Shown here: positions 1-64,000 of the stretch, piece by piece
Layout: each line of letters begins with the position of its first letter
Position numbering within the stretch: the stretch's first letter is position 1
DNA from: Lytechinus pictus
Taxonomy: Eukaryota
Length of the DNA stretch: 64,000 nt
Reading direction: 5' to 3'
NCBI RefSeq assembly: GCF_037042905.1
Contig: NC_087256.1
Coordinates: forward strand, 24,366,001-24,430,000
Notes under the pieces: generated by a model
Seen by the model: the letters and a program-made list of their open reading frames with translations, nothing else
What the model was told of the DNA's origin: nothing
Database searches by the model: none
Position numbers and translations under genes: made by a program

Positions 1-292
1 TCTCGGATCATGTTATTTTGGGTGCGTTCCTGCCATAACGAATGAATGAATTATCTGAAAAATATATATCACAGTAAAAAAAAATAATAAAGAAATTAAT
101 AAATTGATTTATTAATTTTCAAACAAATCAGAATTTTTCAAAAATAATCATTAAAACTGTCGTTTAACAACTGAAATGAAATCTTTAAAACATTATACGG
201 AAAAATATGAACAGAGAAACTATTAAATCAATCACCCGAAAATGTATAAATAATAAAGACACACCAGGAAATATTCATAAAAGATTACTTAC

Positions 293-1108
293 TTCGAGGA
301 GCTACGATCCACGTTGTCCACCCGATATCTTCAAAATTGACTTCATACTGTTCCAGCTGACATTTGGTCCTCCCGGGTCTCCCCGAAGCTCGATTCTCGG
401 CCCTCCGTTTCCTCCTTAAAGCCTTATGCTCCCTACCCACTCCGCTGTTATCAGTTCTTGAGTTTTCCTCTACCGCGGCGGCTACTTCCAACCGCCTCTC
501 TAATTCTATGCTGTTTTGTAACCGCGTCTCTAATCTGTTTGACGCGGTAAAATCTGAATGTGTTGCGAGTCTGTTCATGGATGACCTCCGGGGTGCCACC
601 ACACCTTCTGTCCCAAGAGGCATTGCAATGTCCCGCCTCTGTATCATATTGTCATTAAGATACAACACCAAAAGGGGCTGCTTTTCCGGCCTGTTATCGG
701 CGGGAAATTTAATAAACCGCACCATTCTTTTAATGAGTGCGCTTCGCGCTCTGACTTTGACTTCGAATGTTCTCGTCATGACACTCGTGTTGTCACTAGT
801 TAGTCTTACACTTTGTGCTTTGTTTAAGAACGCCGATGTGACGTTAAATTGTAATAATCCTGAATATGACAAATGGATTATTCTCTGATCAACAAGGGTC
901 TTTCGTCTCCTCACGTCACCTTTCCTCTCTAATCTGTACACGTGGTAGACTTCAATAATGGCTCGTTTGTCTTCTGATGGTATAGGTTCCCAAGACGATG
1001 TTCTTGATTGGCGTTTGTAAAGAACTATCTCAGCAGACACGATGGTTTCACGATCCAATATCCCTCTGATTTCAAACTCGAACGTCTTGCGACCCGATGA
1101 ACGAGATC
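293..1108 (-). CDS. BMP-subfamily TGF-beta ligand, coding exon 2: prodomain, furin site and start of mature domain (gene continues left of the window)
   Basis: Polypyrimidine+CAG acceptor (AG at 1110-1109). The phase-1 join gives G|GA Gly. Contains SAEIVLYK, FNVTSA and QPLLVLY prodomain motifs, the furin site RRKRR (416-402) and CQLEQYEVNFEDIGWTTWIVAPR, the first Cys and W-x-x-W of the TGF-beta domain. GTAAGT donor at 292. Confidence 0.92.
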
Positions 1109-3314
1109 CTGTCAGAAAAAGAAATAGAAATACTGTCAAGAATTTTCGAAGTACCACATGACCAAGTTGTCTAAAGCTGTGAATGGGGGATTCAACCCAG
1201 GACTGAAACGAGGTCAAAATACAACCCAAGAATTGTAAAGTGTGAAATCTCTCCAATCTAGGCCTACCTTTAATTTATCATCACTTTGGGTTTCCCAATT
1301 ATTACATGTTGGGACTAATTATTAAAGCAAGTTGGTAGACTTTAGAGTAGGAAAATAGAGGTCCAAAGAGTTCAAAGAGCAGGACAAAAAATAGAATGCT
1401 TAAGTTTTGTAATGTATCTGTCTTTCGAAGTAACTTTCTTAATTGACGGTATTAGTATTAACGCATTGGCTACGAATTGTTTACTTTCAGTCGACTTTTA
1501 ACAGGAAACACCTGGTTTCGGTAGACAGCGCGGGTTAAGTTAAACCTTAGAACATCATCTCTAAGGTATAACTATGATAATCCCCAGGGTACAAGAGAGG
1601 AGTCTACTTTATGTTGTTCGGATGACACTGAATTAGTAGTTAGTGTCCGAAGTATTATCAGGTGCCCATAGTCCCCATACCTTCCCTGACCGAAAGCTCT
1701 GTTCAAGGACTCTCTCTCTCTCTCTCCAGATGAAGATTTGGTACTTCGTGTGGTCCACACTTCCACAATGGAGTCCTGAAATCCAGACCAGGACCCGTAA
1801 CAAAAAAGGTTAGCGATTAATCGGCTAAATGAAATGGCCTGTCAGGGCCATCGTTGCATCCGCATTTTGCTCAGTAGACTGACTAGGAACCAATCAGGAT
1901 TGTTCTTTCAATAGTCATTAACCATTGTGTTACGGGGTAGAGCAAACACTCCAGCATTGAACGACTCTAACTAGAACAGGACCTCGTTACCCTGGCCTAT
2001 TACACAAAGGCTTGCGATGGATTCCAAATAATTTTGAAATAAAGATTCTGATTGGTTCGTGACCGGTTGTTGGTGAATATTGGCCATCGTCATGTAGGAA
2101 TTGATTGATTTCAACCTCTTTGAGCCAAGGTCAAGTTGTCCAAGAAAGGATACTTTACCGAATTTCTTGACCCACTTTGCCGGTGATCTAACCTTCCACC
2201 CCGTTCTTGTTTGGATTGTCTCTTATCTGTTATTCTCACCATTGTTATGTCGGTATATTCTGAAGGTATGTCATTATCTTTAGACCTTATGCATTGACGT
2301 CTTCACGAAGCCATCTTTAAGGATGAAGCCGTTGCCTTGCATGCCTTTGTGATATGCAGCTGGCGCATCTCTGACAACTCCGTTCACACGTATTACTATA
2401 TACTCTGCGGGAGGGCGCAATAAGATCGTGACTTCCTATGCATAAGGTCTATTGTTCCTAATTGCGTCTGCAAGGTGCGCTGTCTTCGTGTTTAAGAGTT
2501 ATGAAAATCCCACTGGAATAATAGCGTTTATTACGGTTCAGCTAAATGTCACCAATTCACAGCTTAGTTCTTTAAGAGAATGACTTAAATCTGCATGCCA
2601 CATGGCATTGAAGAATTGGTTCAATAAACAAATGCAATCGTTTGACGGTTTGACGCTTAATCGCAGATAGCATGACATAATTAGAACTGCCCATGCGGAA
2701 TGTACACGGAGATTTCATTGACCACATTGACAATTTTTTTGGGAAACCCGTCACAGAGCCTAAACAAAACTAACCTTCACCTTCTCTTAAAAGTACTAAT
2801 ATGATCTGTATTGCGTAGTATAAACATGAATTCTATGAAACATCGAACAAAAAATCTTAAAATTTCGGTTAAAATTTGAAATTTGAAGAAAAGGTAGAAA
2901 CACAAACAGTAAGAAAATGATAAACTTTTAAAAAAAGGTCACGAAATTCTTCATTTTAATACTTAAAAGTACAAGTAGATTCCCTCTTCCAAAACGCAAA
3001 CACGATTAATTCCAGGAACATTGTATCAGATTCTTGAAATTACTTTGGCTTAATAATATCATGTCATTGGCCATTTCGTGTACAGCAGTATAGACCGGCT
3101 AGGCCGGATTGTCTCGTATGGGTTCTTACTCCAAAGCGATTCAATCATCTGTGGTCTCGGTTTTTTCCTTTTGGACCCTGGGATTTCATGGTTGGGTTTA
3201 GCTGTATTACCTATAGTACAATAGCATGCATGATCTCAGGTCCAAAAGCTGACATTCTGTATGCCATATAGACCCTTGTGGATACCCATATTCCATCGCG
3301 CTCTCGAGTTCATA

Positions 3315-3556
3315 CACTGCAAAAACTCTGGTGTTAATTTAACCCCAGCCCGGAATCTATATATGTCCACACCAGAGAAGTGTTAAACAACACCAGATTC
3401 ATTTTGGTCTAACACTAGATGGGTGTTTATACAACACCAATTAGTATTAAAACAGCATCGGTTTGATTCCAAACTGTTGTTGTTTCAATACTTCTCTGGT
3501 GTGGACATATATAGATTCCGGGCTGGTGTTAAATCAACGCCGGAGTTTTTGCAGTG
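3315..3556. mobile_element. TA-TSD palindromic MITE (Tc1/mariner-like)
   Basis: TA|CACTGCAAAAACTC...GAGTTTTTGCAGTG|TA with long inverted arms. Confidence 0.88.
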
Positions 3557-4671
3557 TATCACCTGATGCATTGAACTACTGGTGTGTACTGTGTTATCGA
3601 TCTTTTTATGGCACTGGGATAATGGTTATAATTAAAGAGAGCTTGACCAAGACCCTACTCATCAAGGGATTTTCCATAGATGTCGTAACTTGATTTGAAT
3701 ATAGCGAGTTTTCGAAATTACAAAGGGGGTGGATTCCACAACATAGTAAATCTACTGAAAATGTCCGTCAAATCGCAATGAACAGTGTAGAGTTCTTTGT
3801 CGAATATTGGTGAACTCGGAGAGCTGATCGTCGTAAAATTCGGAGCTGACGAAAAAACAATTACAAACATGACGTTTGTTCAGAGTCCAGGACGACACTG
3901 CTGTTTTGAATCACCTAGCTTCGCCAAAGGCTTCTTTGTCATGAAGGGCTTTTGGCAGATTCTCAAAGCTCCAAAAAGCGTCTACGTAGTGGTTGCGGAA
4001 ACTACCTCTAAAGGCTTCGCGGACAGTGAGCGTTTACGTAATGCAACGCCACGCAACGCATCAGTAACAATATGACCACCGGTCGCGTATGTCAGTAATC
4101 ATAGTACAGATTGAATAATCTTACCTTACACGTAGACGGATTCACATGGAATTAGACGCTATTATTCCATTATACTGCTATAGTCGAAACTGAGATTTGG
4201 GAACTATATTTAGAGCGAGTTAAGCATTCACTTAATATGATAACTTGATGTATAATGGAAGAAAGATACCAAATAAATTAATTCCGAAAGCTTTGGAGGT
4301 CATGGTTCGTGAACAGTGTCATTAGAATCAGCTCACTGGCTTGAACTCCATTAAAGTCCTAAGCTGGACCCGCTGGAGCTTGTACTTTTATTTGCATCCG
4401 TGTAATAGATGGGTTTTTAGTTCTTCGTACTTCGACCCGATGGTAAAATTTCACTTTCTTAGTGATAAGGAAAGAAGGTCTCTAGATAATAAATCTTGGA
4501 TGGAGTGACAGATGTTTTGGATAGTTTTTGTTCCAGCACCTTCATGAATTAAAAAGAAATCCCGAGAAACGAGCATGATCTTCAGTAGAAGACGCTATCA
4601 ACAACACTTATTTACTGAGCAATGCTGTTGTGATTCATTTTTTTTAATCCCATGCGTCTAAATGTATCGGA

Positions 4672-4705
4672 GGATCGGATCGGATCGGATCGGATCGGAT
4701 CGGAT
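4672..4705. repeat. (CGGAT)n microsatellite
   Basis: Read directly. Confidence 0.9.
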
Positions 4706-6477
4706 TTCAGAATACAGAAATAATCCTGCCCGAAAGACACGATTTGTCACTTTTCTTGTACAAGGTGAACCTGAAGGTCTCACAATGGCTTAAGTGAAAC
4801 TTAAAAGGGAAAGTTGATAAGGTTTAATCTATTATGTTTCAAAGTGTTTTTCAGAGCAGAAGTAATGGGTTCCATGATGGCAGTATCCTTGGTTATGATC
4901 AAGTAAATTAGTTGCAAGCTTGTGTTTTATAGGGCTTAATGTGTTGTTTTCGTGTAAAAAAGGTTGTTGATCTTTCAGGGTCCAGTAACTCAAAGAATAT
5001 CAATTACTCGTAGGCTTGATTTGTACGATCAATTGTACATTGTAGTCAATGCAATCAATCGTAAAAGAATCTTGTACGATGATTGCTAAGCTTTAAGGTT
5101 CTGGGCCCTGGTCCTTGAGGGGGATTTTCATCATGTTCCTGGATAGTCTATACATCGGGGAGACTTGTTTTCTACCAATCTTAACAATATATATAGCTTT
5201 TTGATAAGCGCAACGGGATAATTAAGAGCGCGAATTGGGCTACTTAGCAAACTGGTTTATTGTTATTTACGAAAGCTGGATATAACCTAAGCGTTTCATC
5301 CGCTTCCATTTACTTTCAAGCATGAAAAAGTCGAGGAAACCCAGTATATGTACCGACTTTCGAATTTAATACCCGACCTTGTCCATACAATTTTATAATC
5401 TCAACCGATATTTGTTAGATGACGATTTTTCGACACAGCTACCAAATCTTGCTATACCAAGAACGAAATGGATTCCAATTAAATTATGAAATCTAAAAGA
5501 GATTGGATTTCGGTGAACTTTCAACAAAATTCCAAACATGAGCGCTTAATCAACGAATGAAGGAATAATGATAGGAGAAATCAATTTTCAAGTGGAATTA
5601 ATTTCTGTTGACTGAAGGAAGCATAATCAGTGTCCACTTTCTCGCCAATTACCATCTCGGTCGAAAGTGTGACAGTTATGGCTAAACATAATTGTGTCAT
5701 AGAAACCATGGTTTCTAACCAGGATAATATATTTTGTATAAACAAAATTCGACGCCTTGCTCCTCTGTTCAGTCAACGAGACGTCAAGTTCATAAGGAAA
5801 TGTGAATTCATGTGCCTTTTTAAAGTGATTGATTTAAAAGAAATCACAGCGAAGTCAACTGGGAGCACTGTGAAAAGGCTAAATCCTGGAGTAAAATTCA
5901 CAGTTTTTTTTGTACAAAAAGCGGTATGGACGCTCTGTCGATGACAAACAAATTTCAGGTTTCCTTTGCGGTACCGAACTGCCTTTATTCTGGAAGATCA
6001 GAGTCACTCAAGCCCATTTAGCAAGTAACTGAGAGGGATAATACTTGATTATAGGGTAAATGACATCTTAATGATCTTATTCTTTCTGGTTATGTATCTC
6101 TGGGGGGTTACTCACAACAAATTTACAACGAAAAACCCTGTTGACACTTTTTAGCAGAAGTCAATAAACATCTCTTTTTTTTTAGTCTCACACGCGTACG
6201 AATCGATGTTTTGACTACAATATTCATTTAATGGTTATCGAATTTCAATTAAACTGCATGTACAATAGTTCAACTATTACAGAATAGTAGAAAAATCATT
6301 TCACTTTATAAAATTCATGATAAGGCACTGTTGGGATTCAGTGGTAATTAAAAACGAAATGTTTAGGCTTTTAATATACATGAATATTAATTAGACATAT
6401 TTTCAACAAGTTCAATTACTCTTTAATATTGTCAGCTTTCGAAAGGAAAGCCAAAAAAAGAAAGAATGCCAAATTAA

Positions 6478-6549
6478 CCCATTAACTACTGAATTATGTT
6501 ATTCCCATAGGCTTTGTACAGAAACCAAAAGGTTGCAGTAGTCAACGGG
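6478..6549. mobile_element. 72-bp piggyBac-like mini element
   Basis: TTAA|CCCATTAACTACTG...CAGTAGTCAACGGG|TTAA. Confidence 0.75.
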
Positions 6550-8094
6550 TTAAATAGTAAATTCCTTGAAAATGACAACATTCTTATACTTAAATAGATC
6601 GAGCTCTTTCTTGGTACTTAAGTTGGTAAGTGTTCTTTACAGTCCTTATCTTCCCTCATGCTTCCATTTCTTCAAAGAAATAAATACCCTCAGAGAGTTC
6701 AGGCATTTCCTCCGATTGCTTTATTATGTGCTTACAGCAATAGATACATTGTGACTCTTTCAGTAATTGCAAGGACGGCTTTGTATTTTACAATAAAATA
6801 TAGATAATTCCATTCATAAGTATGTTAACAGTGAAGTAGGGCAACAACCTTATCATTTGATATGGCATGTCTTTGCAGCAGAATATTCACGCTTTTGTGC
6901 CACCATTGAAACTATCAGCAGCCAAAAAAATCGCAACTTTTAAAATGAAATTGCTTTCGATCTGAATTTTAGAGAAAAGCTGGCGAATGACCTTTAAATT
7001 TTGCAATTGTTGCGATACAAAAGCTGAAATATTAATATCAAACTTTGATAGAGTGCTCTTGAAATTATCCATGATTGGTATGGTTTTGATGATGTTGTGT
7101 GGTATAAGCATATCGTGTGAGTAATTAACCGTGAACTATACCATTATCTCACATCAGATAAAACTAATTGATACAAAACGATTAATGGTCTTGCTCTTTC
7201 AGAACCAGGATCGTAACGTGTCAGGAACCATCACAGCTATCATCCACAACCTCAAGGTTGACCCCAAGAGTTCATAAACAACCTCTTTTTCAATCGTTCT
7301 AACCAGCGCGATCAAATGAATCAATTATTATCCCAAAAAGCATATCAATTGGTGTAAGATTTTATCTGGGGTTGGCGCTCAATGGGTAGAGTCCTAATTT
7401 GATTTTATCGTATGTTCCTTTTCTGTCGCAGCAATTTTCAATCTTGGTATATCTTGCTAATGGCTATCATTAGCGAAATTGACCCTAACAAGAGATCTAC
7501 TAAAAACTTTAGGTGGGGATTTTCACGTTTCACCATTTCATGAATAACGTGCAAATATTTCACACACCTACAATGTGTTCTCGACTGGAATTTAGTGGAA
7601 TTTAGTATTTCCTTAATATCAAAAATATTTTGTTGCTACCGTTTCTATTTTAGGGATAGAATATGCATTGTAGTTTCAAGGAGTTTGACTATGCCAAAAC
7701 AACTAGGAATTCACTTACGAAAACTTTACAAAGACGTATTGCACTGTATACAACTGTTTAAATGAAATGTAAATTCAACTCATTGGTTAGATAAGTGGTT
7801 AGCCAGTGGTTGATTAGTTGATTCGTTTGGAATATGTCACCTGTACTAAAGTAGTTTGGTGGATTGCCATGTTGTTTCATTGATTAGTTGGCTGGTTCCA
7901 TCTTTCGATCTTGATAATGAGGGTCGGATATCTTAAATAATAGTCACATGATCTGTTAGGTGATTGGTTGGAAGGTTGGTTTGGGAGATCATATAAATGG
8001 TCAGATGGTATGCTGACCGCTTTATTAATTAATTTGTTGGTAGGATAGTTGGCTGGGTGACATGTTAGATGATTGGTTGGATTGTCCGATGGGT

Positions 8095-8680
8095 GGACGG
8101 ATGGTCAGTTGGTTTCGTGATTGGGTTGCTGGTTGGTTATGGTTAGATGAATAGTTAAGATAGATGTTTGGATGGTAGATAAACGGATAGTCAGTTGGTT
8201 TCGTGGTTGGGTTGCTGGTTGGTTATGGTTCAATGAATAGTCATGTTTGGATGGTAGATAGACAGATGGTCAGTTGGTTTCGTGGTTGGGTTGCTGGTTG
8301 GTTATGGTTAGATGAATGGTTAAGATGGATGTTTGGATGGTAGATAAACGGATAGTCAGTTGGTTTCGTGGTTGGGTTGCTGATTGGTTATGGTTATATG
8401 AATAGTCATGTTTGGATGGTAGATAGACAGATGGTCAGTTGGTTTCGTGGCTGGGTTGCTGGTTGGTTATGGTTGTATGAATAATTAAGATAGATGTTTG
8501 GATGGTAGATAGACGGATAGTCAGTTGGTTTCGTGGTTGGGTTGCTGGTTGGTTATGGTTGTATGAATAATTAAGATAGATGTTTGGATGGTAGATAGAC
8601 GGATTGTCAGTTGGTTTAGTGGTTGCTGATTGGTTTTGTGGTTAGGTGAATATTTAAGTTAGATGGCTGGATGACAGAGA
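8095..8680. repeat. 86/79-bp minisatellite within a (TTGG)-rich low-complexity tract (~7780-9310)
   Basis: GTCAGTTGGTTT recurs at 8104, 8190, 8269, 8355, 8434, 8520 and 8606. Confidence 0.9.
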
Positions 8681-10177
8681 TGACAGAGTTTTTTTAATGG
8701 TCGGTTGGTTTCATGAATTTGTTGGTGAATAGTTACATGGTTGATTGGTAGGGTTGCTGGTTGAACGGTAGGGCTATTGGTACGTTCGCATATTCGTTGG
8801 ATGATTCGATATGTAGAGTCGGTTGGTTGGTTGGTTCCATCCTTCGTTGGTTGGTTTGGTTGATTGGGTTAGGGGTTGGATCGGTGGTTTCGTGACAGGT
8901 TGGTTGCATGATTGTTTTGACAAATAGTTACATGTTTGATCAGTAGGATTGTTGGTTGGATTACTAGTTCGTAGTGTTATCCGTTCGTTTAATGGATGGT
9001 TGATTGTTTTGGAAGGTTGGTTGGTTGGTTCGTTGGTCGGTCGGTCGGTCGGTGGTTCGTTGGTTGGTTGGTCGGTTGGTTGACTAAATCAGTGACTGGG
9101 TGAATGCAGGGTTGAATTATTACTTCGTTTGTTACTTGGATAGGTTGGATGCTGATAAGTTTGTTGGTTCGATTGTCGGACGCTTCGTTATATGGTTGGT
9201 TGATTGGATGGTTTGGGGATGTTTGGATGAATATTGTATGATTTGCTGGCTGGTTTGTCAGTAAGTTTTATTGACAGGATACATTTGACTTGTTAGATGA
9301 TTGGTTGATTTATATGAAGGATAAATTTTTCTGTAGTATAAATTTGAGGGTATTTTGGCAATGCCAATTACGAATTATTCAAAAAAGCCTTTCTGCAACC
9401 TTGAAATGTCTTTGGAAATATCAATAAAAAGATACTCTCTTTTTATCCTTCGTTGGCAATCTTGAATGACCAGAACGTCGAAAAAACATGGATCCAAATT
9501 ATTGCAACTTAACAAATCAAATGCAGATTAACTTTGACCTGATAGAGAAGCAATGAAATTAATAAGCGATGCAACAGACCCACATTCTATTAATCTGGAG
9601 TAACAAGTTTTAATCAATTAGAATTTCATTTCTGAACATCGCCCATGTTAGCCAAACGTCACTCAAATGCAAACAGCATACCATCCAGGCTTAGCTTTAT
9701 CGAACCAAGAACATAAAAAGAAAAAGTCTTCCAAGTTTTCGAATAAAGTAAGAAAACCCGTTTGTTTTAATAATTCTCTTAGACCGTTTTGAGAGGGAAG
9801 GAATGGGATTTTGAAGCAGAGAGCAAACATAGCGGAGACGTGCCGTATGACAGCTCAGTACAAGCTCGGCGCCAGGTTTGACATAGGCAACATTTATCTC
9901 AGACTCTGGTCTTATGTCTCTCGTTTAAGAAATGCCATCATCATATTGGGAATAACAGACCAAGGTAAAACCGGAACAAAGTAGGGGGCTAAAAACGGCA
10001 TGAAAATTTTACGAAAGTAGATTGATTCTAAGACGATGCTATTTAGAAACCCTATTCAGAACGGGCTTCTATTGTATTTTATTAGTCATTTTACTCGTCT
10101 TCAGTAGATAGAGATGTATTGATAATATTACCATTTACAACTTTAAGTTCATGTATTTGCTTATTGTATTTGCTTAG

Positions 10178-10500
10178 GGAGGCAGCGTAGCTCAGTCGGT
10201 TAGAGCGCATGTTTCGGATAAGATCGTAGATCTCAACGTGAGGGGTTCGAATCCCGCAAAACGCGTCTAACAAAAAATCTGATGCTATAGCGTTGTGTGT
10301 AAGCGTGCCTCACCACTGTATTCAGTGCAGGTGTGAATGCAGTTGGAAAAGACTCCGTTTATCGGAAAGGACGCAAATGTTGGTCCCGTGTATAGGAGAG
10401 TCACACCCTATGCACGTTAAAACCAATACACTATTCGTCAGAGAGTAGGGTGTTCACCCGGTGTATTGCACCTGCCGGTCCCCGGTACTACAATACTGCA
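10178..10500 (+). mobile_element. tRNA-derived SINE with Deu/Nin-type central domain
   Basis: A box TAGCTCAGTCGG, B box GGTTCGAATCCC; body ...GGACGCAAATGTTGGTCCC...GCACGTTAAAACC...CACTATTCG..AGAGTAGGG. Confidence 0.8.
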
Positions 10501-13500
10501 AGAAATTTCAGGATTGAAGGAGGCAGTCAGTGTAGCTTGAAACCTTATTGATTTCTATTTCCGATTTGCATTTTGAAAATCTAAAGAAATCAAATCAAAT
10601 TGATTTCACATTTACTATGAAACAAGTTGATATCAAACACATCATCGGTGAAACTGTTAGAATTACACGCGTTCCTGTTAGAACTGTTAGAATTACAAAT
10701 GTTATCATGAGATGCGCGATTGTTGAGGCTATCATTTAATCGCATAAGCTGCTCTGCTTCTGCAACACGACAATGCATCCCCTAAAACATGAAAAATATC
10801 ATCAAGAAATTCTAAGCTGGGAGCATCTACGTATACATTACGTAAAGTCCAAAGAAAAGAGTATTACTGTTTCTTGATGATACATAACTATGCGAATCCA
10901 TTTAAAGCATATGATAAATCTAAAGTAGAAAATTACTTTGAATTATATTTCCTTAAAAGTTCGTAAATTACCCTAAATGTTATCAATCATCTAAACCTCC
11001 TATTCCTACATTTTTCAATTTCTTTTCGTCAAGTGAAATCACATCCCTCCCTTTTTCAAATTCTTAAACAAAGAGAGATACATGAGTTACATCTTAAAAA
11101 GATAAGTGATACATTTTTTTCAATTTACTTCATTTAGTTTGGAATGTTAATATAAAGCTACCTTTATATCACAGAAGAAAAATATCAATCATGAAAAACT
11201 GGCCCAACCATCGATCTTCCCAAACGACATTTTTGGGATACTCTACCTTTCCAAAATCTATTATCTGGATAAACCTAGTCGATAGAGTGATATATTCTTA
11301 CCGAAATCACATGAATATAAGGTCTCCTTTTCATTACAGATTCGAGGTAAGCGTAAAAACGGAGAGACCCAAAAAGATCACCCTTTTGAAATGAAAAAGG
11401 GACAAGAAAAGAGAAGACGCACATTAACGACGGTATGAATGGGGTCACTTTCTCCGATAAATCCTTTTTTCATAAATGATAGGGAAAATACTGAGGGAAG
11501 GGTTGTATTTCAATAACCGAATCAATCTGTCAGAATATTCTTCTTTAATCTCTTCTATATACACACACTATCGAATATATCAGACTTACATTACCTTGGT
11601 AATTACAGTTATGAGAGTTGGTCTGAATAGATCCTCTTCACTGGGGTATTATGTTATAATCATGAACCATATTCTGTAGTTTATAGCCCTTTCCTTGTAT
11701 TCATTTAATGTCGCTCTCTCTTTCTCAAACGCAAATACACACACCCACACACCATTTTAGCACATACGAACTTGATTTCTTTCTCCAGTATAGCAAGGGG
11801 TACTTCCGGCGCAACGAATAAAACCATTCAAGAGATTCAATTATTGTCCTACCACTTTGTATTTTCGATGATACATCAACTTTCTTTTATCTTATAGGTT
11901 GGTGTTTTAATAAGCACTTTTAACGCTTAATTCCATCGCGTTGCATGGATGTAGTTTACAAACTCAGACGAATGTGTTCGAATGAGTGCGCGAGCAGCAG
12001 AAAGTAACGTCGGCATGTATAGGTTGACTTTGATACCAGTTTTGACCTACAATTCGCATCCCAACAACATACACACACACACTTTTTAACCGCTTTCTCC
12101 CATATCCTTTGCCCATTGTGTGCACACGGTGGTGACAGCATCCTCGTGCTTTAAGGCGCCTTGTTGAATGACGTCTAAAGGAAGACTTTGCTCGCTTTTA
12201 ACATATCCAGAACAGCTTTAAATACACTTGTTGACAGGGAACGGAGACACGGCTCTTCCTTCAGATGTAAAAGCGGTGTAAAGCAAGAGGAGGAGAGAGG
12301 GAGGTGGCAATAGGAATATAAACAAAATGAAAGAAAGTGAGATGGGTACGAGAGTATGGAAGATAGATTTAAAATATGAAAGGAGAAGAAGGTTAATGAA
12401 GAGAAAACTGCTGTTCACAAGGAGAGGCATGCAGGAAGAGAATGGGAAGGAAACGTATTTTACGTGTAGATGATGAAGAAAGCTAAGATCGAGATAGAGT
12501 AAAAGGGAAGAGAAGAGAAGTTTGTTTTGAGAAGGGGTTAGGGCACGATTTGGGTCAATTACAAAGAGTAAAATATTTTCAGAGAATCCAGGGTTGGGTT
12601 TCCTGGTTTAGACCCGCGGGATCCACGGTCTGCTACCTCCACAGGAATAATGGGAATGCAAGAATTTCCTTTCTTTTTACTTAACTTTAATTCAGTCCCA
12701 CCCCTCCCCTCCACAACTCCCTGCTTCCTTAACCGCCCAATAAACCCTCTCCCTCCCATATACACACACACACACACACACTCATTCCTCATCACTCTTT
12801 TAACTATTATGTAAGCATGTTGTGTACAACCTTATCAACTTGTATCAACAACTCTCTCTTTTTATTTCGTTTTAAATCATCTTGTAAGAATAAACACACG
12901 CACACGCACACCTTTTTTGATCTCCCTCTACGCACACTCACAAACACAGCACACACCCACGCACAAAGTTAAAATGACATTTTGACATGCTGCCCCTCTC
13001 CTTCCCTTTCTCTCTTTTCTTCTCTCACTATTTCTCCATCTCTCCTTCCAACTCTTCCATTCATTTCCATTTTCTCGCTTTCACTCTCCGCCTTCTCTGT
13101 CTCGTGACCTACATGGAAACCCAAAGAAGAAAGAGACTGAGAAAAAGAAAGTTTCAGGTCTTCGGAAGACACGTTGTAGCACTTAACAATACCATCGGGA
13201 TTACTTGCCTTTACTTGTCAGTGATATGACAGGATTCGTTCTACACAATCCTGTTTTCATTACTAGTCTTTGTTTATCGATATGGTTGTCTGTGTCCTCC
13301 TATAGAAACAATATACTGGTTGTTATGACGTTTTCCCCGTCATACCACATCATACGGTATTCTCCATCACAACAATCCTCCTTAGCCATCGTTTTCAATT
13401 CAACGGCTATAATTCCCCTTTTCGGTCATGATAATTCTGATAGCCTTTTTCTCAATTCCCGTTAAAAGGGGATTCAAATCTGACGTTAAGATGGTTTTTA

Positions 13501-13654
13501 ATACAAGTGCAAAATTACACATACCTAACAATTCAAAGTTTTGACAATCAAGCAAATGATAATTAAGTTATTATTGTACTCAAATTTTCGATCTTGCGAG
13601 TTAGCATCTGATGGAGTGTGATTTTCGATGTCGTACGCTTCATCAGCACTTTAT

Positions 13655-13656
<2 letters not shown>

Positions 13657-13709
<53 letters not shown>

Positions 13710-13716
13710 CATACAT
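13657..13716. repeat. (TA)n/(TACA)n microsatellite
   Basis: Read directly. Confidence 0.95.
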
Positions 13717-16700
13717 AATTTAAAGAGTTCTGCGTCGGCGTCAAATGTAGAAACAAATATTAAGAAATGTAGAAATTTAGAATATGTAGAAAAAAATTAT
13801 TTCGCGGCGTAACGTCACGTGAGAGCTTTACCCCAAGCTGTGTATCAAAAATTCTATAAATTGCAATCGTTGTGGTTCGTGGTGAATGAATATGTTTTTA
13901 ATAGAAAGGTCTACGAGATAATCTCTCTGATTTAATGAAGGTGAAATCATCTCACTTTTCAAGTTCATTTTGTGGATATGTGTAATATACAGTGATTGAT
14001 AGAATGCATAAATTAAACACGTTCCATGGCCACTATGCATTTGATATTAAATTTGAATGATGAAGAAAATATAAAAAAATTGATAAAATTTAGATTACAA
14101 GATTGTCGACTTCACTAAGTCTCTTTTCTCTTCTCCTCATCATTCGTTTGATCATAAAACACTTTTAAAGTCAGATTGCTCATTCAATTCTGAAAGAAAT
14201 CATTAAGATATAACAATTTTTATATGTTTACAAGTTAAACAAAGGAATCTTTTATGTATACTCGCGTTTTCTAAACTGTTTACGTCATAATAATACACGA
14301 CAATTTACAGTATATATATTTTAATCATCTATTCTCAATTATCATTCTAATTGAAAATGTATGATTTTACAGAAGAGCTGAAATGAAGATTTCACTTCAT
14401 GAGTAAAAGAATTAAAGAAATACTGATATTTTAATACGATTATATGCATACCTAAGCATTGTTCTCTACATTTGTACAAATAACAACAAATGACCAAACC
14501 CGATCCCTATCACGTGGCCTGTAGATTTTAATTAATTTCGTATGCAGGCAGATTGTAAATGCACTATATAGCTTATTGGCTAATCGTCATGCACGTGCTT
14601 TTAATATGGGACTTATAATGAATAAATGATAAGGTAATAATCTATTTGGGTTCAACAGAAGTTCAAAGCAATATAGTCAACATTAATATTTCAACTCTCG
14701 TTGAAATCTGAAATTTTCTCCAAAGTTACCGGGTTAACGGTAAGCCTCCTCACAAACAATTAAGAATTATGATCTTAAATGTGGAATTGGATTCATGGTG
14801 ATAAGTAAACCTACCGTGGAATTTAGAGAATTTAGACGAAATAGTGTAAAAAGATATTATTTGCGGTGTATCTATTCAAAATGAGCGTATCATCTTTAGT
14901 GATCAAATTGCAGATAGTTAAGTATGTCGATACGAAATAAAAAGTAGACGAACTCTTGACGCAAAGAATGCACCTTACTCATAATCTGAATTTCACGGAT
15001 TGTTGTTTCTCCGTAGCATGTTACAAGCATACCACGCAAATATTTATCCACACTCTGTGTGAAAGGATCAATAGCAGATTAATACATTTTTTCTAAATTT
15101 TCCCCCCTTTTCTATACCCGTCTCTCCCAGTCATATCATTGATACAATTTCAATATACGAAATGCCTTCGTTTGTGTCCCTCGTATCGTGTGATAAACTT
15201 GCCCAGAGCAAGTTTCCACAAAAGATCGAGGGATTTATTCCCTATTTTTCTCTTACGTCTCAATCTTCCATAACTGTTCAAAATCAATGACCTTTGAATG
15301 ATCACGACAGAGCAAAACGTCCACGACTGAGCCTGGGCAAGATATTTTACCCCCCCCCCTCCCCATCCCACTCACCGCCATGTTAATCAACTCTTCAATT
15401 GATCCCAAATAGCATCCTAATTATTGTTTCACTTGCTTGTCTGTTATCAAAGCGCTTAAAGGGCCCATGCCATACGACCAAATGTAACTATGAAAAGGGG
15501 AATGTATTCGTATTCATAGCAAAGTAACACTAGATAAAATTTCAAAGCTACGTGATAATAAAAAAGAGTAGTCTGTTAATTAGACAAGCTTGCGAATACT
15601 CAATTAAGACATTAAAATTTTCACAAGAGGGCATTAACTCGAAAAGAAAATGCTCACACGTGCCTGTTATCACATTCATAACTATCAGCTTCAATTGGAT
15701 TTATCCACACTGTAAAAAATATTTGGTGAAATTTTAACCAGCACGAGGGTAATATGTGTCCAAACAATTCGGGGAAGTATTTTACCCAATGCGGGAAGCA
15801 TATTGTCCTGTGCGGTTAAAAAATAAGCAGTAATTACTTTAAAATGGGCAAAATTTTCATCACACTGGATAAATAAAAATGCCCGAAAGAAATGCCCAAT
15901 GTTGATGAGACACGTAATTACCCTCATGGAGCATTTTTACCCAATATTTTTTCGAGTGCACTGTCCAGAGCGATTCATTTCCCTTTTTTCGCCTACTATA
16001 ACTCAAGCACTTTTAGCTTATTTTCAGTCGGCATCTGTATTATTTATCATTATATCTTACATAATGTATTTATGTAAAAATTGTGTTATCCCTCATCTTT
16101 CATAAAATTGTTACATATTACTTTATTATGTCCTATTTTGATTAAGTTCATGTATTGTAAATTCATCTTCACTATACAATAAATGCAGAAACTCTTTCAG
16201 AAAAAGGGATATCCCCTCCTCTCAACCAATGTTACTTCTAAGTATTAGGATAAATGTTGTCAAATTCAATGTATCGAGATCCCCTTAAATCAACACATCA
16301 TTTCGACTCTTTTTTGTTCAAGAAAATATAAGTTTGCAACAAGGCTTCATTGAATAATACCTTTTAATAGAAAATGCAATAAAGGATTATCAAAAGCTTT
16401 AATCGAGTCTTCATTAAAGCAACATGACCTGATACTGTTATGGTAGCCTGTAATAGGAGTGACATTTAGACGAATATGTCATGAAGTTTCATTAGATGAG
16501 AAACCTTACACAATAACCTGCATGACCAGCCAGGGATGTCCTATTTATGCATAAAGCGCTAATTTCAATTTGGTTGAAACATGGACCTATAATATAGGTC
16601 CATGGTTGAAATAAGAACCAACGTGTGTTACTCCCCCCCCCCCCCCCCCCCGCCGCCCTTATGTGTTTTGTTTGGGGAAAATAACCGTTTGTGAAAAAAT

Positions 16701-18199
16701 CGTTTTCGGCCGTAAGGGCTTATACAATATTTGAAATAGGTATTCTGATTGACCCCCGGTTAGTCTTGTAAACAAAATGTGCATGTTACAAAAACCTCGA
16801 TCGTTCATTGCCATTTTGCGACTGATCGTAAACCTGTGTTGCACACAGTTCCCCAGTTATTGTCCGAAACTGTGAAATCGAGGGAAACACCATGTTGAAC
16901 CGGGGACTATTTTGGTCTGACACCGCACTTGCTGGTTGAATGTTAGATGCAAATGCTCTTTTGTATATCTCTCCAGAATAAAGTAACTAATTCCCTCGGT
17001 GGTTACGTGTGTGAGGTCTACCTTGTCTGGTGACTGTAATTGTAGTAATTTGTACGTAATTGGGCCAATTTTCTTTTGTTTGGTAATGCTGTACACCAGC
17101 AAGCTTGGCCTGTCGACACGGTCTTACACACAAATAGTGTCAGCCTTTCAGGGTCTTGGATGAACTTATATTCTATAAATCATACCTGATATCACTTTTG
17201 TTGTAGTCCTCAAATAATATTTGTTTTCAGCGATGATCTGTGACAGATTGGACCTCAAAAGAAAGAGGAAAACAGATGCATGCTTAGTGATTTGTACACA
17301 AATCAAGTGGAAATAGAGTTCAGTCTTACTCCATGAGCCAGCCTACTTTTGCAGTTGGTCCCCTTCGACGTATTAATTAATATGCACTGCATGGCAATGG
17401 TGGAGAGGGAAGCTATTTATAAGCATTGGCTTAAAACGACCATTGACGCCTAACTAGCAATGATAACCATGCTGCTGATTTTTATTATCAACAAATCTTT
17501 CCCATTATCCGTTTGAAATAGATCGTAATCCAGCTATAGTAGTGTCAGTAGAATGAATATGACGGGTAAATGAATATCATTGGTTATGGACGTCAGATAT
17601 ATAGGGTGCTCTGCTATTTCAGACATGTCAGCGATAGAAGCATGACTGATGTAACGCAATCTAAATCTATAGTTTAGAAAGACAGGAGGACAAATATGGT
17701 GTATAGTGAGAATAGAAAATTGGGAGTATTTGATTTCTTTTTTTTTTCAATTTACAAGATCAAGATTAAAATGCATGAGTAGGGGAGTAAGAATGAATAA
17801 CCTTCATAAACAAAGTATATTAAGAGCATCACATAATATCAACAATGGTTTCAAAAATAAACACAAAAATCTTTGAAGTCTTTCTAAAAGTAAGAAGAGA
17901 GCAAAGTGAGGTATGAATTAAATTGTAACATCCGATCCGTAACATATGGACGAACACAAAAATACATACATAATCATTATTTAAAAATGAGAAACTTTGA
18001 GAGAACGTGTTGTTTAACTGAGATAAACTTGTATTGATGAGATAATTAAATTGAGTGTAAGAATGAAAATTAATAATCAAAAGTAGCTTTCGCACCATTT
18101 AATTCATGAATCTTCCGTAGGTTTTTTTTTTGGGGGGGTACTTTCTGATCAATTATGGATTGCCAATTCTAATAACAGATACCTAATAGCAGCTGATGT

Positions 18200-18340
18200 A
18201 AAAGATAATTTCTCAATTTTTTTTTCATAGGCCTTAGCAGAGTATTGTATCTTGCAGGTTACCGACGTCTGTTCTGCAAGGTTATATTAAGGTTATGGAG
18301 TCCCCCAAGGCTCCCTACTTGGTCCTATATTATTTAAAAT
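18200..18340 (+). pseudogene. LINE (CR1/L2-type) reverse-transcriptase remnant
   Basis: 18297-18335 encodes GVPQGSLLGPILF (RT motif); no surrounding ORF. Confidence 0.8.
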
Positions 18341-18932
18341 TTAGTTTAAATTGTCTATTTCTATTTAAATGTAATGACTGCCTCTGAAAAGGAAGTATTT
18401 TTAACGGTTTCGCCAGACAATTTGAAAATACCACAGGAAGAACAGTTTTGTTTGCTGAGTGACTTTATATCCAGCCACTTAACTATAAGTAAATTGAGCT
18501 TAAAATGTGATACATTTATACTATGCTGGAAAATACCACTATAAATAATCCACTTAAGAAATTTACTACTGATAAAAATTTCAGGTTTGAATAATAGGTG
18601 TCAAATAGTACGATTGAAAATAACCCTCACATTCCATCGGGTTTCAAGAATAGTATCCAACCTGAATATTGGATAAATCACACTGGATAACGACGATTAA
18701 GCAATAATGAATCATTGCGTCTAAACCCCTCTCGTATAATCAGCTCCCCACCAATGAATCGAAAATATGTTCATGTCGCTCGAACAAAAAGTGCCGAATT
18801 TTTGGGTGAAGTTTTGATTAATTGGCCACCATGATTGTTGTATATACTATACACATTTCTACTCCATTTTGAATTATTGTACTACGGGATGTTATAAAAG
18901 CCTGAGGTCACACATAATATCACCTGCGTATC

Positions 18933-19167
18933 CACTGGCGGATCCACGGGGGCGCAACCGGCTCGTGCCCCCACCCCCCCCCCCCTTGAGAGGCCTAATT
19001 AAAATTTGTAATGTAAAAATGCCGTTAAAACTCATCTGTGCCCCCCCCCCCCCCTTGAAAGTAAGGATCGTTTTTTGTTATGTTTTTTGCTTGTCAAATT
19101 TTCATCGGGAAAATGTGCCCCCCCCCCCACACACACACACTTTTGGAAAATCCTGGATCCGCCACTG
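18933..19167. mobile_element. hAT-like MITE
   Basis: CACTGGCGGATCC...GGATCCGCCACTG; 8-bp TSD TGCGTATC. Confidence 0.9.
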
Positions 19168-22100
19168 TGCGTATCGTTATCTTCCACCGAATAAGTGTAT
19201 TCTATCTATGAATCTTTTGGTGTCATGAATGCGCAAGAGAAAATATTCTAATTTTTTCAAGAAGGATTTCGAATTGGACAATTTATACCATGCGTTACCG
19301 TTTATGTGAAAATGGATTGCATTATATCAATCAACATTTTTTTTCATTTGCATCCATCATTAGATATATTTGCTTATTCATCCATTTAGCCATTTATACA
19401 TTCATCGATTCCTATCAAATACTTATACATTCTATATTTGTTCTTCTTAAAAACTTAAATGACGCAACAGCAGACACACAACATGGATAGAAAGTACATT
19501 TTCAAATCTCCAAAGTTGGGTCAAGTTTGTACAATAAAAAAAAAATCCATAAATTTATGTAAATCAAGACTGGCTTACGCATAGCAGTCATGCGGTGGTT
19601 AAAATCTGCTCGGAAACGAATTATGATTTGTTAGAGTTTTTCAGATACTTGACCAGTTCATTTGCCAGTTAGTATACTGAGTGTCGTGCTGCTGCAGGTG
19701 AACGAAATTAACACTTTGGTCCCATTTCAAAACTATTCAGACGATATTTCTTGTAAATAAATGCATGATTACCGTGGCGATATGAAAAGAATTTTAAACA
19801 ATTTCTACCCGATGACATATATACATTATATGTTGTTGTTGTTGTTATAGATTTGTTGTTGCATTTTTAAATGTTACACGTTTTTTATCAACAAATAAGT
19901 CAGTGAAGTGATTCGAGCGTCGAGATTGCAATCACTAGAATATATGTGTCCAACAATTCATTTTTCAAATAGAATACATATAAATGTATATTCACCAGTA
20001 ATTTGCATTTCGATTCTTTCGTAATTCAAATGCAACTTTACTGATCGTTTCTCATGGATGAATGAATGAATGAATGAATGAATGCATGAATGAAAAACGT
20101 GATTATGAAGCAAACAACATCAAAGTCACATGGCCATTGTTGAAACAATAATTGATGTGAAATTGCATGTGTTGATGACTTCTGGGTACCCCTATGATTG
20201 CTTCCAAGAAAAAAGTAATTCACCGTACATTTGGGGTGATAACCTTTTCTCTTTTTTGGGGCTTGTCACATTTTCCTGCCCCTGTTTCCCCTACCTTTAG
20301 GGAGAGATTCCCCTCCCCCCCCCCCCCCCTTTGGCTGGGTGCAACTAATATGTCTAGATAGTCTAGTCACATTTCTGACGTATATTCTAGTCAGGAATAA
20401 CTCTGTTTACTAAAATACGACTAGAAATAGTCAAATATGACTAGAATAACAGATGTTTTGAGAGTGTAAGGGCTTCATATTTTGTCAAACAAAATAAGGA
20501 ACTTTTCCAAGCATAATACATTCAATACATAAAGCACGTAAAGCATGTTGAGTGATCTAAACAAAGTTTTTATCATTGGTTTTGTGAAATAGTTGTAATG
20601 AGAAGGAGGAGTTCCATGTGAGGCTATATGCTACGGTTATGAAAATGATGAGATGCGTGATGTGATGATGTTTGCCTCATCTTTCGAGTTCGATGCGATT
20701 GCATGAGGACGAGTCATGAATGGGATGCATTCCCATGGGGTCTGTGATGACTGCGTGAAATAATGAAGTCCCTCCCCACTCCATTACCCATACACAGTTA
20801 ATCATTCCTTTTCAAAGCTTCCTTGACTTCACAGAGATGTAACCTTGGTGTCCCTTTTCTCTCCATCTCACCTCCCCCTCACATTCGTTCGAATTTCTAT
20901 TTTTTTCGATCATCTGATGAAGGCGTTTGTATTTAAGAATCCCCAGATCACATGATGGTGCCTTTTCCACTAAAATCTGACTATTTCGGGACTCAATAAA
21001 TTGCGCTAACACCCACCGATAAGAACATAGATCATGTTAGATAATGCAATTAGAAAACACTGGTGCATGATATTGTTGACACGTGTTATTCTAGCATTTA
21101 TTTATGTTAATGTGGTGATATGGCTCGTGATTGGCTGAAATATATCACGTGACTAGTAATTTATGTTAGCTAACCAGTACTAATGACTAGTTATATTGAC
21201 CAGTCATGATTTTGAAATGAGAAATGGTTTATCGATAATTAAGGATCCATATCACTATCTTCACTATCGTATAAAACATATAATGCACAGGATTTTTCCT
21301 AAGCGTTGTAATAATTACCCATATACATGCAACGTTTGAAAAGCTGGTTTAAAAAGGCACTTACAGCAAATACACAAACATAACTATCCTTAAAACTTTA
21401 AAGTTTTTTTTGTTAACGGAGTGACATGAAAAGTGACAATTCATTAAATTTATAACTACTTATTCAGGATATAATCTGGTGACCCCTGATTTTCAAAAAC
21501 GTTGCAATATTGCAATATATACACCGGAATACGCTTTTAAAAAAATGGGCAAATATTTATCTTTACTTTTGATAAGCGTTCTTGAGTGTTTTTATTTTTT
21601 CTCCCTTTAACTTATTGCTGCATAACATCCAGAGTAGGTTGATAACCATGTCATAATATGATAATCATAAGAAGTAGAACATTTTGTGGTTCATTTTATC
21701 TCAACTCTTCACAAATTTCACATTCGAAATTTCGTACTACGTGAAATCACATCCAATACCGAGTTTGATATTAAACTCTATTCACCAAGGGATATACACC
21801 GTTGCTTTAAAATCACCCTAACATCGTGTTATTAGACTGGCAAGCGTAATACTTATTCATTTCATCTGTCCGATGCAATGTTAGTTTAATTACAGCTTCG
21901 CCATGTGACTGGACATTGATATAAATGTAAGGTCTCCTAGTGAGGAATGTATGGTGTCCGAGATCTATGCAACACCATGTTGGCTTAATTTTGCCAGTGG
22001 CGACACGGGTCGGGTGGCGCCGTATAAGTTAGGGCTGGTTCCGAGCCCTTTTCAGGCTTTCGGAGCGAGCTTTACTTGCCTTGGAACTCTTATCAATGCA

Positions 22101-22323
22101 TTGCTAGATTGATGAAAAACAAACATGTAGAAAATGAATGGAGACAACACTTTAGTATGTGTATACACTGAAACATCATGTTCGACAGTATTTTAAATGT
22201 TAATAACACGATCATTAAAGATGATTAAGATTATAAACCCAAAAATGACAGCATTCTCCTCTATTTTTGGTTCTTTTCCCCCATGTCTTTATTTAAACGA
22301 ATAGTACAATGATTCAATCTTAC

Positions 22324-22825
22324 CTCTCTCAGAATAACTTCTGACTGTGTTCGCTGCTGGTGTTGCATCGTCAGCATCGTTAAAATCCTCCGAGGTTTTA
22401 TCATTTTGTGAACCTTGTAACTTTTCATACAGATCCAACATGAAGGAAGGGGCCTGTTTCACCGCTTTCTTATCAAGCTTCGGTAATTTAGAGAGGCCAA
22501 ATGAAGTCAGTAACCTCCTTTCGGCATCCCCTTCTACTTTAGGTTCTGAATAATCCGAATAGTCGTCCTCTTCTTCCGTTTGTTCGTCGTCATCGACGTC
22601 GTTCGACTCCTGGTCGTTTTTCCCGTACGGTGAATCGTTTTCACGCCATGGAGGGGCCTCCTGTTCGGACCGTAAGCCGCCCGGCGGGCGTCGCGATGCC
22701 GACCCACCTCGCCGCCTCTTCCCATACTGGTCCGTCGGGTCGAGGGGCGAACTTGTAACCCGTGATAAAATGACAAGAATAAAAGAGATCCGGATCGTGG
22801 CCAGGGCAAAGTTGGGCATCATCAT
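22324..22825 (-). CDS. BMP-subfamily TGF-beta ligand (ADMP/ADMP2-like), coding exon 1: signal peptide and N-terminal prodomain
   Basis: MMMPNFALATIRISFILVILSRVTS is a hydrophobic signal peptide. Prodomain motifs AERRLLTSFGL, APSFMLDLYEKL and ANTVRSY are typical of BMP2/4/ADMP. GTAAG donor at 22323, phase 1. The exact orthologue is not determined. Confidence 0.88.
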
Positions 22826-23409
22826 GTCGGATTCGTTCGTAAATAACCACCAAACGACAGCATGAATGGATAGATATCCCTGCTCGACGATGTCAGCGAG
22901 CTAAAATGACCACCAGTCTACACCTGCGACGTCGTTTTGATTATTCTTCATTGAGAAGCCCAGAGCTTGGTGATGCTATTGGAGAAAAGTGTTTCAGGGA
23001 GAATCTTGGATACGAGTCATCCTGCCGGGGTATGATGGAAGAGAGACAGGGCTGGGAAAATGGAGCCAAAGTTTATAAAAAGGAAGCCAAGAAATTTTGT
23101 AAACGAGTCCCCGGTACTGGTCTATATCGGTGCGTAAACTCGGCTTAAAATGAGCTTTAGAATCTCGTACGAAACGCAATCGGGCGCAGAGGTTTTAGCG
23201 CTCCTCCTTTTCTTTCTCTCTGTCTCTTTTTCTCAGTCTGTCGCTCTCTCGCTATACTTTTTCCCCCTCTCTATCCCCCGTCGTGCATCAACGATCCTTC
23301 TATTACTTTTCTTGCTTTATTCGCTTTCTCTGTGCCCCTCTATCGAATCATCTGTTACTGTATCTGAACAGATAATGGTATCATGAGTGAAGCTCTGCCG
23401 GTCCATGCC

Positions 23410-23700
23410 TGAGCGAGACTGAGGTGCCTTGTGTCGATTGGGCAAGCTTGACGTATCTATTTAACGCACGGGTGTTCTTGGGGGTTGGTTGGCCGCATCA
23501 AACACAGCCATCAATCAGTCCTAAATAGGCATACTAGCCGCGATATAACCCCTAAATTGAAGAGCCAGATAATAATTATGACAAAGAGAGCGCGAGGGGA
23601 GGGGGTATAATAATGTGTAGCCGAGTATGTGCGCGCGTGCGTGCGTGAGGGTGGATGTGCGTATGCGAGTGAGGGAGAGGAATTGATGAGGATAAATAAC
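23410..23700 (-). promoter_or_regulatory. Candidate core/proximal promoter of the TGF-beta gene
   Basis: CpG-richer region with a TCAGT Inr-like motif (23422-18) and a TAAATA motif (23463-58); the spacing is not canonical. Confidence 0.3.
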
Positions 23701-24589
23701 AATTTCGAAGACGTTGTAGTACAGATATTGCAGTTATTCAATGCGCGTGAGTGTTTCGATTGACTTCATCACAATTATCATGAAAAGAACAACTTTTTGT
23801 AGCGAAATCACTGTGAAGAAATGAGTTTAAGCCAAAGGGTTGTTCGATTGAACATGATTTAAATTATATTGATTTAAATTGGATTTTTTTTTTAAGTGAA
23901 GCAGATATATGTCTCAAAAATCAAAGCAAAAATGACCAACTATTCCAAGTGACTAAACTCATCAGCTAAAATGCGACGGTTGAAAGAAATCTAATCAATG
24001 TAGGCCTTGTGTATGATTGATTTTTTCCAAGAACATTTAGGGCAATACTTTCTCAAAGAAATTCTGAATTCAATAATTCAATGGAAGTAAGGAAGTAATT
24101 TTTTGAATCCCCAACCTCGAACATAAGGTATAATGTCGAGCAAGGAATTTTAAGTTATTATTAATTAGTTCACCGTTTGAACATCACGTCCTTTTTATGC
24201 GTGACACCATTTTGAGCTGTTTCTTCATATTTCCGTAAATTTTCCGTTTTGATGGTTAATAATAAATGAACAATTACCTCTTTTTCTTGATAAACATATG
24301 TGAATAATAATGTGTCTGAAAGTAACGGAAGCTTTAAAATGCCATCCCGGGGCGTAATGAGCAAGACAATTAGGGGCCTGGCGGAGCGATCGAGCAAAAA
24401 CGGCATTTTTAATACCAAAAATCGAATTTCATGACCGATTTTTGCATAATATTTAGAAAATATAGTGAAATAATTTACACGTTGTCCTTCCATTTTATGG
24501 GGGTTTATGGCCCCCAAGCCACCCCCCCCCCCCCCCATCTGTACACCAGTCTGCCAGTGGTGCCTTCTACTTGAGCTGGTGTGCCTCTT

Positions 24590-25320
24590 GCCAAGTTGAC
24601 TTAAAAAAACTGATTTGCCGTCATGTTGGTATATGATATCTTGTGCAGTCGACTTCTAAAAAAGGTGCATGTCGTCATTGAGACATATTAAGGTATCACG
24701 ACAAGTCGACTTCGAAGTATTTAAATGTCGTCATGAAGACAGTTTAAGGTATCACCATGACAAGTCGACTTCTAAAATGTTACATGGCGTCATGAAGGCA
24801 TTAAATACCATGGAAAGTCGACTTCTAAAATGTTACATGGTGCCATGAAGACATATATGGCAAGTCGACTTCTAAAGACTGATTTGTCGTCATGGTGACA
24901 TATGATATATTGCCAAGTCGACATCTAAATTGTAACATGTCGTCATCAAGACTTAAGGTATCTTGTGCAGTCGACTTCTAAAAAAGGTGCATGTCGTCAT
25001 TGAGACATATTAAGGTATCACGACAAGTCGACTTCGAAGTATTTAAATGTCGTCATGAAGACAGTTTAAGGTATCACCATGACAAGTCGACTTCTAAAAT
25101 GTTACATGGCGTCATGAAGGCATTAAATACCATGGAAAGTCGACTTCTAAAATGTTACATGGTGCCATGAAGACATATATGGCAAGTCGACTTCTAAAGA
25201 CTGACTTGTCGTCATGATGACATATGATGTATTGCCAAGTCGACTTCTAAATTGTAACATGTCGTCATGAAGACATAGTAAGGTATCACGCCAAGGCGAC
25301 TTCTAAGAATGTTGACCATG
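24590..25320. repeat. ~54-bp minisatellite with a 322-bp higher-order repeat
   Basis: GTCGAC cores are spaced 57,59,53,47,53,53 and then 57,59,53,47,53,56. Confidence 0.9.
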
Positions 25321-27683
25321 TTGACAGGACCGCTTAATTTATCTTATCAAGCCAAATTGATAATAAATTATATCTGCATGACGACACGAAACCTGTATCG
25401 ATATGTCGCCTTGTTAATTTGTACAGCAAAGTGATCCTCATATCATCACTTCAAGTATATGATACTTTTAAGCTTCCGTTGAAAGTGTATTCGAGGCAAA
25501 AGTCAAGAAATCTGTGGAGTGTTTACAAGGTATGAGGAGAGAGCACATAGCAATGAATTCATAGACAAAAAATGGGAATTAAAGTTCTGATTTAAGTTTA
25601 AAATTTCCGAACATATTTCTCTCTTTTTCTTTATTTGTTTTTAATTAAAAAGCATATACAGGTCATATTCACTGTGAATGTACATTCCTTCGGAACTTGT
25701 TGATCACGTCTGCAGAATGTGTTAGCATTTTTACGTTAAGTTGATGAACTTGTTGTGTTTTGAAATCAGTGTTACAAACATGACAAAAGGGAGCAAAATT
25801 ACCTTTCTCACTATTTCTTTCCAGTCTTGCTGCGTAAAATTAAACAATTACTAACAATGAACCAGTATCAAACTTCAAAAGAAACGATACCTAAACAGAT
25901 TAGAATTCGGAAATGGCAGTTTGGAGAAAGTCTTAAATCTTTAACGTCAAAGTCTTTCAAGAGTCAAAATCTTTTAAGACTTTGACTCTTTTAGTTTAAA
26001 TGAGTTGAAGCGTGTCGTTTGATTTTTATACCTGTCCACTAAAACTGTTTTTGACCGTGCTTATCAAGGACACAAAAGGAAGCGATTGCTTCTGATTTTC
26101 TGAATCCACGAGTATTTGATTTCTGTTAGTCATGGGTTAGGTATCAGATATGAAGGATAGGCCCTATTAAATTGAGGATATACATTATTTTAAGTGGTCC
26201 GTTCGATGTGGTCCCACTTCATTATCTTGACTTCATAAAGAGGTCATTCTCCGCCTGTGTCATGATCTTGCTGAAGACCCCCAACAATCTCAAGGGAAAA
26301 GACCATAGCGTTTTTAAATCAAAAGAGCCTAGTAGAAGTAGGGGTCTATTAGAATACTTGTGTCAAACAACGGGTATTGTGTTAAGATGTAAGTGAGACA
26401 CAATACGGCGCTCGAAGACCTCTTGAGCAAAAGGCGCCCGGTCGAGTTGAAACGATCTCGGACAATACACGGTGTTTTCATCAAGTGTGTGCCGCTATGT
26501 CTCTCCTCTCTATGCACGCAATGACGGTACAATCGATAGAAATTTCAGTTTGATAGGTTTCATCCGAACTGTCTTGGTCTTAAATTGGGAGATCAGTCTC
26601 TTTTCATGAGGTCATTTAGCTCACAAAATGCCGCTAAAACGGGGCTTTTGCGATTCTACCGCTATGGACCCCTAATCTGTTAATTTGGATTAATGGCTTT
26701 ATCCGAATAGGTATTGGTAGCGCCCCACAAAAGGGGGGAGTATTGATCCCCGAATAGGGGTATTAAGAGAGAATAGGGGTAAAGAAATGACTTTTTCCTC
26801 TCCCCTTCTCTCTCGCTCTTAAGAACATGTAGATATGTCACTATCTGAGCTTCGTTTGAAATTGAATAAAATGGGATTGCAGCGGATCTTATAATCGCAA
26901 AAATATGTGACACATAAATCACAGAAAGGCTATTCAAGGTATTTGGTTGGACATATGTCTCAATAATGGGACGAATACATTTCAATCTTAGACCGCATTG
27001 TTAGACCGAAGACCATTCTTTAAAATTGGAAAATTGGCCATCTGCATCTTGTCATGTTAAGCTTGAGGTGAATAACTTTCTTTTCGGGATATAAATGTTC
27101 TCACTTAATTCCTAAGCAGTCTTAATGTTATTCCCAGACATAATTGCACAATTCCGTCATTGTATTTGCTTGATTTATGACTCGTCTTTACTGTTGCTGT
27201 TGTTGTTGTTGTTGTAGCTGATTTTGGGTTTGTATGTCTAGGTAACATGAAATATGTCACAGGTTAACTATATGGGCTCCTATTGTAGTATCGTTTCGGT
27301 TTTATCTGGGTATTAAAGTAAGAATTTAGACTTATACTTAACCAATTACAAAACAACTCCTCTAAACATGACAATGCGATCATGGAACAGGATTTATAGA
27401 GGGTACGGATGCAAGTTAAAAAAACTATCTAGCAAGAATGGGGACTTCATTTTTTCAGCCCAGAATTTGCAGACACTATAAAAAAAAAAGGAGTAAGCAC
27501 AGGCGGTGTATATTTGTACGTATTTGTAGTGTGCTGATATGTATACTGTATACACTGTCAATACGTAAATAAACACACATGATATAAAAAGGGTGCAAAT
27601 TTGCACCCTTCCATTGCAAGACGAGGAGATCTTTTGGGGATGCAAGATTGCGGCACCTTAAGAAGCCTAAGTTTCACCCTTAA

Positions 27684-28283
27684 AAGGATGGTCCGGGTTG
27701 AAAATATTTATATCTAAATAAATAGAGTAAAATTCACAGAGCAAAATGCTGAAAATTTCATCAAGATCGGATAAGAAATAACGAAGTTGTTGAATTTTGA
27801 ATCAATATTTTGTGAAAATAGTTATGTATGCACATCGTCATGAATATTCATTAGGTGGGCTGATGATGTCACATCCCCATTTTCCTTTTTCTTAAGTTAT
27901 TACATAAAATCATAAATGTTCAATTTTTTCATTCATGTGTAAATGATGTGTCTCCATTATGATGAAATAAGTTGTGACAATAAATAACTAGTGCACTTAA
28001 TCAGTTGTCAATCTAATTGTTTTAGTTCTTGGTAGAAAAATTTTGAATAAACCTAATTTCATATAATAAAATACAAAATAACAAGTGGGGCTGTGACATC
28101 ATCAGCCCACCTAATAAATATTCATAAAGACATGCCTAGAACTGTTTCACCGAATAATGCAAATCTTTAAAATTCAATAACTATTTTACTTGTTATCCGA
28201 TTTTGATCAAATTTTCAGCATTTTGCTTTGTGAATTTTACTCTATTTATTGAGATATAAATATTTCCAGCCTGGACCATCCCT
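27684..28283. mobile_element. Kolobok-like MITE (TTAA-type target)
   Basis: ttaa|AAGGATGGTCC...GGACCATCCCT|ctaa with long imperfect inverted arms; same family as 62073-62665 and a partial copy at ~36530-36750. Confidence 0.8.
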
Positions 28284-30754
28284 CTAAGGGTGCGATTAGC
28301 AACATTTTAAATCAATTTAGGGTGAAGAGCTGTACTCTTAGGAGAAGGTGCAATTATTGACCTACTGAACGTCAGAATAAAACTAAAGCACCCTAAAAGA
28401 TGAAAAGTGACACCTGGTTGCAAACAGGAACAAAAAGGTGATTTTCCCACTTTTTTCAGTTAGGGTGCATGGGCTACCGGTGCTGTATTGGGGTGCAATT
28501 TTTGACATTTTTACCTAAGTGTGTAAAAGATTGCAATGCCATAAAAATAGAGGATTATCTTATCAGGACATTGCAAAACTATACCAAAGAGTACCAACCG
28601 CTCAAAAATAAATCAATATTAAGTAATCATAAATGTAAGCACCTATGGTGTGCTATGGTACATTCCAAAGGTTACATGGTTGTGTTTCATAATAATATTA
28701 GTGTGTTACGTGTGATTGATGACTCTCATAATGTCTTGGGTGCTGAATTTGAAGTCAAGCCTCCATATTTTCTCCGTTCATTTTATTTCTTAAAAAAAAA
28801 TCCTCGATAAAGGGCCCGCCCCCTCCTGCCACCCCGACCCCTTTCTGATACGCCACCACTTCGTGTTTTACATTCTGGAAGGCAGCAGCTGGAAAGAGAA
28901 AGGGGAGTCTGACAAAGTTAGGTTGGTTGTAAGTGTAAGTGAAGTAGCAAGGAATTTATAGCCATTTCAGCTTAGAATAATGGGATCTTTTCTTTCCTGT
29001 AAAAAAAAAGAAATATCATAAGCGTATTAATCAGTTGGATCAACATATTGAGGGGTGATCGACATGGCTCTATTAACTATGTATAAACAACAATCATGAC
29101 AAGAGGCAAATGCATTTCTTATTCTTCCGCGTCACAGCGCATGGTTTAGGGGCAACTTAAGATATCATGAAAAATATAGGTTTCAATTTCCTTTTAAAGT
29201 AGGACGAGATTGTGAGAGGTTCTCAGAAATTTATCAAAGGCAATTCCATATAGTGGTTCAAACTCAGTTGATTCAATGTTCTTGCTAATTTCATATTGTT
29301 TTGTATTTAGTTTGTTACCAGATCAAGTGTTTCGAAAATTGTATACGAAGTGATTATTACCGCATGTGGTTTGAAAATAGAAGATAAAAATAAAATACTA
29401 ATTTGTTATAGATGAAACAATTGGGTATGATATAGGAGTGATATTTGTGACGATGTTTATACATGTATATGTGCAACATATTATTTGGTTGTTAAATGTT
29501 TAACCACTTGCTTGTTTGCTTAATTATCTGCACCTCCACCCCACCCCCCCCCCCCCCCCCCGTTTCTGTCACGCTGGCGCTCCCCCTCTCTCCCCCTCCC
29601 TCTTTCTCTCTATCTCATTTTATTTATGTTTCTTTCTCTTTATCCTTTTTTTATTGTTCTGTAAATGTCATTCATCTACTTATCATAATATTTTTTTCTT
29701 CTTTAACCTCCCAGATAAATATTGTGAAGGTTTTTTTTTTTAGAAAGAAAATCGTCCTAATGAAAATCACGCTTGATCTGCATTACTCGCCTCATCGGAC
29801 CCGTCTAATTATTAGTCATGGCTCATTACCAGATAGCTTATGTCATTGATAAGTTCATTTTCAAACAATTTTATTCGATACATTTATTTCGTCTGGCTTT
29901 GACAATGGCCCTTTACCCAAGGTGTAACGTCTGACTGAGTTGTTTTGTGGCGAGGGCAAAATGGGTACTATCTCGTTGTGATCAGGATCGGTATTTTTCA
30001 ACACTTTACAGACAGGTGTGCGTTCTTTCTTTCTTTCATTTATTCTCTATATTTTTGCCGTAATCGTTATTTTTGTATTTAATTTTGTCTGTATCTTTTT
30101 GTAATCTTTAAAATTTTTGAATCTCCAAAATTTTTACGACAAAAAGGGGGGAAACAACAGGAATGGAAAGGGAAATAAATATTATCTTATTCTCTGAATC
30201 CTATGTCAACAACTTTTTTTTTTTTTTTTATTAGTAAAAATTTCAAAAGTTTTGCGCTCTCGCTCGCGCCTTTTACAAATTTCGCCCCATACGCCATGCC
30301 TGCCCCCTTCAATTTTTTTTAGGTCATTACGCCACAAGTTTTATCAAGAATTGTCTACAATGGCGCTCCAGCTAGGTTGATGACTTTATGAATTCACAAA
30401 TCCACCTACGAATAAACACAGAAAAACACAACGCCCTCAAAAGATGGCAACTTTTGTTTCTTGTGGTGTGTCCCTATTCTTGAAATCAAATGGACGGCTG
30501 AACCCCAATCAACTGAAACTAAGTAAGTAGAGGGATGAGCAACCACTGTCACTGAATGTCAACAGAGTTGTGACGTCAGCAACCATTTAAGGGTGGTTCA
30601 AACACATTTGTTTTACATCAGGGTCAAAACTCCTCGAAAAATTCTCACGATTATAGAAACTTACTCGTAGATTGAAATAGTTTAAGTGTGTTTTAGAGCT
30701 TGTAACAAAGGACCCCCCCCCCCCCTTCGCCCCTGGTCTACATCTATACGATTA

Positions 30755-30920
30755 CACTCTAAAAAATGAAGTGCTAATTTAGCACTTAATGTCCTTGTAT
30801 AGTGACTGCACTTTGAGTGCTGACTTAGTCATTCAAATTTGAACTAGAAAATCAGCACTCAAAGTGCAGTCACTATACAAGGACATTAAGTGCTAAATTA
30901 GCACTTCATCTTCTAGAGTA
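30755..30920. mobile_element. TA-TSD hairpin MITE, copy A
   Basis: TA|CACTCTAAAAAATGAAGTGCTAATTTAGCAC...GTGCTAAATTAGCACTTCATCTTCTAGAGTA|TA. Confidence 0.88.
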
Positions 30921-31117
30921 TATGCGGGGTATTTTTCGTTATTCAATGTGCAATATACCGTGACCAAAATATGGTCTAAGAGTGGGTGATTCATAACTTA
31001 AAATAACCATACTGTTACAAATATAATATCGCAAAGGTCAAAGCTCTATTTGGAAAATATTTTAGTAATTACCTATTTTTCCTATCATCATGGCATTGTA
31101 TCAAAATTAAATTAGTA

Positions 31118-31283
31118 CACTGTAAAAAGTGAAGTGCTAATTTAGCGCTTACAGTGCTTGTATAGTGACTGCACTACGAGTGCTGATTGTCTAGTTTAAA
31201 TTTGAACTTAAAAATCAGCACTCGTAGTGCAGTCACTATACAAGCACTGTAAGTGCTAAATTAGCACTTCAGTTTTTACAGTG
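31118..31283. mobile_element. TA-TSD hairpin MITE, copy B
   Basis: TA|CACTGTAAAAAGTGAAGTGCTAATTTAG...CACTTCAGTTTTTACAGTG|TA. Confidence 0.9.
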
Positions 31284-33839
31284 TATTTGGAAGAAAAAAA
31301 TGTTCGTTCTCCTCGCTGTCTCGGTTACATATATGATTTCGAACTTATTCCAAAAATTATGGATTAAAGGGACTGCTGACCTGTTTTATGTTGTTCTTTA
31401 AGAGTTTTGAAATAGACTCATCATATAGCTTCAATTTTACATCCCTCGTCCTCATGCTTCTCATGAACATTCAGATTAGTTTAGAAAATATCTCCTTTTC
31501 AGTAGAAATTCGTAATAGGTCAAGGTGACCGATTTTTCAGGGATCGAGTCGGTATATACAGTATATATAGCCTGTATGATGCATAGACCTCGAAATAGAT
31601 GGCGCAACATCAGGGCTTAAATGACGAATGAATCATCAGCTTTAATTAAGAAAGGGTTTTGTCTCTCAGCCTTTCTTTGGATCATTAAGCCTATCAATAT
31701 TTCATCATCCTCAAAACGAACCAAAGACTTGGAATTCTTTTTCCGACCGGCTCGACCTTCACACAAAGTTATAAATTATATGATAATCATTATACGCTGA
31801 TTATTTGGAGAAATGAAACAGAATGCTCGCTCTTTCACCTTTCCCTCTTTTCGACCTTCTTATTTTAAGAGGTCGTACAAAATTAAAAGAATTATTTAGG
31901 CCCCGATTTAGGCATTAATATTTTTCTGTGACATGGGAAAAAGCACTTCTTTCAAGATATAATTTTGACTTTATAAACATGCCACAAAAATTTACCCAAA
32001 AAATGATTAATTTGAAAAGGGTCAATGTAACCAAAGAGATTAGGCACGTGCATGGCAATATGAGGCCGAAAGGGTGAATGAGTAGGATATTTTCCGTCCT
32101 AAAACCTCTTCAGAACTCGTTTGACATAATTTGATAAGCGGTTCTACTTGAAGGCCAAAAATTTAATTCTAAAATCAAATTTTACAGACTGTCCTTTGGT
32201 TGAATTACTTTTGTGTTGTTCTATGTCGTATTGTTTTTTTTTTCCTTAACGTAATATATTTTATCAGATTCTGTTCAAATCATGTCCAAATACTTCCTAA
32301 GAGCACATTCATACGATTTTACATAATTATATTTATTTAGGTTTTTTTTAAATGATAATGATAAATAATTGCCCTAGAATTCAAATGATCATACGAGCAT
32401 TAATAGCATCGACGGAACCATAGCAACCATTTTGGTGACATTTGCTCCGGTGTTAATATCTTAGAGGGCATAGGGTTAGAGTTGGAAATTTAATTGAGTT
32501 CTGGGTTTGAATAAGGATTAGAGTTTATTCAATATTGGAGGTTAGGTTTTATGTTTGGCTTAACGTGCAAATTTTCCATCTGAGCAATTGTCGCCGGAGC
32601 AAATGTCATGGAACCTCTATTTCATTAATTTTGGTTCACTTCTCCCTTGTTTTTACCCATGTCTTCCTACATGACCGAAAGAGGCCAAATTGTCTCTAGA
32701 CATGTTGGGGTCGCCATTTCTTATGAATAAATCTGCCCCATGCATTCCCCCCATCCCGCGCACCTTGAATGTAATTATAACCATATCATACTTAAAAACA
32801 AACAAAAAATTATACAAATATGAATTTTGCACAAGCACAAGGCAGTGCTACATACCATTTTAATTGATGAATGCAATAGCCTAATATTTTTTTTAGAAAA
32901 ACTGGTTTCAATTCTCCCTTTGAAAATGTATATCAAATTACATTTTTTAAATCATTTGTAAGATTAACGAGTGTTGCCAAACTCATATCGTACATTGCGT
33001 GTCAGCATCATTCAGATCCTCTTTTATAATAGTTTTAAGTGAATATTCACCAAAGAGGGGATTTCTTTTTATACGGAATTGATTGTTTCCAAACTATTTA
33101 TACACCTTTACTGAGAAATTCAAAGATATGACATATAAAGAGTGATAAATGGATTTTGTTTTGTGTGAATGTTGTGTGTACACACAAAGTCAACGTTCTT
33201 TATGGAATTTGGTTCACATAAAGGACATTATTGTTATACCCATATCCAAGTTGGTTTGAATAATACGAGCAAACTAAAAAAAGGGTTAATATATCGGGGC
33301 TAGCTTATTAAAATTTTAACGTTTTAATAAAACCTTTTGACATCCAATTTGGGTGAATATTTTACTGTTGTGCGTGTTGTTAATTTTGCTCTTTTGATTC
33401 AAATCAAGATAATGTTGGGGTGGACAAGGCCTTTGAAAATAATCATCTGCGTTTCTAGATGAATGCCTAAGTGAAACACTAGCTAAGCAATGGCAATGAT
33501 GTTCTACTGCGTATTCGCATTGAAAGCTTCAATTACTAATCACTACTCTATCGTTGATGGCGCTAAGTATAAAAGTAGAGAAAGTTATATTCATCTCGAA
33601 CTGTTCTTTTTATTTTTGTTCAGTTTTGGAATAGTTTGACCTGGAAATCGAATTTACACGTTCAATATGAGTTCAAGTTTATGAGCCCTCAAATACATAC
33701 ATACTTGCTAACACTTGAACATTTATATAGCGCTTCTTCACGTATAAACATGCTCAAAGCGCTTTACAATATAGCACAGTTAATAATTTTATTCGTTAAT
33801 TCAGATGCTTACAACATATAAAGTGTTTGTCACATAGAA

Positions 33840-34110
33840 AATAAATGTGTTTTTAGCTTGTTTCTTATCTTAATTATACAGAAGGATACAAACGGATATT
33901 TTCAGGGAGACTATCCCAAAAGCTGGGACCAGTGAAACTTATAAATTGTTGACTTTTCTTGGAGTTCATTCTGGGAGCATGTAAAAAAATGTGAGTCTGT
34001 TCTAGAAGGCAATGAGTAGTGACTTTGTTGAACTGAATAAAGCAAGGTTAGCATGAAATGTATAATTCATGAATTCAATAGTATTTTTAGAATAAACATT
34101 TATAGTCAAG
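33840..34110 (-). pseudogene. LINE ORF2 C-terminal remnant
   Basis: The minus strand reads ...FISFTGPSFWDSLPENIR..., a typical CR1/L2 C-terminal GP-x-x-W-x-x-LP motif. Confidence 0.65.
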
Positions 34111-34669
34111 TACCCTAGGGTGTCGGATGGTCTTTGGAAATCGTGGCCCTAATAAAAAATGGCACTTCTTGGAGTAAAAGTAGGGCGCCTATAGATGCAA
34201 ACAATGCGGAAATACCAATTTGATAATTTTCGACACTTATTTGTCCTGGTTCCAGATAAATAATGTAAAATGATGCCTTCCAATTAATGTGATATACAAA
34301 CGCCCATTCCACGTTGCCGTAGCTAGTTTGATGATTGGGGAACAAGAAGAAAACCAAAGTCTCGATCCCGTGGCCTTACGCAGCGGGCAGCAGGGGACAG
34401 TTACCCCCCCCCCCCCCAGTAATTTGGAAAATTTCTTTCTTGAAAATTCTTCACAAAACTCACTAAAAGTATGCACAAAATCTTTCAATTTCACTTAAAT
34501 TACAAAGTGCAAAAAGCCCTAATATACAAGCTCGGTGGCTTCGCTCCCTCGTTTTTATTAGTTGTTTTTAAAGTTTTTTTTTTTTTTTTTACGCAGCCTG
34601 CCCCCCCCCCCCCCCGGTTAAAAATAAACTTATAAGTACGGCGTTGTTCAATCCATTCCCTTTAGACCT

Positions 34670-35565
34670 TTTCTTTAAAAAGTCAAAAAGGGGCCTAAGC
34701 TTTCGATCCTAGCAGAATCTTCGTCGGAGGCAAAATGACAAACATATAAAGTGGAACAACCATAATATAGACCACAAACAAGCTACAGCAACACTAGAAA
34801 CAAGGAGACAAAAGGGGCATTAGTGAGTAGAGAAGACCAATCAGGTTAGTGAAGGGGATGAAAGAAAAGGAGTATAGAGGCAGACACAAAGGGGAGTTAG
34901 TGTAAGTAAGGCCAAGAGGGATTAAGATAATGAGGCAGGCAACATCAAACAGGATCTGGAACAAAACAGTGATAGAGGGATGAATAACTAGAGAATTAGT
35001 GAGAGGTGGGTCAAACAGGTTACAAAGAAAGGCATAATAAACTGGTGCATAAGAGTGGGGGGAAAAGGGAAAAGAATGGGGAACAACTGATAATGTGCAA
35101 AAGACAAATAAGTATATATGATAAAGCATTAAACAAACTAAGAGAAGAAGGTAAGTGTAAATATGTATCTATAAGTGATATGTATATAAATATATCCAAA
35201 AAAGAAATGTATATGAAAAAATATAAATGCACATATGGTGTAACTGATATTGTAATCCGCTAGGTGTGACGGGAAAAAAACATAGGACTATACAGTAGGA
35301 AAAAAAACACCTGTATATGTGAAAAAGAGGAAGCAAATTGCCTAAAAGGTAAAAGCAAATATAGAAAATAGGGGGTGTATTATGAAGAATCCATAGTATA
35401 CATGTAAATAAGCAAATGTGGTAAATCTAAAAGAGGTGAGTGGAGAAAAAAATATATATATATAATAATTATTATATCGCCTGAATAAGAAAGGAAAAAT
35501 TGGAGCTGAGCTTGTATGAGATATGGGAGGAAAGTAGAGGAAGAAACTATAATGTAACTATTCAA
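34670..35565 (-). mobile_element. Penelope-like element terminal (pLTR) remnant
   Basis: Pyrimidine-rich minus-strand tract ending in a hammerhead-like motif; boundaries approximate. Confidence 0.55.
34693..34731 (-). ncRNA. Minimal type I hammerhead ribozyme motif (Penelope-type)
   Basis: GCCU-CCGACGA-A-GAUUCU(GCU)AGGAUC-GAAAGCUU-AGGC: stem I, variant core, stem II and palindromic AGCU in place of stem III. Confidence 0.65.
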
Positions 35566-35615
35566 AAGAGCTGAGGGGAAAGTGAACTTTCTGACGTAAA
35601 ATTCAATGTTTATGT

Positions 35616-35842
35616 GGGGGCGTCGTGGTCTTGTGGTTATGACTCTCGTCTTTTAATCTGAGGGACGTGGGTTCGAATCCTAGCCATGGCGTGATTTCCT
35701 TCAGGGCATTGTATTGGACTCGATCAACCCAGGTCCGGGTGACGGAATGGTTACCAGGTAGGAAGGAATTCCTTGAACGCTTGAGCGCCTAGCTAGCCTA
35801 GAAAGTGGCTACCCTGGGTAGATAATCAGTTATTATTAATAT
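35616..35842 (+). mobile_element. tRNA-derived SINE
   Basis: GTGGTCTTGTGGTTA A box, GGTTCGAATCC B box, ATT-type tail. Confidence 0.78.
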
Positions 35843-36198
35843 CAATGTTCATTATAATGCTTTATATTCCCCTTCATAATAATTACATTTCAACCGGTCA
35901 AGGAATTTGGGGTGAAAGTACTTCCTCGTAAGGCCATATCACTGTCCCCCACACCCTCCGTGGCCTGCTTCCATTGTCAGTATTTTTTTCTCTCGACCAA
36001 GAAAATAAAGAACAGAATAAAATGAAATGGAAAAGGATAAAATACGATTTTCTGAGTAATTAAAATCTATCACAAAAATTATATTCATTGTATTATAAGG
36101 GTCGAAATTGTGGATCGCTGGCTTTGCTCACTCGCAGATTTTTAGAAAAATTTGTTCCATACAACGTCTGGTGCTTTAGAATTTCTGATTCATTACGC

Positions 36199-36464
36199 CA
36201 GTGACGTACAGATGGGGGCTTGGGGTGCTTGTCCCCCCCAAAAAAAAATGACGATTGAGAAAAAAAATGAAAAGGAAAGAGAGAAGGATAAAATATGATA
36301 TTATTTTCTGAATATTTTTATTATGTCACAATCACAAAATTTGATTTTTGTAATAACAATGTCAAAAATTTTGCTCGCTCGCTTCACATTCTTGCAACTT
36401 TTGATAAATATTGCCCGATACGCAATATCTAGCCCCCTCAAAAATTTGGCTCATTGCGCCACTG
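36199..36464. mobile_element. hAT-like MITE
   Basis: CAGTGACGTA...TGCGCCACTG; 8-bp TSD CATTACGC. Confidence 0.85.
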
Positions 36465-36839
36465 CATTACGCTTCTGGCTGCAACTGTTAAGGAGTCATA
36501 TCACATACACATGTATGAAAATATGAAATCATTATGATTTCATGTAATAACATAAGAAGAAAGAAAGTGGGGACATGACATCATCAGACCACCTAATGAA
36601 TATTCGTGACAGTGTGGATATAACTGTTTTGACAAAATATAAGTAGACTTAAGAATTTAATAGATTTTGATGAGGTTTTCAGCATGTTGTGGTCTTTTTT
36701 TTTCTTTATTTAGATTTGATTATATCAGCCCAGCTAGAATACCCCTTTTTGTAAAGAGAAAAATTAATATACATAATGGCTTTTACGAACTACCGTTACT
36801 GATACTTACGAATCTAGCTTCTTCTTGTTGTTATTCTTT

Positions 36840-37140
36840 TATTGGTTTGGTTGCATTCAACTATTATCGCCATTGCGAGCGGCAACCTTGCTGAAAATCT
36901 CCGTGTGTTTTTCCATTTTTATTTGCATGCTGCACAACACCGTGAACATTATTTATAGTGGACTTCCCCCGATGGGAGCAGTCGAATTTTAGATAATGAA
37001 TGGTTTATAATATTGTAAGTTTTAAGCATTTGTTTGTGAATATTTAATATCTATAATATTTGGCATTCAGCGATGCTGAAGTATAATCATAAATTCGAAT
37101 AGTTTAGTCGAATTATTGAAGTGAGAATGTTTCTGTGAGT
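36840..37140 (+). promoter_or_regulatory. Candidate VPS51 promoter and non-coding first exon
   Basis: Reverse CCAAT at 36841, CGCCATT motif, candidate donors GTAAGT 37015 and GTGAGT 37135. The first coding exon has an acceptor 7 nt before the ATG. Confidence 0.3.
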
Positions 37141-37253
37141 GTGACTGTGATCAGTGCAGTGCCACTGCCAGCAGTGTGCTGTACCGGTACGTACCGAGCA
37201 GGTGCCAGGCAGTAGCTGCACCATCCGCTGTTGGGGCGGGGCTCCGTTCCCCC

Positions 37254-37780
37254 TAACCCAGAGAGCTCCCGCCCGCGCAGCGGGCGGGAGCCCAGAAGCT
37301 TACCGTGTATTTTACCATTGTCACCGGACTAGGGTGATTTATGGTCTAAATATTTCTCCAAATGAATTGTGAAAACAGAAAGTATACAATTACCACGATT
37401 ATATGGATGAAGGTCTAACGAGTGGCAGATTCCTGACATCTGGGCACAGTCTGGAACCTCAAAAAAACGAAAAGTTCTCTCCTTCTACCCCGTCTCGATC
37501 GGCCATTTTTGTTAAAAATCGTAACAAAATGGCCGATCGAGACTGGGTAGAAGGAGAGAACTTTTCGTTTTTTTGAGGTTCCAGACTGTGCCCAGATGTC
37601 AGGAATCTGCCACTCGTTAGACCTTCATCCATATAATCGTGGTAATTGTATACTTTCCGTTTTCACAATTCATTTGGAGAAATATTTAGACCATAAATCA
37701 CCCTAGTCCGGTGACAATGGTAAAATACACGGTAAGCTTCTGGGCTCCCGCCCCTGCGCGGGCGGGAGCTCTCTGGGTTA
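37254..37780. mobile_element. 527-bp foldback MITE, Mutator-like
   Basis: Almost entirely palindromic (TAACCCAGAGAGCTCC...GGAGCTCTCTGGGTTA) with a 9-bp TSD CGTTCCCCC at 37245-53 and 37781-89. Confidence 0.92.
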
Positions 37781-37811
37781 CGTTCCCCCGTGATGTTCGT
37801 GCAGGCTCCAC

Positions 37812-38921
37812 GGGCCCGTTTCTCAACACCGTCATAAGTCTAACTTCTTGACTAAATCGGAGATAGTGAGCTACTTGTCCGCTTACCGTTTCACGAAGCC
37901 CTCTTTGCCAATATCGGGGACAACAACCTGACCAAATATTTGACACCTCCGAACCTGTCATAACTTCTTTCTTGATGACGTAGTCGTAGGTCGTAGTGAT
38001 ATCACGTGGGTAGACTATGACATGCAATAGTGCCTGGAAATTTGAAAATTATAATCTTACGTAATCAATCATAGAGGTTGAAATTTACATCACAAAACAA
38101 GTGGGATAATGCATTCAATGATAATTGTAATACAAAGAAACTATAAAAGCTGTTGGTAAAATGCCATGTTGTTGTTGTTGTTCGTTGTGGGTCGTTTCCA
38201 CACCCAAATGATCTCCTAGTCGGTATACTCTCAGTGTGCCACAAAGGTCAAAGCCATTCACTTTGAAATAGATAAAGATTCTACCACGAGTCACGTCAGG
38301 CCATCCATAACTTGACTCGTATTTGTCGTTTTCAGACCCCTATTAACATCTGGATAAATTCTATCTCTAATTTATGCATATAATATGTCAAATCGTATGA
38401 TTCTGTATCAAAGATTTAAAAAGATATTGTTAAACTATATTTTGATGATGTTTGGAATCGTAAAAGACCGTATAATTATCATCATTTTACAAAGAAAACC
38501 GTTATGGTTTACTTTCGTAAACTATTAAAATTGGATATCCCGGGGGTACCCATCTCAACGTCCACATGTGATTTTTAGTCATGAAATGAATTGTTCATAA
38601 TTTAATTTTCTCGGCAATTGAATGCTCCAGTCTTCATGGTTTAAGTATGTATGATGCATAATTTACCTGCGCTATTATTTTGAAAAGATGTATTTCCAAA
38701 TTTATCACAATATTTGCAATTTTTCATAATTTTTCTTTTTGAAAATTATGCTATTTTGTGACTAAGGCTACGTCTCGTCTGCTCTTTTTACCAATTGTAT
38801 CGATATCAAGGTATTCTAGTTAGGAAGCCTTTCGTGAAACGGGTTTAGTTAGATTGGAACTAACTCCGTGGTTAGTGGATAAAGATACGACTAACTTGTC
38901 CAGGTGTTGAGAAACAGGCCC
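37812..38921. mobile_element. Non-autonomous PIF/Harbinger-like element
   Basis: TIR GGGCC(C/T)GTTTCTCAACACC at both ends; 3-bp TSD CAC. Confidence 0.8.
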
Positions 38922-39535
38922 CACTTCACTACCGCTACACTACGCTCCACCTACCCCGAACCTCAAGTCGGTGAACTCGTTCGGATACTCTGAGTGGCAA
39001 AGGTGGGAAAAAAAGCATATTTATTGTAAAAATTATCCCCAAAAAGACATCAACAATAAATAAAAGCTTAATTTCTTACTCTACACCCTTATTTCACTGC
39101 ATATCCATCCTCCGGTTATCCTCAAAACTGGTGATTTAGAGCCAGTATCTAATTCCTCACACGTATTATTCACGGCCGAATTCAAAACATCACATGCGAG
39201 GGTCGGAGGTCAAACAGCATGAATATTTATATTATATTGGATGGCTCAGAATGGAATACCAGAAATATTCCAAGAGTTTGGGAAAATATTCCACGAATCA
39301 GTGGAATATTTGGGGGTTAGGAGAATTTTGGTTTAGAACTAAGGTCATCAGAAAAAAATTGACTTCAAAATCTAACTTCTACTTGCATAATCTGACTTTA
39401 GTCTTTCAAACAGAAGGTTGTAGGGTCAGATCCTAGCCATGGGGCACGTTTTTCATCCAGCAAGAAATCTATACACATTGTGCTGCACCTGACCCAGGTG
39501 AGATGAATAAATACCTGACAGGATTATGTCCTTAA

Positions 39536-40268
39536 CCCTATAGCACCTGAACCGCCCGAGACCGCCCTTCCTATTACACACTGAACCGCCCGTACGTTTT
39601 CTTTGCGCCATAGTATCTCTTGTCTATGATTTACCGTGGTAATATTGCGTGTGCATACCGTATAGGTTGGCTGCTATATAGATCTGCATAGAAAAGTGTA
39701 TGCTCCTATTGAGTATAATAGAGAAAAACCGATTGACATGCATCGGTGTATAGCAAGTTCCAGACTGTTGCGCAGTCGATCTCAGCAAAGATGGCTGCGT
39801 CCATGTCTCGGAAAACCACTTACTTCGCCGAAGAAGCTCTGGCGTTGCTATATGTTCATCAAAACGTTGAATATCACACAGAGTGACATCTAGATGTGAG
39901 TTGGAATTAATTTTTGACATATTTGATCCAAGATTTGGCGAAAACTTTAGTATTCTGTCAGTGATACTTTACATTTTTTTGAAGGCGTGGGACTGGGGCG
40001 GCTGAAACCCGAACTTTTGGTTTTTTTTCTTCTCGCTCTGCAAACGATTGTCAAAGGTCAATATTCGTACATCTGATTGAACTTTGCCATGTACCATTCT
40101 ATTCAACAGGTCCTATGCTACAAAATAAATATAACTTGTAATGAACAAAAGTAAATTTATAAAAAACTATTTCAATTTGTTTGGAACAATGCCTACTTAT
40201 TACCAGTTTTATTGTTTCCTCCAGTGAGTAATTGCCATTATGCATAGGAATCTGTAGGTGCTATAGGG
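39536..40268. mobile_element. piggyBac-like MITE inserted into a SINE
   Basis: TTAA|CCCTATAGCACCT...AGGTGCTATAGGG|TTAA. SINE 5' part at ~39386-39535 and 3' part at ~40273-40360. Confidence 0.88.
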
Positions 40269-40439
40269 TTAAATGCACCAAGTGCTGCTGGAAAAGCCAT
40301 AGCTAAAGCCGGGGTACAGGTGTAATTATATTTTCGCTCTGGCAAAAGGCGCTATATATTTTTTTTATTATTTTTACTATTATTAGTAGTATAATCTGTA
40401 ATTGTGATTATCATTTTCATGATTTCATCAAGGTACACA

Positions 40440-40659
40440 ATGAGTGAGGGATCGTCAGAGGGCGGGGCGGCAAAGTCTCGGAAGAAACACGGCATGCTGA
40501 AGATGTACTACGGTCTCGACGACCAACAGGAGAAGCCGTCCAACATGAACCCTACGGACATCAACGGCGCTTACTTTAATCCAGAGGTATATCTTACAAT
40601 GATCATGAAGGAAAAGAGACTCAACGATCTCATCGATAAAGAAGCCGAGATGGTCAAAC
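40440..40659 (+). CDS. VPS51: Vacuolar protein sorting-associated protein 51 (GARP/EARP subunit), coding exon 1
   Basis: MSEGSSEGGAAKSRKKHGMLKMYYGL...PTDINGAYFNPEVYL matches the VPS51 N-terminus. AG at 40431-32 suggests an upstream 5'UTR exon. GTGAGT donor at 40660, phase 1. Confidence 0.93.
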
Positions 40660-41275
40660 GTGAGTCTGTCTATTGAACATCATTCAATGAATTTTAACCT
40701 TTTTTTTTTTTTTTTTGGATGATCTGCCATGTCAAAGTCATTGAAGAATTTGTTGTAACAATAACAAATTGAAAATGTATACATAGCTAGAAGTTCCTTA
40801 CACATAATCCCACCAGAGGATCCAGGTCTTTATGAAGCAAATTTGTAATGGTAGTTGGGGTAATTCTCACTGACATTACTCAACAGTATTTTATGTTTCT
40901 TATCTTGCCTTCAAACTGTTTAGGGCTTTGAAAGAATATCAGTTCTAACTTGGTATTTCTGTTGTTAATTCCCTGCAATTATTTTTCCAAAGTTTTGTGA
41001 AAAGTTACTGTGTGTAAAAGATCTTTTGAAATCTGAGCTTACATTATTTTCTTAAATAGAATTGAAACGCCAGAATTTTGTGTCATTTATCGATACACCT
41101 ACATTTACCTTTTTCTCCCCCCCCCCCAAAAAAAAAAGAATGTCAACCAACATGTTTTCTACTCACATGTATTATCTACATTACATGTAGATGATTCACA
41201 GGAAATATGCAGTACTTTTGAATTTAGTTTTTGGGGTACAAATTAAGCATGCATTACATTTCATCCTCTTTCCAG

Positions 41276-41361
41276 AAATCCGCTCATTAGACAGCGACAT
41301 GCAGACCTTAGTCTATGAGAACTACAATAAATTCATCAGCGCTACAGACACTATACGAAAG
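41276..41361 (+). CDS. VPS51: VPS51 coding exon 2
   Basis: (Q)[28 protein letters not shown] is the Vps51-domain signature; ttccag acceptor, GTAAC donor. Confidence 0.96.
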
Positions 41362-41715
41362 GTAACACCAAAATTATCACAGTAAAGCCCATGGCACAAT
41401 ACGCAATGCGATCGCACTGAGACCCAATTACAAGTTGAAAATCGCATCTCAATGCAGTCTTGTTGCAGGCCAGCGCAATGTCTGAGATTCAATCTCCGAT
41501 CCTACTGCAAAAAAAAGCAGGTTGCATTTGCAGCACGCTGTAGTTTGGTGCACACTCTGTGATTTTGTAGCTATCGGATCTTGGTGCAACCATGTCGCAT
41601 AGCATGCGCTGGGCTTAAATGTCTCTTTGGTGAGCAATATGAATATTGATCTCTTAGAGGTGTTTGTGAAAAACAACAATATGGAGGAACCTGTAATGCT
41701 AAACTCTATACACAT

Positions 41716-41985
41716 GGGCCCCATCTTACAAAGAGTTACGTTTGATCGAATCAATCGTAACTCTGGAAATCCATCAGTGTCATAATTTTTTCTACCGGAA
41801 ATTTGCACAATGTCCTTTGTTAACAAAGAGAAGCACAGTTAATTTTCAAGAAAACAATGAATGTATGAATATACTTCATAGTTAGAAAATATTTTGAACA
41901 AACATGCATAAAAGATGTTGACCTTGCTGGCCGTCCATAGTTGTGATTGATTGGATCAATCACAACTCTTTGTAAGACTGGGCCC
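41716..41985. mobile_element. Harbinger-like MITE (family also at 63355-63592 and 63879-64000)
   Basis: GGGCCCCATCTTACAAAGAGTT...AACTCTTTGTAAGACTGGGCCC. Confidence 0.82.
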
Positions 41986-42394
41986 TGGTCAGCATTTCAT
42001 GAAACGAACAGTCAATGATATTCACTGACAACTGTTGTAAGTTACTGAAATCCATGCATCTGATTGGCTCAGAACAAATAATAGCTTCATTGGTATCAAA
42101 TTGTATGGTTTTCATATTATTAGTCTTGAAATTTATTGATTGTATTTAAGTCAATAAACTGAATGGCGACTGACTGGAATATTCCCCAGGGAGTGGAGGG
42201 TGTGCACATATTGTGTGCGGGAATGACTGATGGAATTCGATGACCCGGGGTAATAATATATCTTTAAAGCGCTTAGACACCTCGTTCCGATGTAGTAAGC
42301 GCTATATAAAAGCGGATTATTATTATTATCATAATTAAGTAAAATTTGATGTTTGGGGTGTTGGATTTCATTGTGGTTCTGGTTCTGATCTTAG

Positions 42395-42550
42395 ATGAAA
42401 ACTGATTTTAAGAAAATGGAAGAAGAGATGGATCGCTTAGCAACCAACATGGATACCATTGCCGACTTCAGTGAGAAGATCAGCTCGACGTTGCAGGAAA
42501 GAAGAGCTCAGATCACCAAGTTGAGCGGTGTTCATTCACTCCTCAAAAAG
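42395..42550 (+). CDS. VPS51: VPS51 coding exon 3
   Basis: [19 protein letters not shown]...[13 protein letters not shown]; ttag acceptor, GTAGGT donor, phase 0/0. Confidence 0.95.
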
Positions 42551-43660
42551 GTAGGTAACCATTTCTTGTTAAAGAGGTAAAAGAAAATAATTGCTGCAAA
42601 CTATGTTTTCATGAGGTAGCTTTTAATATCAAGGTTAATTACCACCATATTTTTATAGATCTAGATCTGGTACATTGAAATCAACTTATTTTTTTAAACT
42701 CATGAAATCTTAGCTGAAAACCGATAATTCTGATGATAACTAACACAAAAAGAAATATGTGGGACAGTGCATTGATATTGCTTGGAAAAATATCTGACAT
42801 TTTATGGAATTTCATGCTTATTTTGCTCATTTCTCAGCAATTATACATATTTTCCAATTGGCACATATTTTTTTATTTATACATACAAACACTTGGGTGG
42901 TCATTTTATTAGGTTTTGTTCGAACTCCTTTTGAGATCGTTACCACAACTGGTATTTATCTTTAATTGCTCATTGAATACATGTACGTTATTCTTAAAGG
43001 AAGATGTGTTCACCTCAAAACATTGTGTGCATTCCATTCACAACAGATTATAAATTTAGTTTCTAAATGTTTTTTTAAAGCTCTTTGTTAAACATGTTTT
43101 CATTTTCAAACAGCTAAGTTTATAGTTACTGGACAAATGCAATGTTTACGAAGTGCATCGTTACTATGCAGTATATAAGCTCTGAAGAAGTGATATGATG
43201 TAATATATTTCATCCTTTGGTAACAGTGTTTTATTGTTATTTAAAATAGCCCTTTGAGTGCTTACTAATAACATATTTGTAATTAGATATTAGAAAACTA
43301 CCTACAAAGATTATATCCTGAAATTTGTCATCTCATTATATGCCTGATATTGCAGATATTGAGCACCCAATTGAAATCAACTTAGAATGAAAATCTATAA
43401 ATTACTTCAATAAAACACACTTTTAAATTACATCCTTTCACTTTTAAACCATACTGTTCTAGGGCACATGCATTCGCATTATCTTCTTATGAAGTGGAAT
43501 ATATACCTGCACTTGGATTTACCAATAACGATAAGCTTTAAACCAGTGGCCATAATATTTGATATACATTGTCAGTATGTGATACTATTACATCACTGTA
43601 AGCTTCAATGGGATTTCCAACAATTTGCAATTTATATCAAAATTTTAATTCACTCCACAG

Positions 43661-43734
43661 TTGCAGTTCTTATTTGAGCTTCCTGCCAGACTCAATAAAT
43701 GCATCTCAATGAAAGCTTACAGTCAAGCTGTCAG
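43661..43734 (+). CDS. VPS51: VPS51 coding exon 4
   Basis: LQFLFELPARLNKCISMKAYSQAV(R); ccacag acceptor, GTGAGT donor, phase 0/2. Not in the ORF track; read manually. Confidence 0.93.
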
Positions 43735-44504
43735 GTGAGTTTATAACTCAATGGCATTTTAACATTACCCATTGACCGGCTAAATGTGATGGTCCTTTTA
43801 TTAGGCCAAAACCATACTGAATATTGTACCAAAGTGTGATATATATTTATTTTTTTTAAGAAACAGGTTGGCATTTCATTTTTTTATATCATACAACTAG
43901 TATCTTTGGGATGAAAAACGTCCTCGACCCAAATTAGGTTAGAAAAAAAATTAGAACCAGGTCAATAATATGTGACCTGCCACCCCAAAACCAGCAATAA
44001 GTCGACCCAAATGAATATTGAGATTTTTATTGGGCTTGAAAATTCATTTTCTAAGCTTTGAAATGATATATGATATGTTAAAATTGACCAACAATAAGGC
44101 GGGACGTCAATATCCGGGAGGGGTGTGCAAACGCGTTTGCACGCCCTCATTACTTTTCATGCACGGGCTTGCACGCCACGAAGTTAATGAGGTTGAATTT
44201 GCATATCAATAGAGCACCCTTGCGATCATCGCGGAGTGACATAACGAGCCCGTGCAGTCGCGTTCTGGCACTTCTATTGTTCCCGGGCATTGGGCTGGCA
44301 AGCCTAGAGGAATTTATTGGCGCGTGTAGAGAAGTTCCATACCTCAATTGTTTGCCGTGAAATGTTGTGAGGGTGCAACTACTATAGTATAATGAATGAC
44401 GATGTGTGCCGTAATTAATTGGTTGGAAGGCGTGACAAGTATTCAAAGGGACAAGAACCTGGACGCAAAAATTTTGCTCCGGCGAATCGCTTATTCATGC
44501 TTAC

Positions 44505-44664
44505 ACCTTCGTCACATTTGCTATACGGCGGCCGTACGGCGAGTCAATAACAGCCGTTTTAACATTTTATGTACGAGCTACATAATGTGGTTTGTATAAA
44601 AATGAATAAAACGGCTGCATTCGACTCGCCGTACGGCCGCCCTAGAGCAAATGTGACCAAGGTA
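44505..44664. mobile_element. Palindromic MITE (second, interrupted copy at ~45319-45329 + 46001-46155)
   Basis: ...gtcacatttgctatacggcggccgtacggcgagtc ... gactcgccgtacggccgccctagagcaaatgtgacc... Confidence 0.8.
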
Positions 44665-45329
44665 TTAGTACCTGATGATGTGAGCTTCCAAAAATATGTA
44701 TATAATTCCCGTAAATTCCTGACAAAGATGGAAAGGGAAATAAATTTTGTTTGGGCTACCAGCGGAAGTAAAATGCGATCCGTCAAAGCGTTCGATCAAC
44801 CGCGGCGACCGCGCACAACGTCTACAGGCGCTGGACCCACTGAATCAGCTTGCAGAGCTCTGTTCGCTCCTGAAGATGTGACTACAACCGTGCCTATAAT
44901 AATTCAAAAAGCGCTGACAAATACGGCCGCATTGTCACTTGTACGTGATTCCTCCGAATTAGTCCTCAGAAAAGTTTAGTCACGACTCAGTATCGTTCTT
45001 GCGGTATACCCGCACGCTTAATATCAGTTTAATAGATACCATGTGCGCGCAAGCATACACAATACAAGGTACTTGAGGCAGAGCTTTGCCGCTATGAAAC
45101 AAAATTCTCTTTACGCTACGTATAGCTCCAATAGCTCTAGCTTTTGCAGTAGCGTACGCAGAATTTTTGAAAGGTAGAGTTCGAGTTCAATGAAAATTTG
45201 ACAGAGGTTTTCACTCCCCCCCCCCATTAGGTCTTTACATAACAAAAAAATTACAAGCAATTTTTCTTTAATCTAAGTGGAGGGGGGGGGGTGAACTCCT
45301 GCAACATTCCCTGACCTTACCTCGGTCAT

Positions 45330-46000
45330 TAGTGGGTTTTCGCCCAGCGTCGTACGACGCTATCTACGACGTAGAACGATCTCTTTGTTCGTGCGTCCGT
45401 CGCGCTCAACTCTCGCTTGTAAGCAGTTTCGCAAATCGCTGAACGCGGCCGGATCGACCGGCTGGCATGGTTGGCATGTAATGTTGACACGCCAACATGT
45501 GCATTGTATATGTTCCTACTATGTGCACACAACTGGCAGTGCCATGTGTCTTGCAGTCGCGTCGTCGACCGAGCCATGCAACGGCTTTTCAATCATATTT
45601 CAATAATCATACTCGTTTAAACTTCTACTGTAACATTTTGAAATTATACTTAGCTTGATTTTAGTATAATTGAAATGGTACTCACCGAAAAACTCGCATT
45701 CGAGTCCATGTTTTGAAGCTTTCAGCTATCAGTGTAGTCAGAGTAGAGTACAACATGTGCATGCACGCGATGGGCGAATGTGTTTACATCGATCGGCTCA
45801 GCTTGCTCGCTCTACAAGCGATCTGATTGGCTGTTGACGGCTGTTGACAAATCCTACGTTCTAATGCGGACGCCCGCTAATTTGCGGAAGAACCGTCCGT
45901 GATTTGAGCTCAAGAACGCTCGGGCCTCTGTTTCCATGAAAGTTGGCGATTTTTGCACACGTACGTTCTACGTCGTACGACGCTGGGCGAAAACCCACTA
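45330..46000. mobile_element. Non-autonomous TIR element nested in a MITE
   Basis: TAGTGGGTTTTCGCCCAGCGTCGTACGACG ... CGTCGTACGACGCTGGGCGAAAACCCACTA. Confidence 0.82.
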
Positions 46001-46879
46001 TTTTTGCTCTATGACGGCCGTGCGGCGAGTCAAAAACAACCGTTTTAACATTTTTTTTTGTAATAGCTACAAACACGTGGTCTGAATAAAAATGGATAAA
46101 ACAGGTGTTTCCGACTCACCGTACGGCCGCCGTAGAGCAAATATGACCGAGGCATTAGGAACGCAAAATCATGAGGATGGAAACTTGGATAAAGCAATGT
46201 TCATTATTCAATATTTGTTATGACTTCTCTTAATATCATGAAATGGCTGAGCAAATTACTTGTATATTTCTTAAAATAACTCAAAATGATGAAGAAACGA
46301 GTATTGATTTGAAATTATGAAATGATGAAGATTGACTTGCATTTTTACATTACAAATTTTTATTTTGCTTCTCAAATGGGGGCATGGACCGACTGTGCCC
46401 CCCCCCCGCCTGCATCCTCCAATGCTCATGGGTACTAGCATTCGTATTTATGCATACAACTTATTGAAATCCTCATCCATTCCCATTTCCCAGTCATGTT
46501 CAGTTCTTAATCTCCTTTGTTATTCGTTCTTTGAGTAGTTCGTAGTGGTCAAGAATTTGTTTAAATTATTCTCAAGACCCCAATGCACTTGAGTTACTTC
46601 GTTTTAGGAAAGATAACTCTTAAAGTCCCTTTGAAGCTTTGAAGTGAATGCCCCGGAGCGACTTGAATGGGTTCGATTAACTACACCGTCTCGCACGTGT
46701 TGCGAACAAAGAAGGTGTGAAAATTACAATTAACAACTAACAATAGGAAGAATCCGTTTCAACTGAAGTTACGCAACGATCTCTGATAATCTCTAATTGT
46801 GCTTTCTTGACCCCAATGAATCCTCCCAAACCACATTGTCCAATGACGGAACTACTACAAGTAGTCAGCGTTTGTGAAA

Positions 46880-47500
46880 ACGGAATGATGATCGAGGATG
46901 ATATAATGGTGATGGTAATAATGATGTTGGTGTTAATGAAGAAGGATAAGGAGGATGAGGATGAAAGCGGTGGTAATGATGATGACGATAATAACATTTT
47001 TTTGTTTTTTAATCTATAAACATAATGATGTGTGAATAAAAAAAGACATTATGATCGTGATGATGACATCGAAAAGAAAGGTAATGATGGCTGATTATGA
47101 TAATGGTGATGATTATGATTGTAATCCCAACGATGATGGCAATGACAAGAATGGTGATAATAATAATTATAATGTTGTTATAATGGTGATGGTAATAATG
47201 ATCGTAATTGATAACGAGAATATTTATTACGACAAGATTGATGATTATGGTAGCAATATAGTGATGATCAGAGGATAATATTTTGCTGTGGGGGACAATA
47301 ATGATGCACCCTATGAACAAAGGATATATCCTCTGCTCCGCCGCCCGCGGTGATGATTTATTAATGTTTTATGATGAATTTATTAATGTTTTATGATGAT
47401 GACGGTGATAATGACAGTGATGAAGGTGCTGAGATTAATTATGATAATAATCCTAGTTTTGATGATTACAATGATTATGATTATGGCGATTGTGATGGCA
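46880..47500. repeat. Degenerate (GAT/AAT)n low-complexity tract
   Basis: ATG/GAT-rich trinucleotide sequence that generates spurious ORFs. Confidence 0.85.
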
Positions 47501-49219
47501 TGACAGTGGGGGAAGGGGCATGCTTGTCGAGATTGAATTTCATTTGAAAATTAAAAGTGTTTCTCACCAAGGCGAACTTCTACTTCAAGCTAATTACGGA
47601 GCTGCAACTCTCTTTAGTTGGTTCGAGATTCGACCCACGAACCTCATATACAGAGAACGAATGATCAATAACCAGGTAACATAATGGTATACGATGTCAA
47701 TTATGGACGAATTTTTCTCTTTTATTATGTCTATTTATCGTATGGTTGACATCACAATGAGGCAAAATTTGATTGCATGGTGACTTCTTAAAAAAAATCC
47801 TAAGTTTGGGATTTTTAAGGGGAAGGTAACACTTATGCTGGATTTTCCCCAACAAATATGATTTTTGAATCTTGTAAGAATGATGGTTGAGTGAACAGGA
47901 ATTGTAAATTTAGTGTAGCCTATTCATCTTGTAGACCTAAGCAGTGTGTTTTGTGAGTCGGAGTAATGTGATGGTACCTTTTACAAGCGAGAGGGCGAGA
48001 TATGGTAAGACTTGGTTGAAAGGGCATTCATCATCTTTTTGTCATTTTACAAATAAAATTCTTATGTATCTCCACCCCCCCCTCAATTTCCCAGACCCCT
48101 CTCACTTCCTGGATGGTAGCCTATTCAAAACTTATTTGCCACTGAAGTGACCAGTGGCTGATAGTCATATTTTTCTTCTTTTTATTGAATGATTACCAAG
48201 AAATTGACTTGATTATAATTTATGAAATACTTTATTGAAAAACTGAATATTTGATTGATTACATTGCCCATTGAAATAGTTGATTTATTGATAAATTGTT
48301 GATTGATAGGAAAAGTTGATGCCCCAATTATCATTATAATTAAATTAACATTCTGCTCTGGACTTCACGCGTACATGACAATAAAAATCTCACCCCCTAT
48401 TTTCCTGACTCCAATGAACACATTGCTGAGAGCCACATGATAATGTTGAAATGTTGCCCAAGATGTGTAATTTTGTGTAATTTTTGTTCAATTTAATAAT
48501 TCATGAAACTTGCTTAAACATTCATAACTGGTTGATCAATAATTTATCACAACGCCCTTAACATTGCAAGTTCCAAAGCCAAATTATTTGCCCCTCAAAA
48601 ACTGACAAAAAATGGAAGGCTAATTCCAGCCCAGCATAATTATCATACCATTTGTTTCAGTAAGCAGTGTTCGCTCAATCGTGATAGTATTTCAACTTTT
48701 TGGTGTCATATGAAAGTTGATTTTAATGGCTTCCATAACATGTAAGTCTTTCCCCCCAAAGTGATATCTTTTTTATTTGGCAGCCATTTCAAAAGTGTAT
48801 AGTTTTTTGTGGGGGCGCACTGTGGTAGTAGAAGGGAATAGTTATAATGCCCGTAAAAGAAAAAAATTATAAAATAACCAGAGAACCAAATAAACGAAAA
48901 ATCCATACTCCACAACCCGAGCCTCAAAATAGAGGCTCTTCAAAAGTCCGGCAAATGCAGAACTTGCTCTTGTACAAGTGACTCGACCCTGGCCTGGTAC
49001 TTCTCCAATACCCAGTAGAGTCGAGACGACGCGTCGCGACGGTTGGCCGTGGATCTACCGGTGGTCAACAGGATATAGTGAGATCCAATGCCATCAAGAG
49101 GTCAAAAGGCCAATGATACGAATCCATAGGGTTCTATAACGATGACCCAAAGGACAATCGCCCCCTGACATCTACTTCAAGGAAAATATTATCCCCATAT
49201 TTTTGTCGTCAGGGACTGT

Positions 49220-49850
49220 TACCCCCTCCCCCCTTACTCTCTTTTTTTCTTCTCTTTTCCTCTCTTCCTCTCTCTCTCTCTTTCTTTTCTTATCTTTCTT
49301 CCCATCTTCCTCTCTCTTTAAATATTATTCTCTTCCTTCCTCTTTTTTTCTTCTTCTTTTCCCCCTTTTCCTTATTCTGTTCTTTTCTTTCTTTTCCCTC
49401 TTCCACTTTTTTCTCTTTCCCCCTTTACTTCTCCCTTTTTATTTTTCTTTCCTTTCCCTCTTTTTTCTCTTTTAATTGTTTTTTCTTCTCTCCCTCCCCT
49501 TCCTCCCTCTCTCTCTCTCTTTCTTCTCTTCTTTCCCCTCTTCCTCTCTCTCTCTTTTTTCTTATCTTTCTTCCCATCTTCCTCTCTATTTAAATATTCT
49601 TCTCTTCCTTCCTCTTCTTTTTCCTCCTTTTCCTTTCTCCTTTCTTTTCTTCTTTTCCTTTTCCCTCCTCTTTTTTTACTCTTCTTTCCCCTTTTCTTCT
49701 CCATTTTTTTTTTTGTCTTTCCTTTCCCCTTTTTCTTCTCTTTTTTTCTTCTCTTCCTTTCTCCTTCTTACTCTCTTTTCTATTCTCTTCTTTTCCCATC
49801 TTCCTCTTTTTTTATTCTCTCCCTTTTCCCCTCTTCCCCCCCTCTTTTTT
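49220..49850. repeat. Polypyrimidine tract with internal duplication, flanked by ~55-bp inverted repeats (49084-49137 / 49911-49966)
   Basis: CT-rich tract; ...ggccaatgatacgaatccatagggttctat versus atagaaccccatggcctcgtatcatttgacc.... Confidence 0.8.
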
Positions 49851-49993
49851 GAGCTGGGGGTGGGGGGGGTGAGGCAGTTCCCCCTCGGCCCCCCCATGGA
49901 TCCGCACCTGATAGAACCCCATGGCCTCGTATCATTTGACCTTTGGACCTCTCGATGACATTTGATATATCTGATCATAATTTTACACACACT

Positions 49994-50150
49994 GCGGACT
50001 ATCGGACCCGCGGTCTATCGGACCCGCGGTCTATCGGACCCGCGGTCTATCGGACCCGCGGTCTATCGGACCCGCGGTCTATCGGACCCGCGGTCTATCG
50101 GACCCGCGGTCTAACGGACCCGCGGTCTATCGGAGCCGCGGTCTATCGGG
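49994..50150. repeat. 16-bp tandem repeat (GCGGTCTATCGGACCC)x10
   Basis: Near-perfect units read directly; CpG-rich. Confidence 0.95.
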
Positions 50151-51261
50151 ATGTCCCCGACATTTCAGAAACTTTTTAACATTTGCTAAGATTTGAAGTA
50201 CACGAGACGACACTCAAAACTTCTTTTCTAAAATCTTGTACCATTATTTGAGAACTCGGTGTAAATACCAATAAATCATGTAATGGACCTCAGCACTCTT
50301 CATGTAGTCAGCATGTTCGATTGATACACGTTTGTAAAAAGTAAAACACACACATTAATTATACAATTGATTTATTTGTTTTCTCATGTCTTAAAGATAA
50401 AATAGACCTATGTTTTTATCATAAAGACCAGCCGCCATTAACAAATTTAATAAATATCATCCCGTGTCTTTTATTTGATCATGTAATGTTTAGAAACATA
50501 GCTGCTGCATAATTAGTGTGATTCATTTTTGTTTTGTCAAAATTATCTCATCGGCGATTCCGTTAAAAATGCCCTATAATGGGACCTATAGAGTTACATG
50601 TATATTTGTATTTTACGTGCATTAAAGCCACCGACAAGCTATGAATCGGCTTGGAGAAGACATGCACGCAACTATAATAGAGTCTATAACCATGGACCTA
50701 CTAGTACACAGTAGTAACATACAGACAATGAGGCATTCAGCATGTTCAGGGTTTCACATTCAAACCGCTATACGCAATCTATAGCGTAACTTCAATTGAA
50801 ACGGATTTTTCCTATTGTTAGCTGCTTTGTGATTTTCACACCTTCATCCATTGTTCTCAAAACGTGCTAGACGGCGTAATTGACCCAATTCAGGTTCAAG
50901 GGGTCGTTATATAGGATCGTTGACTTCAACCAAGGACCTATAGATGTACAGTGCAGGCACATTATGGCCCACTCTAGACCGTTGCATGAAATCACCCGAA
51001 ATATGTTAAATATTCATGAATGCATAATGAGGGCGCGAAATCTGATGATATTATGGCCTGAAATCTGGACATTTCAAGCACCTTTGTAACTATAAATATG
51101 ATGCATCAAGTTAATATATTTAATCATTAATGCGAACGCAAACCGTGAGCCAATTTTTTTGATAAACTGTCATGAAAAGGGGATTTCAAGTAGTTTGTTG
51201 TATAATCAATATTGAGACATACATAACTCGCCAATCAAAATGCAAGCGTGCAGCGCTAGCT

Positions 51262-51460
51262 GAGGCGCGATAGCTCAGTCGGTAGAGCGGGGGTTTCGGA
51301 TTCCGGTGAACCGGGTTCGATTCCCAAGTGGTGCGCTAGTGCCCTTTGGTAAGGCATTTATCCTCATTACCAGGTCCCTCGGAGAGGACCTTAAGCCGTT
51401 CGTCCCCTGGTTGCTTGCTCACAGGCATTCGTGCTTTCTTAGCAGTCAGGTAAAACAACC
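51262..51460 (+). mobile_element. tRNA-derived SINE immediately before the 180-bp satellite
   Basis: TAGCTCAGTCGGTAGAGC A box, GGTTCGATTCCC B box, followed by GTGCCCTTTGGTAAGGCATTTATCCTCA core. Confidence 0.82.
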
Positions 51461-51469
51461 TCGGTATAA

Positions 51470-54340
51470 CCTTGATACGATTTGTCACCTTCAAACAATC
51501 TTAAAAGATGTCCTGATAGATCGCAAATAATTATGAAAGGCTACCAACTGACTTCTATTTTGTCTTATTTACGTTTCCAACTTGTCGAGAAAATGCATCT
51601 TTAATATTTCTTAACGGATAACAGGGGATCATAACGAAAGGTATATCAAATCTATTTTAACTTGTTGACCCCTAAAAACAGCTTTAAAACATGTTGTGAT
51701 AGATCGCACACCCATTTGAGACGTTTGTGACTTCTATTGTTTTATTTACGTTTCCAACATCGTCAAGAAAAGACGTATTTAATATTTCTTAACGGAGAAC
51801 AAGGGATCATAACGAAAGGTATATCAAATCTATTTTAACTTGTTGACCCCTAAAAACAGCTTTAAAACATGTTGTGATAGATCACACACCCATTTGAGAC
51901 GTTTGTGACTTCTATTGTTTTATTTACGTTTCCAACATCGTCAAGAAAAGACGTATTTAATATTTCTTAACGGAGAACAAGGGATCATAACGAAAGGTAT
52001 ATCAAATCTATTTTAACTTGTTGACACCTAAAAACAATTTTAAAACATGTCCTGATATAGATCGCACACCCATCTGAGATGTGTTTGACTTCTATTCTGT
52101 TTTATTTACGTTTCCAACATCGTCAAGAAAAGACGTATTTAATATTTCTTAACGGAGAACAAGGGATCATAACGAAAGGTATATCAAATCTATTTTAACT
52201 TGTTGACCCCTGGAAAATTTTTCAATCATGCCCTGATAGATCGCACACCCATCTGAGATGTTTGTGACTTTTATTTTGTTTTATTTACGTTTCCAACATC
52301 GTCGAGAAAAGACGTATTTAATATTTCTTAACGGAGAACAAGGGATCATAACGAAAGGTATATCAAATCTATTTTAACTTGTTGACACCTAAAAACAATT
52401 TTAAAACATGTCCTGATAGATCGCACACCCATCTGAGATGTTTGTGACTTCTATTTTGTTTTATCTACGTTTCCAACATCGTCGAGAAAAGACGCATTTA
52501 ATATCTCTTAACGGAGAACAAGGGATCATAACGAAAGGTATATCAAATCTATTTTAACTTGTTGACACCTAAAAACAATTTTAAAACATGTCCTGATAGA
52601 TCGCACACCCATCTGAGATGTTTGTGACTTCTATTTTGTTTTATCTACGTTTCCAACATCGTCGAGAAAAGACGCATTTAATATCTCTTAACGGAGAACA
52701 AGGGATCACAACGAAAGGTATATCAAATATAATTTAACTTGTTGACACCTAAAAACAATTTTAAAACGTGTCCTGATAGATCGCACACCAATTTGAGATG
52801 TTTTATTTACGTTTCCAACATCGTCGAGAAAAGACGTATTTAATATTTCTTAACGGAGAACAAGGGATCATAACGAAAGGTATATCAAATCTATTTTAAC
52901 TTGTTGACACCTAAAAACAATTTTAAAACATGTCCTGATAGATCGCACACCCATCTGAGATGTTTGTGACTTCTATTTTGTTTTATCTACGTTTCCAACA
53001 TCGTCGAGAAAGACCTATTTAATATTTCTTAACGGAGAACAAGGGATCACAACGAAAGGTATATCAAATATAATTTAACTTGTTGACACCTAAAAACAAT
53101 TTAAAAACATGTCCTGATAGATCGCACACCCATCTGAGATGTTTGTGACTTCTATTCTGTTTTATTTACGTTTCCAACATCGTCAAGAAAAGACGTATTT
53201 AATATTTCTTAACGGAGAACAAGGGATCATAACGAAAGGTATATCAAATCTATTTTAACTTGTTGACACCTAAAAACAATTTTAAAACATGTCCTGATAG
53301 ATCGCACACCCATCTGAGATGTGTTTGACTTCTATTCTGTTTTATTTACGTTTCCAACATCGTCGAGAAAAGACCTATTTAATATTTCTTTACGGAGAAC
53401 AGGGGATCATAACGGAAGGTATATCAAATCTATTTTAACTTGTTGACCCCTAAAAACAGCTTTAAAACATGTTGTGATAGATCGCACACCCATTTGAGAC
53501 GTTTGTGACTTCTATTGTTTTATTTACGTTTCCAACATCGTCAAGAAAAGACGTATTTAATATTTCTTAACGGAGAACAAGGGATCATAACGAAAGGTAT
53601 ATCAAATCTATTTCAACTTGTTGACACCTAAAAACAATTTTAAAACATGTCCTGATAGATCGCACACCCATCTGAGATGTGTTTGACTTCTATTCTGTTT
53701 TATTTACGTTTCCAACATCGTCAAGAAAAGACGTATTTAATATTTTTAACGGACAACAAGGGATCAAAACGAAAGGTATATCAAATATATTTTAACTTGT
53801 TGACCCCTCGAAAAATATGTATCACCAATAAATATGAGATGCTACCAACTTCTATTTTGTTTTATCGACGTTTCCAACTTTTTCGAGAAAATGCATCTTT
53901 AATATTTCTTAACGGAGAATAGGGGATCATAACGGAAGGTATATCAAATCTATTTTAACTTGTTGACCCCTAAAAACAGCTTTAAAACATGTTGTGATAG
54001 ATCGCACACCCATCTGAGATGTTTGTGACTTCTATTCTGTTTTATTTACGTTTCCAACATCGTCGAGAAAAGACGTATTTAATATTTCTTAACGGAGAAC
54101 AAGGGATTACAACGAAAGGTATATCAAATATATTTTAACTTGTTGACACCTAAAATCAATTTTAAAACATGTCCTGATAGATCGCAAACTATTCTGAGAT
54201 GTTTGTTACCTCTATTTTGTTTTACTTTCCTTTCGTCAATTACATTTCGTCATGGAGAACGGGAGTTCATAACGAAAGGCATACAAAATATATTTTCACT
54301 CGTTCGCCCCTCAAAACAATTTAAAAGCATGTCCTAATCC
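51470..54340. repeat. ~180-bp tandem satellite, about 16 copies
   Basis: GATAGATCGCACACCCATCTGAGATG...AACGGAGAACAAGGGATCATAACGAAAGGTATATCAAATC recurs at ~178-183-bp spacing. Confidence 0.95.
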
Positions 54341-55329
54341 GCCACCGTTTTGCTTGCGCGACTCTCGTAAACACGGATTTTTTTTTTTTTTATTGGTACT
54401 TTGTACTGGAAGCTAGCCCCAGGCAACCCCTATTCCCCCCTCTCGTAGATCCGCCCGCACCTCACGCGCTGCATTCGCTGCAAAGCTTCGCTGCAAATGT
54501 TGATCCGACGTGCACGCCGAACACTGACCTCATTTTATGTGAAGTGTACGCTGGCGCGCTGTGTGTGTGTATGTGTATGTGAACCTGCACTATTCAGTGT
54601 ATTCTCGTGCGACGCTCCGGCGGATTAGCCAATAGCGATCGAGATAATAATTGCCCCGTTCCCCAGCGTGTACGGATTATGCAAATTAGATTTAATGTAG
54701 AATATAACGGTACTTCGTACTAATCTCTTGGAACTCCTTTGCACACTCTCATTATGGAACAATGGCTATGCACGCGTTGGAACGCATTTGGGGTTTTGAC
54801 GCCTCGCCTAAGCATTACAAGTACTTGATCGAATGCAGAGGAAGTTCAGCAAGAGCTGAAAACAAGGTTTGAAGTTTTGGGTTCACTCAAGCATAAGATG
54901 TGCATACTGTGTAATCTCAGTGAAACTTACAAGCAGTCCGAAAAAGTAGTGTCCAAGAAACTCTTGTATCTTTTCTTTTATTCAACTTCACAACTTCACG
55001 ACAATTTTTTTACAGTATGAAGAAGAAGAATTGCTCTTTCAGATAAGCCATTTTTCTAATTTTTGTTTTTTGGAGACTAAATTACTATTTTGGCTATTTA
55101 CAGAGAACCTAACCTGGCGACTTATTGGTGGTTTGGGGGTGGTAGGTCACATATGTATTCATGTGGTCATACTACCTCAGGTCTGATGAACCCATTCCTA
55201 CAAAATTCAAGGCTCTAGATAGAATGACCCATATGTTGCATTCATTTCTGATGACAATGCTTTGTCAGTATCTACTTTGAATTATCCCAGATACTACTCT
55301 AAAAGTGCATACACAAGAATCTTGCCACC

Positions 55330-55766
55330 ATGTAACCTGTTTTTATTATTTACATACATGTATATGCGAGCTTCAGTTTCTTATAACTCAATTTTTTGAA
55401 GGACCTATTCTTTGGATAATGTACCATATTCTTTAAAAATATGCCGAACCTTCAATTCATTCAAACATTATTACAAATAACATCTTTCAAGTTTGTATTC
55501 TTAATTTGCTGTATAATTACGCTATTCTGAATTTACGTGTTAATATTTGTTTTCATTTATGTTATCTGTTTTTGGAATATTAATTATTTTTGTCTTTATA
55601 GATGTTGGGTCAACGTTCAATAAGGCTACCTGCTCTTTTTTGTTGGCCCCTCATTCTCATAAATATGTTTTTTGTATGTCATAACAATGTTTTACTTCTA
55701 TATCTTATGTATGTTTTTCATGTTTGTTTGTGTTTTTTTGAGAATGTAAATGAATTGAATTGAATC
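55330..55766 (+). mobile_element. LINE 3'-end fragment
   Basis: Encodes a GPILWDNVP-like motif, followed by an AT-rich 3'UTR and a (TGAAT)n tail. Confidence 0.6.
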
Positions 55767-55838
55767 TATATGCTACTTGTAGACTTTGTGATGCAAATTC
55801 TTTGTCTACATGTATATCTACTTTGATTTCTCTCCCAG

Positions 55839-55971
55839 ATACTACTCCAAAGCGCGTGTTGTCCTACTTCAGTACCAGCACATGCCTTCATTCCACGGTA
55901 TCCATAGAGACTGCAATGAAATCGTCAATGAACTAAGGCTCAAGTTAAGAGAACAGTTCGGGAACAAAGAG
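55839..55971 (+). CDS. VPS51: VPS51 coding exon 5
   Basis: (R)YYSKARVVLLQYQHMPSFHGIHRDCNEIVNELRLKLREQFGNKE; ctcccag acceptor, GTAAAT donor, phase 2/0. Confidence 0.93.
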
Positions 55972-55994
55972 GTAAATGTTCTATCATTCTTAAA

Positions 55995-56275
55995 AGGCTT
56001 AGTCCCACTCCACTTACGGATGCAGAGATGATGTAAAATGGAAAAGAATCTTGCCATCCGTTGGAAAACGTTTTGTATCCGTTGTGTACTCTTGGCATAC
56101 ATGTATCATACGCTCTATATCCATCGAGCATCCATCCACTGTTATTTCATTGTTCGCCCATCTTGTCCATTGTCTGGAGTGGATGAAACCGGATGGAGCC
56201 ACCCCAAAATTTTGCTTGTCCGCTGTATCCGTTATGAATACGTTTTTGTGTCCTTCGGCCAGTGGGACCAGGCCT
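55995..56275. mobile_element. Harbinger-like MITE
   Basis: AGGCTTAGTCCCACT...AGTGGGACCAGGCCT termini with internal ATCCGTT repeats. Confidence 0.7.
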
Positions 56276-56649
56276 TTAGATTATTGGGCAAAAACTTTGC
56301 CGTAATACATGTAAACTTGAATCAAATATTCGCCAAGGTCAAACCAATTTTTTCATGCCAGATTAGGCTACACATCTTTTATAGACCTCTTCTAAGGCAC
56401 ATTTCTCATTTGAACAAAACAGATTTGTGGTCCGAATAGATTGGAATTAAGAAGCAAAGTTATCTGCATTTTGAACTGATTGTAAATAGCACTTCTGTTT
56501 ACACTTTGAGTCGGGTAACCATATTTACCACATCATTACACTTTACTCAGATTGCAAAGTCAACCTGGAATTTTGATTGAAAATTGTTAGATTCTGTGTT
56601 ATTATCTTTGAATTCAATCCTCGATCATATATTAAATTTTATCTACTCT

Positions 56650-57755
56650 GTAATTACTTTTACATAGTTATTATTCCATTGTCTGATGCTAAACAGCTTG
56701 CTTGATGTGTAGATCTGTTGCTTTTAACCAATAATTGTGTTATCACTTTCATACAATATTAATTTCTTAGTCTGATGCCAAACAGCTGGCTTAATGTGTA
56801 GATCTGTTACTTTTAACCAACTATTGTGTAATCAATTTCATACAGTAATTTTTATGGCTAGTCTGATCTAGGCAGAATGTTACACGTGTGTTTAACCAAA
56901 TATTGTGTAATCACTAGTTTCATACAATGATTATTCCCTAGTCTGATGCTATAAAACCGCTAGCTGAATATGTAGATCAGTTTCTTTTAACCAACCATTG
57001 TGTAATCGCTTACAAACAATGATTATTCCCTAGTCTGATGCTAAACAGCTAGCTAAATATGTAAATCAGTTTCTTTTAACCAACCATTGTGTAATCGCTT
57101 ACAAACAATGATTATTCCCTAGTCTGATGCTAAACAGCTAGCTAAATATGTAAATCAGTTTCTTTTAACCAACCATTGTGTAATCACTTTCATACAATGA
57201 TTATTCCCTAGTCTGATGCTAAACAGCTAGCTGAATGTGTAATCTGTTTTTAACCGATGTTGTGTAATCACTTTCATATGAAGATTATTCCCTAGTCTAA
57301 TGCTGAACAGCTATCTGAATATGTAGATCTGTTTCTGTTAACCGACCATTGTGTAATCGCTTACATATACATGTAGTATTTATTTCCTAGTCTGATGCTA
57401 AACAATGTGTAGATCTGTTGCTTTTAACCAACTGTTGTATAATCAATTTCATACAGTAATTATTATGGCTAGTCTGATGCTAAGCAGAATGTTACATATG
57501 TTTTTAACCAACCATTGTGTGATCTTTCATACAATGAATATTCCCTAGTCTGATGCTAAACAGCTAGCTGAATTTGTAGATCTGTTTCTTTTAACCAACC
57601 ATTGTGTCATCATATACGTGTAGTAGTTATTCTCCAGTCTGATGCTAAACAATGTATAGATCTGTTGCTTTTAACCAAATATTGTGTAATCTTTCATACA
57701 ATGATTATTCCCTAGTCTGATGCTAAACAGCTAGCTGAATGTGTAGATTTGTTGC
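56650..57755 (+). repeat. Tandem array (13 units, 76-95 bp) built from the VPS51 exon-6 3' splice site plus the first ~35 nt of the exon
   Basis: Repeated ttattccctag|TCTGATGCTAAACAGCTAGCTGAATGTGTAGAT units; only the last continues into the true exon. Confidence 0.95.
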
Positions 57756-57804
57756 TGCAACTCAAAGAACCACCCGATGAGCTCTTTGATGAGTTTCTTT
57801 CTCA
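57716..57804 (+). CDS. VPS51: VPS51 coding exon 6
   Basis: SDAKQLAECVDLLLQLKEPPDELFDEFLS(H); ccctag acceptor (last unit of a tandem array), GTAAGT donor, phase 0/2. Confidence 0.9.
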
Positions 57805-58551
57805 GTAAGTATGAGTAATGACTTCTTAATGAATTGACAGCTTTAACTATGTAGACACTTTCTTATTATTAGACTTGTTTCTTCAAAGTAACTGTCATTG
57901 TAACTTTCAATATATCTGTAAAGCGCTTAGAGATGTTCCGATGTATTAATCGCTATATAAAAGCAGATTATTATTATTATTATCATCATCATCATCGTCA
58001 GGATCATCGTCATCATCTTTTTCACTTCATATTTCCTTTCTTTTAACCGCTTAGAGGCAATTTGTGGTATACAAAATGATTATTATTATTAATTATTATC
58101 ATCGTCATCATCATCAATCATTATCATTGTGACTTTGCCATTCTATGGTAACAATGCTCAACAACCACTCAAGTCTAGGATTCCAAGGAAGTTACAGATG
58201 GATCTCAAAGGTACCATTATCGTGACTCTTCATTAACAGACCCCAATGGCCCGATGTATGAAATTTTACTATTAAAATCATCACTTCACTGGAAAAATGA
58301 TATTGATTTGTAGGTATTTATTAAAGTATTGTTATCAAGGTAGTTGGCTAGTTGCATTAAAGATACCAAAGTTTCTGTAATAGTAGCTTTTTTAGGAAAT
58401 TGGCAAGAGGTTATATTGTCCGTAAATGATGATATTGGGGATTTTTGGGGAGTGGGTTATGTTTATCTTTATTGAAGGAACGAAATAATTTGTTAATTTC
58501 ATGTAATGAGTGTATTTAGACTAAATTTCGTGTCTGTGAATTCACTGACAG

Positions 58552-58708
58552 TGCCCGACACAAGTTGGATGAGAGTCTGAGGGAGATGTCAAGTCATGTG
58601 AAGACTGGTAGACAGCGGACCGCATCCAGCCCTGAGGAAGATGAGGATGGTGTTAGCAATCAGGAGGGGGAGAGACCCTCTGATAAGATCATGAGGTCAC
58701 TTCCAATG
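58552..58708 (+). CDS. VPS51: VPS51 coding exon 7
   Basis: (H)ARHKLDESLREM...RSLPM; gacag acceptor, GTGAGC donor, phase 2/0 consistent with neighbouring exons. Confidence 0.85.
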
Positions 58709-59858
58709 GTGAGCCTAACTTTTGTTTTGATATGTTTCTCCCTCTGGGCCTCCATATCTTCATCGCTCTGCACATTTCTGTATTGTTGAAATAGAATATT
58801 TGTGTGTGTATTGTGGTGTTTTTTCAATATCCTGTGTTTATTGGCCTCTCTTTAAAGGAGAGGGACATCTCATAGTATACACATAGAATGCACGTAAGCG
58901 CATGCATGCAGGGCTAAATAATGAACGATGTGCGAGAAGAGCCAATGGATATTTGGCGAGTTGAGCACAGAGTTCATTATTTAGGTCCTCTATGCACAAG
59001 AATGCGTGCATTGTTTGTTTTGTACAACCCCCCCATGTTACTGAGTTGCCCCAAATGCTATATTTGATCTAAATTCTAGATAATTCCAGACCTCGCACTA
59101 TCCTGCACTCTGACGTCAGAGTGCAGGATAGTGCATATTGGATGCAATAGTGCAATTCGCTGAATATCATGTGATCCGATTTGGACCAATCAGATCACAG
59201 AACACTCTTGGGAGTTGTATAAAAATATCTGTTTGATCGGGAGACCCAAGAAATGAGACGGATGATGGTTTCAATGTATATAGCAGGTTCTGTCTTATCG
59301 AACATTAATTCAAACATTAACGCGAGTTGTAACATTCTCCATATGAGTTTGAAAAGAATCCAGTAAATTTATATGTGTGAAAAATCATATCTGTCAAATG
59401 ATTGTGGTAGAAAATGCGTAATTACTAAGATATTGAAACAATAAACATGGCTTTCCAGGCAATAAAAGCCTGGTCCCACATGTGGTTATCTGTGTTGGTG
59501 AGGTTCGGTGTGATCATTTTCAGCATAGATTTCATGGATTCAGAGAGTTAGGTTGATGTAGATGAACCTGATCTAGATCAGTGATGAAAGATGACAGTTA
59601 GCCTGAGCTGTAAAGACTTATGTTTGCTGCAGTTGTACTCATCTTCGAGAAGAAAGCTTCCTCAAGAGAAATTATTACAGGAAAATTCTGTGTAATTTGT
59701 AAAACTGTAGTTGCTTCAAAACTCACTCTAATTCCCCCACCCAGGCACAGTACAGGTTGATTTCCAAAGGCTTTCAACTATAAACCCAAAGTTAAAATCT
59801 ACTAAGATCCCTATACAATGCCAACCTCCTATGATAAAGTTGTGTTTTATTCTTTCAG

Positions 59859-59962
59859 GATATATTGGAGTTTGTTGACAGCAGCTGCAATGGTTTTCTT
59901 GAGAACATCTGTTTAGTAATAGCCTCATACAAGGAGCTCTTTGTGAACAGGCAAGCAGGAGA
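59859..59962 (+). CDS. VPS51: VPS51 coding exon 8
   Basis: DILEFVDSSCNGFLENICLVIASYKELFVNRQAG; tttcag acceptor, GTAAGT donor, phase 0/2. Confidence 0.92.
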
Positions 59963-61673
59963 GTAAGTACATATTACTGATATTTTTGTTTCATTAATAA
60001 GATAAGATCATGGTCCCATTGATTGTGTTAATAACAAAATGCAAATTTCTACATGTTTATTGTTAGCCAATCAAATGGAATGATTTCAGAAGTTTTTAAC
60101 TGTTACTGCAAGTTTCTTATTATAACAAGTTCTATGAAACAGGCCGCAGGTTGATAGACGAAGAGGGAAAATGAGGTTATTCCAGGCCTGAAAATAGCCT
60201 GAGGCCTTCAGCGCCCCTACTACAAGGCTTCGATGCCCTCTTCCTTCTGATTAAAGTTGAATTTAGGCCACCTGCCTCTTTTAAAGCAGATACGAACCAT
60301 TAGCGCCATATCGAGTCCTCAACTACTCATACCTGGCCAGTTTCCTGACCCATAATGCCAGTGTAGTCTAGTAATATAGACCCACTTGAATGATAACGTG
60401 CTAATTAACTACTCAGTACATTTATACTGCAATAATTATGTTACCAAGTAGCAAAGCAATTACTTTTCCTCTCAAAACATTTTAGTTTCTCTGTACAAAT
60501 ACAATTATAGGTCAATTTATTCTCTGTAGTATTAGTAGATATCTGAAAACATATATTTTAAGACTATGTATTTGTAACACACAGTCAATGAGAGACCACA
60601 CACAGTTCACTCCCCCTTTAATGTGGCCTTGATCCCCGCTGCTGCTTGCACTATTTGAGAAATGTCTCTTCAACATCCAATTTGAAGGACATGTATAGTT
60701 TATTTTCAGCTGAACTACACGGGATTGCTGCAGAAAACCAAAAAAGTTGTAATAAATAAAGAGAAGATTGACAAATTTAAGTATTCATGCTCTAGATTGA
60801 AGTCAATTCAATTCAAAAATGGTATTTATTGATGATCAAACATGTTAATAACAATCGCACATAAAAAAGAGCCGGAGCTGGAAAATTCATGTTTACAAGT
60901 TTGTGTTGGCACAATAAATTACACAGTAAAAAACATAGTAAAATGCATTAAAAAGGCTATACATTTAAAAAGCTAATGCAATTTTAGATACAACATAAAA
61001 GGCAATGAATGAATTTAACATGATAATGGCTAACTTGAAGGAGACTGGCACTTTCTTTTATTCACAAAATTGACTGTAAAGTGGGGAGGGGGTGACCATT
61101 TTCCATTGCCTTTCCTAGTGGACACATCTTTTTTTAGTATGTCAACCAAAAAAGGCAATGGAATATTTTTAAATCTTGTTGTTCTTGTGTGAAATTGTTG
61201 GTAATTGTTAAATGTATATAAAGAGATCTTGTATATTTGTATGTACCGTACATTCATTCTTATGTCTGATAAACTTCATAGTCAGCAGTTGTTAGTAAGA
61301 ACCTATTAAAGATGTGTATTATATATTTTACAGTCTAGTGCAATCATCAAGTGAGCTTTATCTAGGTACCCACATGTCAAATGGTGATTTATTGATTTGA
61401 TATAATTTTTATACCACCACTCACATACTGTATCAAATTATATGTCAAAATGCATTGATTTGAAAAATTATATTCGTTGTGTCTGTAATTGTTCCTAAGT
61501 TAATATTGATATATATTTGTGTTAATCTTTATGTCGACATTGACCTAGCCAAAAGACATAGATAATGATAGGAAAAATCACCATATAGCATGGAATGTTG
61601 TGTCATTGAATGAATTTAAGATTATTTCATGGTCAAATGAAATTGTTATTTTACCATTGTGTATTATGTAAAG

Positions 61674-61785
61674 TTCGCAGGAAGAGGAGGAGTTGGAGCA
61701 GGTCGCCCATGCCAAGCTTGGTCAGTTTGTGGATTCCAGGATTCAACAGTACTTTACATGTATTCAGGATAGAATACACGCTGAG
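61674..61785 (+). CDS. VPS51: VPS51 coding exon 9
   Basis: (D)SQEEEELEQVAHAKLGQFVDSRIQQYFTCIQDRIHAE; GTAAT donor. The start is inferred from phase (AAG acceptor at 61671-73). Confidence 0.8.
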
Positions 61786-62072
61786 GTAATTCAGTCTTTT
61801 CTTTCTCACTAGAAATTTAATCAATGCTTAATCTTGGGCGATAATTTTTAAGCTTCTAGGCCTCATTGCATAAACGTTACTTTTATTGTAGCTTTGCCAT
61901 CTAGCCATTTTGTCTTTTTTTTTGCTATTTCTCTTAAGAATATCTTGTTTAAATCGCCCTTTATATAATTTCAGGGGCTGTTTTATAAAGCTGTTCAGTT
62001 CAGCAGAACTTTTACAAATGATTTGAATATACATTCATTTTGCTGAGTGTAAAATATTTTCTGATACTTTAA

Positions 62073-62665
62073 AGGTCAAGTCCACCCCTGAAAAATGTTG
62101 ATTTGAATAAATAGAGAAAAATCAAACAAGTATAATGCTGAACATTTCATCAAAATCGGATGTAAAATAACAAAGTTATGACATTTTAAAGTTAAGCTAA
62201 TTTTTCACAAAACAGTTATATGCACAACTCAGTGACATGCAAATGAGAGAGTCGATGATGTCCATCACTCACTATTTCTTTTGTTTTTTATTGTTTGAAT
62301 TATACAATATTTCAATTTTCACCAATTTGACATTAAAGACCATCTTAACTGAGCCATAAGATGTCATAACAATGGTAATACCACATGTTCAGGGAGGAAA
62401 AAATTTTGTCTGACAGGACAATGAGGAGAAAATTAGAATAATTCATATTTCACATAATAAAATACAAAAGATATAGTGAGTGAGTGATGTCATCAGTCCC
62501 CTCATTTGCATACCGAACAAATGTGCATATAACTGTTTTGTGAAATTAAGCGAAACTTAAAAATATCATAACTTTCTTATTTTACATCCGATTTTGATGA
62601 AATTTTGCTTGTTGGATTTTTCTCGTATTATTCAAATCAACTTTATGCTGGGGTGGACTTGTCCT
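62073..62665. mobile_element. Kolobok-like MITE
   Basis: TTAA|AGGTCAAGTCCACCCC...GGGGTGGACTTGTCCT|TTAA. Confidence 0.85.
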
Positions 62666-63083
62666 TTAAGAAAGTATCTATATGACTACTTGTATTTCCA
62701 ACAATGTTAATTCTTTTTAGACCCACCCTCCCTCACCCCCATGAAAACAATATATATAGCTGGTACTTTGCATTGTAATCAATGGATGATCATAGGAATT
62801 TTATTTTATTTCTGCTTATTTCATTTTAAGCAAATGCAATGAAACTCAATTTAAAATAGTATTTTGCATAAGAAAAAATGTTTTGTAAAATAATGTGACA
62901 TACAGTAATTCAAAATTTCATATCTATGTTCAATTTTAATATGCATCGTTGAATTGTTCACAAGAAGTTGCAAAGTGTCGTACAGAAACAATATGACATT
63001 TCTGTTCCTTATATAACAACAGCTAGCAATCAGAAAATTGTAAGCAAGCTAAAAGATTTCTTGCAATGTGCATACCATTCCAG

Positions 63084-63264
63084 AAATCTTCTGTGGAGAA
63101 TTCGCTGCTGGTGAGAGCGTTAGATCGGTTCTTCAGACGGCTGCAAGCGGTCCATCGACTCTTACCGGACCTCAAGATTCTCCAGCGAGGAGCTGATATA
63201 GTAGCAGCCGCAGCCAAGGAGAGGGCCCAGTACTACGGGGATGGTCTTAAGAAGCACTTTGCAG
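63084..63264 (+). CDS. VPS51: VPS51 coding exon 10 (gene continues beyond the window)
   Basis: KSSVENSLLVRALDRFFRRLQAV...KKHFA contains the conserved LVRALDRF motif; ttccag acceptor, GTGGGT donor. Confidence 0.93.
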
Positions 63265-63354
63265 GTGGGTGACAGAACGTTGGATTATTATCCTGAGTGG
63301 CCCTTTTTATCAAGAATAGACTAGATTGATATTAGTCGTAATTATGGAGGGCCG

Positions 63355-63592
63355 GGGTCCCGTCTTACAAATAGTTACGATTGATCCGATCGAACTCAAC
63401 TGCATGGAAATCCATCAACGTCAGCATATTTTTATACTGGAAATTTGCACAATGTCTTTTGTAAGCAAAGAGAAGTTCGCAGGAATATTTAGAAAATATT
63501 TTGAACAAATATGTAGTTTACATGTTGGCATTGCTGGCTTTCCATAGTTGTGGTTGATCGGATCAATCGCAACTCTTTGTAAGACAGGGCCA
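63355..63592. mobile_element. Harbinger-like MITE, same family as 41716-41985
   Basis: GGGTCCCGTCTTACAAA...CTCTTTGTAAGACAGGGCC; internal sequence shared with the 41716 copy. Confidence 0.8.
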
Positions 63593-63593
63593 A

Positions 63594-63860
63594 GGTATGC
63601 AGTGCGAGTTGGTGCAGTCAGTAAAACGTCCGTCTGTTGAACCAGAGGTTGTAGGTTCAAGTGCATCCCAGGCAGATGACTGAAGCCGGCATTGCATGTT
63701 ACAGTAGAAGGTAATCTATCCTTCAGATAGGATGTTAAATGGAGGCCCCATCTAGAGAAGAGTAACCCCCTTTGCATGTGTAGAACCCACTGCACTATTT
63801 GTATAAGAGTAGGAGGAAACCCCAATGCAGTGGTGCACCTGCACACCCCCAAATCAGTTA
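63594..63860 (+). mobile_element. Degenerate tRNA-derived SINE with Deu/Nin-type domain
   Basis: TGGTGCAGTCAGTA / GGTTCAAGT boxes; GATGTTAAATGGAGGCCCC...GCACTATTTGTATAAGAGTAGG. Confidence 0.7.
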
Positions 63861-64000
63861 TGTTGGGAGGAGAGTCCAGGGCATGTCTTACAAAGAGTTA
63901 CAACTATGGAAAGCCAGCAACGTCATCATCTAAAAAGCATGTTTGTTCAACACATTTCTAGATGTGATGTCCATTCATAAATTCATAGTTTTCGTGAAAA

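What the first reader, a model, noticed from the sequence alone, without database searches (positions are those of the whole stretch)
56650..57804. Array of 12 decoy splice acceptors in front of VPS51 exon 6, none of which can yield a productive mRNA
Seen: the repeat unit is the intron/exon junction itself (~50 nt of intron end + AG + ~35 nt of exon, encoding SDAKQLAECVD-like sequence). Exon-like starts are at 56682, 56771, 56862, 56942, 57034, 57123, 57212, 57296, 57391, 57473, 57549 and 57638, with the real one at 57716. Eleven of the 12 decoys keep AG, several with the same ttattccctag context as the true site. The intron is phase 0 and the true acceptor is TAG, so any upstream choice either frameshifts or meets a stop. 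The nearest decoy adds exactly 26 codons ending in that TAG. Unit pairs 5/6, 3/10 and 9/12 share variants, which suggests unequal crossing-over. The modal unit length (89) equals the exon length (89). Inference: either exon definition robustly picks the last acceptor, or the array is a copy-number-tunable poison-splicing/NMD rheostat or splicing-factor sink on a housekeeping gene.
Basis: partly seen in the sequence, partly recalled or inferred. Interest (0 to 1): 0.85.

Follow-up and report, generated by a model that had tools for sequence, protein, structure and literature searches.

The report
Silent splice-acceptor minisatellite in VPS51 intron
An 89-base piece spanning the intron/exon border of VPS51 exon 6 has been copied in tandem 12 times, but RNA reads show only the last, authentic splice site in use, so this is an ordinary "mirage"-type repeat and not a control device.

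Summary
Tandem Repeats Finder gives an 89-bp period, 12.8 copies, at 56649-57756. Every decoy would give a stop 7-26 codons after the junction. The gene is VPS51.

The regulatory reading (NMD rheostat or splicing-factor sink) is not supported.
- Three stranded, rRNA-depleted RNA-seq runs of the same species label and one contig set join 55971 only to 57716 (24 reads plus a contig).
- No joint to a decoy is listed, and depth over the array is zero apart from one partial read.
- AG retention in the decoys is no better than for other dinucleotides (P=0.065).
- The unit occurs nowhere else in the 812-Mb genome. Minisatellites are common there, about 1 per 24 kb.

This kind of repeat is already described. 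Amphioxus has "mirage" minisatellites at both donor and acceptor borders. Human F7, IFI6, CBS, LMNB2 and PDGFA carry donor-side arrays.

The scan has found the same kind before at other loci of this genome (cubilin, SLC4, WDR11, VPS13). I re-checked the WDR11 array.

Verdict: a tolerated junction minisatellite and a new member of a known kind. Not tested here: low-level decoy use cleared by NMD, copy-number polymorphism, and presence in sister species.

The parts
55839..55971 (+). VPS51 exon 5 (133 nt), ending on a codon boundary; its donor GT is at 55972
   Evidence: Sequence. The translation aligns to residues 175-211 of Sycon ciliatum VPS51. It is covered by RNA reads on the gene strand.
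55972..57715 (+). Intron 5 (1744 nt, phase 0)
   Evidence: A GT..AG joint skipping 1744 nt is seen in 24 reads and one X3 contig.
56649..57756 (+). Junction ('mirage'-type) minisatellite: 89-bp period, 12.8 copies, with the last unit being the real intron 5/exon 6 border
   Evidence: TRF. Unit alignment and identity matrix. The unit is unique to this locus in the genome.
56680..56681 (+). Unit 1 pseudo-acceptor, degenerated to TG
   Evidence: Unit 1 is the most divergent unit, 53-68% identical to the others.
56769..57637 (+). Eleven decoy acceptors with AG intact; exon-like starts at 56771, 56862, 56942, 57034, 57123, 57212, 57296, 57391, 57473, 57549 and 57638
   Evidence: Each gives a premature stop 7-26 codons in. 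No joints to them are listed, and depth is 0 over the array bins 56324-57675 except 0.5 in one X27 bin, 57156-57259.
57714..57715 (+). Authentic acceptor AG of exon 6, the only acceptor seen in use
   Evidence: Joint 55971->57716 in 5+11+8 reads and in an X3 contig of depth 28.6.
57716..57804 (+). VPS51 exon 6 (89 nt). The first ~41 nt are the exonic part of the repeat unit; the rest is unique.
   Evidence: Aligns to residues 219-246 of Sycon VPS51. RNA depth and joints on both sides.
57805..57810 (+). Exon 6 donor GTAAGT, the only 6/6 match to GTRAGT in 56650-57815
   Evidence: Joint 57804->58552 in 18+20+12 reads.
58552..58695 (+). VPS51 exon 7. The start is fixed by RNA joints; the end is approximate.

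Best explanation
This is a junction-spanning ('mirage'-type) minisatellite. An ~89-bp segment, about 48 nt of intron end (branch-point-like motifs, weak pyrimidine tract, AG) plus the first ~41 nt of VPS51 exon 6, was duplicated in tandem. It then grew by replication slippage or unequal exchange, partly in two- or three-unit blocks. Only the last copy is continuous with the rest of the exon. That copy alone is followed by the unique exon body and, 89 nt on, by the only consensus donor, so the splicing machinery pairs it across the exon (exon definition). The upstream copies are silent pseudo-acceptors. Any rare use of one would give a stop within 7-26 codons and should be cleared by nonsense-mediated decay. 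The array is a tolerated by-product of a repeat-rich genome and drifts without constraint on its AGs. Shown here: the array, its uniqueness, the stop codons, and exclusive use of 57716 at the sampled depth. Inferred: the exon-definition mechanism, the mode of growth, and neutrality.
For: The array is real and its units are diverged, 53-100% pairwise. The unit is found only at this locus in the 811.7-Mb genome. All listed exon 5-6 joints, 24 reads in three runs plus one contig, use 57716. No decoy joint is listed. Depth over the array bins 56324-57675 is 0 on both strands, except 0.5 in one bin of X27, even in rRNA-depleted libraries. The true acceptor's upstream 25 nt are identical to those of decoys 4 and 7, and the pyrimidine fraction is 0.50-0.65 in all units. 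The only perfect GTAAGT in the region is at 57805. AG retention (11/12) is unremarkable: P=0.065, and 23 of 77 dinucleotides are kept equally well. Block-wise similarity (5/6, 11/13, 9/12, 3/10, 4/11) and a most-divergent edge unit are typical of minisatellite turnover. Minisatellites are frequent here: 4 in the window and 8 in a 190-kb sample. A second junction array lies about 0.76 Mb away. Published precedents state that such arrays do not disturb splicing: amphioxus mirages (PMC3087553, PMC3902484) and human donor-side arrays (PMC1557585).
Against: Sampling is shallow. With 24 junction reads the 95% upper bound on decoy use in steady-state RNA is about 12%. Joints are listed only from 3 reads upward. 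There was no NMD block, so leak followed by decay is invisible. Exon 5-6 joints (24) are half as many as exon 6-7 joints (50). I attribute this to SNP-dense exon 5 haplotypes at the 92% threshold, but the unlisted loose ends could not be inspected. One partial read lies in unit 6/7 of X27. The core around the junction (-12 to +15) is the best-kept part of the unit, which could reflect something other than chance. Decoys 11 and 12 would make exons of only 256 and 167 nt, so exon definition alone does not fully explain why they are ignored. No DNA reads or sister-species sequence were available.
Confidence: 0.8

Rival explanations
1. Leaky decoys. The pseudo-acceptors are used at a low but real rate, and the products are removed by NMD. 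The array would then impose a small, copy-number-dependent tax on VPS51 output: an unselected cost or, at the extreme, a tunable rheostat.
For: Eleven decoys keep AG with contexts equal to the true site. Every decoy gives a stop well upstream of the next exon junction. One partial read lies in the array in X27, and exon 5-6 joints are fewer than exon 6-7 joints. In human IFI6 and CBS, the first two pseudo-donors of such arrays are used (PMC1557585).
Against: No decoy joint is listed and depth is zero over the array bins in three runs and in X3 contigs. There is no excess conservation of AG. The same kind of array sits in unrelated genes, which argues against a VPS51-specific device.
Confidence: 0.14
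2. Functional intronic element. The array acts as a sink for U2AF/branch-point factors, or as decoy exons that hold the intron back (regulated intron retention or detention).
For: There are many complete 3' splice-site modules in a row. The core of the unit around the junction is its best-conserved part.
Against: rRNA-depleted RNA shows no retained intron 5: depth is 0 from 56324 to 57675 apart from one partial read in X27 (bin 57156-57259), while the exons stand at 10-20x. There is no Rfam match. Nothing distinguishes this array from other minisatellites of the genome.
Confidence: 0.03
3. Assembly artefact. The array, or its copy number, was created by mis-assembly of a shorter repeat.
For: Units 5 and 6 are identical over 89 bp, so the count could be off by one. 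No DNA run of this species covering the intron was found. In amphioxus, one mirage was mis-assembled in the draft genome (PMC3087553).
Against: The other units differ by 10-47% from one another and carry unit-specific indels, which assembly errors do not produce. The assembly is chromosome-scale, with 368 contigs and the host contig at 32 Mb.
Confidence: 0.03

Closest known systems
Amphioxus 'mirage' minisatellites (Adh3, globin BflGb6/BflGb9, troponin C, PGBD5), described in PMC3087553 and PMC3902484, which cite Canestro et al. 2002 (NAR)
   Same: Both are tandem arrays whose unit spans an exon-intron border. BflGb6 copies the 3' end of an intron plus the 5' part of the exon, exactly as here. 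Many copies keep AG/GT, yet regular splicing is not disturbed. Interior units are homogenised and edge units are divergent.
   Different: The host is a different phylum: an earlier scan note says sea urchin, which I did not verify. This array has more and older copies (12 units at 53-100% identity, versus 3-6 units at 81-100% in BflGb6). Length or somatic instability, shown for Adh3, was not testable here.
Human F7 intron 7 37-bp VNTR and other donor-side junction minisatellites (IFI6/6-16, CBS, LMNB2, PDGFA), PMC1557585
   Same: The minisatellite's terminal unit is the authentic junction. Reiterated pseudo-sites are identical or near-identical to the real one. The exon-adjacent site wins. F7, LMNB2 and PDGFA use only the authentic site.
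   Different: Those arrays repeat 5' splice sites downstream of the exon, whereas this one repeats 3' splice sites upstream of it. The 5'-to-3' scanning proposed for F7 cannot explain choice of the last acceptor. In IFI6 and CBS the two nearest pseudo-sites are used, and nothing comparable is seen here.
Regulated unproductive splicing (poison exons or poison acceptors coupled to NMD)
   Same: Each decoy acceptor would introduce a premature stop upstream of an exon junction.
   Different: No use of the poison sites was detected. There is no evidence of conservation or regulation. The decoys are by-products of a repeat, not a single conserved element.
Other junction minisatellites in this same genome noted by the scan (cubilin, SLC4, WDR11, VPS13)
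   Same: They share the same architecture. I re-checked the WDR11 one: L007:3727-4557, period 129, 6.4 copies, with the last unit running into an open frame that ends at a GT donor.
   Different: Genes and units are unrelated, so these are independent events.

Membership tests
Junction-spanning ('mirage') minisatellite | Head-to-tail tandem array with a minisatellite-size unit | tested here: met
   TRF: period 89, 12.8 copies, score 1006.
Junction-spanning ('mirage') minisatellite | The unit contains an exon-intron border, and one terminal unit is the authentic junction of a real exon | tested here: met
   The units hold about 48 nt of intron, the AG, and about 41 nt of exon 6. Exon 6 aligns to VPS51 residues 219-246 and is spliced at 57716 in RNA.
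Junction-spanning ('mirage') minisatellite | Regular splicing at the authentic site; copies silent | tested here: met
   24 reads and one contig use 57716. No decoy joint is listed and array depth is 0 apart from one partial read. Sensitivity limit is roughly 10%.
Junction-spanning ('mirage') minisatellite | Turnover pattern of tandem repeats: homogenised interior units, divergent edge unit | tested here: met
   Units 5/6 are 97-100% identical. Block pairs 11/13, 9/12, 3/10 and 4/11 are present. Edge unit 1 is the most divergent and has lost its AG.
Junction-spanning ('mirage') minisatellite | Copy-number instability between haplotypes or individuals | not testable with these tools
NMD-coupled regulated unproductive splicing | The alternative site introduces a premature stop | tested here: met
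   All 12 decoys give a stop 7-26 codons in, 89-1099 nt before the exon 6 donor.
NMD-coupled regulated unproductive splicing | The alternative site is detectably used in RNA | tested here: not met
   No joint to any decoy is listed in X27, X28, X29 or X3.
NMD-coupled regulated unproductive splicing | Selective conservation of the poison sites | tested here: not met
   AG is kept in 11/12 units, P=0.065 at the mean site identity of 0.825, and 23 of 77 dinucleotides are kept as well. Cross-species conservation could not be tested.
Decoy-exon-mediated intron retention | The host intron is retained in a fraction of transcripts | tested here: not met
   Depth is 0 from 56324 to 57675, apart from 0.5 in one X27 bin, in rRNA-depleted stranded RNA-seq, while the flanking exons stand at about 10-20x.
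VPS51 (GARP/EARP subunit) gene | Vps51/Exo84/COG1 N-terminal domain, and collinear similarity to named VPS51 proteins | tested here: met
   PF08700 on exon 2 scores 44.1 bits against a cutoff of 24.2. Exons 5 and 6 align in order to Sycon ciliatum 'vacuolar protein sorting-associated protein 51 homolog'.

The most novel reading that the evidence does not exclude
The decoy array is a copy-number-variable expression modifier. A fraction of VPS51 pre-mRNA is spliced to decoy acceptors and destroyed by NMD, so alleles with more units yield less productive VPS51 mRNA. A broader variant of this idea is that junction-spanning minisatellites are over-represented in this genome because of a junction-linked mutational process. 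My rough estimate (about 34,000 arrays genome-wide, with a few percent expected to include a junction by chance) does not require that.
Probability: 0.06. Interest if true: 0.6.

Novelty: new member of a known kind. Interest (0 to 1): 0.25.

Why it matters
It matters mainly as a natural experiment. Eleven near-identical 3' splice sites sit upstream of the authentic one, some with the same 25 nt of intron, and the cell ignores them. That makes the locus a ready substrate for asking what, beyond the local signal, picks an acceptor. It is the acceptor-side counterpart of the human F7 donor array, which was used to argue for oriented scanning. It also extends 'mirage' repeats beyond amphioxus, and it warns gene predictors that such arrays can seed false exon starts. 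It does not point to a new regulatory mechanism.

Tried and rejected
1. Dispersed-element origin: rejected. The unit matches only its own locus in the genome. By contrast, the 285-bp element at 55993-56278 has more than 1000 candidate copies.
2. Structured or known RNA in the array: no Rfam match near significance.
3. Decoy mini-exons: the array has only 5/6 donor-like sites. Unit 12 plus a GTAATC site could give an in-frame 48-nt exon, but no read lies there.
4. Recursive splicing: the junction does not regenerate a GT donor, by reading the sequence.
5. Selection on decoy AGs: not supported.
6. Orthologous locus in relatives:
   - phmmer with exon 1 returned mostly short fragments.
   - A word search with the exon 5 ORF found two relatives' ORFs, P0116 and P0117.
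   - Their contigs came without DNA, so age and conservation stay unknown.
7. PDB sequence search with exons 1 and 5: no hits.
8. DNA runs of the species: none found. Holders with small shares are probably a relative's copies of the dispersed repeat or of the exons.
9. Canestro et al. 2002 (PMC117041) is not held, so it is cited only through PMC3087553.

Full report
**1. What is there**

The + strand of 40.4-64 kb carries a VPS51 gene.
- Exon 2 matches Pfam PF08700 (Vps51/Exo84/COG1 N-terminal) at 44.1 bits, against a cutoff of 24.2.
- Exons 5 and 6 align in order to residues 175-211 and 219-246 of a protein named 'vacuolar protein sorting-associated protein 51 homolog' of the sponge Sycon ciliatum.
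- Exon 6 is therefore ancient, and the repeat derives from it, not the reverse.
- Coordinates: exon 5 is 55839-55971, intron 5 is 55972-57715 (phase 0), exon 6 is 57716-57804 (89 nt) with donor GTAAGT at 57805, and exon 7 starts at 58552.

**2.

- Tandem Repeats Finder reports one array at 56649-57756: period 89, 12.8 copies, 75% matches.
Eleven are preceded by AG and unit 1 by TG.
- Units 4-8 have the same last 11 intron bases as the real site.
- Joined to exon 5, every decoy gives a stop after 7-26 codons. The nearest decoy (57638) adds 26 codons ending in the TAG of the real acceptor.
- The pairs 5/6, 3/10 and 9/12 are confirmed. 11/13 (90%) and 4/11 (79%) are added, so the array grew partly by two- or three-unit blocks, and the authentic unit itself took part in that turnover.
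- One refinement: RNA reads carry C at 57749, the state of the decoy units, so exon/unit homology runs to about +41.

**3. Is it used?**

One lay of reads on 55700-58800 used three stranded, rRNA-depleted RNA-seq runs of the same species label (about 1.3 Gb read from each) and one set of contigs identical to the reference in the exons.
- The joint 55971->57716 is seen in 5, 11 and 8 reads and in a contig of depth 28.6.
- The joint 57804->58552 is seen in 18, 20 and 12 reads.
- No joint to any decoy is listed.
- Depth over the array bins 56324-57675 is 0 on both strands in all runs, except 0.5 in one bin of X27, which is one partial read. There is thus no intron retention either.

Limits of this test:
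- With 24 reads the 95% upper bound on decoy use is about 12%.
- Joints need 3 reads to be listed.
- NMD was not blocked.
- The lower count at exon 5-6 probably reflects up to 11 third-position SNPs in exon 5 at the 92% threshold, but the unlisted loose ends could not be seen.

**4. Why the last site?**

- Local signals do not distinguish it. The true acceptor shares its upstream 25 nt with decoys 4 and 7, and all units have a weak pyrimidine tract (0.50-0.65) and the same branch-point-like motifs.
- What is unique to the last copy is what follows it: the non-repeated exon body and the only perfect GTAAGT in 56650-57815.
- I infer exon definition, with NMD as a backstop. This is inference. It does not fully explain why decoys 11 and 12, which would give exons of 256 and 167 nt, are ignored.

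**5. Selection or drift?**

- AG retention in 11 of 12 decoys has P=0.065 at the mean site identity of 0.825, even assuming independent units. 23 of 77 adjacent dinucleotides are kept equally well.
- The edge unit is the most diverged and has lost its AG.
- The unit occurs nowhere else in the 811.7-Mb genome, so it is a local duplication and not a mobile element.
- Minisatellites are common: four in this window and eight in 190 kb sampled from three chromosomes. That is about one per 24 kb, or some 34,000 genome-wide.
- If a few percent of founding segments include a splice junction by chance, hundreds of such arrays are expected. This is my rough estimate, not a measurement.

**6. What is known**

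[quoted passage not shown] One example (BflGb6) copies the intron 3' end plus the exon 5' part. They are reported not to interfere with regular splicing (PMC3087553; PMC3902484).
- The mirror case at donors is known in human F7, IFI6, CBS, LMNB2 and PDGFA. [quoted passage not shown]
- Notes of this scan list the same architecture at other genes of this genome (cubilin, SLC4, WDR11, VPS13), and one note calls the species the painted sea urchin. I did not verify the species.
- I did re-check the WDR11 note. L007:3727-4557 is a 129-bp x 6.4 array whose last unit runs into an open frame ending at a GT donor.
- I found no paper reporting such arrays in sea urchins within the held library.

**7. Verdict**

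This is a real, well-described structure of a known kind and most likely a tolerated by-product of minisatellite formation. The rheostat or sink idea is not excluded at low levels but has nothing in its favour. Its value is as a natural substrate for studying acceptor choice.

Noticed in passing
window 55993-56278: A ~285-bp dispersed repeat sits inside intron 5. It has more than 1000 candidate copies in the genome at about 90% identity. It is heavily covered by RNA reads on both strands, with loose ends at both borders, so the reads come from other copies.
   Followed up: partly
window 51549-54224: A 180-bp x 15.1 tandem array (89% matches) sits in VPS51 intron 4. It is the largest minisatellite of the window.
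   Followed up: no
window 57884-57987: A stretch of intron 6 is covered at about 2-10x on the gene strand in all three RNA runs. Most reads carry an extra CG after 57933. It is probably another repeat family or a divergent allele.
   Followed up: no
window 55848-55962: Eleven SNPs in exon 5, all at third codon positions, appear in runs X27 and X28 (up to about 8% of the exon). This indicates very high synonymous diversity or deeply diverged haplotypes, and it likely lowers the exon 5-6 joint counts at the 92% threshold.
   Followed up: partly
window 57749: The reference has T (TTG Leu). All reads of X27 and X28 and half of those of X29 have C (CTG Leu), which is also the state of the decoy units. 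The reference allele therefore looks derived.
   Followed up: partly
L007:3727-4557 (G000:C12:25191727-25192557): A second junction minisatellite lies about 0.76 Mb downstream: 129-bp unit, 6.4 copies, each with an acceptor-like AAG followed by GTACGT. The last unit continues into an open frame ending at a GT donor. A scan note calls the gene WDR11.
   Followed up: partly
window 57638-57691: Decoy 12 plus a GTAATC site 48 nt downstream could form an in-frame, stop-free 16-codon micro-exon. No RNA read supports it.
   Followed up: yes
window 8096-8673, 24637-25313, 49117-50149: Further repeats: a G/T-skewed 86-bp x 6.3 array, a 53/322-bp array, a long CT-rich low-complexity tract, and a 16-mer x 9.8 array.
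   Followed up: no
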